Positions 1-64,000 of a stretch of 64,000 nucleotides of DNA are shown here, one piece after another. This stretch comes from Octopus vulgaris (Eukaryota). The stretch lies in assembly GCA_951406725.2 (NCBI GenBank), contig OX597819.1, forward strand, positions 132,990,001 through 133,054,000, read 5' to 3'. The position numbers were made by a program, and so were the translations under genes. How positions within the stretch are numbered: the stretch's first letter is position 1; each line of letters begins with the position of its first letter. The notes under the pieces were generated by a model. The model was not told where the DNA came from, searched no databases, and saw only the letters and a list, made by a program, of their open reading frames with translations.

Positions 1-518
1 ATGCAAATAGGCCAGACATCATATTGAAAGACTTCAGACAAAGAACATGCCTCCTCATTGATGTGACTATCTCAATCGATATAAACGTATATGTCAAGAC
101 CTACCAAAAACTGAGCAAATATAAAGATCTTGAAGTAGAAATCAGCAAAATGTGGAACCTGAAGTCTAAAACAATACCTGTTGTCATAGGTGCCCTGGGA
201 ATGATAGCGAAAGGGGGTGATTGCTACCTAGCTCAGATACCAGGAAACCCCAAAATGGCAGAAATTCAAAAGATAGTGCTCATGGGAACTGCTCATATTC
301 TACGCAAAATACTTTCTATGTAATCTCAAGTTTTAAAACAAACATAATTTTCGTTTTTTGTTCTTTTTAGACATTCACTAGTACAACCCTAAATACAAAA
401 CCAAATATATGGCACACTAGGCATAACACCAACATGAACTTCCAACCTGTTGTCTCTTGGGGTCTCTGGGTTAGACTTGGAGCCAACTTGTAGAAATATA
501 AAGCAAAAGTCAAACATA

Positions 519-519
<1 letters not shown>
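1..519 (+). mobile_element. 3' end of R4/Dong-like non-LTR retrotransposon (RLE endonuclease domain + 3' UTR)
   Basis: Translation NRPDIILKD...CLLIDV...KYKDLEVEISKMW...IPVVIGALG...IQKIVLMGTAHILRKIL is a PD-(D/E)xK RLE C-terminus; the 3' UTR runs directly into (TAA)n. Confidence 0.85.

Positions 520-569
<50 letters not shown>
520..569. repeat. (TAA)n microsatellite, tail/target between two Dong-like copies
   Basis: Direct reading. Confidence 0.95.
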
Positions 570-570
<1 letters not shown>

Positions 571-1235
571 TGGAGTATAAATTAAGACATGACAGAGTTG
601 GCCAATATCTCCAATGGCTAATAAGTCGGCATTACAATATCAAAACTGCCGACAAGTGGTATAATCACCACCCTGAGGCTGTAACTGAAGGAGAAAATGT
701 AACCATTCTGTGGGACTTTCCAGTACATACAGACCGAACCATCAAGGCCAATAAACCAGATATTGTTGTGAAAGACCAAAACAATAAAGTTTGCTTATTG
801 ATCGACATGAGCATCCCCTGTGATCATAATATCTCAGCGAAAGAGCTTGACAAGCTCAGAAAATATAAAGACCTACTCATTGAAATTGAGAAAATGTGGC
901 ATCTCAAGGCGGTTACAATACCAGTGATCGTGGGAGCACTAGGAATGATCAAGAAGGGAACCGAAAATTATATGAGAATGATCCCTGGCTTACCATCCCT
1001 GCAAGAAGTGCAAAAGATTGTCTTAACTGGTACATCACACGTATTGAGAAGAGCATTGTCGATGTGAGAACTGTTACTGCTCATGTATTTTAATTTAACT
1101 TAAAAAAAAAAAATGAACGAACTACTGAGTTTGGTTTAATGGCCTACCAATGTATACTATGAGTTTCTTTGCCCTAGGAGTCGGGAAGACACTCGGCAAG
1201 AAATGGAAGCAAATTTGAAAGAAGAAAAAAGAAGC

Positions 1236-1267
<32 letters not shown>
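570..1267 (+). mobile_element. 5'-truncated R4/Dong-like LINE, second subfamily (RLE domain, 3' UTR, TAA tail)
   Basis: ORF 570-1067: RHDRV..ILWDFPVHTDRTIKANKPDIVV..LIDMSIP..KYKDL..IPVIVGALG; (TAA)n on both sides. Confidence 0.9.
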
Positions 1268-1269
<2 letters not shown>

Positions 1270-1863
1270 GCAACAATAGCAGCAACAGCAGCATAACAAC
1301 GGCAGCAAGGACAACAACAGCAATATTAATCATGATATGATCTAATGAGGAAGTGAAGCCGTGTGACAACTCTCCCTCGTGATTTTCAAAGAGAGGAATA
1401 AATTTATATATAAATTCATTTGTGCATTTCTATTTCTCTAGAAGAGCTTGGAACCATCTTCTCGTCATTGGAAATTCAGTATTAAAAGAGTTCTGGCCAC
1501 CGTGCTGCGAACATTCGATTACTCTTTTAGATTCCCGATGTCGATATCAATAGAAGCTACGCTTTTAGGGCTCTTCTTTTTTTTTGTCGTGATTTTTCTG
1601 TGCTTCATCGATCTTTTATCGGTGACACAAAATTCGAAATTACTTTTGATTTTCAAACATATGCACAGACTCACACACGCACGCAAACACGCACACACAC
1701 ACACACACACACACATTCACATACGTATACTCTAAGAAAGATACACACACTAATACACACACGTGTGCACATACACATTCTGAATACACATTCACACACT
1801 CACACACACTCAGTCATACTCGCACATAGGAGCACTCACATATCCTGACATTCCCCTTGTGTG

Positions 1864-1898
<35 letters not shown>

Positions 1899-1956
1899 AT
1901 TAAATAAACGCACATCGATACCCGATACATATATACATATACACATTTACCAACTG

Positions 1957-1987
<31 letters not shown>

Positions 1988-2048
1988 GTATATATACACA
2001 TTATATATGTACGTAAATGCAAACATACACACACGGATATATATATAT

Positions 2049-2459
2049 TCTTTTTTTCTTTTTCTTTTATTTGTTTCAGTCATTTGACTGTGGCCATGCA
2101 GGAGCACTACCTGTAGTCGATTAAATCGACCCCAGGACTTATTCGTTGTAAACCTAGTACTTATTCTATCGGCCTCTTTTGCCGAACCGCTAAATTATGG
2201 GGACGTAAACACATCAACATTGGTTGACAAGCTATAGTGGGGGAAAACGCAAACACATACATAAAGACACACACACACACACTCATATATATATACGACG
2301 GGCTTCTTTCAGTTTCCGTCTACCAAATCCACCCACAAAGATTTGGTCGTCCCGAGGCTATAATAGAAGACACTTCCCCAAGTTGCCACGGAGTGGGACT
2401 GACCCCGGAACTATGTAGTATGTAAGCATGCTACCTACCACACAGCCACTCCTGCGCCT
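2049..2459 (-). mobile_element. tRNA-headed SINE with internal (CA)n
   Basis: Minus strand starts with a tRNA-like head GGCGCAGGAGTGGCTGTGTGGT..GGTCAGTCCC; tail GCATGGCCACAGTCAAATGACTGAAAC is shared with several other copies in the window. Confidence 0.8.
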
Positions 2460-2980
2460 ATATATATATTTATACACAAACACACACACACACATACACA
2501 CACATGCATACACGCACACACACATGATCTTGCGTATGACTTTAAACTGCATCCAGTAGTGGATCGGAGTAGCAGCACTTGTTAGGGTTGCAGTTATGGG
2601 TTAACTATCTCTAAACCACTGGAAGTGAAGAACTCCAAGTTCTCGTTAGAACTCCATTCTGAATGTGAAACACGTATAAAAAAAATATTTATGAAGTGCA
2701 GTTGGTTTCTGGTTGTCTGCCCCTCTGTTGTGCCACTTTTGTTTGCGCAGAAAAGCGGTGTCAGTGCTGTGCACCACGTCATTTATGCATAGAAACTGCT
2801 TGGGTTCTCAGAACAGTTGCACAGATTTATTGAGCTTAGCAAGTGGTCTTACTCGGTCACGAGCTGACGTTCACAATATATACAGAAATGCATAAAGAAT
2901 AATGAATAGCCTGCAAAATATGGAGTAACCCTTTAGATTAATGTAAAATTATTTTTATTATAACTGAGCATAAAGCAGTA

Positions 2981-3272
2981 AAGGTGAAGAATGGCTATGG
3001 GATTGCAGTTAGAAAGTTACCCTTCGAGGCACAAGTCCGGAAGACCAGCAGTATTCCAAGCACACTAGCCTTCCCTCTACACTCTACCGATGTTATCCAA
3101 AGGAAAAGCAAAGGCCGATACAGCTTGGAACCTGTCACATCGCAACTGATTTCTACAGCTGTGGGAACTGGAGCAACGTGAAAAACTGCACATTGCCCGG
3201 CACCGGAATCGAAATCGCTACCGCATGATTGTTAGTCCGACGCTCTAGCCACTGAGCCAAGCGCCTTCACAC
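2981..3272 (-). mobile_element. tRNA-headed SINE (second family)
   Basis: Head GTGAAGGCGCTTGGCTCAGTGGCTAGAGCG...TTCGATTCC with A/B boxes; similar heads at 40344 and 55690. Confidence 0.7.
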
Positions 3273-3729
3273 AAAACTGAACACTAAAAACAAATATTAA
3301 TATTGGCAATAAAGCAGTATTCTGTGTTCTAACGCAACATTCATTTTGGAGTGGGGATAAATAGTATCGTTTGATAATACTACTGCTTTTAGTGTTATGG
3401 TTTAGTATTAATACTACCAGAATAGACACTGAAATTCTATGTATTTCGCTGACAGAGGATTCACTGCTATGTCTAGCCTCGGTTGTGTGCCATTAACGAG
3501 GCGAAGGAAGACCGAAATGACGTGATCTGTCAGCCCGGGGGTGATAGAAGAGGATTATCTCCCGCTAGTGATATAAATACGAGTGATTGTATGCACCACA
3601 AGTTCATACTAGAGATATTCCCATGGCAACCATCGTAGTATTTTGTGTTCTAACACAATATCCACCTTTAAATGAGGTTAAATAAGTTGCTATTAATTAT
3701 ATAAGATATATATATATACATACATACGT

Positions 3730-3797
<68 letters not shown>

Positions 3798-3962
3798 TAT
3801 ATACATGCATGTATATAAATTAGAGAAGAACCACCATGAAGTAATTCAACAATGATATACTTAAATCATACCATATAGAAAAAAATTAAAGATACGCTGA
3901 AACATTTAACTAAAACTAAATAAAGTACTAAATAATAAATAATAGTATATAATTAGTAAATA

Positions 3963-4043
3963 CACTACACGTGTTTCGTGGTTATATTTTCAAATTGATA
4001 ACAATAAAATCAATTCAATTTAAATATAGACACTCATCAGGTC
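3963..4043 (-). ncRNA. Hammerhead ribozyme motif (type I, weak helix I) in an AT-rich element next to a (TA)n/(CA)n tract
   Basis: Minus strand CUGAUGA-[GUG..UAUAUUU..AAAUUGA / UCAAUUU..AAAUAUA..CAC]-GAAAC-ACGU-GUA; palindromic helix III ACACGUGU; only 2 bp of helix I visible. Confidence 0.55.
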
Positions 4044-5097
4044 AAAAACAATAAAATAATCAAATAAATGTACGTATATTAATCTAATAAGAAAAGACAG
4101 ATATATAGAAAAATACGTAATTTTACAATAAAAAATCGAACAAAATACAACAATATATCTTAAAATAAAAACATGACTTATCTTATTGAATATATTCTAT
4201 TAACTAAATCTTTATACTTAATAATTAGGACTTAGTATTTATAAGAAATTTATCTCGTTAAAGACCTGGTGTAAATAAAAATATAATAAATAGATAGAAA
4301 TATGTATTTTATCTATGAAAATACATTTTAGCTTATAGAAGAGAATAACAAACTATAGTATATCATTACTGGAAAGTTAAAGTACAAGTAATTAAAACAA
4401 AATATGTATAACAAAATATTTAAAATACATAATACACATTAGTGAAGCTAAAATTCTATAATTTAATCTATTTCCATTAAATTATTTTATTTATGTATTT
4501 ATTTAATAAACATCTAATTTGAATCTTATTCTAATTACGTAATATATACAAAACAACTTCATGCTAACTTGTATACATAATACTACTACAAACTATAACT
4601 ACAAGAATTAGAAGTAGAAAAATGGTTCGAATATATACACACAAATTAGTTAAAATTGTTATATAATTAATTCAATTTATGTATAGATTTAATATTTCAC
4701 TCATTTATAGTATTAACCAAAGTTTCTATTATTATTAACAATATTTACTTAAATGTAATATTATATAACAATTCGATAAGATTTTGTCCTACAAAACTAT
4801 TCCCCAAAGTAAATTATATGTAATACGTTAAGGTATTACAAGATAGTAACAACAACAGCAACAACAACAACAACAACAGCAATAATAATAATAAGTAAGT
4901 AAATATACGTATCGTAACTTATAATTAATAAATAACAATATAGAAATCAATATTTTTACAACCAAAAAAAATCAAAGTTCAACAATATATATATACATAT
5001 ATACATACATATATATATATATGCATATATAAATAATATACATACATACATACATGCACACATACACACATACATATAAATATATATATATATATAT

Positions 5098-6200
5098 ACT
5101 AGCAGAGATACCCGGCGTTGACCGGTTACATTCAATTGAAGAATTAGACTTTTCTGTTATATTTTCTGAATGAACTGGAATATCTATGTTTCGAATTTAA
5201 TCAAAATTGCAGATGAGGGTTATTTCCCTCTTTACACACCCTAAAAAAATTGTAATCGTGCCACATGGAGAGCAAAAGACGAATGATCACAATAAGCAGT
5301 CAGTTACCCTACCCTAGACGTTACCACTCCCAATGCAGGATTCCTCACCATCCAGGTGACAGGCACAGCCGTAAGATGCATTACGAATCTATAGCAATTG
5401 GAAGGGCGTGACCCAACTGAAATCAACATTAACAACTGTGTGGGGTGAGGGCTTAGGAGAAATTAAAGTGTCACCTCTGGAGCTTGCAAATGACCACTAT
5501 ACTGATACATAACTGGACAGAATGAATTTACAATCTATAAACGTCTTTGAATAACCAGTCACTCATCTGGGAAGGCCTTGAAATCAATGTTTCCATATGG
5601 GGACTATGTGTGACCGAGTGATAATAAAAAGACTGAAAGGAGGTCTGCAATCAAATAACTTTACTCAACACTTTGCAACTGAATCAATGGAGACAAAGAT
5701 GCCTCTCATTTACTTAGCAATTTATGCACCACATTGCAGAAATCACAATGTAAGTGTATGTCAAACCAAACTGTTACACTGTTGTACCATTGAATTAGAA
5801 ATAATGCCCAACTTTTATGCTCGGGTAACCCTACAGCTGACAAGAGCACAACTGTATTCGATTTTGCTTAGATTAAATGACAAAATTGTGGGTGTTAAGT
5901 CCCCATGGAGGGGTCTTTCTAACTTTGTAAGAAGATTAAATTTTATAAATATTACTTCATTTGTGTCTAATATCTAGGGTTAAAATTTCATGAACAGCAA
6001 AAATATATGAATTGTTATGGGGGTTATGGCCCTTATGTTTAGAATATAATTTCCAAATTTCATAAAGAGCCATTCAGTACTTTTGACCTAGTTTTGGCTC
6101 ATAAAAGAAATGACTAAAATTTTCAAAACCACCGTAATCGCGCCAACTTATCAGCAGCAAATATAAACTGCTGATTCAAGTTCAGAATTAGTCAGAAAAT
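5098..6200 (-). mobile_element. Helitron-like non-autonomous element, 3' portion
   Basis: Minus strand ends CCGGTCAACGCCGGG(hairpin)..CTAG|T, the same terminal style as 32048-32443; inner boundary uncertain. Confidence 0.5.
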
Positions 6201-6202
6201 CA

Positions 6203-6517
6203 TTAATTAATCAATATAGGGTAGCAAAAAATTCAATAGAAATTTTTTCGCCACGGGCGATTAAAAACGTCGAAACAATGCATTGTCTAAAGATGAATAG
6301 GGTAAATGTTTTTTAATTTTCCTTTAATTTCTGAATTACTACTACTTGGCGGTTTCAGTCCTGGCTGCTCTTTCTAGTGGGTCGAATGGCCTATTAAGGC
6401 CGTTCCTCAATTGTTGTTGAATTTATATATATAGTCTCTGACTATTTTCTCTTTCTCACTAGACCGCTGGTGGCGGAAAAATTTCTATTGAATTTTTTGC
6501 TACCCTATATTGATTAA

Positions 6518-6522
<5 letters not shown>
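6203..6522 (+). mobile_element. Short element with ~50-bp terminal inverted arms and the 3' half of a hammerhead, ending in (TA)n
   Basis: 6203-6253 is near reverse complement of 6470-6522; GAAAC-AAUGCAUU-GUC at about 6271-6286. Confidence 0.6.
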
Positions 6523-6578
<56 letters not shown>

Positions 6579-6593
6579 CTATCTATCTATCTA

Positions 6594-6638
<45 letters not shown>

Positions 6639-6647
<9 letters not shown>

Positions 6648-8670
6648 GATAAATGCGATACAATAGAATTAATTATAATCGCCGGTGTACCAGTACATGC
6701 CATATATTATACATATATCATTACATTCAAGGCGAAGAGTGCACTAGATACACAATAGCTGGATAAATTTAGTGAGATGAAAATTAAAAACTTTTACAAA
6801 CTTAACTTTTCTTATACTGCAGTTTCGCCAAATTCAGTAATAAAAATAGTATTTATTTACTCAGGCTGGCTCTTCAGTAAGATTCCTGTTAATAATGGGA
6901 AGACCATATCAATAGACCCATGTGCGTCTATCGAAATGCTCTTTCTAAACTATTCAAAACACTGCGCAGACTCAGAACAAACCCGACAAAATAGGGGATT
7001 GTGGTATATCGTCTAACGGTCAGAAATTTATCGAGAGAATATGTAAACAAAGATAAATGCGATACAATAGAATTAATTATAATCGCCGGTGTACCAGTAC
7101 ATGCCATATATTATACATATATCATTACATTCAAGGCGAAGAGTGCACTAGATACACAATAGCTGGATAAATTTAGTGAGATGAAAATTAAAAACTTTTA
7201 CAAACTTAACTTTTCTTATACTGCAGTTTCGCCAAATTCAGTAATAAAAATAGTATTTATTTACTCAGGCTGGCTCTTCAGTAAGATTCCTGTTAATAAT
7301 GGGAAGACCATATCAATAGACCCATGTGCGTCTATCGAAATGCTCTTTCTAAACTATTCAAAACACTGCGCAGACTCAGAACAAACCCGACAAAATAGGG
7401 GATTGTGGTATATCGTCTAACGGTCAGAAATTTATCGAGAGAATATGTAAACAAAGATAAATGCGATACAATAGAATTAATTATAATCGCCGGTGTACCA
7501 GTACATGCCATATATTATACATATATCATTACATTCAAGGCGAAGAGTGCACTAGATACACAATAGCTGGATAAATTTAGTGAGATGAAAATTAAAAACT
7601 TTTACAAACTTAACTTTTCTTATACTGCAGTTTCGCCAAATTCAGTAATAAAAATAGTATTTATTTACTCAGGCTGGCTCTTCAGTAAGATTCCTGTTAA
7701 TAATGGGAAGACCATATCAATAGACCCATGTGCGTCTATCGAAATGCTCTTTCTAAACTATTCAAAACACTGCGCAGACTCAGAACAAACCCGACAAAAT
7801 AGGGGATTGTGGTATATCGTCTAACGGTCAGAAATTTATCGAGAGAATATGTAAACAAAGATAAATGCGATACAATAGAATTAATTATAATCGCCGGTGT
7901 ACCAGTACATGCCATATATTATACATATATCATTACATTCAAGGCGAAGAGTGCACTAGATACACAATAGCTGGATAAATTTAGTGAGATGAAAATTAAA
8001 AACTTTTACAAACTTAACTTTTCTTATACTGCAGTTTCGCCAAATTCAGTAATAAAAATAGTATTTATTTACTCAGGCTGGCTCTTCAGTAAGATTCCTG
8101 TTAATAATGGGAAGACCATATCAATAGACCCATGTGCGTCTATCGAAATGCTCTTTCTAAACTATTCAAAACACTGCGCAGACTCAGAACAAACCCGACA
8201 AAATAGGGGATTGTGGTATATCGTCTAACGGTCAGAAATTTATCGAGAGAATATGTAAACAAAGATAAATGCGATACAATAGAATTAATTATAATCGCCG
8301 GTGTACCAGTACATGCCATATATTATACATATATCATTACATTCAAGGCGAAGAGTGCACTAGATACACAATAGCTGGATAAATTTAGTGAGATGAAAAT
8401 TAAAAACTTTTACAAACTTAACTTTTCTTATACTGCAGTTTCGCCAAATTCAGTAATAAAAATAGTATTTATTTACTCAGGCTGGCTCTTCAGTAAGATT
8501 CCTGTTAATAATGGGAAGACCATATCAATAGACCCATGTGCGTCTATCGAAATGCTCTTTCTAAACTATTCAAAACACTGCGCAGACTCAGAACAAACCC
8601 GACAAAATAGGGGATTGTGGTATATCGTCTAACGGTCAGAAATTTATCGAGAGAATATGTAAACAAAGAT
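6639..8670 (-). repeat. Head-to-tail array of five 404-bp units (plus 12 bp), retrozyme-like
   Basis: Unit starts at 6639, 7043, 7447, 7851, 8255, 8659; identical 79-aa ORFs at 404-bp spacing in the ORF track; one HHR per unit; left end abuts (TA)n. Confidence 0.95.
6810..6882 (-). ncRNA. Type I hammerhead ribozyme, canonical core (copies also at 7214-7286, 7618-7690, 8022-8094, 8426-8498)
   Basis: UCUUA-CUGAAGA-GCCAG...UUGGC-GAAAC-UGCA-GUA/UAAGA: helix I UCUUA:UAAGA, helix II GCCAG:UUGGC, palindromic helix III ACUGCAGU, GUA cleavage triplet. Confidence 0.88.
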
Positions 8671-9100
8671 GATTGATTGATTGATTGATTCTAGTTTCAG
8701 CTTATGAGCTGTGGCCATGCTGGGGCACCGCCATTTGGTGTTACTACTTGGTTTCACTTCATGAAGGCTTTCTAGCAACTGCTATTTGGTGCATGAGAGA
8801 GTTCGATGCAGCTGCCCTCATCTGCCCCTCCTGCCGTGAAGTTGGTTCATCTGGGACACCTGACAGGAAGAGATCCAGCTTCATTTTAAAGACATCTGTA
8901 TCCACCCCATGCAGGTCTCTCAGGTTCTTCGGGAGGATATTGAAGAGCTGTGGGCCTCGGAAGCCCAGGCTATCACAGAATCTTGTCCTACATCTTGATG
9001 GCAAGTTTGGAGTCCTAGGCACCACGCAGTGGCGCCCAGTTCTGGCATTTGCGTAGCTCTCGATGCCAAAGTTCAGGACACTTCCCTCCAGGATCTTCCA

Positions 9101-9104
<4 letters not shown>
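8668..9104 (-). mobile_element. 3' end of APE-type (CR1/L2-like) LINE with (AATC)n tail
   Basis: WKILEG..N..RGPQLFNILPKNLR..FKMKLDLFLSGVPDEP..AAASNSL is a typical ORF2 C-terminus; (GATT)n at 8668-8690 on the + strand. Confidence 0.8.
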
Positions 9105-9169
<65 letters not shown>

Positions 9170-9207
9170 ATATCTATATATATGGATATATATATATATA
9201 TATATAT

Positions 9208-9940
9208 TTAACAATTGAGGATAAAATCTTTAAAAGAAATTATCAGTAGTCAGCGTGAAAAACCTCGTAAGAGAAAAAATCCGTAAATTCTTCCTCTTTG
9301 AAAATATTCATTTATATTATATTGAGGGTTCTACTATTCGTAGATACCAACACGCTAAGAGGGACCAATGCGGTCAAAACTACTAAAAAAAACAAACTTT
9401 TACCGAATGCAAAAATGGATTAGTAGTACCCTCAATATAATATAAATGAATATTTTCAAAGAGGAAGAATTTACGGATTTTTTCTCTTACGAGGTTTTTC
9501 ACGCTGACTACTGATAATTTCTTTTAAAGATTTTATCCTCAACTGTTAATTTATATTTTTCACCGGAATAGTTCAATACTGAATTTTTATTCCGACTAGA
9601 CAATTTGTTACCGAAATGCATTGCGAATAAGCCCGCCATTTTCATAGATATGTAAAGATAAACATTCGTACATGCTACGACGAATTCTACGGTTGGCTAT
9701 CGAGCTTGTAATGTTATGTTTTTCTCTTATATTTCTTGAGTTTGTTGCACTGATGAACACGAAATGCATATTCTGCATTAAATGCGAAATCACATGTGAT
9801 ATGTAACTGAATTCTTTTTTAAAATGATGTGTTTTGAAGTTTTGCATTCGGTAAAATTTTGTTAATTTTTATTAGTTTTGACCGCATTGGTCCCTCTTAG
9901 CGTGTTGGTATCTACGAATAGTAGTACCCTCAATATAATA
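9208..9940 (+). mobile_element. HHR-bearing non-coding element: inverted 5' arm + 498-bp monomer with terminal redundancy, between (TA)n tracts
   Basis: TAGTAGTACCCTCAATATAAT at both 9421 and 9919; 9208-9413 is the reverse complement of about 9844-9940 joined to 9421-9548. Confidence 0.85.
9744..9807 (+). ncRNA. Type I hammerhead ribozyme
   Basis: GUUGCA-CUGAUGA-(acacga AAUGCA uauuc UGCAUU aaaugc)-GAAAU-CACAUGUG-AUA/UGUAAC; 6-bp helix I, palindromic helix III, first helix II pair is an A.C mismatch. Confidence 0.75.
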
Positions 9941-10029
9941 TATATATATATATATATGGATATATATTGTATTGTATTGTATTGTATGTATCTATCCGGA
10001 TATATATATATATGGATATATATATATAG

Positions 10030-11120
10030 AAACCGGAAGCCCCCCTGTACCAGTGGTTCTACAAAGAAATGAGAAATTAGAAAAACAGAAGAAAAAAGGA
10101 AGGACCGAAAACATAAATAAGGAGGGAAAGGGAAGAAAAGGCAAAACAACCAAAGCTGAAACCCCGACCCACCACACAAACAGCAGAGAACCCCATGGAG
10201 GATCCAATGCCACCCACTACACTTCAGGAAAGAAGAAATTTGGAAGGCACCGATGAACCTGTAAATTCTACTTGTGGGGCAAATGTCGGCATGGTGAGGA
10301 CGGCAAAAACTGCCGGTTCGCCCACCGACACCCCGCCAGAACTTCAGGGGACTCAAAGAGAAGAGCATTACTGAGGGTAGACAAAAGATGTCTCCCAGGA
10401 AAACTTTCAGAAAAGAAGCGTGCTCCTCAGATGTTCTGCGCAACGCAGCAGCTGAGCAAGAGTCTTTTTATGCATGACGCAAATAATTGTCCGGCAACTA
10501 TCCTGGCTACACCAAGCACAGAGAAGAAACCCTGCCCACCACTATGCAAGACCACCACAGTCAACAGACACGGGATTCCCCCCTAACGCCTGTACAGCCG
10601 TCACCCCAATACTTTTACTAAATATTGGGGGCCTGTTGCATCAAAATAGAAACAACATTTCTTTCCTGTGTGATCTTACTGCATGCAATCAAGCCCTATG
10701 CATAGCACTCGTGGAAACTCACCTCAGCCCTGATATAGAGGACGCAAAGGGACATATGCCAGACTATGCCATACTGCGAACAGACAGAAGGGAAAGGAGC
10801 CATGGTGGAGTTGATGTATACATTCGAGATGACCTTACACCCCAGGTCTTAATGACATACTCAAATTCGGTATGTGACACTTTAATTGTATACATAAGAC
10901 AACATAATATAGTCATATGCAATACATATTGCCCAGCAGATGCTCCAAATCACATAGGCACGTTTGAAGATTGCCTCACAAGAATTAAAGAAATCCTCAT
11001 GAATCTGGAACACCACGTGACCATATTTCTTATGGGTGATTTCAACTTCTCCAACGTCAAATAGCCCGAAGGTCTCATACTCTCAGGAATGAATCATTGC
11101 AAGCAAGTACAGGTGGAGTC
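10030..11120 (+). mobile_element. 5' part of APE-type LINE: ORF1 with CCCH zinc finger and start of ORF2 endonuclease (decayed)
   Basis: CKFYLWGKCRHGEDGKNCRFAH at about 10260-10325; LLNIGGL..IALVETHL..ILRTDRRERSHGGV..MGDFNF in ORF 10474-11064. Confidence 0.85.
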
Positions 11121-11839
11121 CAAGTTATATCTTGATATTGCTAGTGATAACAATACTCAAAATATATAACAGACTGGAATTGTAGGCCCGTCTCTTGCAA
11201 TTTCGATCAATTGGATCTTGTCCTCCCTCTTGTATAGAAGTGTACGGCTGCAGCGAAATTCATGTTTGGACTTTCTTCTATCGAAAGTATTTTAACAAAA
11301 AGGTTTCCGTAAAGACGGTGAAAATATTGTCAATTTCCCCAAACAGGGACACAATTCAATTTTTAAACAATAACCTTTCTCCGAAAGGGTGGGTGGGTTA
11401 CGGTTTACAATTATTTAACAAATGCAAGACAACAACGTTTCCCTGACGAGTAACCAACAAATGTGATTACAATAGTCAAACAGTAATAATAATAACAACA
11501 AACCTTTTTAATTTATCCCCATTTATGTGAAACCACTTATTCAATTTCAAGTCATTGATGCAATTTTATACGAAATGCTAATACACACACACACACACAC
11601 ATAATAAGGGTGAAAAATTGAATATTAATTTGATTAATATGAATTGAAAACCAGTGGTGTAGCATATAAGACCTTAGCAGATCTTCTAGCAAAATGGATG
11701 ACCACTGTTAATGGTTCATCCCTGTTATATAATACTTTCACTTTAATAGTTTCAGTATTAAAGTGAAAGTATCTGACATTACAATAGAGAGATGTTTTTG
11801 TTTCACTTTTAACACGTAATACTGAAATAGTGGAGAAGA

Positions 11840-12009
11840 TATGATATTGCTGTGGGGTCGCCCTAGGGAATAGTTAAAATTTGTTTTGCCGACGACACTC
11901 CCCGAACCTTAATTAAGGCATGTGTAAAATTTGAATGAAATTGGTTGTGTAGTTCTCAAGTTTTAGGGAAACACACAGACAGACATTCTCAGTTTTATAT
12001 ATATAGAGA
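11840..12009 (-). mobile_element. Helitron-like non-autonomous element, 5' end
   Basis: Minus strand begins TCTCTATATATATAAAACTGAGAATGTCTGTCTGT, same style as the start at 32048. Confidence 0.5.
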
Positions 12010-12767
12010 TAATTTCCAGTTTTATAAATCGGCTCACACTTCTCAAGTCGAATTCATTCCAGTAAATACTTTCCTTTCTCATTTTTCATCTTTGGCTTTT
12101 GCGCAGACCCTTTCTTCATCGAGTGAGGGTCCTGAGTCCATTGTGCGCCCCAGATATCTGAATGTCTGCATAGTTCAGGCTTTTGCAATCGATGATGATG
12201 GAAGAAGTGGGGAACTGATTAAATAGTTGTTGTTGTTGTTTTATACCACTGATTTGCTTGGGGATGGATCTTAGCTGGTGGACAATTTAGCTGTTTCTAA
12301 AGCTGGTCGTGGGACAACAAAAGCTTTCCTCACATTAAGGATACTATTAACACGTCCCTGTGCGTCTTTGCTAAATGCTACATCAAGTGTAACATCAACA
12401 ACAGACTGGAAGTCATGTATCATTGGCATCCAGACAAATATTTCGGCTTTAAAGCGATGACGAATGAAAAGGGCGCCCTGATACGACAATTAAATGCACA
12501 TAAGTACTATATTAGAGGAAATTTGTACGCTTATCCAGTAGAAGCATATGTCCGATTGGAGTCTAATGTGAATTCAATGAGAATAATTCCAAATATGTAT
12601 AATTATCCATTCTTCTTGACGAGGCTTTGAGTACCATATAACGGTTTATCTAAAACAATTCTGCAACTCTGTATACTCCCTGTTATTTGATGTAGTTAGC
12701 CAGATCTGGATTATATTAAAGTTTTAATAACGTACTTGCCCGGATTCCAAATCCCTATTCTCTTACG

Positions 12768-12802
<35 letters not shown>

Positions 12803-13313
12803 ATAAATATTACCATATTTATTTATAGATGCCATAAATACATGGAAATATGTTTTTAACACACATTTCTAAACGACTTATTTCTTTGGTTGTCTGTACC
12901 AATCCACAGACATCACATGTTGCTCTTATGTATGATTGGTGTGTGTGTTTATGTATGTGTATGTATGTGTATGTGTGTACGTATGACTGGTGTGGGAAAT
13001 ATGGAAAGTAAAATGCATGAACATATACTTCGAGTTTGTGACTTTTAAACTAACTAAAGGTCTGAGAGTGAAATAGGAAATCTAAACAATAAAGCCATTC
13101 TTAGAGAAATGGCGAAAGGATTTGAGTATTATTGACGTTGAACTCGGCTGCTGAAAGAAACAAACACTGCTACACGGATATTTTAACCGTTTACACGCAC
13201 ACACGTACATTTACATATGTATCTGCGGATATATATATGTATATATTTGTACATGTATAGACGTATGTATATGTGTACATATCTACACATTTATATGCAT
13301 GCATATGTGTGTT

Positions 13314-13361
<48 letters not shown>

Positions 13362-14307
13362 TTTATATATGTATGGATACATATGTATATATGTATCAGA
13401 TGTCTGTACTATATGCGTGCGTAATTGTATGTATGCAACAATATACGCACAAACAGCGCCATACATATTTAACCGTAAATAAGTACATCTCTTTTGAAAT
13501 GCGCAAGGAAAAGTTTTCTATGGCAGATCAACGCTAAGGTTCCATGAAAGTCATTGAATGCCAGGATATTGAATAACGGTGAGCGGTGTCAGTAGAAGCA
13601 TAGCATACATCTGTCATATCACAAGTCCAGTCGAGGCTCTTGGGGAAACGTTCTCGGTTTCTCTTTTTTATGAGTTTTCAGATTTTCGCTTGTGAGCAGA
13701 GATTCTAGAATACATGGAATTGACGGATCGTATTTTATTATTCTAGTTATTTTAGATTTTGTTTACGCAGGATGTAGGCTGCAGTTGTTTTTGCTTTTCT
13801 GTCAGTTTCGTATAATAAAACAGTAAAGAAACATATCTTTGTGTTATACATGTTACAAGTGTCGCCCGGTAACATGTATGACACAATATTTCTTAGCTGA
13901 TATCAAATACATCAGCGTTACTATTACAAAACATACAAATCTATTTTCAGTTTAGTAATGGTAAGATAACAAAAATATAATGGTGCGGTAAATTGTTAGA
14001 CAAGCGACGTGGAAGTGGATGACGAAATATATTACCATATTCTCTTCGTACATTCTCGTAATGAATTTAAAGAGTTTGCGATGAGTTATTTTATGAAAGA
14101 CAAATCTAGATTATTCTGTTGTTTTTTTTACTATAAAATAGATTTTTTAGAATATATGAAATATATTTTTAGTAATATTTTACTAAACTTGAAACGTAAA
14201 CATATGTTAACATTTGTTAAATATTAATCTTGACAGTTTAAACATTTTGACACTTTTAAAAAGAAATAATTCGTATGCATACATACATGATATATACATA
14301 CATAAAC

Positions 14308-14350
<43 letters not shown>

Positions 14351-15022
14351 TGCATACTTACATTCACACACACACATAATATATATAAACTATATATGTT
14401 TTATGGACTCATATGTAAGCACATAGAATTAATAAAATACAGAAAAAGTATAGTATTTTATGCTTTATAAAACAAACTAGCATTTCGGTAAATTTACTGT
14501 TAGGATTATTTAAATTGTTTGTTGAACATTATACAATATTATTTATTTAATTCCTCAGCGTTTAGCAAGTAGAAAATTAGAATATAAAAAACAGACTTCA
14601 GTGCTTCAAGATATTTTTCCGCTTGGCAAATTAGCGGAGGATCGGAGCGCAGGGTACAGGAGAGCATGAGAAAGCAGAGAGAATGCTGAACGTGGAGACC
14701 ATGCCCATCCATACCTATGTGGACAGGTACACACTCATTACCAATCCTCTCTCTGTCTCTGTCTCTCTCTGTCTCTCTCTCTCTCTTTATATATATACGA
14801 TAAAGAGGAGGGAAGAAGGAGACCGCCTCAGTGTAGACAAGACATCTCCAGCATCAACCACCCCAACTCAAACGGCAGGAACATCTCCTATGATATAGAA
14901 ATAGCAAGAACAGCCCTATTCATGAATCGAGGCAGAGGAAGCTACGGGTCAGCTCGGAGTTAAGTTGATGGCATCGGCTTCTGTTAGTTTGCTCTCTGGC
15001 AGACAAACAAAAGTCGGGTCGA

Positions 15023-15023
<1 letters not shown>

Positions 15024-15053
<30 letters not shown>

Positions 15054-15136
15054 AAGAAGAAGAAGAAGAAGAAGAAGAAGAAGAAGAAGAAGAAGAAGAA
15101 GAAGAAGAAGAAGAAGAAGAAGAAGAAGAAGAAGAA
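15024..15136. repeat. (GAA)n microsatellite
   Basis: Direct reading; explains the poly-R/L/S ORFs here. Confidence 0.95.
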
Positions 15137-15704
15137 AGAGAAGAGTCATGCTTGCTAAATAGAGATAAAAGAATTAGACCAAATAGAGATATATATAAAT
15201 ACTTAAGAATCAACGAACGAGACACTGTGTACACATCAAAGAACATATAAATATGAAACATTAAGGATGTTTTGCATTGTATGGTATTAAATTGTATTGT
15301 ATTGTTATTATATCGGTTTTTTTTAATGACGTAATAGAGTTTAGAATTATAAGTCACCCAGTGCTGCGTTAAATGCTGTGCCGAGCCTTCACTTCCGAGA
15401 ATGATGGTTGTATCGGAAAATCTCTCCTTGCTGCAGTTGTTGATTTACAAAGGTTCAAACGAAGAACATTGGTTTCGAACTCATCGGTCGATGGCCGGCA
15501 GCCGCTGCAAAAAGCATGGAGTCTCTCTCTCTCTCTCTCTCCCTCCAAATCTAGCAAGTTATGCATGCACACACACACACACACGCACACATGTATGCAT
15601 ACATATATACATATAAATGTACACACATATAAATGCATACACATATACCTACACTTGCCCCTCACGTGATGGTATTTTAATAATACCATCCCTTCTTTAT
15701 TTAC

Positions 15705-15748
<44 letters not shown>

Positions 15749-15802
15749 GTTTAAATATTTGTTGTGCAAGATTTTTTATGTGAAGTCGTGTGTTGAAACA
15801 GA

Positions 15803-16479
15803 TATTGTTATATTTCGGAATGGTCATATTGCCAGTTTAGCCAATAAAAACACACGCACTATATATTTGGTGTTATTTTGCTTCAGTGATATTTATTTTT
15901 TACATTAATCTTAATCTTATTTCGGCCAAAGTTCTTTCGTCACACTCCTGTGACCGCATCAGTGGTCCTTTGTTTTCTTCTCACTTACTTGTGTCTCTCC
16001 TTATTATTATTATTAGATTTATTATTATTATTACTAATATTGTTGTTATACATACATACAAGCATATGTAATGATAATAATGGGTGGATGTAAACACATG
16101 AACAAAATTAGAAAAAAAGCAACAACAACAAAAACAAAATACAAATTACAAGAATGTATATAACCAGAAGATACAAATATTACAGGCATCCCCCCACACA
16201 CACTAAATAAACATAGGCGCACATAGAGATATAAGCATGCGCAAATGAAGACATACAATAGAAATACAAAATGGCTGACGGTTAGTAAGGAGAGACACAA
16301 GTAAGTGAGAAGAAAACAAAGGACCACTGATGCGGTCACAGGAGTGTGACGAAAGAACTTTGGCCGAAATAAGATTAAGATTAATGTAAAAAATAAATAT
16401 CACTGAAGCAAAATAACACCAAATATATAGTGCGTGTGTTTTTATTGGCTAAACTGGCAATATGACCATTCCGAAATAT

Positions 16480-16485
<6 letters not shown>
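15803..16485. mobile_element. Element with ~200-bp inverted arms, each carrying an outward-facing HHR-like motif; right end in (TA)n
   Basis: 15803-16003 is the reverse complement of 16285-16485; ORFs 15886+ and 16203- share an identical translation. Confidence 0.85.
16321..16365 (+). ncRNA. Variant minimal hammerhead-like motif (mirror copy 15924-15968, minus strand)
   Basis: GGACCA-CUGAUGCG-GUCACA(GGAG)UGUGAC-GAAAG-AA-CUU/UGGCC; core deviates (A9 replaced by C). Confidence 0.55.
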
Positions 16486-16540
<55 letters not shown>

Positions 16541-16545
<5 letters not shown>

Positions 16546-16633
16546 TATAACAATAAAGGTTTTACAACAATTGCTTGACCACATACCGAAAATTTTAGAA
16601 ATAGCAGCCAAAGGACTACTATTTCCTTTTTCT

Positions 16634-16640
<7 letters not shown>
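16541..16640. mobile_element. Fragment of the same family as 47960-48573, adjacent to (TA)n
   Basis: GACCACATACCGAAAATTTTAGAAATAGCAGCCAAAGGACT resembles 48087-48127. Confidence 0.65.
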
Positions 16641-16705
<65 letters not shown>

Positions 16706-16708
<3 letters not shown>

Positions 16709-17070
16709 GTGTAGGAAGAAACGAAGATTTAACAAAATTCCTTTTTATTATTTTCTACATATGTTTCAAAAGCTGCAAAGTCCCTAATTCGGATTGAATA
16801 AGGAGTCCATTTTGCAGCCTTCTCTTCAGGAAGGCTGCAAAATGGACTCCTTATTCAATCCGAATTAGGGACTTTGTAGCTTTTGAAACATATGTAGAAA
16901 ATAATAAAAAGGAATTTTGTTAAATCTTCGTTCAGCTCCATTTCTTCCTACACTAAATATATAAAACTTCAAATTTCCGCACTAAGGCACGGATTTTAGG
17001 CCCCATGGTCGTAACCTCAATCGTGCTTTTTCTGTTGTGATTTTTGCTACCCAGGTGTCGGTTATCATTA
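16706..17070 (+). mobile_element. Palindromic HHR element (same family as 55918-56431) next to (TA)n
   Basis: About 16701-16822 and 16830-16963 are inverted copies; tail TTTGCTACCCAGGTRTCGGTTA is shared with about 56369-56390. Confidence 0.85.
16753..16832 (-). ncRNA. Type I hammerhead ribozyme with long helix II
   Basis: UUC-CUGAAGA-GAAGGCUGCAAA...UUUGCAGCUUUU-GAAAC-AUAU-GUA/GAA. Confidence 0.75.
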
Positions 17071-17074
17071 CTAT

Positions 17075-17340
17075 AACCACGGGTCGACCAAAGTCTTTGT
17101 AGATGGAAACAGAAAGAATCTCGTTATATATATATATGTTTATGTGTCTGTTTTGTTCTCCCACCATTTGTTAACCGATGTTGGTATGTTTACGTCCCCG
17201 TATCTAGCGGTTCGGTAAAAGAGACCAATAGAATAAGTACTAGGCTTACAAAGAATAAGTTCTGGGATCGATTTGTTCGACTAAAGGCGGTGCTCCAGCA
17301 TGGACGTAGTCAAATGACTGAAACAATAAAAAAAAAAGAA
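17075..17340 (+). mobile_element. 5'-truncated SINE (family of 2049-2459)
   Basis: Shared body TAGAATAAGTACTAGGCTTACAAAGAATAAG and tail GCTCCAGCATGG..GTCAAATGACTGAAAC. Confidence 0.75.
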
Positions 17341-17427
17341 TATGTATGTATATATGTATGTATATGTGTAAGACCTATTTATAGATGTAAAATATTCACA
17401 GCCTTGGTTTTTTATCTCATTTAAAGA

Positions 17428-17457
<30 letters not shown>

Positions 17458-17464
<7 letters not shown>

Positions 17465-18859
17465 TTAAAATTACTAAGTCTCTCTAAAAGAGATTACGGC
17501 AACGTTCCTGGAAATTAATAGTTATCGCCATACTAATATGGCATTCTTATAAAAATAAGAAAAAAGCTGTCCGCTTATTAGCTCCATGAGGCCATCGCCT
17601 TAAGTTAGCTATTCGATACACAAACTGTATCCATATAACCTTCGAACAAGGGAGGTCAGTCGCTCCACACTACTTGACCGACAGCTACAGACGCGTTTCA
17701 GGGTATTTGCCCTTTGTCAATGCAGCGTAGTCAGACCCAGTAGGTGTCGCTTCTGACTATCTCTGTTCGAAGGTTTTATTTACCTAGTTTCGGTGGAATA
17801 CATCCACTTGTTTTCAATAACAGAAATATTAAAATTACTAAGTCTCTCTAAAAGAGATTACGGCAGCGTTCCTGGAAATTAATAGTTTTTCGCCATACTA
17901 ATATGGCATTCTTATAAAAGTAAGAAAACAGCTGTCCGCTTATTAGCTCCATGAGGCCATCGCCTTAAGTTAGCTATTCGATACACAAACTGTATCCATA
18001 TAACCTTCGAACAAGGGAGGTCAGTCGCTCCACACTACTTGACCGACAGCTACAGACGCGTTTCAGGGTATTTGCCCTTTGTCAATGCAGCGTAGTCAGA
18101 CCCAGTAGGTGTCGCTTCTGACTATCTCTGTTCGAAGGTTTTATTCACCTAGTTTCGGTGGAATACATCCACTTGTTTTCAATAACAGAAATATTAAAAT
18201 TACTAAGTCTCTCTAAAAGAGATTACGGCAGCGTTCCTGGAAATTAATAGTTATCGCCATACTAATATGGCATTCTTATAAAAATAAGAAAAAAGCTGTC
18301 CGCTTATTAGCTCCATGAGGCCATCGCCTTCAGTTAGCTATTCGATACACAAACTGTATCCATATAACCTTCGAACAAGGGAGGTCAGTCGCTCCACACT
18401 ACTTGACCGACAGCTACAGACGCGTTTCAGGGTATTTGCCCTTTGTCAATGCAGCGTAGTCAGACCCAGTAGGTGCCGCTTCTGACTATCTCTGTTCGAA
18501 GATTTTATTTACCTAGTTTCGGTGGAATACATCCACTTGTTTTCAATAATAGAAATATTAAAATTACTAAGTTTCTCTAAAAGAGATTACGGCAGCGTTC
18601 CTGGAATTCGAACAGAGATAGTCAGAAGCGACACCTACTGGGTCTGACTACACTGCATTGACAAAGGGAAAATACCCTGAAACGCGTCTGTAGCTGTCGG
18701 TCAAGTAGTGTGGAGCGACTGACCTCCCTTGTTCGAAGGTTAAATGGATACAGTTTGTGTATCGAATAGCTAACTTAAGGCGATGGCCTCATGGAGCTAA
18801 TAAGCGGACAGCTTTTTTCTTATTTTTATAAGAATGCCATATTAGTATGGCGATAACTA

Positions 18860-18863
<4 letters not shown>
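17458..18863 (-). repeat. Array of three 364/365-bp units + partial unit + inverted arm, between (TA)n tracts; retrozyme/Penelope-like
   Basis: Units start at 17458, 17822, 18187, 18551; inversion at GAATTC (18604-18609); 18607-18863 is the reverse complement of part of the unit. Confidence 0.93.
17684..17726 (-). ncRNA. Type I minimal hammerhead with U3-A8 core (copies 18049-18091 and 18413-18455 minus; 18652-18694 plus)
   Basis: GCUGCA-UUGACAA-AGGG(CAAAUA)CCCU-GAAAC-GC-GUC/UGUAGC; 6-bp helix I, palindromic ACGCGU, GUC triplet. Confidence 0.78.
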
Positions 18864-18920
<57 letters not shown>

Positions 18921-18925
18921 ATATA

Positions 18926-19940
18926 TCAGGTCATTAAGAATGAAATCTCTGATTTTCTTATGTACTAATTTTGACAGTCATTAACTCTAATGTTTTATCC
19001 TGACAATTCTTTGTTCTACAACATTGAAGAATTACATCATCACTTTTCAAAATGCAATTCATGGTGTCTGATTATATTGTGATTTTCCTCTTATAAATCA
19101 ACTTTTGTGAACCCATGGATAGATCAAAAATTTGTGTTGTTTATGAATATGAGTTCCATTGTGGAACCAATGCATCCCAGACAGTTCGAAACATCAATGA
19201 GGTGTTTGGTGAAGATGTGGCAAATGAGTGCACTGTACATCGATGGTTTGAGAGGTTTGGGTCTGGTGACTATACTCTTGAAACTCAGCCCCATGGTAGA
19301 CCTGAGACCAAGGTGGATAATGATGAGCTAGAAACTGTAGTGGCAGGGGATACATCTCACACTACATGTGAGTTAGCAGCAAGGTTTGATGTTTCGATTC
19401 CAACTGTATTGGACCAACTGAAACACATCAGCAAAGTAAAGAAGCTGGACAAGATGGGCACCACATGAACTGAACGAACATCAAATGGCTCGTCGTCTTG
19501 AAACTTGCTGTTCTTTGCAGTCACGGCATAAAAGCGAACCATTTTTGTATCGTATTGTTACGTGTGATGAGAAGTGGCTTCTTTTCAACAGTAGCAAGCG
19601 TTCTGCACCTTAGCTGGATAGTGACGAAGTGCCAAAGCACAATCCAAAACAGAGTGTTCACCAATAAAAGCTAATGATGTGTGTTTGGTGGTCCAGCACT
19701 GGTGTCATCCACTACAGCTTCATGAGATCTGGTAAGTCAATTACAGCGAATGTATACATCAAACGATTGGATGAAATGATGAGTGAATTTGCAATGAAAC
19801 AACCAGGATTGGTCAATAGAGATAAGTCAATTCTCTTGCAAGACAATGCTCGACCACATGTTGCACAAAGAACGATACTCAAGTCACAGGAACTGAACTT
19901 GGAATTACTGTCATCCACCATATACACCAGACCTTACATC
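18926..19940 (+). mobile_element. Decayed mariner transposon (DD34D-type transposase pseudogene), 3'-truncated
   Basis: HTH N-terminus in ORF 19115-19468; frameshifted WAPHEL, IVTCDEKW, LQDNARPH, HPPYTPDL motifs; in-frame stops. Confidence 0.9.
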
Positions 19941-20750
19941 ATGTTTTCCAGGTATTAGAATGGTTGCTTAGCACTAGGTCCAAAATACTTTGGTTATTTC
20001 TGGTTGGTTCATGGACGAGTTGTGAGAGGAAAAAATTATCAATAAATTTAAAAAGTAACTCTACTGCTGCCTCGTCTGAACTTGAGGTGAACGTTCCTGG
20101 TCTAACAATATCAGTTGACCAGTCTACAGAGGGGAGGTTGAAGTCGTGCATCAATAGAATGTTTCCTTGGTTACTTTGCAGGAGGAAAGATTTGAGGCAC
20201 TCTTGGAAATAGTGTAAGGGAGCTTGTGTGTGTGTGTGTGTGTGTGGTGGGGGCTCTGTAGAGCCCAATCACAGACAGGTCTTTACTTTTGTTGTGTACA
20301 GAGACTGATTCGCAGTAGCCGTTGGAGAAAATGTCCTTGGCATCTGCGCTAAAAGAATCATAGAGGAAAATAACAACTGTGCCCTTTCTTTGGCCTGCCC
20401 GATCAGGGCGCATGGCAGCGAAGTGTCTGATTTTCAGTTCAACCTCTAAATGGCGGTCGTTTAGATGGGTCTCAGTTAGGACAAAGGAAGGCATTCGGTG
20501 TGTGTGCGTGCTGCAAGCCATCCCTCAGTGTAGGGTGTTTTCCATTTTTGAGCCTTGATGGTTGACATCTCGGATATTAAGGAGGAACTTCATTGCAGCA
20601 GCTTCGTTGTGTTTCTTAAGGATCCGCACATCATGTTTGTTGTTGTTGTTGTTGTTGATATTGTTGTTGCTACTCAGTGGCAGTAGCAAGGTTGTTTTTC
20701 GCTTTCGGTTGGTAGCAGAGGTTGAGCACTTCTCCGGGTTTCAATCGCCA
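19941..20750 (-). mobile_element. APE endonuclease region of a decayed LINE abutting the truncated mariner
   Basis: LTETHL..RPDRAGQRKG..GLYRAP..HDFNLPSVDW..QLVHEPTR..ILDLVLSN across ORFs 20171-20521 and 19939-20268. Confidence 0.85.
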
Positions 20751-20808
20751 CATTCAACATGGCTGAAAAAGAAGTTTGGTTTTTATATGTACATATACAT
20801 ATACATAT

Positions 20809-20901
<93 letters not shown>

Positions 20902-20919
20902 TACATACATATATACATG

Positions 20920-20956
<37 letters not shown>

Positions 20957-21011
20957 ATATAAATATATTAATATATAAAAGTATATATATATATATACAC
21001 ACGCACACACA

Positions 21012-21050
<39 letters not shown>

Positions 21051-21241
21051 CATAGATATATTCATGTATACGCACATACACAAATACACACATACGCGCG
21101 TTTATATATTCATAATATACATTAAATATTATTCAAAAGAGAGGAATTTTATTGATACACATTATCTCAGTAATGCCATATAGCTCACACATACCAGCAC
21201 CCACAACCATTTTATATATCCTCATATGTATGCAAGCAGTG

Positions 21242-21272
<31 letters not shown>

Positions 21273-23992
21273 CACGCACACACACTTACTCTCTCTCTGT
21301 CTCTCTCTCTCTCTCACACACACACATAATTCTATGTCGACACTTTTCGCTGTGTACTGAAAAGATTACTTGGTGACGCTTGTAAAATAAAATAAAATTG
21401 AAACTGTATTAATCAGAGCGGCGTCGATAGATAATTTTAAAAATATTATGTGCGACTGTGAATGATTTGTGAAAGAAACAGATAACGCTGACAGGAGCAA
21501 ACACAGACGTTTCATGGAAGTCGGTTGCTAAGTGTAACACTGACAGCACACTCATCTACTTACACCACTCAGTTTACGCACACACACACACACACATACA
21601 CGTATACCTACACACACACACACACACACACTCACAAATACACACACATGCACACACATACGCACACATCGTTGAGCGGTGCGAATTTTATGGCTTCACA
21701 ATAATTCCATATACTTTTATATTCCTTCTTTATTTATTGTCGGTCATCACAATATGGCGGTGATGCCTGTAATTATGTTTCTTTCTGCTTTCCAACTGAT
21801 GTTGATTATGGCGAAGGCGATAATGTTTATAACGATCAGTCGTCGTCGTCGTCGTCAGCTTATCCCCGTGATAGTCGTAATTTTCTGTATCACTCGACTT
21901 TGCTACTGCACTTACAGTCAAAATATTCTTAGTTACACAAGCACCAAGCATAAAAGGAATGCACGAAGCTTAAAAGAATGTTTGGTGCATATAAATGTGC
22001 TATCGATCTGTCGTGTCTCTTCAGCCAAAATGATACTCATTTCGGTGAAATGAATTACACAAAGCGACTCTATAAAACAGACGATAACAAAGTAGCGCTC
22101 AGATATACACATATCTATACTCACATAACAAACAAAGTTCACAAGACAGTATTTACATGTTATTGCTGAGAAAAATATAAAGTGACTAATAAATTGACTG
22201 CTAGATAACTTGCTCGAAACTCGGAATCGTTCTTTGTCGCCAATGGTTCAAATTATGGTTTTTAATTCAAGTTTCAAAAGAATATCCGAGAAAATATTTT
22301 GGCACCTGTCTTGTAATATCTTCGTATATTCTATATTCAACATGAAAATTACAGTTTTGTTCTGAGAAATCTGACGTGTAATAAGCTTAAGAAGTTTCTC
22401 TTTCGGGTTGCATTTATACTGACATCCAGGAGGAATATTGGTGTAATGTGCAGATTATTAAAACGGAAATATTTGAATGTGTACGCGTGCTCGCGCATGC
22501 GTGCGTGAGTTAGAGAGTGAAGTGTTAGAGACACCTTAGTATTAATTCCAGAGTAAATGAATAGAAAACAGTCAATTGATAACCAAAGCCACATCTAGAA
22601 ATACATCATTAATAATTTGACTTGAGTTTTATAGTTTCTTTCAAAGAGTGTTTGAAACGCAATTGTCTCGGCATCAACTTTGGAAAACTGGGGTTCGCAA
22701 AGCTAATGGCGGAGATGATTAAAATTCCACATAAACGCCATTTAGATGCGTTACCACGCTGCACCATCTTTCTATTAGCTTTGGTAATTCCTAAGTTTTA
22801 TTTTGTCTTTCTGTGCCATTAAAATCAATGAAGTTTAATTGTCTCCGTCCTCAATTAAGGTGTAGCAGCCTCTAAAACATACGATCTGGTCTGTTGATCG
22901 GTATGACAGAAGTGGCCACCCAAGCCTGCTTTGCGTTCAGTAACTACAAGAAAGCGAGTTATTTTCCCCTTTTACACTCAGAGTGAGATGTTTCGACCCC
23001 TCATGAAACAGATGTTGTGTTTACCATTAAAGCCATCTTGATCATTCATTGTCCACTTTTCGCTTCCACAGAGAGCAACGTTCGTTGTCGTTAACCTGAA
23101 GAAAATCAGATTGGTCGGCATTGCGATACCTGATTGCCAGATTCTTTGAAGCTCGTCAAAGTTCTCCTTTGCTTAAACATAATGTAAAATGTAAGTGGCT
23201 CTCCATCAGTTTCGACGACGAGTTGATCAACTGACTTACATTCTCATTGAATTAGTCTAGAAGTGGCTAAGTGCTGCAGAAACTCACGGACCCTTTACTT
23301 ACACATGAACTTGAATCAATGTGACTCAGCGTATGATAGAATTAGACGATTGTATTAGAGGTAACGTACGTGAACAAGCTTCAGCACAGTTTCCATATAT
23401 CCAATTTCACTCACGAACTTGGGTAAAACAGATTTTAGATAACACTTGAGCAAGATGTCAGGCAGTGGATTCGAAATCGAAACTTGGTGATTGTAAAACG
23501 ACCTTCTTACTCTTAAGACCATCCTGCATCCGTTGTTTTGGGAGACAGCAACACACGTATTCATGTGTTCACATAACTGTGCCAAGCAATTGCACAAACA
23601 CACACGCAAAAGTATGCATGAAGGAAGACACGAGTAAGAGGATGTGGCTCAGAAGTATTGCATGATAATCACCATGTTCCGAGTTAGCTGACGGTTCGTG
23701 ACGTTTTGGGCAATGCGACTTGAAGCATACATCGCCAAAACACATTGACAGTGGATCTGGGGGCAGAAAGAGAGAAAGAGAAAGAGAGAAATGTTAGGAT
23801 TGCGACAGACACGTTCCTCTTCCTTGTTCTCTCACTGTTTGATTATGTGTGTGCGTATGTTCTATTTATGCATATGTATAGAAGAGATGTGTTTGTCTAT
23901 CGATTACAATTAATAAATTGGAATGTATATGTATGTATGTATGTATGTATCTATCCATCTATCCATCCATCCATCCATCCATCCATCCATCC

Positions 23993-24043
<51 letters not shown>

Positions 24044-24295
24044 CGTACGTGTATATCGCTCGCGCGTGTATTTGTCTCCAGTGTCCAAACGTACAGTTAC
24101 AAAATAAAAGCTTTCCTCAGGACAGGTTCAATGCATTGCCAGCCGTGCCAAACTGACAACGGTCCAAACAGCCGCGCTCGATCGCCTTATTCTGCCCAGA
24201 ATGACTGCAGTTCTGAGTCATTCCAATATCTTTCAGCTGGTTTATGATAGTGCTGCTGAGGAAGGACCAAACAAGGAAGACGTTATCGAGATATG

Positions 24296-25145
24296 TAGGG
24301 TGTTCGTGCTAAGTTTGACAGCTTAAAAAGGGAAGAAAAAGAATAACCTACCCAAAAATGAAAGTATTTAAATAAATGAAAAATATCAACTGAATTATAG
24401 CTGTGAATTAACAACTTACTCAAGCTAAACAGTTTCAACTTCCACCACGGCTTTAAGACACTTCCAGAGACTGACGCATTCTTCTTTTCTGTGTCAAAAA
24501 GATTCTCCTGGATCTTGTCCACCAGTTCGGCCTTCGTTTTGCGGGCAGAGGGATTGGTGTCTTTCTCAATCGTGCCCTGAATAGGGTAATCCGTGGTATT
24601 ACAATCAGAGGAACTAGGAGGACAGACATTGGCGCTGGTGAAGTCGTAGAAATTCTTCGACAATCACTTTTTACTCTTTCCGCAACCATGGCAAAGGCCA
24701 GAATCCTGCTATAACACATGGCTCTCCAGCAGCAACTCTCTCCAGCCAGTGATTCATCACAGTTTCCATCAGCTTCACTTTGCCCTCTGAATTGAGTCTC
24801 AAGCTGTGTTCATCAGACGTTGGATGAATTGTGGCGCGCAGATGCTGTCAAAACACCTGCTCTATCCTTTGTTGCTGTCCACGGCTTCGTGGTCGTCATT
24901 GCAGCTGTCCACGTCATGTCGACCGCCTTTACAGTGTTCACAGAGCATTGCACAGCAGTCATGATGTCGGCGTTTTGATATCCGGCGCGAATCCTCATGA
25001 TACCGGTAACTCATTTCCAATATTCAGACGCCAGTCCTCCATGTCAACTACGACTTTCACATTTATGCTCTTCAACGCCGTTGACTATACACTAATACAT
25101 CAAGCTGTTCTTAAAAGCAGGAAGAGTCAAAATCGTCATATGTAC
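24296..25145 (-). mobile_element. Decayed Tc1/mariner-superfamily transposon
   Basis: CPPSSSDCNTTDY resembles the WPPxSPDxNPxDY motif; N-terminal HTH-like IRAGYQNADIMTAVQCSVNTVKAV; several frameshifts. Confidence 0.65.
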
Positions 25146-27488
25146 ATAAATATTTACAACCGGCAAAGAAGTGCCAAGGCGTTGAAACTGAATATATATC
25201 TGGTCGTCTTAGTTCCAATGACTTCAAATCTGTTGGTATTGTTACAAAAGTTCCGTTTATTGCTGGTAATAAAATATTGAGGAAAACTTTAATTTCAGTC
25301 TGTTGTCTAAATTATAGACCAGTTGTAAAGTAAAAGAAAAGCACGTAAAAATATATTATTGTGTTAGTGATGGAGGCTATTAGTTATCTTGGATTGCAGT
25401 TGGTACATTACTAGCAGTTTCTGAAAATATTGATTTCAATGTTTCGGTGAGGAAAGCATCTGCCATGACCTGTAAATAATCTACGAGAGGCCAATCTATT
25501 ATTACTGAAATTTATAGTTTTCGCAAGAAATGCATGGATTGCTGTGCAGGCATTCTTCAGATGTTCGTATAGCTTGATAGAAATATTAAGGATCGGTTGA
25601 TATTTATTGTCGGAAATATTCAATAGGGCATTAATGAATATTTATAGTAAATTAACGAAATTTTTGGTTGTTTTATTGCAATTTATGTCTATGTTGTGCA
25701 GCCTCTGTTACAAATTCATCCATTAGAAATTCTAAATCGGTGCCAACATCTGATATAAGGAATAATTCCAAGTAGAAGTATTGTCGTATGTTTAATAAAA
25801 TAGCTTTATTTACCGATTTATTTTAGACATTCATTGATCTTTTTAATAACTGCCGTCTTGAAATGTGGAGTGCGTTCCAATATATTATTGGAAAAATGTA
25901 ACATTATTTATCTTTAGGAATTAATATCATCCGAAACTGGGAATACATCTGGATATTTCTCGGTGAGAGTGATAATAAATTGTAAATCTAAATGCATAAA
26001 CAATTCCAAATCGGTTTATTGATACTTAGAGATTATAGATCAGTAAACAACAACAACAACAAAAACATCAGCTGCAGCAACAACAATAACAACAACAACG
26101 TAATCATGTACGACATCATTTCATGTGAATACACAAGAATGTCTAATTTTCTTTTATACCTCAATGTACATATGTGCATTAACATACACAGACTCACAGC
26201 TAAGCAAGCACACACACACACACACACTCAGAGGCAAATATGTAAAATACTCGAAGCTGAGCATAGATGCGTCGTTACTCGGGATTTCTTGTTCCCGGAT
26301 TTTAGCTGATTAGATTAATTGCTTTTGAAGTTTTTCAGCTTTGTTTATTTCTATGAGTTTATGAAAATGTGATCACTTGAAAAAGTGATCTATATGTTCC
26401 TTTTCTCTTCCATTTCTCAGACTGAGGCATTTGATGCTCACCAAGAGATCCTAGAGCAAAACAAATAAATGCGGGAAGTTGAAGTTTTAGATTAAAATGG
26501 ATCGTGTAAAACAAATCAAGAAGATAAAGGTGAGTGTAATAATGAGGGATAAGAGGGGATTGCATCGTGTGTTAACGGATAGAAGAGAGCAGAAAGTCTT
26601 GAAGGGTTTGTAGGAAAGGAAGTTGGTTGAAGAGGCTTGGCTGTAAAATAGATGAAATGCCTTCTGAGATGGTAGGAGTGAATTGAGGTCAATGGGTAAT
26701 GACTGATGAGACTGTTACCCGAGTAATATCGTCCATAGATGAAGGGAAATCACAGTCAATGTCCAGTATCAGAGTCCGAGTTCTGCTTCACCACGAGGAA
26801 CCTCAACGCAAAGGCTACTTTCCCACTCATTCCAGGAGACCGACATTGCTATCTCCCCGCAATTCCTGTCATGCGCTGGTAACAATAACTGGCAAGGGAG
26901 ATGACTCCGCATCTATAAAAACACCCGCACTGCATTTCCGAATGTCAAAATAGGGATTGAGTTGTGTCAGAAAAAAACATCTCGTCAAAAATATACTCTA
27001 CAAGAGAAGCTAGCAGGATGTAGATGTTTCGCTGAAAGGATCTTCGACAAAGGTCAGACAAGGTTATATATTTAACAATTGAAGTTTACTAATCAGAAAT
27101 CAGTAAATAAACAAAACAAAAGTTGCGAAATATATACATACATACATACATACATACATACACACATACATACATACATACATTCATATATACTTGATGC
27201 CCTGTTGATAGACCACTGATATTAAATATATTTAACATTTATAGTATGGAAACGACTGCAGCACACACATACACACATGCACACGCAAAAACACAAGTGT
27301 GTGTGGATGTATGCGTGTGTGTTTGTGTGTATTGTGTGTGTGTGTGTGTTGCTTTACATAATAAGAACATTTATGTATAAATTTATGTATGACTAAATTC
27401 TCAAAGAGTCACTACAAAATATTCCTCACGAAGTCATAAATATATCGTCTTATTTCAACATACATGTATACATACATATATATATGTG

Positions 27489-27554
<66 letters not shown>

Positions 27555-29544
27555 GTGTGTATGTGTGTGTGTGTATGTTATGTGTGTGTGTGTTTGTGTG
27601 TGTGCGTATAAGTGTTTGTGTAAATTGTGTGTATGTTGTGAGCGGACACATACTTTGCAACACGTAAACCAAATTCCGAATGTTTGGACCGGATCAGAGT
27701 GTAGAGCAATATACTCAGTGAAATGTAATCAAACGACCAAGACATTTACCATTCGACATTGCTGTCGTCTTCCTTTCATTATTCCATTAATTCCTATTGT
27801 TTCAAAAGCGAAACGTATATATTTATATTGAATCAAGTCAAAATATATAGCTGCACATTGAAAAACCGTTGCATTAACTCTTAAATGTAAAAGCTGTTAG
27901 CGAAACGAGATTCTCACAAGAAACAAATTGTTTCCCATCTCACAAGCAGGCAGCATTAAATGAATGAATATGTCAATAGCAGCAACGTATAAACAAAATA
28001 CCTTTTTACAGCCGTGGAAATCGATATCTGCTGCACAAGATGGACGCACAAAAGCTCAACTTCGTCTTTTCACTTTGCCGACCGAGCGAACACTGTCTAG
28101 TTTTAGGTAAAAGTATCGGAAGAAATATTGAACAGATTCAGATGTTATCGCTGCAAGCTGGATTGAATGTGTCATCTAAAAATTTCAGTTTGGTGTCAAA
28201 CAGTGTATGCTGCGAGGGAAAATGGAGATTGTGTGATATAAATAAACATCAACTTTATGTAATTTTAACCTTTTCAGAGACGCTAACTTGGATTGAAATA
28301 AATGCCAAAAATAGTGAAATGATTGACTGGAACAAGATGTTATTTTCGTTTATTTTACGCTGTTATCTGTGTGTGTTGGTGTTTTAATAATGGACGATAA
28401 ATGTAACACCATTAACATTGGGGAGTTAAAAAAAGCTTTTGAAATCAATATTACCATAGTTATAGAGAAACAGAATGAAGGAAATCACTGTTTCGTGTTA
28501 GAAGTAAAAACTGGGTGAATAAGAATAGTTGATAGTAGCGTGTCAGTAAAATATATTTTATGTTCTCGGTTTTAAGACACCGCCATGTCCTCAACTTTGG
28601 CCAGTGATTCACCAACGCTTACCACCGGAATTAGTCTAACGGAAGATAGAGAATCCCATTATATTTATTTATGCATGTGTACGAGTGTGTGTGTGTGTGT
28701 ATGTGTGTATGTGTGTGTGTGTGTATGTTTGTGTGTGTGTGTGTGTATGTGTGTGTGTGTGTGCGTTTGTATCTGTATTTGAGATTCCATAGATGTGGCA
28801 CGGTGCACCGACCTGCGCAAATTGAAGTTAAACAGTAACAACGATTCGATAAATCGCGACAATAAACTGAACGCCAGGTCACAATGAGTACTGAACTGGA
28901 TATGGTCATGGGCAAACTCCACGAAAGCGATGCCCCAGCAGGGCCGCATTTCAGTGACTAAAGCTATTAGAAGAAGATAAGAATAAATAAATGATTATAT
29001 TGGGAAAAAAGGACCAGATTGCTGCAGATGCTAGTATTTTCTTTCTTAGGCGGGAGAATCGTTACCATGCCGAACAGAATGCATATCAGCATTTCTTCCG
29101 TCTTTACGTCCTTAGTTCAAATGGTGCCGGAGTCGACTTTGCCTTTCATCTTTAAGGGATCGATGAAACATGTAGGAGTTGATCCCCTGGAGTCGATGCA
29201 ATCACTTAACCCTTCACACGAAATTGGTGGCCTTGTATCAAAATTTTTGAAATCAATATTTTTGTGTTTTTGATGGTAGAGGTGAAAGAATTGTGGACGC
29301 TACTCTATTGTTCCCTTCAACCACAGGATAAGGACAATACGCGACCTCGTTGAAACAGTCCTTCCCGAAAAGCAAATTAAATAAGATTTGGAATTTTTTT
29401 ACAGAGGGTGAAAGTGGTAATAAAAACAGGACAGTGAGAACAAGACAGTAAAACCAAACGGTGAGGACTGTTAAGTCAAGACGATTTGAAAAGTTATGAA
29501 CGCTAGAAAACAAGCTATGAGAAGAGACGGGTAAAATTTCTCTT

Positions 29545-30320
29545 TCTCTTGTCTTTCATGATGAGTATTTTTCACCTTCAAGTCATCGAATCTGGTATTA
29601 TTCCACCATTAAGGCAATTTTGAAGTTGTTTCTTCAGCCTCCCGTGTAAACTACTAAATTTCTTTAGCCAGTTCCCTTGAACTAAATCTTGGGCGCTTCC
29701 AATTTGGAATTTTTCCTAACGCTTTACTCAGTTAATGCCTCAGTTAATCTTAGATCCGGCTGCTTCTCGCTCGTTATTGCTTCCCTGACTTACTGCATGT
29801 CCATTATGACTGAGTGGATTATCACAAAGATGACTCCAGAACTTTCTAGCTCCAGTATTCTTAATATGATTTCCAAAGTCCTTGGAAACTGTTTCTAGGT
29901 ACATACAGTCTGTCAGTATCGCTTTTGGGGTGGAGTTCCTTGTTGATTCTCATCACTTTTCCAGTTTTGCTCTCCATTTCCTCGAGCTCGTTCTTTCTCC
30001 ACCTAGCAACACCGAAGCCGTCAGCTACTTTGCGGGTTCTATACCGTTGTTGATCATTTTATCCATTTGCGCGGCTATTCTCCTGTACAGAGCTCGGAAA
30101 TTTTTCAGCCAATATCCTTGTACCCCATCCGGTGCTGGGTATTTCCAGTCTGGGATCTTTGCTCTCTGTTCGGTTACCATTTCAGACGTTATTGCTCTGT
30201 TTCACTTCATATTTTCCTTAACTTAATTCCTTCAACCATTTAGCATCTTTGTTATGCTTTCTTCCATTATCCCAGGCGTTACTCCAAAACCTTTTACTTT
30301 CTTTAGCGTCTGGTCTCGCA
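29545..30320 (-). mobile_element. Two rearranged R4/Dong-like RT fragments
   Basis: My translation: KIPDWKYPAPDGVQGYWLKNF..RIAAQM; ELHPKSDTDRLYVPR; second DLVQGNWLKKFSSLHGRL. Confidence 0.7.
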
Positions 30321-30531
30321 TTGCTATTAACGTTTCCAGCCATAGAAAACATGCCACAACAGACAAGTGGAGTCTGGACAGCTTCCAGCTGGCCAGCTTC
30401 ATATCAAACCGTCCAACCCAGGCCAGAATGGAAATCAGACATTAAACAATGATGATGATGATTATGTATACATACATATATATATATATACACACACACA
30501 CGCTCATACACACACACTCACGCACACGCAC

Positions 30532-30594
<63 letters not shown>

Positions 30595-31093
30595 TATAAA
30601 TTGTATTTTCTCCATTTTTGATGGGGATTTTTCCAGTTTGTTTTTTTCACTATGGCCTTCAAAATGATAGGGAGAGGCATCTTTTTATGAGCAGGACTCC
30701 ATATTTCATCATCCTCTTCTGTACTACCGATTATCTCCGCCACTACTTGGAACCACTTCTTGTGGCATCCATCCTTTATTCTTAACATTGTCCCTCTCCA
30801 GTCACATTTACCATTGATCACCTTTTTGTGTTCAGTTATATCTCCCTCTTCATCGAACCACTTCTTGTTGATTAACCTCTATATACCTCTAATCTCCTCC
30901 AACCCTATCACCATATATCTCTTATTTTCCCACACACTCTTGCAATCTGCTCACCCACCATCCAATCATCATCTGCCTTTCTCTCATCCTTCCTCTATCT
31001 ACTGTATTATTATTATTATTATTATTTGGCTGCTCTTTGCCCTTGATGTACTGTCAATCGTCACCTCTTCTCCTGTACTTTCCCTCCCACTCA

Positions 31094-31370
31094 TACAAGG
31101 TATTATCGGAAAGTTCCTGGCCACAAACAGTTGTGTGCCCAGTGAGAGCTAGCAGTGACCTTCATGAGATAGTGTGCAGAGTGACATTGTTGTTTACTTC
31201 ACAAGTTGCCATTTTTGTCAAGGGCAGGAAGTTGGAACAAAGAGCCAATGTGAAATTTTGTGTTAAATTTCGGAAGTCTACTACACAGACATTAAGCATG
31301 CTTCAGAAAGCTTATGGTAACGGGGCAATGAGTTATACGCAATGTTTTGAGTGGCATGGGCACTTCAATA
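31094..31370 (+). mobile_element. Mariner 5' fragment (TIR + transposase HTH)
   Basis: EQRANVKFCVKFRKSTTQTLSMLQKAYGNGAMSYTQCFEW; TIR-like TACAAGG..GAAAGTTCC. Confidence 0.75.
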
Positions 31371-32047
31371 AACCAAATTTGTGAACAGTTGCCGTTGCAT
31401 TTTTTATCCAACCAATTCTGCCTCGTTCAGTCTCATCAGTTTTGGCCGAAGAATACCTTTTCCTGGTGTCATTTCTTAATTCTTTCCCCTCCCAACTATG
31501 TGCTTTATAGAGACCACTGGTCGTGTTCTATGTGAATACGGTGTAATATGACATATGTAATATAGTTTAGCAAAACTAGAAAACGCTTAACTTCAATTAC
31601 TCAGACAACTGGTAGACAAAGCTCTCTATACTTTAATATGGACGATAAAGATGGGAAGGAATCCGGTAGAATGTGATGAAGAGGATTTGGTCTTTGTAGG
31701 ATTTCTCTGTGTAGCATATTCTACTCAGGTGTTAAGGGTAAAAGAGATTAAGATATAGAAACAAAGAGGATGTAGTGACACTAATTATGAACGACAGTAA
31801 TATGGTTGAAGGAGTATTCTTCAAAGGAGTATCCTTCGTATTAAACACAAATGTTGCAGAACTTATAAATATCAAGTAGTGAGATGAAATGAGATCAAAC
31901 TTTAATAACTTTAATCATCTATTTCATATTTATCGACCTATTTGAAGGAAGGCAGCTGGAAATCTCGTCCATTGTTTTTATTAAGATATTTGCATTACTT
32001 TCTCTTTATTTTGTTACTAAATATATTTGCAGTCCCGTAGTAAATAT

Positions 32048-32443
32048 CTTTATATATAAAAGTGAGGTTGTGTGCTGTCTGTCTCCTACGATTTAGATTC
32101 CTAACTACTCCCACATTTTGCGGTGCAGTTTAACCAAAACCGGGTATCTTATAGTCGTGATTCATATCTAGCCCTTCTGGGTATTAGCGCGCGTCTACGA
32201 TGAGTCTAAGATTTAAAAAAAAATTACCATCAATTTTTCCCATTTTTAATGCATTTTTGGCATATATAAAGTAAGTAACTCTCTAAAAATTTATTATTAA
32301 ATCTCAGAACGTAAAAAGCTACAGTAAACCCCACCCCCTTTGTGGTTAGCCATATTGAGATGGCTATAATACTTTACATCTCTAAAAATGCTTATATAGT
32401 TATTTCCCTTACAAACCCGAGCAACGCCGGGCGATACTGCTTG
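32048..32443 (+). mobile_element. Non-autonomous Helitron-like element
   Basis: 5' TCTTTATATATAAAA; 3' hairpin CCCGAGCAACGCCGGG followed by CTGCTTG|T (CTAG-like). Confidence 0.65.
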
Positions 32444-33726
32444 TTTTATAATAATTCTGTGCAAAACTTTAACTTCCCTTTATATGTGGTAAACATGATA
32501 TTTCCGTATCAGATTTTAGGTGCTGAATTCTAAATAGTCATTAATATTCTTGCTTTCCTGTCTGGTCTTGCTAATTCACTTTGTATCCAGATGAGAATAT
32601 AATTTATTGATGGCGGCTGTAATATTGCTGTTTTCCATCTTCGCAAGTTTACTCGGTAGTCTTCCTCTTATTTTTTAGTAGCATTAGTTGTTGGTGTCTG
32701 TGTATGATATGAGTAGGTTGTGCTACGGTGTTGTATGACGATTACACCCAATGTTTTCATTAGGAGGGAGTTGTGATGTATGAGTTGAATTGAAACTCAC
32801 TCCATCTATTGTGATTTTACACTGAAAGTAAATGTCTTACATAAGAGGTACCTTGTTTTAGCGAGGCCAATTGCCTCTATCTTCTGTTGCGGCTTGAATT
32901 ATGCATCTTGCACCAAATGCTCAAGTCACTCGGACTTTCCAACACCATTTCCTGCCTAGTTCAGGGTCAAGGTACTTATCGGCTATTTCTCTTCATTTAC
33001 CTCATTTTCGTCCTTTTCTTTATTGTATAATACCTGTGTAGTTAATTTTGATTCGATTCTTAGTTTGGATAGGCCTGTATTAGTTTAAGTCGACAAGTCA
33101 TTATTATATTTCGGCCATTATTATAGTTCAGGTGTTAAACAATGGAATTTCAGTACCACCAATTAACCAATGAACATTGTTCTCAACGCGGCCGTGTGTA
33201 TAATATATTCTTTCTAATGATTGAACAGCCCCATAATTAATGTGTGAAAATGTTGCAGAGCACACCGTTCTAATGCTAATCTCTTGTTCCACCCTTTTCT
33301 CTCTCTAGTTTCTTTATGTGGCGAACCATTGATTCTGAGCAGCAGCTAAAGCTAAATTTTCCGTTACTGTTTTTAGTCAGAATATTTCAGTCATTCATAG
33401 TTTTCACGCTGACTTACTCCGAACTCTCAGCCAGCTTCTACTTTCATTTTCACTTTCTTTTCTATTTATCTTCTTTCTTTTAAAGCAGTTTTGTTACACT
33501 GGTTTGCTGCTAGTTTGGAATTTATTGTTTCTTCATTATCCTAAGTTAATAAGGTTTCCTTTGGCTCTTTCTAATATTTTTCCAAACTAATGTTATCTTG
33601 TAATGGATCTGTATTTATATTTATCAATCGTTGTGGCAGTTTAGATATATCGGCTTTGGTTTGATGGCTTCAGGGTACACTAATTTTTCTATTGTCTTCA
33701 CTCTTCAATTCCTTTAATTTCCAACA

Positions 33727-34145
33727 GCCGTGGCTGTGTGGTAAGAAGCTTGCTTCTCAACCACATGGTTCCGGGTTCAGTTCCACTATGTGGCACCTCG
33801 AGCAATTGTCTGCTATTATAGCTTCGCGCCGACCAGAGCCTTGCGAGTGGATTTGGTAGACAGAAACTGAAAGAAGACCGTCGTACATACATGCATGTAC
33901 ACACACACACAAACACACGCGCACGCGCGAGTGTTTTTTGTCTGTGATTTACCCCACCACCACTTCACAACCTGTGTTGATGTGTTTATGAACCGTTAAC
34001 TTAGCGGTTTGACAAAACAACTGATAGAATGTGTCCTAGGCTTTAGAAATTAAGTCCTGGGATCGATTCATTGGACTAAAAATTTCCAAAGTCGTTGTCC
34101 CAGCATGGCCGCAGTCTAAAGACTGAAACAAATGAAAAGCTGGAA
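33727..34145 (+). mobile_element. tRNA-headed SINE
   Basis: GTGGCTGTGTGGTAAGAAG..GGTTCAGTTCC head; CAGCATGGCCGCAGTC..GACTGAAAC tail. Confidence 0.8.
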
Positions 34146-35874
34146 GATATTGGCTGTATTTTATGACAAAGAATTGTTGTTTACTTCTTTTTTACAACGA
34201 ACCCTTTTGTATCAAACAAAGCGAAGAAGGCTACGTTTATCCCCTTTAATTTATTTCGAGAATTCAGTTCAGGTTTCAATTTTCCTCTCATTCTACCGTT
34301 CCTGTTTTTCTAATTTTTTTCTGCTTTTCTTTTTATCAATTTTTATCTATTGCCCTTTATTTGTAAGGCCGGGTTTGCTATTAATATCTGAAGTATCCGA
34401 ATCTAATTTTGCTTTTCGATCAGTTTACCACTTTAGATACTATTATATCATTATCTCGGATAAATTCATGAAGAATTTTTACTTGGAATTTTCCTTCTTC
34501 TTCCTTGGTTCGAACGAGTTTAAATCTATTTTAAATCTTTCCTCGTAATTTATCCGTAATATTTACACCTGTTTCCGGCTTTATTCGTATTGTTTGTTAA
34601 TATTTCAAAATTACCTGTAGAATAAAGGAGATCAGTAGATCCTTGAAACATTCCACTTCTCTTAGGTACGTTAATAATATAATCTCTTAATCTCCCGCTG
34701 TTATGGTTATCTTCTATTTTGGCTGTGTTTTGTTGTACAACTTTAGAATTGGGGTTGAATAAATCACAGACAGTGACTTCGAATCAAAATAAAATGGGAG
34801 GAATCTTCTCAAAGACTTTTTGGTAATCAATGTATACCATGATACGGATTGATTGTCTTGCTACTTTCAATAATTACTTGGGTCAATTAACTGCTCTGTA
34901 CACCCCATCCCTTTACAGTAGTCATTCTACGCCCTGTTATTAAATTCTTGATGAGACGCCAGATTGTAAGGGATTTGCACGTAGTTAAGGGACTTTCGCG
35001 TAGTTAACAAACGTTTTTTTTTAATTCTTCACCTTAGTATTAGGATATCTTGAATTTGGAAATTAAAATGGTTTTCTCTTCTAATAACTAATATGGTCTT
35101 CATCATGGTCTGTTTAAATCAATGAATACTGTTGCCCCATATTCAAGGAAACATGTTAGATATTTCTGCCATAAAATGCTGTCAGAGTAGTTCTGTTTCA
35201 ATTACAAGCTTTGCCCAGTCTTTGTCGTGCTGCCCTGTTTCTCTCCACTTATACTTTGGTCGGCTTTTATCTCTGAAAGGTTCCTCTTCTAATCCATTGA
35301 AAATTTTCCGCTCAATGATATTCTTTTATATTTTCTCCCAATAACCTCCATAATCTGTTGACATTGCCGTGTTACCCGGCAGCAGTCCTTCTTTTATCAA
35401 TTTTTTACCGTTGTTTTAAAGTTGTTATAAATGTGTTCTTATTTCTAAGATGTCTTACAATGATTTCTTTATTTTTTTAGTCAATTTTTTCATGTCCAAA
35501 GTTTATTCCTTTTAATCTTAACCGATTATTTAATTTACTTTTATTTTAATTTCTTCCTATTAGAGTTTTACACATTTAGCGAAGTAAAGTCAGGTCTTCC
35601 TCGTATTCTGAAATCAATTTCATAAACGATAATCTTTCCTAGTATAAACACAAATAAGAGTTTTTGTGTTATGCTAGGATCAACTGAAGTGAGTCTTTCT
35701 CACAATTTTGTTGAAACATGCCCATTGAGGTTATTAAAACGTCCCAGGAGTTACTGTCTTTCTTTGTCTCGGAGGAGGAGAACATTTCTGGTTGTACCTT
35801 CTTACATTCGATTTGTTTTAAATTTTATTTCTCTGAAGCTTGGGCAGACATTATCCTTGACCGTGGTTCTTTTA

Positions 35875-36252
35875 TCTTTTATTTGCCACCAGACTGCGGC
35901 CATGCTGAGGCACCAACTTGAAGAATATTTAGCCGAAGGAATCGACCCCAATTTTTATTTTATTTAAAGACTGGTATTTTAAATACAGATACCATCGGTC
36001 TCTTTTTCCCGAACCGCTAAGTAACGGGAGCATAAACAATACTAACAACAGTTGTCAAACAGTAGTGGAGAACAGAGACACAAAGATAAACACATACACG
36101 CACGCGCACACATATACTCGACTGGCTTCCTTCCGTTTCCGTCTACCAAATGCACTCACAAGGCTTTGGTCGGCCCGAAGACCAGGGTGCCAAACAGTGG
36201 GACTGAGCCTACAACCATGGGGTTGCGAAGCAAACTTCTTACGACAGAGCTA
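35875..36252 (-). mobile_element. tRNA-headed SINE
   Basis: Same family blocks as 2049-2459. Confidence 0.7.
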
Positions 36253-37244
36253 GTCATGTTTATTGATAAAATTAATGTCTCTTCTTTCGTCTTTATTGTT
36301 TCTCTTGTCAATTCTAAATCGGATTATTCTGTTCTAATGTGATTTCCCTTTCTACAGTTTGTTGTTTCGGATGGAGTCGAGTGTAAATTTTTATTGTCGA
36401 CGGACATTTAGTTGTTTGTCGCTTTTAACCACTGCTACGATGAGATTCGTTTCATTTTCAATTTCCTTTTGCCTTTCATTTTATTTTTTCTCGTAAACAC
36501 TTTATATTTTTTACATGTTGGTTTTAGTGATATTTTCTTTGAGTTGATTATTTATTTATTCTTGTAATATCTATGCTGCTATCTTCCTATATTTCGGGAA
36601 GGCTCATCTGTCTTTTTGGAGGCTTATCTCCTTTCTAGATCCTGCTATTAATCTTTCAATTGTCTCAGGGAACATGTTTTCTTTTAGTGTAATGGTTTGT
36701 TTTATATTATTTGTGGTAATGTTTATTCATCGCATCTGTTGATCTGCTTTTGCTTCTAGGATGATTTTATTGTTCGTTATTCATACAGTTGCTTGTTTAG
36801 TTAGAGCTCCGTTTGTTTGTTTTTTCTACTGAATAACCTTACGAGAAAACAGCGTCTAACACAAATGTTACATTAACTTCGAGGCGTCCTGGCATTAATC
36901 TGACCCTAGGAAACTGGTCATAATTCCTGCTCTGTCATATTGTTCTATTACTGTTTGACTTATTAATGGCCGCGGTTGATCTGTTGTCAATTTGCGTTGA
37001 TTTGTTGAAAGTTGTTTATTTCAACTCGTTGTATTGCTTGTTTGTTCTTGTGTTCAGAGAAGATATTTAAGACAGAAATGTCATTTCTATCTATTGGGGA
37101 TCCAAGTAGCTTCGCTATAATCTTGACTTGGAAACTTTGTTTTTGGATTTTGATGAAGTTAATGGATTTATTCCTGCTTTAAATGCTTGAGTGTGTGTGT
37201 GTGTGCGTGTGTGTGCGTTGTGCGTTTGCGTGTATGCACACGCC

Positions 37245-37293
<49 letters not shown>

Positions 37294-38599
37294 ATACTAA
37301 CTCTCTTCTGCTATCGAACAAGAGTGTGTAATGCTGTTGTCTTTTATTGAATGGAGAGTGATCTAAGTAATGGATATTTATTATGAAGTAATGCTGTTTG
37401 TTAAGTGCATAAATAAATCTAAAGGTTTGTAAGTTTGTGGGCAGGCTGCGATTATAGGCGTAAGACAATATATTCTCATCAGTTCGCCCGGTGTTAAAAA
37501 ACCTGGAAGTCATAGACAAGCGAGATAACTCACATCAAGTCCCGTTACAGTTGTGATAGACATCCGCTCGCAACACGGGGAAGGATTAGAAATTTGGGAT
37601 TGAAATTAATTAATTAAGAGGAAAAAGATACATAGAATCTTTATTATTTCCCATTTTGCTCAGTTCTTACAAAGATCGCACAATGTCTGGTTGTTGGTAA
37701 TCATGTATCGCACTATTTCATTCTTTTTAGAAATCTTCATCACAGTGTGATATAATAATCAAATATTACGTAATAAAGTAATATAAAAGATAACTTGATA
37801 TAAAAATAATGAACAGCAATAAGAACTCTCAATCCAAGGCTTTATAATTATATTTCTGTATTGACATCATTGACAAACAACACGAATATCTTAAAATAGC
37901 TGCAATAGTTCCCAAAGCAATGAAAATGAAAAGTTTTCACTTTCAAAAAGCTTAAAATAACGTGTTTCAATATATTGAAAATAATTACAAATGCAAATAT
38001 GTTTGTCTATTTGAAATGTAAGCGACGATATTTCTGTACAACAATGCACGTTTTATTGTCCTAAGAATAGACACATATGAAAAATATATCTTGTGACGCA
38101 ACTCACTTTTTTAGATAATGAGAAAAACAATTGAAGTATTTCTGAATTGTTGATATTTCAAACAGAAATAATCCACAGATTTGTTTTAAAAAGCATACAT
38201 AAAAAAAAGTATATGCTTAAAGAAATAAATAGCAAAACTTTTATTAGAATTAGGAAGAGGCAACGAAGAGGTTTGTTGATGTTCGTTTTGCAAACAGGAA
38301 ATAATAGCCAAGTCCTTCCTCATAACGATCTTCAGTTTTTAGAAAGGGATTAGATATCCAGTGTAGAACTAAATCCATTTCACCCCACCAAGAAATGGTT
38401 TGGAGTGGAATTGCTTGGAGCATCGAATTTCTTAAGGGTTGATCTCTAATTAAATCGGAACAATCATAATTGTGTTTGGCCATTTCTTTGAAAGGCGCCC
38501 TTATTTACACGAATCTTCTGTCTTCCTTGCGACAAACTGGGTTTTCTATAAATATCGTCGTCGGCTTTATCTTGTATCTGAGAATTTAATTTCCTTCTT

Positions 38600-39000
38600 T
38601 TCTGAATGCTTCCTTTATGGCAATTCTGTGGATGACTCTGTAGACCGATTCTTGCAAAGGAGAGTCGATGGCGGCATCGACTGCATGGTAAAGTTTGTCG
38701 AGCCTTTCTCTGCATCTCGTTTGGTTTCTTCCCTTCCTCTTCTGTTAGCTTCGAAGTTTTTGGCTCCGCTGGTGGTGGAACACCACAACGTGGTACGGTC
38801 TCGGGCTTCTGTTTCAAATGATTTAAGCTCAGTTCTAGGGTAGGGTCTTGCTGATCGGATGTGGACGTTGTGTGAAAGGGCAGTTCTTGTCGCTCTCTTC
38901 CACCTAGCGACCACCGACGCAGGTACATGCCTCCTGACCCTACAAGGCTGGCGAGGCCTCCAAGTGCTGCCGCCAACTTGTCCAACCTTCTGAGAGCATG
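38600..39000 (-). mobile_element. RTE-clade LINE 3' fragment
   Basis: ETEARDRT.W..GAKNFE..R..KR followed (frameshift) by CSRC..FARIGLQSH, the C-terminal Zn-finger-like motif of RTE ORF2. Confidence 0.65.
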
Positions 39001-39699
39001 TTTTTTGATTAGTAAAGATAACATCTATTTTCTTTGCATCTAATTCCTAATTATGGCAGAATTTCCATTAAAAAATCACAACTCTGTTATTTATGTTTAA
39101 ATAATCATAAGCTATATTAGTTATGTTAGCTGTCGTTAGTTCTGCTTGTGATATTTACTCTCACGGTGTTAATATCCTTGTCTCCTCGTAGTCTCTATAC
39201 ACTCTGCTCTTCGTTGTTTAAAGACAGGCTCCATTATATGCTTTTGTTAAAATCTGACGAAAAGGCTTTGGCTCTGAGTCGTAATTTAAGACATCATTAT
39301 TTTTAATTTCAGGATTTCTTCGCAAACACTATTATCATTCCTAGTTTGTACAGACTTATTGAGTGCAGGTAATGCAAATATTTTATAGGACAACATATCA
39401 CGAATTTAAAAGTTAGCTTTTAGCTTAGCAATGCATTACCTCACAATGTTCCTTGATGTTAAGTAAAATGTTATCTAAACTTCTTTATATCTGTTAGATA
39501 ACTTCACGGTGAATTACTGCGCGTTCGTGCTTCTTTTTTCAAATCTTTCCAAGTATTAATACGATGCATCAATAATAATCTTTATAGATATTTTCCTTCA
39601 TTTTATCTGTGTGTATTATACTGTCGATCTCATAAACTGCAAATATGTGTACTATTTGTAAATCTCCCTTTGATATAATTCTTTTATCTTTACTGAACA

Positions 39700-40260
39700 T
39701 ATTTCTGACATATTTTTATTAATGTTCCACTCTTCAAGGTGATTCTGCCGTATTTTCTAAATCAAATTACACGCCACTTCCCACTGAATCCGTGCACTTT
39801 ATGCAACAAGTTGTTTATCACCAGCGGTATCCAGCTGAGAGCATCCGTATAAAGAACGTCGTTTGTCATTTGCATCCGGTTTCATTTATCAATATTCATT
39901 ACAGACTAGTGTTAGACAAAAGGAATGGCGAGAGGAAATCCGCTTGAATTATTTCTCATCTGCTTAAGTTCGGTTTCCTTTTTTACCATTCCCTCCGTTC
40001 TTTGAGTTTCTAAATTTGCTTCTGCTTTTCTTTGTCGTTATTTGATCGCTGTTTAATGATTATTACTAACGCTGTTAGAACGCAATACACGTAAAGGAAT
40101 GTCCAAGCCGAACTTTGTAAATACAGTGTGAGAATGTTGTAGACATATTTACAGACTGTGGCAGTTCTAGATGCCGGAACTTCTGCATGCCCTCCACCTC
40201 CGAATTCGTATGACATTGATGCTGACGACTTTAAACTGTCATCATAACAATTTGCAGACT
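39700..40260 (-). mobile_element. Very decayed non-LTR RT remnant
   Basis: IIQADFLSPFLL (about 39920-39955) resembles QGDxLSP; LYTDAL resembles YxDD. Confidence 0.4.
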
Positions 40261-40343
40261 CATTGTAATTCCATATATTTTAAGGTCACTTTTGCAACCC
40301 TTAAAATAATCATTTGTTATTGATGTGACAAGTATTAATACTG

Positions 40344-40655
40344 TGTGAAGGCGCGTGGCTGGGTGGTTAGGGCATTCGGATCACGATCGCAAGGACGTGA
40401 GTTCAATTCCCTGTGATGCATTGTGCCCCTGAGCAAGACACTTTATTTCACGTTGCTCCAGTCCAGTCAGCTGGCAAAAATGAGCAGTCTCTGTATTTCA
40501 AAGGGGCCAGCCTTGTCACAGTCTGTGTCACGCTGAATCTCCCTGACAACTACATTAGGGGTACACGGGTCTGTGGAGTGCTCCGCCACTTGCACATTAA
40601 TTTCAAGAGCAAGCTGTTCCGTTGATCGTATCAGCTGGGCCCTCGTCGTCGTAAA
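40344..40655 (+). mobile_element. tRNA-headed SINE
   Basis: A/B-box head; 3' half shared with 42865-43030. Confidence 0.75.
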
Positions 40656-41921
40656 AGACTGAATGCTCATAATTAATTCTGTGTCAAGAATGAAAAATAT
40701 TGCCAAATTTACGATGGGCTTACTATCTCGTGGACTCTCTGTTATGTTAAAGTTCCATAGCGTTAGTCACATTGTCTTTTCTAAGACATGTGATGCTTAT
40801 AGACTTTACTTGAAGAAATTCAAATTAGGTGTCTGGTTGTATTGATAATAAAATGGTCACATACTAATGGAATTGGCAACGGAAGAAATGCAAAGATATC
40901 AGAAGATCAATGACGAAATATTCTGCTGATTAGAATGAGGGAACAAATACTTAAAAAACATGAAATGGTGTAGAAATCTTGTAAACGTGAACCAAATACT
41001 TACCTCCTGAGAAACAAAAATATGATAAAAGCGTCAAGAACAACAACAAAGTCAACAACAATATTAGTAATATTGGTTTCAAATTTTGGTACAAGGCGAT
41101 CAATTTTGGGTAACAGCCGATTACATCGACCCCAATGCTCAACTGGTACTTATTTTTTCGACCTCCGAAAGGATGGCGGATTTGAACACCGAACGTGAAA
41201 ACGGACGAAACGCTGCGTGTTAACGGTTCTTCCAAATTGCCGCCGTGAGAAGGACAAAACTAATAATATTTATGATGATAACACAAGACGCTTAGATGTA
41301 TTGACCAGAAAAATGAAACAGGATAAATTCCAACGAAATATACATAAAGCAACCAAACAAAAAAGACAATAAGTAAACAAATCCATGAATGCACGTTAAC
41401 AAATCCTAATGTTTCCTACTGATATGTGACAAAAGATTCAAAACAGCAGAATCGTTAGCATGCCGGAAAAAATGCTTAGCGGCATGTCGTCCCCCATCAT
41501 GTTCTCATCCATTCGGGGCCGTTAAATAACAACATTGGGATCGACGTAATCGACGAACTCCCCATCCCTGGAATTCCTGGCCTTCTGCCTAAACTTGGAA
41601 CCAATATGCGACTGAAGATTTCTGAATATATTTGGTGGCTACGACTTCATCCGAGTTTGCTTGCATTTTCGCCAAAGGATAGCAATGCAAACACGTTCTT
41701 CTTGGAGATCTCTTTATTTCACTAACGTTTAAAATAGCGATTTTGAATGTAGCACAGACAATACCTCATTGAAGGTGATATCAACGAGACATTTCCCAGT
41801 CCAGTCAATTGTCCAGGGAAAACACATAAACAACTTCCATGAGGTTGGCAGACATTTACAGAACAGTAAATCACTTTTGATATTTTCGTTGAACAGGTAG
41901 CTGGGGGTCAAAAAACAATGT

Positions 41922-42005
41922 CAGTCACGTGATCAAGTTGTAAAGAGAACAGTCACGTGATCAAGTTGTAAAGAGAACAGTCACGTGATCAAGTTGTAAA
42001 GAGAA
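41922..42005. repeat. 28-bp minisatellite x3 (CAGTCACGTGATCAAGTTGTAAAGAGAA)
   Basis: Direct reading. Confidence 0.9.
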
Positions 42006-42662
42006 AAGCGGAGAAACAAACGAGTTTATTAATTACTGAATCGTTGATATTCTTTAACAACTTCCTTACATGTGTGCATACTGTAACTTTGGAAAATAAC
42101 TTTGGATATCGTTTAACTTTTACTGTTGGCTTGTCCAAGAATAATTCTTACAATCTTACTAGCAGACGATACTATTGTGTGAAGATTCGTCTCCTAAAAT
42201 TCGTCCCCGCAGCAAACTATATCATTGACCATTTCGCAGAAAGCTCCGTTAATGCCAACACGCTGTCGTTTGAGACTTGGTCGCTGATGCCTGAAATAAG
42301 CATCCAAATGAAGGTGTTGTTTAGCAAGTTTCATTGAATCATTTGCCAGAATTTTGGAACCTACAGTACTAAGTGACAAATCCGCTCCATATTCCATCCT
42401 TTTCTTTAGAAATAAATGTAAACATAATGTATTCATTGTATAAGGAGGTATTTTCATGTTGTGGCTTAAAAGCACAGTTTATTTTCTTATGTAGAATTGA
42501 ATTCTAAAATTAAGTAGTTGCAACAGTTTAAATTAATTTTCTGTTAATTATTGTTACATTGCACGAATAAATTTAAATTAATGAATGCAGCAATTAATGT
42601 TCTACAAAGTTAGAATTTTTACTCTCAGAAATTATATTCAGCATCGACTCATAATCGTCAAG

Positions 42663-43040
42663 TGGAGGCGCAATGGTTCAGTGTCTAGGGCAACGAACTC
42701 ACGGTCATAGGACCATGGTTTCGACTCCCAGACTGGGTGTTGTGAGTGTTTTTTTGAGCAAACACAACTAAAGCTCCACGAGGCTCCGGTAGGCGGTGGG
42801 GGCGAACCCTCTGTACTCTTTCACCACAACTTTTTCTCACTCTTTCTTCTTGTTTCTGTTGTACCTGTATTTCAAAGGGACAGCTTTATCACACTCTGTT
42901 TCACGCTGAATCTCCTCGAGATCTACGTTAAGGGTACACGTGTCTACGGAGTGCTCAGCCACTTGCGCGTTAATTTTACGAGCAGGCTGTTCCGTTGATC
43001 CTATCAAGTGGAATTTCCGTCGTCGTAACCGACGGAGTGC
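42663..43040 (+). mobile_element. tRNA-headed SINE
   Basis: GGAGGCGCAATGG..GGTTTCGACTCCC head; homologous to 46843-47145. Confidence 0.8.
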
Positions 43041-46000
43041 CGTAGCAATAACCGTTAACATGAACTTATCCAGACCTGAAGTAAATAAATATTCACGAAT
43101 GTGCTGTGCATTTTATCGCCTTTTGCAGAAAAGTAGAAAAGGTGGAGAGTTGGACACATGGCATCTAAGAGTCAGGGCTATGGAGTTCGATGGCGAGTGA
43201 TTGCTTACCAGTCAGTCGAGTAACATTTTTCTGAATGAATTTCAAGGTTTTTACTATGTGCAGCAGTAACACCGTCTCCCATATGACTACAGGACTCTAT
43301 TGTAGAGTTGTCTGTGAAATATGTGAAAATGATAGGATATAATTCAATGTCCTTTCCAAAAACGTGTGTACCCCTGTAGCTACTGTTAGTCATCATAACT
43401 GAGACTGGGTTGTGGGAGGGACAGTGCGCGTCACGTGTTTGGCTGCTGCTCGTATCTACACCACTTTATTTATGAATTATTTGAAAGAACACAGAAAGAA
43501 CACAGAAAGAACATAGAAATCTAAGAATCTCTTCTTATGAAATGAATGATTAATGAAAGTTCGCCGCAAACTAGTTTCATTTCGTCGTTAAAACTCTAAT
43601 TCATTCCTCTTACCCAGGATTGAAATATTCTCTTCTCTGTGCAAACCATTCCTGCTTTATTCCGTTATAAGAAGCCTTTTCAGTCATTTCTTCATCTCCT
43701 CTCCTAAGTACGTTGTCATGACGCATCAACACGTTTTTTATCTTTGAAACTTCGTTCACTTCTGCATTTTTCTTTTGCCATCAATATTTGTTATTTACGA
43801 AATATTTTAGAATTAAATTTTCGAGAACTACTTTCGTTTTTGTCTAAAAAATTAGATATATTTCTGGGTTTTTTTTCGTTCACATTAACTTTCCATTTAC
43901 TTTAGCATAAAATTATTTTATTCAATACTTGAAACCTTTTGCATTTATAAGGTTGAATAAATTTATTCAGCTATCTCCAATATTTTACATCATTTGAAGC
44001 GTACCATTATTACATTTGTCTTTAATGATATTTCACCAATTTATTATTCCTTTGTTTTAATTCTAATATTGCGAAAAACATTCAACACAGTCTTTCCAAC
44101 ATTCTCGAAGCGATAATGTAATGTTGATTGTATAATTACTGCCATGAAGTACAATATAATAAGAAGTGTCTTTGTCTTGATAATATTGCAGTACATAATT
44201 ACAAACATAACAATTGAAATTCATTAATGCTATACAGTTACAGCAATTGCAGACGCACAAAGACAATTGTATTGGAACATTTCAGACCAAAAATCAGAAA
44301 TCAATAACACTTGAAAGACAAAGTCTATGTAAAGTTGGATGTTTGTTTCTATTTTTTTTTACCTCACATCGTGACCGATGCCTCAGCGAGAGCAGGATTT
44401 TAATAACCTCTTTGTGACCATTGATATATATTTTATTCCGAACTAGTAATTCAATAACCACTCATCAGCTGTCGCTTCTTCCCCATCACAACCAGTTCAA
44501 ACCAAATTAAAACGTAAACTCATAGAAATATCAAACATTTCGATTTGTTCCCATTCCGTTAGTCAATTATCTCTGTTTTTCTCCAGCACACATCGATTCC
44601 AATGCATCAAAGAAGCCATACAGGAAAAAGAAAAGAAACTTATTAAAATACATCATCTTGTTCTCTGTCTCACAAATCGTTTGCAAACGATTTTCTATTC
44701 TGAATGAGTTCGTTCATTTCATCCCACTTCATCAAAGTTTCTACATTTATTATTTTTCACTTAACTAATTAAAACACTTAAGCATTTTAACCATTTGCCA
44801 TTACCTTATGTGACGTCCATTTTGTTTTATTTAGCGCTTAAGTTAATTGAATATTTTCATAAAATATCCCTACTTTTCTGTTAATTTAAATTAAAATTTT
44901 GTTTTTGAAAGATAATGTACAGGTTGAACCTCGGAGAACAATTCTATCATTTACGGCAGGCAATAATCGAATTTAGGTTTCACACATTTCGCAAAACGAA
45001 AGAAAATGAACATGTTGGTATGTCTGCTTCAAAATACATTGAGTGAATGTAAAATATGTTTGTTCTTTGAAGAGAGAAACTAATTACAAGAAATTAAGAA
45101 CTAAAGTGAAGTTTGATCTTTGTGAACATGGGGACAGTTACAGACATATTTCGGTTTCGTTCGAATCCATCAGCAGAGACTATTTATACCTGTTTCCATT
45201 ACAGAAGTTTTAAATATATGAAACGAGATGCAAAGATTTTGGTCAGTATAATCGGTTTTAAAAGCCGTCAATAGAATGATAATGTGAAATTCAATGAACC
45301 TTTTGTGAATTTCTTCGATGTTTATGTTATAAATAAACAATAGCAAAACAAAAAAGCATTTTAAACCATTCGATATCAAATATAATTTTATAGGAATTTC
45401 TGCTAAAGTAATTTTTATCTTATGACCAGGAATATTTAATATGGTTGATTGGATCTTTAGTTCGCCAACTTAATTCTCTGATAGCATTAGAACAGACTCG
45501 AGCAGAACCGAGTTACATTTTCTGTTATATACTCAAGTTAACTCCAATGGAAAGCTTAGTACACATTCTACTTAAAAGCGTTTTATCGATTTAGGGCTAA
45601 CAACTTTCTCTTCGTCTCTTGTCAGAGCATTAATTTCTCTTAGCTTCTTCAAAAATATTTGCTGTCTCCTCTTTGAGCTAAAATACATTTTTGACAAACG
45701 TAGATATCTTGTAGATGACAACAATTATTTTCGTTATAACTTGCAGAGCAGAATCAGAAATCAATAACGATTGAAAAACAACGCGTATATTAAAGCCAGA
45801 CTAACCCAGTTGCCAGAGTTTCCTCTCATTAACTGACCTCGCCCTTCCCACATTTTCTTTAGCCGTTTCGCCGGCTGATTCTTCCAAGTATACAAAACAA
45901 GAACTATATTTGAAAACGTTTTTCATTTTCTAATCAAAATTCTTCAGACGTGCGGATATTGCCATCCTGTCTATTATGATAAATAAGTGTTGCATGATAT

Positions 46001-46316
46001 TTAATCATTTCGTTTCGTCAACAGAGAAATTAAATGAAGACTTTAAGCGCATTCTATACGAAGAGATTAAGAACAAAATTGTCTTCTAAAGCCAAAATCG
46101 ATCTCGTTTTACACGATGCTTAACATGTCTCTGGCTTGTATAATATCGTGTATACGCATGTGTGTGTGTGTTTGTGTATGTATATGTGTTTGTGTGTATA
46201 AACACACATGCACACTCACATACATAAAGCATTTGCTTACATGGAAAGGTAAATTTATATGAGCAGTTACACACACACATATAGTATATACATATATGAA
46301 TAAATATAGTAATAAA

Positions 46317-46354
<38 letters not shown>

Positions 46355-46796
46355 CATATATATATGGTATAATCTTTAATTTAGAGATTTTCTTATATGT
46401 TGCCGATGCATGTGTTCCGTGCAGCTAATTTCACGCGCAACCTGAATTCCAGTAAACATCAATGAAAACATTTATGGCAGCGTTGAATGTAAAGAAACAG
46501 TTATTTACAAAATTAATTAGTTCTGTCTTTTCTTAATTTCGAATACGAGCATTACTTGTTAAATATGAATACTTGAAATATATATATTGATGAATGTTTA
46601 TTTAGAGGAGTGCATTTAACAGCGCTGTCCTGGTTTTTAATTGTATTTGACAAGTTTTTGCATAAAAGAAATTAGATGGAAGTAAAATGTGCAACACGTT
46701 AATATTATTTCTTATACGACAACTCTGAAATTTTACATACACACATGCATTCATACGTGCAAACATACATATATACATACATATATCCATGCACAA

Positions 46797-46842
<46 letters not shown>

Positions 46843-47142
46843 CATCGTGACTGCACAGGCTATCAGATGTTGCTACACATCGCTGGTTACAATGCACTTC
46901 GCATTGTTTTAGCCTTCCAATGGCGCCACCGCGCTGGCTAAGCGAGTAGGCCAACAGAAAAAAGCGTGAGAGAAAGTTGTGGTGGAAGAGTACAGCAGGG
47001 ATCACTACCACCACCCCTTCCGGAGACTCGTGGAGCTTTAGGTGTTTTCGCTCAATAAACACTCACAACGGGCGGTCTGGGAATCGAAACCGCGATCCTA
47101 TGACCGCGAGTCCGCTGCCTTAACCACTGGGCCATTGCGCCT

Positions 47143-47145
<3 letters not shown>
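46843..47145 (-). mobile_element. tRNA-headed SINE
   Basis: GGAGGCGCAATGGCCCAGTGGTTAAGGC..GGTTTCGATTCCC head on the minus strand. Confidence 0.8.
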
Positions 47146-47226
<81 letters not shown>

Positions 47227-47431
47227 GAAATATGTTACGAAAAGAAAATATCAAATACACGTGGAAATGTAAGGATAAAATATGAAAAATCAACGAAAAT
47301 GCATATTGCAAATAGAAAAAGGCTATTTAAGACAGGTAACGACAAATATATACATTTAGATTGACTGAGGTAGTAATACGAGTCATAAAAGTCATTATTA
47401 TGAGATGATAATAAAGTAAGAGAACAAAACG

Positions 47432-47533
47432 AAAAATATGGAACGCTTCACGACTTTGCGTGTCATCCTTGCGCAGGGGCCATGCTAAACCTCTCTGGAT
47501 CGTTCCAATTTTAGTATATGTACTGCCGAAGCG
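47432..47533 (-). pseudogene. U6: U6 snRNA copy (first ~5 nt missing, core substitutions)
   Basis: CGCTTCGGCAGTACATATACTAAAATTGGAACGATCCAGAGAGGTTTAGCATGGCCCCTGCGCAAGGATGACACGCAAAGTCGTGAAGCGTTCCATATTTTT matches metazoan U6; upstream promoter region is replaced by the inverted arm. Confidence 0.93.
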
Positions 47534-47573
47534 CAAGGATGACACGCAAAGTCGTGAAGCGTTCCATATTTTT
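47531..47573 (+). pseudogene. U6: Inverted duplicate of the U6 3' part
   Basis: GCGCAAGGATGACACGCAAAGTCGTGAAGCGTTCCATATTTTT. Confidence 0.9.
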
Positions 47574-47849
47574 CGTTTTGTTCTCTTACTTTATTATCAT
47601 CTCATAATAATGACTTTTATGACTCGTATTACTACCTCAGTCAATCTAAATGTATATATTTGTCGTTACCTGTCTTAAATAGCCTTTTTCTATTTGCAAT
47701 ATGCATTTTCGTTGATTTTTCATATTTTACCCCTATATATATATATATATAACGGGAAGCTTTATGAAAATAAACAGAAGACGAAGGCAGGTGGAAAACA
47801 AACGAACAATTGTATTAGTATGGCGCTCAGGAAATATAAATAAAACAAG

Positions 47850-47887
47850 TCTTTAACGTTTCGAGCCTACGCTCTTCAACAGAAAGA
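47850..47887 (-). ncRNA. Minimal Penelope-type hammerhead-like motif (A6 replaced by U) in a short element at about 47751-47945
   Basis: UCUUU-CUGUUGA-A-GAGC(GUAG)GCUC-GAAACGUU/AAAGA; 5-bp helix I, palindromic AACGUU. Confidence 0.55.
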
Positions 47888-47959
47888 TACACAGAGAGAG
47901 AAAAACACAGAAAGAAGGAGAGAAAAAAAATGCGTGCAGTAGCTAAATATACAGATAAA

Positions 47960-48567
47960 GGGTGAAATATAATTAATTTAATAAAATCAACAAATTTCAC
48001 CAAGTAGTATTTCGGTATGGAAAAGGACCATATTCGGTAAAAGTTTGTATAATTATAACAAAGAGGGTCTTTGCAACGAGTTGCTAGACCACAAACCGAA
48101 AGTATTAGAAATAGCAGCCAGAGGACTGTTATTTCTTTTACTACAAAAATATGTCTCCACAGCCAACAGTATTTGTAACTCATTATGTGGCAAAAACAGA
48201 AGAAAAATAATTCTGGAGGACAATACGAATTCACTTGTCTATATAAATGTGGATATGCTGATTGGCTTCTGTATGCCCCGATTTCGCCTGGTCGGAAATA
48301 TGGAGGGTAAGATTTCCTAGCATTTCTAGATTTATTTACCGGAATATTATGTTGATAAAGGAAATGAATCTTTGATTATAATCCAGAAACGTACGTGGAC
48401 TGTTTGATTTCGTTATTTTTCTTCTTTTTTTGCCACATAATGAGTTACAAATACTGTTGTCTGTGGAGACATATTTTTGTAGTAAAAGAAATAACAGTCC
48501 TCTGGCTGCTATTTCTAATACTTTCGGTATGTGGTCTAGCAACCTGTTGCAAAGACCCTCTTTGTTA

Positions 48568-48573
<6 letters not shown>
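47960..48573. mobile_element. Element with ~155-bp inverted arms ending in (TA)n
   Basis: 48050-48205 versus 48418-48573 with few mismatches; mirrored ORF translations. Confidence 0.85.
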
Positions 48574-48633
<60 letters not shown>

Positions 48634-49357
48634 TATATATATACATATATATATAAATCACATGCATATATATATAGATATTAATTCACAGACATAGACA
48701 GACGCGCGCGCATACACACACATATTTATATATGCGAGGAGGGATTTAATTTGCGTTTTCCTCTCGTATATACTTAATCCTAGTTGTAGAAATGTGATAA
48801 TGCAATGCACACAAACCGAGATGCATATTCATGAATGAGTTTGAATTATTCTTAACATTTTTATCTGTAATTTTTTCCAGGTATTTAATGGGAAAAATTT
48901 GACAAGACAGTCAGTCACCGGCTGACACTCGCTGACGATACATCGAAGAGGCTAGGGAACAGAAGAAAGAAGAAGAAAGAAGACATGCACCCAACACCAG
49001 AGCTGAAGACACCTCCGAAAGGGGGGGGGGCGCCACGTCAAAACGGTAGAGGAGTAGGGGCCGAAACAGGACATGGTTCCTCCTGATGATGTCTTGAGCT
49101 AACTGGATCCTATAAAGGAGCTGTTGTGGTAGCAGACCTCGAAACACGGTTGTAATTCCTCCTTATTTCGATTAAGAGCAAACATATTCTATATTTCCCC
49201 CAAGTTATTTTGAAACAGACGCACAAACGTGTTCCTTCTCGATTGGAGACATTAATATTTCGAAATGTGAGAAGCCAATATCAGTGTAACACCCGACGAT
49301 AATGAGTTTCATACACTCTTAAAGAACAGACGTGCACACTTGCATACATGTAAATAT

Positions 49358-49521
<164 letters not shown>

Positions 49522-50236
49522 AGAGAGAGAGATATGTATGTATGTATGTATATCGAAAATGGAGAAGGCCGGTTTATGGGATCACTTTAGGTTTCGCGTC
49601 CAGAGAGGGTTTAACTTTATGGCGTATCGTCAGATCCCCAAAACTTGTTGTCCCAAGACCTCTTAAAAGTATGGAGGAGGAAGTGCCTTACTATTCAAAG
49701 GAAACACTTGGGTATTATTTCCCTTTGCTATCGGCTATCGACATCCGGCTGTACCACTATCTTGTGGGCTCCAAAAAGCTAGCAGGAACCTTCTGAAATG
49801 TAAACATGGCCCGAAAATCTCCGTTCTGGAGTTAAAGATGTTCCCTGGTTCGAGTGATCCTTTAAGATTCTTACGCGTTGCTTGACAGAGTTCCCGGAAC
49901 ATGCAATGTATCTCTGTAGGTGTGTGTTGTCATTGCTGTATCCGTATCTGCTGGTATTGGGGCCCTAGCAGAAACACCAGCTGAACCACGGATAATGACA
50001 CCCCTAGCAGCAATGACAACTCATCCACCAATGACGAGGACTACAGTAACATGTTGTGTGGACGGCCCCAGACGATGAAATAGGCCCAATAGTGGATATA
50101 GAGGTAGTTGACAGAAGAGATTTGGGTGGTGTAGAGGTCATCCGAACGTGCGACATAACACAACAACAGCGCCTTCACCATAAATGGAAGTGACGATACA
50201 TACATACATACACACACTCACACACACGCGTGCGCT

Positions 50237-50293
<57 letters not shown>

Positions 50294-50899
50294 GCATATA
50301 CATATCCATATATATGTATAGTCTCGCCTAGCTTGCGAGGCTATTTATTGAGAATATTCAAGGAGTCCCCAGAATAAATTCGACGAATAAATCCTCAAAT
50401 AAACGGCTTATTCCTCTGATCATATCCACTGAAGAAAGATTCCCGATCATTGCGTAATTTACGTTTGAGCTAAAGTTGCTACACCACAAAATGTCTCATC
50501 AAACTGCACAACCGCTCACGACAACGAAATTCATGTTAATCTCAAAAAAGCCATCATCGGAAAAGCTAAACAAGTTTAAACACTCTTTTTCTTGAAGCTA
50601 CCATCACAATAATAATGTAATTATTGTAAAATTGCAAGACATGACTCTGATGTGTGATTAGTTGGAAAGAAAGTATAATGGGAAAAACCTCGTTAAAAAT
50701 ACTGAATTATTTTACAGTGGAAACTTAACATAGACTGCGTTCAACATATAGTATACAAGGGTGAATATTTTCCTAAGCGTTATTGTTATAACCAAACAAC
50801 ATATTCTTGTAAATAAAGCGTAGAAATCTACAACAATGACGTCACGTGCCATAACGGACTGGCATCAAGTCAATAAGAAAATGATTTCTTTGAGACGGG

Positions 50900-51260
50900 A
50901 AAGATTATTCATCGCAGGGATCAATTTTTAGGTGACAATTTGCCTTTGAGATTATTTATATTGGTAGTGGACACCTGATTGTTTTGGTGATAAGAATTCG
51001 ATTCGTAGAAATCGATTGCCGACATGAAGGAGTATTACGAAAATATCTATTACATGGTGAAGAACCTTCGCCTAGTTACAACAGATGTAGAAGAGAATGG
51101 GATGGAGTTTGGTTCAATTAAGTGTTCCTATCTTATTGTAAAACGAGGGAAAAAACTACAGTGCGTTAATATCAACCTATAGTCAAATTATTTCTTTGAC
51201 CATGATGAGGAATATAAAAAATACAAGGGCGGCCGAGTTAGAGAATATTAAACGGCAGGG
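50900..51260 (+). mobile_element. Decayed R4/Dong-like RT remnant
   Basis: GDNLPLRYFIL...GMEFGSIKCSYLIVKRGK, compare MKFGLEKCAKVTMKRGK in ORF 58225-59568. Confidence 0.6.
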
Positions 51261-52574
51261 AACGTATATTTCATGAAGTTTATTGTATAAGAGTAAATCA
51301 ATGTTTTCCCTGCAAGCATTCTGGTAGAATCCCAGAAATGTCTACAATATATTTCCACATCACAAGTGGTTCTGACCATATTTATTCTAGAATTTAAACA
51401 AGGAGGCAGAAACGTTACTTTGATACAAACAACCTATGAATGTTGCAACATATTCTTTTTCACTGTATCTGCAATTGTGTGTGACAATGCGTCCGTTGAC
51501 CAACAATGCTTATATTACGGTAATGGAATGAAAAGGGGAGCAGATCGGAAATTGCTCCCAGAGATTCATAATGAGAGAATTTCCAAAATTCTATTGAAAC
51601 AAAACAATCAGACGAAAATAATCTTTAAATGCTTAAAATTCCAAATCTGTTTCTCATTGTAAACTGTATGGAACAACTGATGCGAGACTGTCTTTGTGTG
51701 AAGCAAACCGTAACAGGAAAGTGTTCGAATAAAAGATATTATTCGTTTTTCTTCTTTCTGTGTCATGCTTTCCGAAGACAGCTTTCTGAAAGTTTGCTGC
51801 ATAAAAATCAGTCTCCATTATAGAGATAGCACATAATTTGTTAAGACAGTTTTGTCTTTTGCATTGCACCAGTCGAACAACGGCGTAGAAGTCTCTCTCC
51901 CTCCACAACTTACCAAAGTTTTTCGCTGTAATCATCAAATGGTATGATTCACTTTTCACAGTCAATTTATGTTCAGGAAATTTACTTTAATTTCCTACTT
52001 TTCGACAAGAATGACAAAAAACATTTTGATAGTCTAAATTTGCAAAATTTGCGACAAATATTTTCCGAGCGACTAAATATAAGTAGATGTCGTTATTTCT
52101 GAATGTATCAACTTAAACACACATGGTTCCAATCACCAATTTTATTTGTTTAAAGATTGCTCGTAAGTGAAATCCCAATGCGAAAACGTTCGTCTTTACA
52201 ATGGCTGGAATGCTATTTAAATAACATGGCATCACCATAACATCTCTAACAATATAAACGCTTCTTGGCATAAAAAGAAGAAAGGAAAGACAAAAGCTGC
52301 TATTAATAGTTCCATCTTACTGGAACATTCTACAATGACGTCTTCCAAACAATTTCAGACTGACAACATCCTTTTTCATTCCACAATAGTTCGTAAAACT
52401 AGAAGAAAACAAAGTTTAAAAAGAAAAAGGAATTTCACCAGGAAATAGCATTACGGAATATTCCTTATATCGTTATTAAACAATGGAAAATACTCGAAAG
52501 AAAAAAAGAAACTCCCTACAAAACTGGAATCATACCATCAGTTTCTTTTTTACAAAAATTAGTCATAATTTGAA

Positions 52575-52714
<140 letters not shown>

Positions 52715-52786
52715 AGATATATGTATATATATATGTATATATATAGATAGATAGATATATGTATACATATATATATATATATATGT

Positions 52787-52859
<73 letters not shown>

Positions 52860-52892
52860 TATTATATGTATATATATGTTTGTGTATGTATG

Positions 52893-52933
<41 letters not shown>

Positions 52934-53130
52934 GATTCTAGAAAATTGTCGGAGTGATACATCGTACTCGTTTAAACAAAACATATGTAAAATGTTAAAC
53001 GGTGGCTGTCAAAACTAAAACTATATTTACTACAACAGTGCTGCACAACTGGCGAGGAAGGGAAAATAAATCTTCACATTACTGGAAGCACACACACACA
53101 TGCGCGCGCGCACAGACACACACACATACA

Positions 53131-53201
<71 letters not shown>

Positions 53202-53221
53202 GCGTATGTGTTTTGTATCTT

Positions 53222-53441
53222 TCATATTCTACTTCTTTCAGTTATTGGGGTGTGGTCATGCTGGGGCAGCTCTTTGAAGGGTTTAGCCGAATAAATCGAC
53301 CCTACCACCTATTTCTTAAAAGCCTGGTACTTATTCTATCGTTTTCTCTTTCCCGACCTGCTAGTTTAATGGGACATAAACAAACCAACGTCAGTTGTCA
53401 GATGGTGGGATGCAAATACAAACACAAAATTGCACACACCT

Positions 53442-53479
<38 letters not shown>

Positions 53480-53865
53480 GGTGGTCTTCTGTTAATTTAT
53501 CCCCACCACATCCACTCATAAGTCCTTGATCGACCCAAGTGTATATCGTAAGACACTTGCCTAAGGTGAACCCGAAACCACTTGGTTGAGAAGCAAACTT
53601 CTGCGCGGGTTTCATGAACAAAAAATGGTTATCGGTTATATACTCTTTTACTCTTGTACTTGTTTCAGTCATTTGACTGTGGCCATGCTGGAGCACCGCC
53701 TTTAGTCAAGCAAATCGACCGCAAGACTTATTCTTTGTAAGCCTAGTACTTAATCTGTCGGTCTCTTTTGTCGAACCGCTAAGTGACGGGGGGTAAATAC
53801 ACCAGCATCGGTTGTCAAGCGATGTTGGGGGGGGGGGCAAACACAGACACACAAACATACACACG

Positions 53866-53902
<37 letters not shown>

Positions 53903-54048
53903 CTTATATACTTTGGGCTTCTTCCAGTTTCCGTCTACCAAATCCACAAACAAGGCTTTGGTCGCCCCGAGGCTATGGTAGAAGACACTTGCCCAAGGTT
54001 CCATGTGGTTCGTAAGCAAGCTACTTACCACACAGCCACTCCTACGCC
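53222..54048 (-). mobile_element. Two adjacent SINE copies (about 53222-53605 and 53645-54048)
   Basis: Same head/body/tail blocks as 2049-2459. Confidence 0.8.
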
Positions 54049-55821
54049 TAGTTTAAATTTTATAATTTGATGCATTGTTATATCCAAAGAGTTGTGTATC
54101 GTTTATTCATAAATTTAGTGTACATTTCTAGATTAGTAACTGTGCTACAATCACTGGTCCAACAACGAAAGCAGTTGTGTAAATCGATGTTTTCCGTTTT
54201 CAGATATAAGCCGAAATATTTGCTGTATTCCTCATAACCGGCTCTCGAAATGGAAAGCTGAAACCTGTTGGTTTTTATACCTATGTAAGATCTATTGTAT
54301 GTGTAGGTGTTAACTATACACTTATACAATAAATCATTTATTAGGCAATTTCCATCTAAGAATACGGTCATTCCTTTTAGTACAGTCTCAATTAGCTGCC
54401 ATCAACATGAGTTGTATTATGATTGTCAGTTTAGCTATATTCGAAGATGTAATGTGCTGCACGTGGTTAGGAGTTTTACAGTATTCCTGTTAGAGATATT
54501 ATCATATTTATGCTCTGCCGGGAAATGCTTCTGGGATAAAGCAGATTTTTATCAACAAGTATGCCCACTTCCATATTAAATGGCGTGTTATACCAGATAA
54601 TTTGTATAGAGCCATACTTCTTATTTTTACGTTCATTGTTAATGTAGTATATCTTAAAATTGCTATTAGCCAATACTTCGTTTAATAGGTTTGGTGATTC
54701 TAAAAAATCTGTTTATTTGGTGAGAAGCCAAATCATTTAACGAAATATATTTTTCAATATTTTTTCAGATCGCTCGAATATTTCTTGGTATAATTGGAGG
54801 CTTTGCTATATTTTCCATATAAGTAGCATAATCGATTCAAGCTTGAATTTCACAGTTAAGAAATTCAAGGTAGATATATTAATGCCCGAAATCAATTCTT
54901 GAAACTAGATCAAGCTCTCCCTATAAACAAACAATAGCAATTCCGTGGCTGCGGCTGGTTATTGGTCAGAAGGTCATCACCCTTCATGTGACCTTCTCCT
55001 AAATCAGGGAATTACCTTCAAGTGAAAACTGAATGAATACACACACAAAAAGGAGTATTTACGGATATTTAAATAGAAATAGGGTTATCTTAGGGTGGAT
55101 GTACGAACGCGGATTTTCAGGCCTGTCTTGAAAACATTAATTCCAGTCATAGCTTTAGCAAAGTTAATTAACCTAAGCAATATCGGTAATGTAAGTAACG
55201 TATTCTTATTTATAATAAGATTGAAAAACTAGATTTCGGATAAGAATAAATATTATTCTGCAGGAACGGCACCGAATGCAAAATAAATGAAGACGTTTTA
55301 CATTATTTGAATCCGAAATTCTTCATCAAACATAAAGAAGTGTTGTAGAATATTGAAACAAAAGAATCAAAATTTACGAGTGAGAAATTTTAAATAGTTT
55401 CTTCTGAATGGAATCAGAATTTCTGTATTGTTCCTGCATCATATTTATGGTCAAAGAATATTCTACAGTACGTCCATATATTGGATTGGCGGAAAAGTCC
55501 GTTCGATTTTTGTCGAAAATAAACTTCAAGCACTGTATTGAGTAGCTAACTTCTGTCTGTACCATGCGCATGCACCTCGTTCGATACTTGACACTTTATC
55601 GCTAAATTGGCGCGAGATAGTTCGTATCTCGCATGCTTTGGATCACCAAGAAAATGGAGAACGAAAATAAACATCAACGAAATAAAGTGATTTGCTCAAG
55701 AACACAGCACAGCTCGGTCCGGGAATCGAACTCACTAGCTCATGATTCTGATCCTGACGCCCAAACCATTGAGCCATGCACCTTCACATACATGTCTCTC
55801 TCTCTCTCTCTCTCTCTCTCG

Positions 55822-56533
<712 letters not shown>

Positions 56534-56863
56534 GTACACACACACACATATATATATATACGCATACACATATATGCGTATATATACATACTCAAGCTCC
56601 ATGTACGAATATATATTTACATATATATGTAGATATGAATCTGTACAATAGCTGGAGATATGCAAATATAGAGAATAGGTTCCAGTCACTGGACGGCAGT
56701 CCTACCTCGAACCTCGCCGTCAGACCTGCAGTCGGTTATTACAGTTCCAATACTTTCGTCTGATGGTTATTTTATCGATCTGTATCGATCGAATACTTAA
56801 AATCTCCCACGTCATAAAGAGTTTCACTCGCATGCAATGTTGTTCGATACTGTGATGATAACA

Positions 56864-56895
<32 letters not shown>

Positions 56896-56965
56896 ACGCT
56901 TAAGGTGACACTGATATGAACAATCTCACGTTTACATACAAAGAAAAAGAATGAGTGGGATAGAC

Positions 56966-56996
<31 letters not shown>

Positions 56997-57110
56997 GAGA
57001 GAGAGCGAGAGGGGAGATAGAGAAAGAGAGAGGAGAGAGAGAAAGAGAGGTGAGTGAGAGAGAGGGGTGATATAGAGAAAGCTAGGCAGGTAATTAATTG
57101 TACATATATA

Positions 57111-57330
57111 CGAGGGTGTGCTGAAAGGTTCCTGGCTTTGGGTAAAAAAGCAAAATACAGGAAGATCAATTAATCATGATTTTACTCCCCTTCCAGATTC
57201 ACACAGTCTTTCAGATTTTCGAAGCCCTATTTCAGCAGTCCTTCAGATTTTCTAAACCCTGTAAAGTTTGGGCCTCCAACCAAGCCTTTCGTGACACCCT
57301 GAAAGCCAGGAACTTTTCAGAAACCCCTCT
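57111..57330. mobile_element. Mariner-type MITE with TA target duplication
   Basis: TA|CGAGGGTGTGCTGAAAGGTTCCTGGCTTT ... AAAGCCAGGAACTTTTCAGAAACCCCTCT|TA. Confidence 0.8.
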
Positions 57331-57766
57331 TACAAATTGTTGAATCCATAACATTACGATATAAGTGTATGCGACATAGGATGGCCGTTTTGTTCGGATT
57401 ATTTAGGGATGTTGGTCTAACTTATTGATAGTTTTAGTAACCATTCTCCTGTTTGTATTTCAGAAATCCCCGGAATACAGTAGGGCGAAATCATTTTACA
57501 TGGATACCTGACTTGCTAGAAATAACAACCAAACATCACACTGCCATATTAAAGGAATTATGTCGTCATGAATCTAAGATTTTTGGAAATATGATTGGAT
57601 GATTATGACCGGATGTATTTTGATCGTAACTTTGCAAGAGAAATGGAGGCATCGACAAAAATAACAAAAAACAGTTAAAACAAATAAAACGAACGAAAGA
57701 CAAAGTTCGAAATTTTAAATCTTTTAATATTTGCAAATTTGTGTCAAGTTAAAAATGTTATAATGA

Positions 57767-57767
<1 letters not shown>

Positions 57768-57859
<92 letters not shown>
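57768..57859. repeat. (TTA)n tail/target of the Dong-like LINE
   Basis: Direct reading. Confidence 0.95.
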
Positions 57860-57862
<3 letters not shown>

Positions 57863-59916
57863 TAGTCTTATTTTTATAGCGTGCTTTCACTTCACTACCG
57901 AGCGCAGTTCTGCGTACCTTAGGTATGTGCTATGATTTGTTGTGATGCTCTGATGGTTATTGTATGGAAAGTGTTCTGCATAAGATGTGTGCAGTGCCTA
58001 GTAGTGCAATTTTCTGTATGTTATATCTGTTTGTAAGTCCTGGTGTTTTTGTTATGTATTTGTCTGAATATTTTTTATCATGCCTAATGCACCTACTATG
58101 ATAGGAATTGTTTCTGTTTTTAGATTCCACATTCTGGTTACCTCTATTTCCAGGTCTTTGTATTTTGAGAGTTTCTCCATTTCTTTTAGAGACACGTTGT
58201 CATCTGCCGGTATTGATACATCAATTAGAAAGCATTTTTTTCTTCATGATCTCTGACAACTATATCTGGTCTGTTGGCCTTAATTTCTCTATCTGTGTGT
58301 ATCGGCATATCCCAGAGTATGGTTGCTTTCTCGTTTTCTGTGACCTTTTCTGGTGTGTGCCTATACCATCTTTTTTCTGTTGTTATTCCATAATGTTGGC
58401 ATAGCTTCCAGTGTATGTAGGTTCCAACTCTGTCATGTCTGTGAATATATTCCTTCTTAGCCAGGACTGGGCAGCCAGAGATAATATGATTTATTGTTTC
58501 TTGTCCATCTCCACATATTCTGCAGTTACTTGTTATATTTCTTTTCATTACATGTTTTTGGTAATTTCTGGTGGGGAGGCTTTGGTTTTGTGCTGCAATT
58601 AAAAATCCCTCTGTCTCTGCTTTGAGTCCTGAGCTTCTCAACCATTGCTGGGATTTTTCCTTGTCTATTTCTTTTGCGTTTAGTTTAGTCCAGTATTTAC
58701 CATGAAGGGGCTTTTCTTGCCATCGTTTTATCATGGTTCGTTGCTGTTCTGTTTTTAGTTTGGATTTCATTTGTTTTATAGCTTTTGTTGTTTCTTCTTC
58801 TTCTTCTTCTTCTTCTTCTTCTTCTTCTTCTTCTTCTTCTTCTTCTTCTTCTTCTTCTTCTTCTTCTTCTTCTTCTTCTTCTTCTTCTTCTTCTTCTTCA
58901 TATTTATTAGGTGGTATGATTTCTTGTTTGTATTTGTCAGCTTCCTTAAATACTGAGAACAGTTTTTTGTCTTGCTCGTGTTTTGCCGCTATTTGTATCA
59001 GTTTTCCTTCCTTCTGAAGTAGATATTTTTGCAGTCCTATGGTGGTTATTTTATAGTAGTTTTCCAGCTGTATAAGGCCTCTACCACCTTCTATACGTTG
59101 TATATATAGTCTTTCAATGTCAGATTTTGGGTGGTGCATCCTAGATCCTGTCATTATTTTTCTTATTTTCCTATGTATTTTGGTCAGTTCATTTAGTGTC
59201 CAGTTAAGGATATTGTAGCTGTAACTTATAACTGGGACAGCTAAAGTGTTAATAACTATTATCTTGTTTTTAGCATTGAGCTCTGTTTTTAGTATTGATC
59301 TAACTCGTCTATAATATTCTTTTTTTATGTTCTCTTTCATTTGTGTGTGTTGTGTCTTATCTAGTTCATGGATTCCTAAGTATTTGTAAGTTTGGCTTTG
59401 GTCTAATTCTTTTATTTCATTGGTTTTATCTAGTGTGATGTTGTTACTCTTAACTAGTTTTCCTCTTTTCATGGTTACTTTGGCACATTTTTCTAATCCA
59501 AATTTCATATCTATTTCTTTGGTAAATCCATGAACTGTCTTTAGTGGCTGATCGTTTTGCCGTAACATTTATATCCGCATCCAGTTCTATTTAGCATATC
59601 AGATAGAGGTGACAGTGCCAAGCAGAAAAGGAGTGGAGAGAGCGTGTCTCCCTGGAATATTCTAATGGGGATGGCTTTGGTTTATCATGAGTTCCTCTTT
59701 TGTTTGGAGCTGTAGCACGGTTTGCCATTTATTCATAGAGTGCCCTATGAATTTTATAAGGGTTGGTGCTACTTTGTTAATGGCTAGTGTTTCGAGGATA
59801 CATATGTGGGGGATGCTATCAAACGCTTTTGTGTAGTCGATCCAGGCCATACTGAGGCCTTTCTTCTTTCTCTGGCTGTCTTCAGTTATGGCTTTATTAA
59901 TCATTAGTTGATCTTG
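57860..59916 (-). mobile_element. 5'-truncated R4/Dong-like LINE (RT, CCHC knuckle, RLE) inside a (TAA)n tract
   Basis: AWIDYTKAFDSI, IFQGDTLSPLLF, YKYLGI, HHPKSDIERLY, CRICG..ETINHIISGC, RHD, NRPDIVV; frameshifts; TAA repeats on both sides. Confidence 0.95.
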
Positions 59917-59979
<63 letters not shown>

Positions 59980-60480
59980 GAGTGAGAGAGTAGTGCATGC
60001 CATCAAAGTGACACGGGTAAAATATACGAAACCCAGTATACCCATCATGACTACCCGTCTGATAAGGGTACACCAAGTACATGCATCACAACCATATGTG
60101 CGCGACATGGTGATCTCATATCAACATAAACAGCGCATGACCTTGCAGGTGGGGCCTAGTTAGAATTTTCTCCTGGTCGAGTAACCCATCCCGCACAAAA
60201 GGTCCCTGAATAAGGATTGTTTAAGGATGTTGAACGAATCATCCATGTTTCCAGAGGTGAATTAACCAACCTCTAAGCATTCCTTTCAACACACGGCTAT
60301 GATGTTCCCCAACTACTTCTGCTCATGATCAGAGATGCACATATCGTCAGCCACTAAGGGACATGCTCAACTGGTTATGGTCAAACAACTGACAAGCAAC
60401 TCTGCGGTATTGAGCAGAATATTTGCTGTAGCCCATCTTTTATAGCAAGACAAAACAATGTACATGATAACACTTCCAAT
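59980..60480 (-). mobile_element. Probable non-coding repeat whose minus-strand 3' end runs into (TAA)n
   Basis: More GC-rich block starting abruptly at the TAA tract; no protein motif seen. Confidence 0.4.
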
Positions 60481-61232
60481 CATGATTATATATGTATATT
60501 TATACATACATATGCACGTACCTATATGCAAAATGTAATTATACACACACACACAGACAGACAGACAGACAGACGTACACACACACGCAGGTATGTATGC
60601 GTGTCTATGTGTGAGAGTGCGTGCATATGCTCACAAGTGTGGATATGTTCATTAGTGTATGCGTTACTGTGCTTTAGTGTGTGATAAGTATTCAGACGAC
60701 TTTTATCAATTGAAAGGGATGATGCTTAACTGTAGAAAGATGTAAACGGGACTTGACTGAGCAGACAAACCTATCAGAATCATGTTTCATTCATCACAAC
60801 ACTTGCATCAAGGATTTCTCCTTTGTATCCATGGAAATATGCTCGGGTATATGACATCAGATTGGAATTAATGGTGGTAATTGCACAACCGGATGGAATG
60901 GCGAATAACGTGATACACTTTCTGCGAGATAGATGTAGCATATGTGACCGATTTCTAAATGTTGATTCTCTGCTCAGAATCACTCATGGAAATATTCCTG
61001 TCCCTTTCGCCATCCCTGAAGCTGGATTCAGCTGTTGTGTCGGTACAGGGGACTTTTCAATAACAGTTCGGCAGTTCCGCGTTTTATGTAGAAATATCAG
61101 CAGATAATGTATTTACGAAGACATACCATCAAAACATTTTTATGGTTTTAGTTGTAGAACTGCGGTAATGCTGGAGCATCGCCTTAATTTATGTATATAT
61201 ATAATCTAATGATGAAAAATTCCGTTAGAATT

Positions 61233-61560
61233 TGAATTTGCAAGAATTTGGAGTATGAAAACTGTAAAAGTTGTGTCAGTAATAATTGGTGCATTGGGAA
61301 CTGTGAGTAAAGATAGCTTATATAGAAATGGTTGAAGGAAATAGGAATAGAATATCCTGTAGAGCTTCTAGAGAAAGTTTTCTTAGTAGAGGCAGGAAAG
61401 ATTATCAGGAAGGTTTTAAACGTTTGAAAGACTATTGAAAGCTTGTGGATACCCTAGGTTACGGGCAGTAACCAGCTACCCACATAAATTCTATTTGGAA
61501 TAAGAACGAACCTGAGTCAAATCAATAATAATAATAAAAAACGATGATAATAATAATAAC
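61233..61560 (+). mobile_element. R4/Dong-like LINE extreme 3' end with TAA tail
   Basis: EFARIWSMKTVKVVSVIIGALGTV..LLEKVFL..KIIRKVL* then UTR and degenerate (TAA)n. Confidence 0.75.
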
Positions 61561-62050
61561 TGTAATTGCTTCGAGTATGAGTAGCATTATATTACTGCTA
61601 TTAATACGACTCTATCCTTAAAGTCAATAATGGTGGTAAATATATTTATTGTACATGAAATCATTGAAAATGTTAATGAAATATATTTAAAATATAACAA
61701 AATATATTTAATTTTCGATAATATTCAATTCAAAGCGTATTGCATTTCCAGACGTTTACGTACGGCAATAGATTTGCATTGAATGATAGGAGTGTGCCAT
61801 AATTACTTTGAAATGTTTACATTGAAAATTTTATTAAGAACACAGAAATGGAAATTACAAGAAGAGAAAAAAAAAGGCATGTTAGCTTCCGCAGTTAATG
61901 AGACGGAGACAAATGTATAGCGAGCGAGGTTGCTTGATAAGTGAAATAGAAAGCTAGGAAGATAGACAGGTATATTTAGAGATCGCTGGGATGATAGGAA
62001 GGAATGGAGGAAGAGATATTGACATGAGTTCAGTGAACAAATATATGCGA

Positions 62051-62090
<40 letters not shown>

Positions 62091-62639
62091 ATATATATAG
62101 CTATATTACTATATACATACGTACATATATACGGGCATATATATAGCTTATCAATACATCTATTTCTCTTCCTCTCTCTGTCTCATATATATATGCACGA
62201 GTATGTGTATTCACATAAGAGTGTTTGGAGGCATTCTGTGTGAGGGGTGTATATAGAAAAATTGATATAAGGAGAGGGAGAGTGAAAGGGGGGGGGGGGG
62301 GTAGAATGTGCTGGAAACAGAACAGCGTAACTAATTCATTTTGTATGAATCATTTTGCTAATCATACAAATGTTCTAAGTCTGTATTAAAGTAAACAAAG
62401 TGACGGTTAAAACCTCCCATATTTTCTGCAACCATTGTTGTGGCGTCTGTGAAATTAGGCAGACGGTCACAGGATCTTCCTGTAGCTGATCGGTTTTGTT
62501 TTCTTTTAGAGTTTGGACAGATGCACAACCTATCGTTACCGGTGAAATATTTGTCAAACGGTAAAGCACGACATTTTTCTGCTTTTCCTTGTACATTGCA
62601 AAATACGTATTATATGTGTGTGCATATATGCATATGAGC

Positions 62640-62670
<31 letters not shown>

Positions 62671-63781
62671 CTTATTCGCTATTTATATATAAGTGATATC
62701 AGTTCAAAGCAGCAGTCTGTATATCCGACTTAACGTAGAAAGCCAGAAAACAGCGGTGCTTGTAACGAAAAAGCATTTGCTAAAAGATACTGGAGAATAT
62801 CAGTGGCAGTGGGAAAAGTGCCGAGCAGCGGCAGCGGAGATGTTAAATCTAGATTTCTGCATCTTTGTGCATCATCAGTAGTAAACGTCCATTAGCGCAT
62901 GTTTTGACAAAGCTAACCTCTTCTAATATAGAGAAACAGTGATTAGCAAATCACTGGTTTTGAAAATACCTGGCAGGCTGGATGAAAATTTGTTGTTGGT
63001 GATGAAAGCAATTTTGGCTGAGAACGGTTTTCTTTATATCCGACTTAATGTGTACAGAAAGCTAGAAAACTGCGGTATTTGTTTTGCCATAATACTACGT
63101 CCGTCACTAAAATCGACTTTTTACACCGACAGCCGCTTATTTTGTAACACCAGTGATTTGTCAATCACTATTTTCTGTATCAGCAAAAACTAAATTTGTT
63201 TAATACGCTTAGAAAGTCTCCTACCTTGCACAAAATATAAAAATAGTCATTGGAAATTATTACAAATGGTATTATTAATGATATTTTAAGTGCTGTAATT
63301 TTTCTAGTGCACATACACAAACACACTCATACATACACGCGCGAACACACACACACACACACACATACACACACAGTCATGAATATAGAGACTTTAGTAA
63401 CATCGAGTCATATTTCGATTTGTGGAAATATTACTGAACGTGTTTAAAGCTTACTCCTCCCATTATCCAATAATTTACACTTGTCTGAGGTGGTGGTGAT
63501 GAGGGGGGAGGTGGCTTCTGCTGGTCAGCTCCCGCTAGAGTTCCTTATAACGGTTCTTCCAAAAGTAATTGCTATCCGCCCCGTTCACCTGGTGTATGCG
63601 CAGCTTTCATAAACTAAAAACTACCAGCAAAAGATCGGTTGACTAAGGCATAAAAGCACCTCCCCATGGTGCTGTGGCGCGGAGTTGAACCTAAAATTCC
63701 GTCGTTGCAAATGCATGATATGAAGAACTTGGTGCTGCCTATGTATTTTTCTATATGTGTTTGCGTGTGAGTTTGCGTGCG

Positions 63782-63829
<48 letters not shown>

Positions 63830-63831
<2 letters not shown>

Positions 63832-64000
63832 CTTTTACTCTTTTACTTGTTTCAGTTATTGGACTGTGGCCATGCTGGAGCACAAACTTTAGTCGAGAAA
63901 ATCGACCCCAGAAATTATTCATTGTAAGCCCAGTACTTATTCTGTCGGTCTCTTTTGCCGAACCGCTAAGTTACGAGGACGTAAACAAACCAGCATCGGT
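63830..64000 (-). mobile_element. SINE 3' part (continues beyond the window)
   Basis: GTTTCAGTTATTGGACTGTGGCCATGCTGGAGCAC tail. Confidence 0.75.

What the first reader, a model, noticed from the sequence alone, without database searches (positions are those of the whole stretch)
6639..8670. Five apparently identical 404-bp units, each with a canonical hammerhead: young retrozyme-like array
Seen: exact 404-bp period, no differences noticed between units, and a perfect HHR core with all three helices on the minus strand. The array starts at (TA)n at a point unrelated to the cleavage site. Known: retrozyme multimer transcripts self-cleave to monomers that circularise. Inference: the array is one rolling-circle reverse-transcription product of a 404-nt circular RNA.
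Basis: partly seen in the sequence, partly recalled or inferred. Interest (0 to 1): 0.8.

Follow-up and report, generated by a model that had tools for sequence, protein, structure and literature searches.

The report
Young hammerhead retrozyme array, octopus-like genome
Five letter-perfect 404-base repeats, each with a hammerhead RNA motif predicted to cut itself, sit beside a TA microsatellite in a likely octopus genome; this is likely a recent insertion of a known animal parasitic element (a retrozyme), likely copied from one circular RNA, which would make the unproven rolling-circle idea checkable from genomes.

Summary
Confirmed: 6635-8670 is 5.04 exact copies of a 404-bp non-coding unit, each with a type I hammerhead on the minus strand. 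Helix III is only 2 bp plus a palindromic loop: the monomer is predicted to be self-blocked and two units to pair. The head-to-tail unit exists in 3 of 4 other sequencing runs, so it is a real repeat family. All five units share two letters absent from all 4 runs and one that is a minority there, i.e. they descend from one template unit. Both ends lie 164-180 nt from the cut site and one is in (TA)n, where the window's other hammerhead inserts show Penelope-like anatomy. It is a new member of the animal non-LTR retrozymes; I found none reported from cephalopods in the searchable library. Rolling-circle copying of one circle is the best reading (0.5), not shown. A neighbouring 364-bp array looks made from a linear multimer, the ends are oddly in phase, the circle is not unusually structured, and the one RNA-guessed run shows no enrichment.

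The parts
6635..8670 (-). Array of 5.04 identical 404-bp non-coding units (34% GC); terminal redundancy 12-16 nt
6802..6892 (-). Type I hammerhead, unit 1, with extended stem I; core 6877-6871, palindromic helix III 6823-6816, predicted cut 6815/6814
7206..7296 (-). Hammerhead, unit 2; predicted cut 7219/7218
7610..7700 (-). Hammerhead, unit 3; predicted cut 7623/7622
8014..8104 (-). Hammerhead, unit 4; predicted cut 8027/8026
8418..8508 (-). Hammerhead, unit 5; predicted cut 8431/8430
6815..7218 (-). One predicted cut-to-cut monomer (404 nt), the candidate circular RNA; four such monomers lie between the five cuts
6597..6638 (.). 42-nt (TA)n tract, inferred target and primer; last 4 nt match the unit (microhomology)
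8671..8690 (-). (GATT)5, tail of the adjacent LINE, directly abutting the array's 5' end (ribozyme sense)
8691..9104 (-). 3' piece of an APE-RT LINE (84% to P0001), very high copy in 4 of 4 runs, 5' end joined to (TA)n at 9105 by microhomology
17458..18864 (-). Comparator, a different family: 364-bp unit x3.2 plus an inverted 258-bp copy, minimal hammerheads with U3-A8 core, (TA)n on both sides

Best explanation
The array is five identical hammerhead-bearing units of a real tandem repeat family, likely a young non-autonomous retrozyme insertion that was likely made by a Penelope-like reverse transcriptase priming in the (TA)n tract and running about five times round one 404-nt circular RNA. 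Shown: identity, motif, flanks, the family's presence in other runs, letters shared by all units. Inferred steps: (1) a donor array is transcribed, likely by Pol II read-through, since five T4-5 runs per unit would stop Pol III; (2) neighbouring hammerheads pair their palindromic helix III and cut as a double hammerhead, releasing 404-nt monomers; (3) a host ligase closes the circle, in which the core is predicted to pair with the palindrome and stay switched off; (4) a Penelope-like endonuclease nicks the TA tract just behind an older LINE tail, the DNA end primes at ATAT inside the unit, 180 nt from the cut, and strand-displacement synthesis gives 5.04 copies, each bearing the donor unit's three private changes; (5) the far end is joined by a 2-nt AT microhomology.
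For: 0 differences in 2036 bp, against 14 singleton differences in 1407 bp of the neighbouring array; P of zero at that rate is 1.6e-9. So the assembly keeps unit differences, and this array is much younger (upper 95% divergence 0.15%). In one search the window letters at 8282 and 8314 have zero depth in 4 of 4 runs. At 8510 the letter is at most 9% in X2, 0.2% in X14 and absent in X11, while X1's remainder is a divergent contig. All five units carry all three letters, and 8314 is a CpG-to-TpG change, i.e. a DNA-aged donor unit copied into every repeat. The head-to-tail joint stands in 3 of 4 runs, and X1 assembles the unit as a 434-nt contig (404+30). In a two-unit transcript the palindrome duplex forms with P 0.88-0.95, and the double hammerhead is 7.8 kcal/mol better than two single ones. 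In the circle a blocking helix forms with P about 0.6. This matches the dimer-on, monomer-off model in PMC4209133. Penelope RT primes internally after AT-rich nicks (PMC11167929). The window has further (TA)n-flanked inverted inserts of Penelope anatomy. The rolling-circle model is the one proposed in PMC7229834.
Against: No RNA evidence: the unit-to-LINE depth ratio in the RNA-guessed run X11 (0.0022) equals that in DNA runs X1 and X2 (0.0017, 0.0024; a rough measure only). The circle folds no better than shuffles (z -0.4). Even the double hammerhead lies 5.3 kcal/mol above the free minimum at 37 C, and its cross stem I has P about 0.01. Only 1 of 9 predicted Xenopus retrozyme dimers cut in vitro. 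The two ends are in phase within 16 nt, 4% under random stopping. The neighbouring array's tandem part ends exactly where its inverted copy begins, which fits a linear multimer better than a circle. Penelope RT used uncleaved RNA as its main substrate in vitro. Ribozyme-less Chlamys elements also make head-to-tail multimers. No Penelope ORF was found in 121 frames of the window. Contigs drop rare variants, so the absence of the window letters in other runs is not proof of privacy.
Confidence: 0.5

Rival explanations
1. Same element and helper, but the template was a linear, uncleaved read-through transcript of a young, homogeneous donor array; priming began at a fixed internal site and stopped at a second start site five units upstream.
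For: The neighbouring array's tandem 5' end (alignment column 56) abuts the start of its inverted copy (column 57), a twin-priming-like signature on one contiguous RNA of about 3.9 units (twin priming is recalled, not read). Uncleaved RNA was the main substrate of a Penelope RT, which has two adjacent internal start sites (PMC11167929). This would explain the in-phase ends. Cleavage is predicted to be weak.
Against: It needs a donor of more than 5 identical units sharing three private changes, so a single-unit bottleneck is only moved one step back. There is no inverted copy at this locus. The neighbour is another family with a minimal hammerhead.
Confidence: 0.27
2. One 1.04-unit retrozyme copy inserted long ago, gathered three mutations, and was recently expanded in place to five units by unequal exchange or DNA re-replication (satellite birth).
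For: Three changes in 404 nt (0.7%) is close to the adjacent LINE piece's two near-private letters in about 377 nt and to the neighbour's 1.0%. The 2026 preprint favours local amplification of Penelope pLTRs into tandems.
Against: An old copy should be shared by other individuals, yet the window letters at 8282 and 8314 have zero depth in 4 of 4 runs, while rare letters do survive in the LINE part. The first step needs recombination between 12-16-nt repeats.
Confidence: 0.13
3. The family is real but the number of units here, or their identity, is an assembly or polishing artefact.
For: No contig spans the whole stretch, and the array-LINE junction (8660-8697) was skipped as a repeat. No run holds more than 0.58 of the words. 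No source reads or genome were available.
Against: Polishing with family reads would give the family letters, not private ones. The neighbouring array keeps 14 unit-level differences. Both junctions are clean and have microhomology.
Confidence: 0.07
4. The unit is simply the pseudo-LTR of an autonomous Penelope-like element, and the array is a stack of 5'-truncated 3' ends.
For: 24 of 57 Xenopus retrozyme families match known elements, 21 of the 22 matched elements being Penelope-like, at their pLTRs. The target is (TA)n.
Against: The hammerhead is canonical (extended stem I, C3-G8, 2-bp helix III), not the minimal pLTR type. In X1 and X11 all depth at the unit boundary goes back head-to-tail, and only three loose ends inside the unit appear among the 24 of 396 shown. 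The unit has no ORF over 79 aa.
Confidence: 0.03

Closest known systems
Metazoan non-LTR retrozymes (Cervera and de la Pena 2020, PMC7229834; parts 2-4 of 6 read, supplement unreadable), closest the mussel 350-390-nt family
   Same: Tandem non-coding unit in the 150-450 bp range, GC below 50%, one type I hammerhead per unit with a short palindrome-capped helix III, no LTR anatomy; mollusc host likely.
   Different: Circle not more self-paired than shuffles (z -0.4). The hammerhead is predicted to be blocked by its own sequence in the circle, whereas the paper finds most animal circles free to fold it. Stem II carries a 34-nt hairpin insert. The target is (TA)n with no readable duplication. Expression is not shown.
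Penelope-like elements and their pLTR hammerheads (PMC4209133, parts 1-2 of 4; PMC8557442 and its preprint, passages; PMC11167929, parts 1-2 of 4)
   Same: (TA)n target, head-to-tail copies, internal priming away from the ribozyme cut, dimer-type hammerhead. The neighbour at 17458-18864 has the full tandem-plus-inverted anatomy and the U3-A8 core.
   Different: No ORF, no inverted copy, canonical rather than minimal hammerhead; no autonomous partner identified.
Vertebrate retrozymes as pLTR derivatives (Li, Clavereau, Pollet, bioRxiv 10.64898/2026.07.22.740005; parts 1-3 of 5 read)
   Same: Meets their 'active' pattern (hammerhead in at least two consecutive units); five units is typical (75% of families have at most seven).
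   Different: They sampled no mollusc and lean to local satellite-type amplification; the shared private letters here point to a one-unit template.

Membership tests
Metazoan non-LTR retrozyme | Head-to-tail repeat of about 150-450 bp | tested here: met
   404 bp x 5.04; joint in 3 of 4 runs
Metazoan non-LTR retrozyme | Type I hammerhead with full core in each unit | tested here: met
   5 of 5 units; 0 of 40 simulated windows; intact in an X11 contig with 0 differences over 8391-8503; no Rfam call
Metazoan non-LTR retrozyme | No protein coding, GC below 50% | tested here: met
   GC 0.34; longest ATG frames 59 and 79 aa; no Pfam hit for the 85-aa frame 6759-7013
Metazoan non-LTR retrozyme | No LTR pair flanking an internal region, no PBS or PPT | tested here: inconclusive
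   No LTR-internal-LTR layout; PBS and PPT not searched
Metazoan non-LTR retrozyme | Target duplication longer than 4 bp when present | tested here: inconclusive
   One end is in (TA)n, the other abuts a LINE tail; the 12-16-nt end repeat belongs to the unit itself
Metazoan non-LTR retrozyme | Monomer predicted as a highly self-paired circle (described trait, not quantified in the paper) | tested here: inconclusive
   59% of bases paired, but z -0.42 against 60 shuffles; the neighbour's unit gives z -7.0
Metazoan non-LTR retrozyme | Self-cleavage and abundant linear and circular monomer RNA | not testable with these tools
   Only contigs were available; X11 (RNA is a guess) shows no enrichment over DNA runs
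Penelope-like element (autonomous) | RT plus GIY-YIG ORF between pLTRs | tested here: not met
   None at the locus; no such Pfam hit in 121 window frames (8, 113; 227 frames passed the filter)
Penelope-like element (autonomous) | Tandem or inverted insertions biased to microsatellites | tested here: met
   Tandem, 3' end in a 42-nt (TA)n; no inverted copy
Penelope-like element (autonomous) | Unit homologous to the pLTR of an autonomous partner | not testable with these tools
   No genome held
Plant LTR retrozyme | Type III hammerheads in paired LTRs | tested here: not met
   Type I topology, five-unit tandem

The most novel reading that the evidence does not exclude
A retrozyme family is spreading now in octopods by true rolling-circle reverse transcription of circular RNA: each array is a clone of one circle, primed and ended in the same small hairpin of the RNA, and the family is about 20-fold more abundant in organism B than in organism A. 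Its arrays would then be the first genomic proof of the rolling-circle step, readable from array-private mutations and end phases. A template jump onto LINE RNA at this locus is not excluded.
Probability: 0.3. Interest if true: 0.65.

Novelty: new member of a known kind. Interest (0 to 1): 0.42.

Why it matters
Animal retrozymes are known, and one more species is unsurprising. What is open is how they reach new sites: rolling-circle copying of the circle by a Penelope-like enzyme is proposed (PMC7229834, PMC4209133), while a 2026 preprint leans to local amplification. A very young family whose arrays carry array-private letters in every unit lets this be tested from long-read genomes alone. 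The same window holds an older array of another family that seems to have used a linear template, a built-in contrast.

Tried and rejected
No whole genome is held, so permuted ends at other loci could not be tested; the loose-end table showed 24 of 396 rows, mostly LINE. Rfam gave no hammerhead hit. ARAGORN found 0 genes, so a tRNA module like that in finding e1-7810660 is not supported. The hammerhead pattern had 0 hits in metagenome and viral contigs. A 20-nt pattern hit 2 metagenome contigs with identical context; these share only 21 nt and lack stem II, so I rejected them as chance. The end repeat as a target duplication is rejected: the 404-nt joint stands in other runs and in an approximately 88%-identical subfamily. 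Template jumping between cleaved linear monomers is rejected: neither end is at the cut. RNA editing as the source of the shared letters is rejected: there is no A-to-G pattern on the ribozyme strand, and one change is CpG decay. Co-insertion of array and LINE by a template switch is disfavoured, not excluded: P 0.024 that both near-private letters fall in the LINE part. I dropped the idea that the end region is conserved across subfamilies, because only 40 of 58 difference rows were shown. A 7-bp hairpin holding both ends has only P 0.22-0.37, a weak hint. Our earlier findings held nothing for this genome or sequence. Literature searches for cephalopod or octopus retrozymes or hammerheads listed no paper describing one. 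The supplement of PMC7229834 and bioRxiv supplements could not be seen and may list cephalopods.

Full report
Observation. The period-404 identity run spans 6635-8670, 2036 bp, 5.04 units, with no mismatch. [quoted passage not shown] A relaxed descriptor gave 10 hits in the window and none in 40 of 40 Markov-simulated windows. Rfam found only a U6 copy in the window and nothing relevant in the unit at E<=10. The unit is 34% GC and its longest ATG frames are 59 and 79 aa.

Surroundings and host. On the ribozyme strand the order is (TA)n, a 5'-truncated LINE 3' piece (9104-8691), its tail (8690-8671), the array, and a 42-nt (AT)n tract. The LINE piece is 84% identical to an APE-RT protein (P0001), and its best named relative is from Argonauta hians at 62%. 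An octopod host is therefore inferred; run organisms are coded and were left so. The array's 3' end shares ATAT with the tract and lies 180 nt downstream of the cut. Its 5' end lies 164 nt downstream, so the ends are in phase within 12-16 nt. The window holds several other (TA)n-flanked inserts with inverted arms, two of them with hammerheads (17458-18864, 55918-56431), and an inverted U6 copy. Tandem and inverted structure, tails and a (TA)n bias are Penelope-like hallmarks (Craig et al., passages). The same paper says that cephalopod Naiads are long dead, so the helper would be another clade. No Penelope ORF was seen in 121 scanned frames.

Other samples. 20 of 24 listed runs (9 studies) hold the stretch or part of it, 17 hold half the words or more, and the best share is 0.58. 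Four runs were laid on 8240-9100 (contigs only). The head-to-tail joint 'goes back 404' stands in X1, X2 and X11 and is not listed for X14. X1 assembles the unit as a 434-nt contig. A subfamily about 88% identical shares the joint. So the tandem unit is a real family, not an invention of this assembly. The window letters at 8282 and 8314 have zero depth in 4 of 4 runs and that at 8510 is a minority, yet all five units carry them. 8314 is a CpG-to-TpG change. The array therefore passed through a one-unit template that had aged in DNA. The caveat is that contigs drop rare variants and 40 of 58 difference rows were shown. Summed depth is no copy number, but the unit-to-LINE ratio is 0.0017-0.0024 in X1, X2 and X11 and 0.042 in X14 (organism B). 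That hints at lineage-specific amplification and shows no enrichment in the RNA-guessed run. The array-LINE junction was skipped as a repeat and remains untested.

Age. The neighbouring 364-bp array has 14 singleton differences in 1407 bp; zero in 2036 bp at that rate has P 1.6e-9. The assembly thus keeps unit differences, and this array is young (below 0.15%). The LINE piece has two near-private letters (8743, 9056), which favours the LINE being older than the array (P 0.024 for co-insertion), although RT errors or a rare source copy could explain them.

Predicted RNA behaviour. In a circular monomer stem II forms (P 0.77-0.94 at 37 C), helix III does not (0.00), and the active fold costs 6.1 kcal/mol. 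The core pairs with the palindrome (P about 0.6). In a two-unit transcript the palindromes pair (P 0.88-0.95), and the double hammerhead is 7.8 kcal/mol better than two single ones. It is still 5.3 kcal/mol above the free minimum, with the cross stem I at P about 0.01. This fits dimer-on, monomer-off control (PMC4209133), but activity is not assured: 1 of 9 Xenopus dimers cut. The circle is no more structured than shuffles (z -0.4), unlike the neighbour's unit (z -7.0). Five T4-5 runs per unit argue against Pol III multimers (inference).

Mechanism. I commit to rolling-circle target-primed reverse transcription of one circular monomer by a Penelope-like enzyme (0.5), because it explains identical units with shared private letters in one step. 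The strongest rival is a linear uncleaved multimer (0.27). The neighbour's tandem ends at column 56 and its inverted copy starts at column 57, as expected of two primers on one linear RNA (twin priming, recalled; search listed no Penelope paper on it). A Penelope RT starts at two adjacent internal sites and prefers uncleaved RNA in vitro (PMC11167929), and this would explain the in-phase ends. Local expansion of an old monomer (0.13), an assembly artefact (0.07) and a pLTR stack (0.03) follow.

Comparison and verdict. It meets the testable sequence criteria of metazoan non-LTR retrozymes (PMC7229834; preprint); cleavage and expression are untested. Searches listed no paper describing a cephalopod retrozyme, but unread supplements and subscription papers may hold one. 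Earlier notes of this scan list 76 hammerhead-retrozyme findings in at least 32 genomes, so the kind is common. New member of a known kind; interest 0.42, chiefly as a test case for the unproven rolling-circle step.

Noticed in passing
window 17458-18864: Second hammerhead array: 364-bp unit x3.2 plus an inverted 258-bp copy, U3-A8 minimal core, (TA)n on both sides, strongly structured unit (z -7.0). The tandem's 5' end abuts the start of the inverted copy, as if two primers used one linear RNA.
   Followed up: partly
window 55918-56431 and 16699-17085: (TA)n-flanked inverted insert with a hammerhead at 56156-56228 (+; long stem II, palindromic helix III), and an approximately 75-80% related copy at 16699-17085 with no hammerhead hit.
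   Followed up: partly
window 47224-47738: U6 snRNA copy (47534-47432, minus) with downstream flank, duplicated head-to-head between (TA)n tracts; one arm is 43 nt longer. It looks like a U6 read-through RNA retroposed by Penelope-like machinery.
   Followed up: no
window 6202-6522, 9208-9549, 15802-16487, 48048-48575: Further inverted-arm inserts next to (TA)n (arms 53, 132, 205 and 163 bp); 6202-6522 lies just left of the array.
   Followed up: no
window 8240-8670 in run X14: The unit-to-LINE depth ratio is about 20-fold higher in organism B than in three runs of organism A; a rough hint of a lineage-specific burst.
   Followed up: partly
window 58228-60120, 570-1067, 10456-11064, 19097-19955, 19942-20524: Broken LINE pieces (zf-RVT and AP-endonuclease hits; 570-1067 resembles the end of 58228-59568 by eye, no Pfam hit) and a mariner-type transposase remnant.
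   Followed up: no

Follow-up and report, generated by a model that had tools for sequence, protein, structure and literature searches.

A 498-nt repeat with a predicted hammerhead ribozyme in Octopus vulgaris: likely a non-LTR retrozyme with an insertion footprint of Penelope-like type

Our analysis of a 64,000-nt stretch of Octopus vulgaris DNA (contig OX597819.1, positions 132,990,001 to 133,054,000; here called the window) indicates that the element at 9208-9942 is a 498-nt non-coding repeat with a predicted hammerhead, probably a non-LTR retrozyme that the endonuclease and reverse transcriptase (RT) of a Penelope-like element (PLE) pasted into a (TA)n tract. Such a retrozyme would most likely be a non-autonomous passenger of PLEs. 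From left to right, the locus (9102-10030) comprises a TA-rich tract, an inverted arm, a filler, a 498-nt unit, a short redundancy and a second TA-rich tract:

9102..9207, no strand: left (TA)n-rich microsatellite flank (TRF 9105-9207), likely half of the integration target
9208..9414, minus strand: inverted 5'-truncated arm of 207 nt, its 3' end pointing outward at the left TA run
9415..9420, no strand: 6-nt filler at the 5'-to-5' centre junction
9421..9918, plus strand: one full 498-nt unit (repeat spacing also 498)
9744..9807, plus strand: predicted type I hammerhead ribozyme (pattern scan and shuffles; family alleles at 9757/9760)
9919..9942, plus strand: terminal redundancy of 21-24 nt, the start of a second unit (exact repeat 9421/9919)
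9938..10030, no strand: right (TA)n-rich microsatellite flank

Read on the minus strand, the arm matches 9840-9918 and then 9421-9549 over all of its 207 nt, apart from 5 mismatches and 1 gap, and since BLAST of the arm pieces gave E-values of 1e-42 or better, this match is not due to chance. A preliminary description of the locus had read the arm in just this way, from the end of the monomer into its beginning, and had noted that this continuity is absent from the forward copy; both points are borne out, as the local alignment score of the arm is 388 against the self-joined unit versus 253 against the forward copy, in which only 129 of the 207 arm bases are contiguous. The forward part had been described, again correctly, as one 498-nt monomer with about 21 nt of redundancy, the spacing being 498 and the exact redundancy 24 nt, whose final letters also form the beginning of the (TA)n run. 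The bounds given for the arm hold in layout but not to the base: it ends at 9414 rather than 9413, its match starts at 9840 rather than 9844, and 6 filler bases occupy 9415-9420. We found no convincing source for this filler within the 498-nt unit, and no palindrome at the centre of the element, where only the filler is present.

Both outer ends lie within 10 nt of TA runs, the AT-rich/(TA)n setting of PLE insertions, and an inverted 5'-truncated copy adjoins the 5' end of the forward copy head-to-head, as is also characteristic of them. A CCTCAA-like motif precedes both 3' ends by a few AT-rich bases, the two ends being offset by ~105-115 nt, with the right one at unit positions 138-141 counted from the predicted ribozyme cut. 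No target-site duplication is readable inside the microsatellite. Relative to the family majority letters, arm and forward copy carry 3 private changes each over 208 nt, as would be predicted for copies produced simultaneously, and because these changes are symmetric, neither side has arisen recently from the other by DNA copying. BLAST detected no second copy of the unit elsewhere in the window, and local alignment to the eight other element families gave no convincing homology (scores of 22-34, shuffle maxima of 26-36), the highest score being 34 for 47752-48575 against a shuffle maximum of 32. Exact-pattern scans of metagenome contigs returned 0 matches.

The predicted ribozyme, which the preliminary description had overlooked, consists of a 6-bp helix I (9744-9749/9802-9807), the core CUGAUGA at 9750, GAAA at 9786, and a 4-bp helix III closed by a 4-nt loop, which lies within a perfect 12-nt palindrome (9789-9800); cleavage is predicted, from this sequence pattern, to occur after A9801. 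At equal stem lengths, none of 5000 dinucleotide shuffles matched the pattern, and 5 and 11 of 5000 did so under looser settings. The Rfam hammerhead models gave no match at the locus at E<=1 or at gathering score; sub-threshold Rfam matches to hairpins and microsatellites there were dismissed as chance. A private change at 9760 weakens the base of helix II in this copy, a position at which essentially all depth in four sequencing runs carries the other letter. The catalytic fold has a constrained energy of -7.5 kcal/mol versus -9.6 kcal/mol unconstrained, placing it 2.1 kcal/mol above the minimum. The unit as a whole folds more stably than its shuffles, both as a linear molecule (z of -3.2, 0 of 100 shuffles equal or better) and as a circular one (z of -2.8, 0 of 60). 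A coding role was considered and ruled out, as the unit lacks a long ORF, with at most 86 aa uninterrupted by stops, and has no Pfam match. Two complete tandem hammerheads were not seen at this locus. The motif at 9744-9807 therefore makes a non-LTR retrozyme the most likely assignment, and the type I hammerhead pattern, small non-coding unit, head-to-tail repeats and high copy number are all features by which such retrozymes are recognized.

Besides the redundant end at this locus, the evidence for the last two of these features comes from read-derived contigs. The stretch, or part of it, is contained in 20 of the 24 sequencing runs listed, from 10 studies, and at least half of its words in 17. 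In the four runs compared over 9414-9942, 1211, 781, 37 and 1 contigs map, the first two counts coming from DNA-type runs and revealing a high-copy family. Run X4 holds joints in which 9903 leads back to 9421 and 9942 to 9458, and the unit is therefore head-to-tail continuous in other copies. The centre junction 9414/9841 is present in a contig of run X5 at depth 36 and is thus no assembly artefact; X5 is possibly the window's own source. Centre junctions vary among copies, with 9414/9841 in X5, 9577/9816 in X4 (polarity not given) and, from a loose end matched by eye, ~9658/9848 in X2. Near 9556, ten X5 contigs break off into a TA run, in agreement with the outer end of the arm, so that a recurrent family end near 9549-9556 corresponds to the left arm's 3' end; for the right end (138-141), no recurrence was seen among 15 of the 139 loose ends listed. 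At the RNA level, a single contig (9633-9882, depth 2.2) runs across the uncut ribozyme site in X20, the only run recorded as RNA (X2 is RNA by guess), and contigs as such cannot reveal circles. Differences in contig depth along the unit and between runs were left out, since depth equals neither copy number nor expression. We also considered that copying might have proceeded to the 5' end of cleaved RNA, as three centre junctions each have an end located 15-47 nt past the cut (9816, 9840 and ~9848), and set this reading aside given the three cases, the missing polarity of 9577/9816 and sibling arms that cross ribozyme sites.

Counting from the predicted cut changes how the geometry is to be understood. 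The arm then spans unit positions 39-246, and the forward part 118-498 followed by 1-117, a full unit, and on to 141 with the redundancy, the two overlapping on the template by 128 nt. The joint between 9918 and 9421 is accordingly the 5' truncation point of the forward copy and not a natural monomer junction. The preliminary description had taken the arm to cross the end-to-start junction of the monomer as the footprint of a circle; at 39-246, however, it never reaches the would-be ligation site, and since it lies within one linear cleaved monomer, it is by itself no evidence for a circle. The forward copy, by contrast, crosses the ribozyme site and exceeds one unit, and hence needs a circular or uncut tandem template. 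The proposed circular or tandem RNA template can thus be retained on the strength of the forward copy, the hammerhead motif, which is typical of elements with circular RNA, and the go-back joints in X4, but not of the arm. Two separately primed cDNAs, as had also been suggested, best explain the layout, because with only 129 of the 207 arm bases contiguous in the forward copy a simple fold-back fails. Their priming at freely permuted positions is not supported: the left 3' end recurs in other copies, as the X5 contigs demonstrate, the ends are therefore not freely permuted, and the 3' ends look like preferred internal start sites instead of random permutations. The earlier conclusion is half right, for the wrong reason.

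Starting from what was directly observed (the layout, the motif, the high-copy family, its head-to-tail continuity and the variable centre junctions), we infer the following course of events. A PLE protein would nick both strands of the TA tract, and from each nick a separate cDNA would be primed within the element RNA, at AT-rich sites located ~246-253 from the ribozyme cut for the left arm and ~138-141 for the right. The right cDNA would pass the ribozyme site and cover the full unit plus ~21 nt, the left cDNA would halt after 207 nt, still 38 nt away from the cut site, and the truncated ends would be joined head-to-head with the 6-nt filler. In vitro, a PLE cleaved and extended both target strands and initiated internally at two sites, with unprocessed RNA as its main substrate (Frangieh et al., PMC11167929), and a linear multimer is therefore at least as likely a template as a circle; for the right cDNA we regard circular monomer and uncut tandem transcript as almost evenly matched, leaning slightly toward the latter. 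It is accordingly possible, though on balance doubtful, that the locus records, as a genomic fossil, how a PLE enzyme started from the two nicked target strands to copy a circular ribozyme RNA; one cDNA would then be one turn of the 498-nt circle plus 21 nt, and the other would have begun ~105 nt further on. Classic twin priming on a single RNA does not fit, because the 5' end of the forward copy (118) does not abut the 3' end of the arm (246). Weighing against this course of events is the offset between the 3' ends, which at ~105-115 nt is far above the 30-40 nt of the PLE tail. The element contains no ORF with RT and GIY-YIG endonuclease, as an autonomous PLE would, and no GIY-YIG or PLE-type RT match was obtained anywhere in the window among 114 of its 118 ORFs (4 identical tandem copies were omitted).

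The locus is one of several of its kind. A scan for inverted repeats yielded 13 rows representing 10 elements, of which 9 were kept after one microsatellite-only row had been dropped. In 8 of these 9, a TA run lies no more than 10 nt from an outer end, compared with 4.7% of bases, and head-to-head arms with offset 3' ends in (TA)n recur in seven window elements besides the one under study. These elements, together with one tandem array that has no arm and the snRNA copy inside one element, are:

6202-6522, 15747-16487 and 48048-48575, polarity not fixed: three further inverted-arm elements ending at TA runs
6635-8670, hammerhead pattern on the minus strand: five identical 404-nt units plus 16 nt, with the 3' end at a TA run
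16704-17064 and 55918-56431: a related pair, each bearing a hammerhead and an inverted arm; the short arms of both stop at homologous internal positions
17458-18864, sense on the minus strand: tandem of three 364-nt units and a further 57 nt, accompanied by an inverted arm of 258 nt and bounded on either side by TA runs
47432-47534, minus strand: U6 snRNA copy (Rfam, 97 bits), the sole gathering-score Rfam match in the window

The polarity with 3' ends pointing outward could be fixed for five elements, by ribozyme-type cores (9208-9942, 17458-18864 and 55918-56431), by homology (16704-17064) and by U6 (47223-47738). In 7 of the 8 elements tested, 94-100% of the short arm is contained in the opposite side, as opposed to 129 of 207 in the element at 9208-9940; for the siblings at 6202, 15802 and 48048 the arm is defined by the match itself, and their containment is partly circular logic. 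Sibling 3' ends are offset by ~44-56 nt and ~146 nt, the latter value belonging to 55918-56431, where the short arm ends ~146 nt before the other end, while in 16704-17064 this distance is at least ~106 nt. The element at 55918-56431 has an additional palindrome with 46-bp arms at its centre (56026-56133). In 17458-18864, the core is hammerhead-like but non-canonical and the units differ at 5-9 positions. The 5' end of its tandem part (3.2 x 364 nt, 17458-18606), at 18606, equals 17514 modulo 364, which is the exact map position of the outer end of its arm, a twin-priming-like adjacency on a repeated template. The array at 6635-8670 has a type I hammerhead pattern in each unit and no inverted arm; it looks like a very young retrozyme insertion, possibly copied by rolling circle. 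For 6202-6522, 15747-16487 and 48048-48575, hammerhead-like cores were noted by eye only, and 15747-16487 has a one-sided 55-nt extension.

The U6-bearing element limits what the architecture can be taken to mean. At 47223-47738, U6 and ~210 nt of its 3' flank stand head-to-head with a 5'-truncated second copy between two TA runs; the offset between the 3' ends is 44-50 nt, and the template is linear and unpermuted. As the form is head-to-head here too, a circle does not follow from this architecture alone. This element is likely a U6 read-through transcript, or a U6-headed element, moved by the same machinery, and a four-term literature search returned no papers on it.

The strongest rival to two separately primed cDNAs is a single priming event followed by fold-back, which we nevertheless consider unlikely. 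In this scenario, the template would still be circular or tandem, but only one cDNA of more than one unit would be made, which snapped back and copied itself into the arm; both ends would first have stood at ~246, and a later right-end deletion would have removed ~105 nt between the unit's TATAATATA and the TA tract. Self-priming has indeed been proposed for head-to-head PLE inversions by Arkhipova et al. (PMC3846280), and it agrees with the containment of the arm in 7 of 8 elements. In addition, the right end lies in TA-run-like letters, and its recurrence was not seen among the 15 loose ends mentioned above. The scenario requires, however, a second event and a 419-nt loop, the centre shows filler and no palindrome, and 55918-56431 and 16704-17064 show that long offsets arise without special pleading.

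We regard as improbable that two separately primed cDNAs are mimicked here by a DNA-level rearrangement of a former tandem array, in which inverted duplication and deletion during repair would have sufficed with no special RNA step. The window does contain other hammerhead tandem arrays (5 x 404 nt at 6635-8670 and 3.2 x 364 nt at 17458-18606), and local amplification by unequal crossover is suggested in bioRxiv 10.64898/2026.07.22.740005. Yet the element meets the TA runs on both sides with a 3' end, of which the left is also found in other copies, the same architecture occurs in unrelated families, U6 included, and the symmetry of the private changes argues against either side being a recent copy of the other. 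Very improbably, the 498 nt are only the pseudo-LTR of a truncated, longer autonomous PLE; according to PMC8557442, PLE pseudo-LTRs bear type I hammerheads and give inverted 5'-truncated insertions. Both in the arm and in further copies, however, the unit's end continues into its start, and the unit has neither an ORF nor a Pfam match. Twin priming is known to produce 5' inversions, and LINE remnants flank the site, including an APE-type endonuclease fragment at 10456-11061 (below the Pfam cut-off), but twin priming by LINE (non-LTR) machinery on a tandem transcript is extremely improbable, as the element has no poly(A) or simple-repeat 3' tail of its own, its arms do not abut on the template but share 128 nt of it, and the internal 3' ends and the hammerhead point to PLEs.

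In L1 twin-priming 5' inversions, two priming events give 5'-to-5' joined cDNAs that derive from neighbouring stretches of a single RNA and terminate in poly(A). The present element resembles them in its two priming events and 5'-to-5' joined cDNAs, and differs in that the cDNAs overlap by 128 nt and both start internally. The hallmarks given for PLEs by Craig et al. (PMC8557442) are an adjoining inverted 5'-truncated copy, a 30-40 bp tail and (TA)n targets. With the hammerhead-bearing PLEs that possess the endonuclease (EN+; Penelope/Poseidon, Neptune, Nematis and Hydra; PMC8557442, PMC11167929 and PMC3846280), the element shares a partial tandem with an adjoining inverted 5'-truncated copy, two offset 3' ends, an AT-rich/(TA)n target and a hammerhead motif; in contrast to them, it has no RT/GIY-YIG ORF, an offset of ~105-115 instead of 30-40, and an arm that is not contained in the other side. 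Naiads have the TA target in common but no canonical hammerheads. Chlamys non-autonomous PLEs such as MRC1 (PMC8557442) are likewise PLE passengers with head-to-tail insertions, but are green algal and generally without a canonical hammerhead, and their sequence link to autonomous partners has been shown.

Non-LTR retrozymes were defined, their circular RNAs shown and PLEs named as candidate mobilizers by Cervera and de la Pena (2020, PMC7229834), an account repeated in a review (PMC7761336). In Li et al. (2026, bioRxiv 10.64898/2026.07.22.740005), retrozymes are tied to PLE pseudo-LTRs by distribution and phylogeny, and 8 of 9 predicted Xenopus elements did not cleave. Our element is like metazoan non-LTR retrozymes in its non-coding, low-GC unit with one type I hammerhead each, head-to-tail arrangement, high copy number and structured RNA. 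It differs from them in size, with 498 nt versus 170-400 nt (PMC7229834), which is nonetheless inside the range of 51-972 bp in bioRxiv 10.64898/2026.07.22.740005, and in that this copy, set in (TA)n, amounts to roughly one unit and an inverted arm, with a hammerhead predicted from sequence. The word "inverted" does not occur in the main text of PMC7229834 and, within the accessible portion of bioRxiv 10.64898/2026.07.22.740005, occurs in a reference title only. The literature searched, consisting of the main texts of mostly freely available articles, some of them in part, contained no description of retrozymes with PLE-type inverted arms. The element represents a new family, although perhaps one that repeat databases already list, within an established class, and the PLE footprint of its insertion is likewise known.

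While its parts are already known, in the form of retrozymes and PLE inversions, the value of this locus is that of a diagnostic case for two open questions of mechanism, namely, the origin of head-to-head PLE inversions and whether PLEs truly mobilize hammerhead retrozymes. Such mobilization has so far rested on co-occurrence and pseudo-LTR similarity, and a retrozyme with a PLE integration footprint constitutes mechanistic evidence of a different kind. Short cyclic units make the geometry readable, and an arm that cannot be templated by the opposite side separates two-cDNA models from fold-back. With eight such insertions in 64 kb, a genome this rich would yield thousands of natural test cases. 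If the template was indeed a circle, retrozyme circles would be real intermediates of PLE retrotransposition, PLE inversions would stem from two independent cDNAs and not from fold-back, and 17458-18864, with three 364-nt turns ending exactly where the arm starts, would represent the same process on one molecule.

The sequences next to the TA tracts, at 8671-9101 and 10031-11115, resemble LINE remnants pointing away from the TA tract. The former contains a C-terminal fragment on the minus strand, recognized by eye and without a Pfam match, the latter CCCH-finger and APE-endonuclease fragments on the plus strand (Pfam, below the cut-off); they are possibly one 5'-inverted LINE or two insertions. 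Further away, ordinary repeat content occupies 19097-19955, 30893-31381 and 58228-60120, in the form of decayed fragments of mariner-type transposases and a remnant of a non-LTR RT (zf-RVT).
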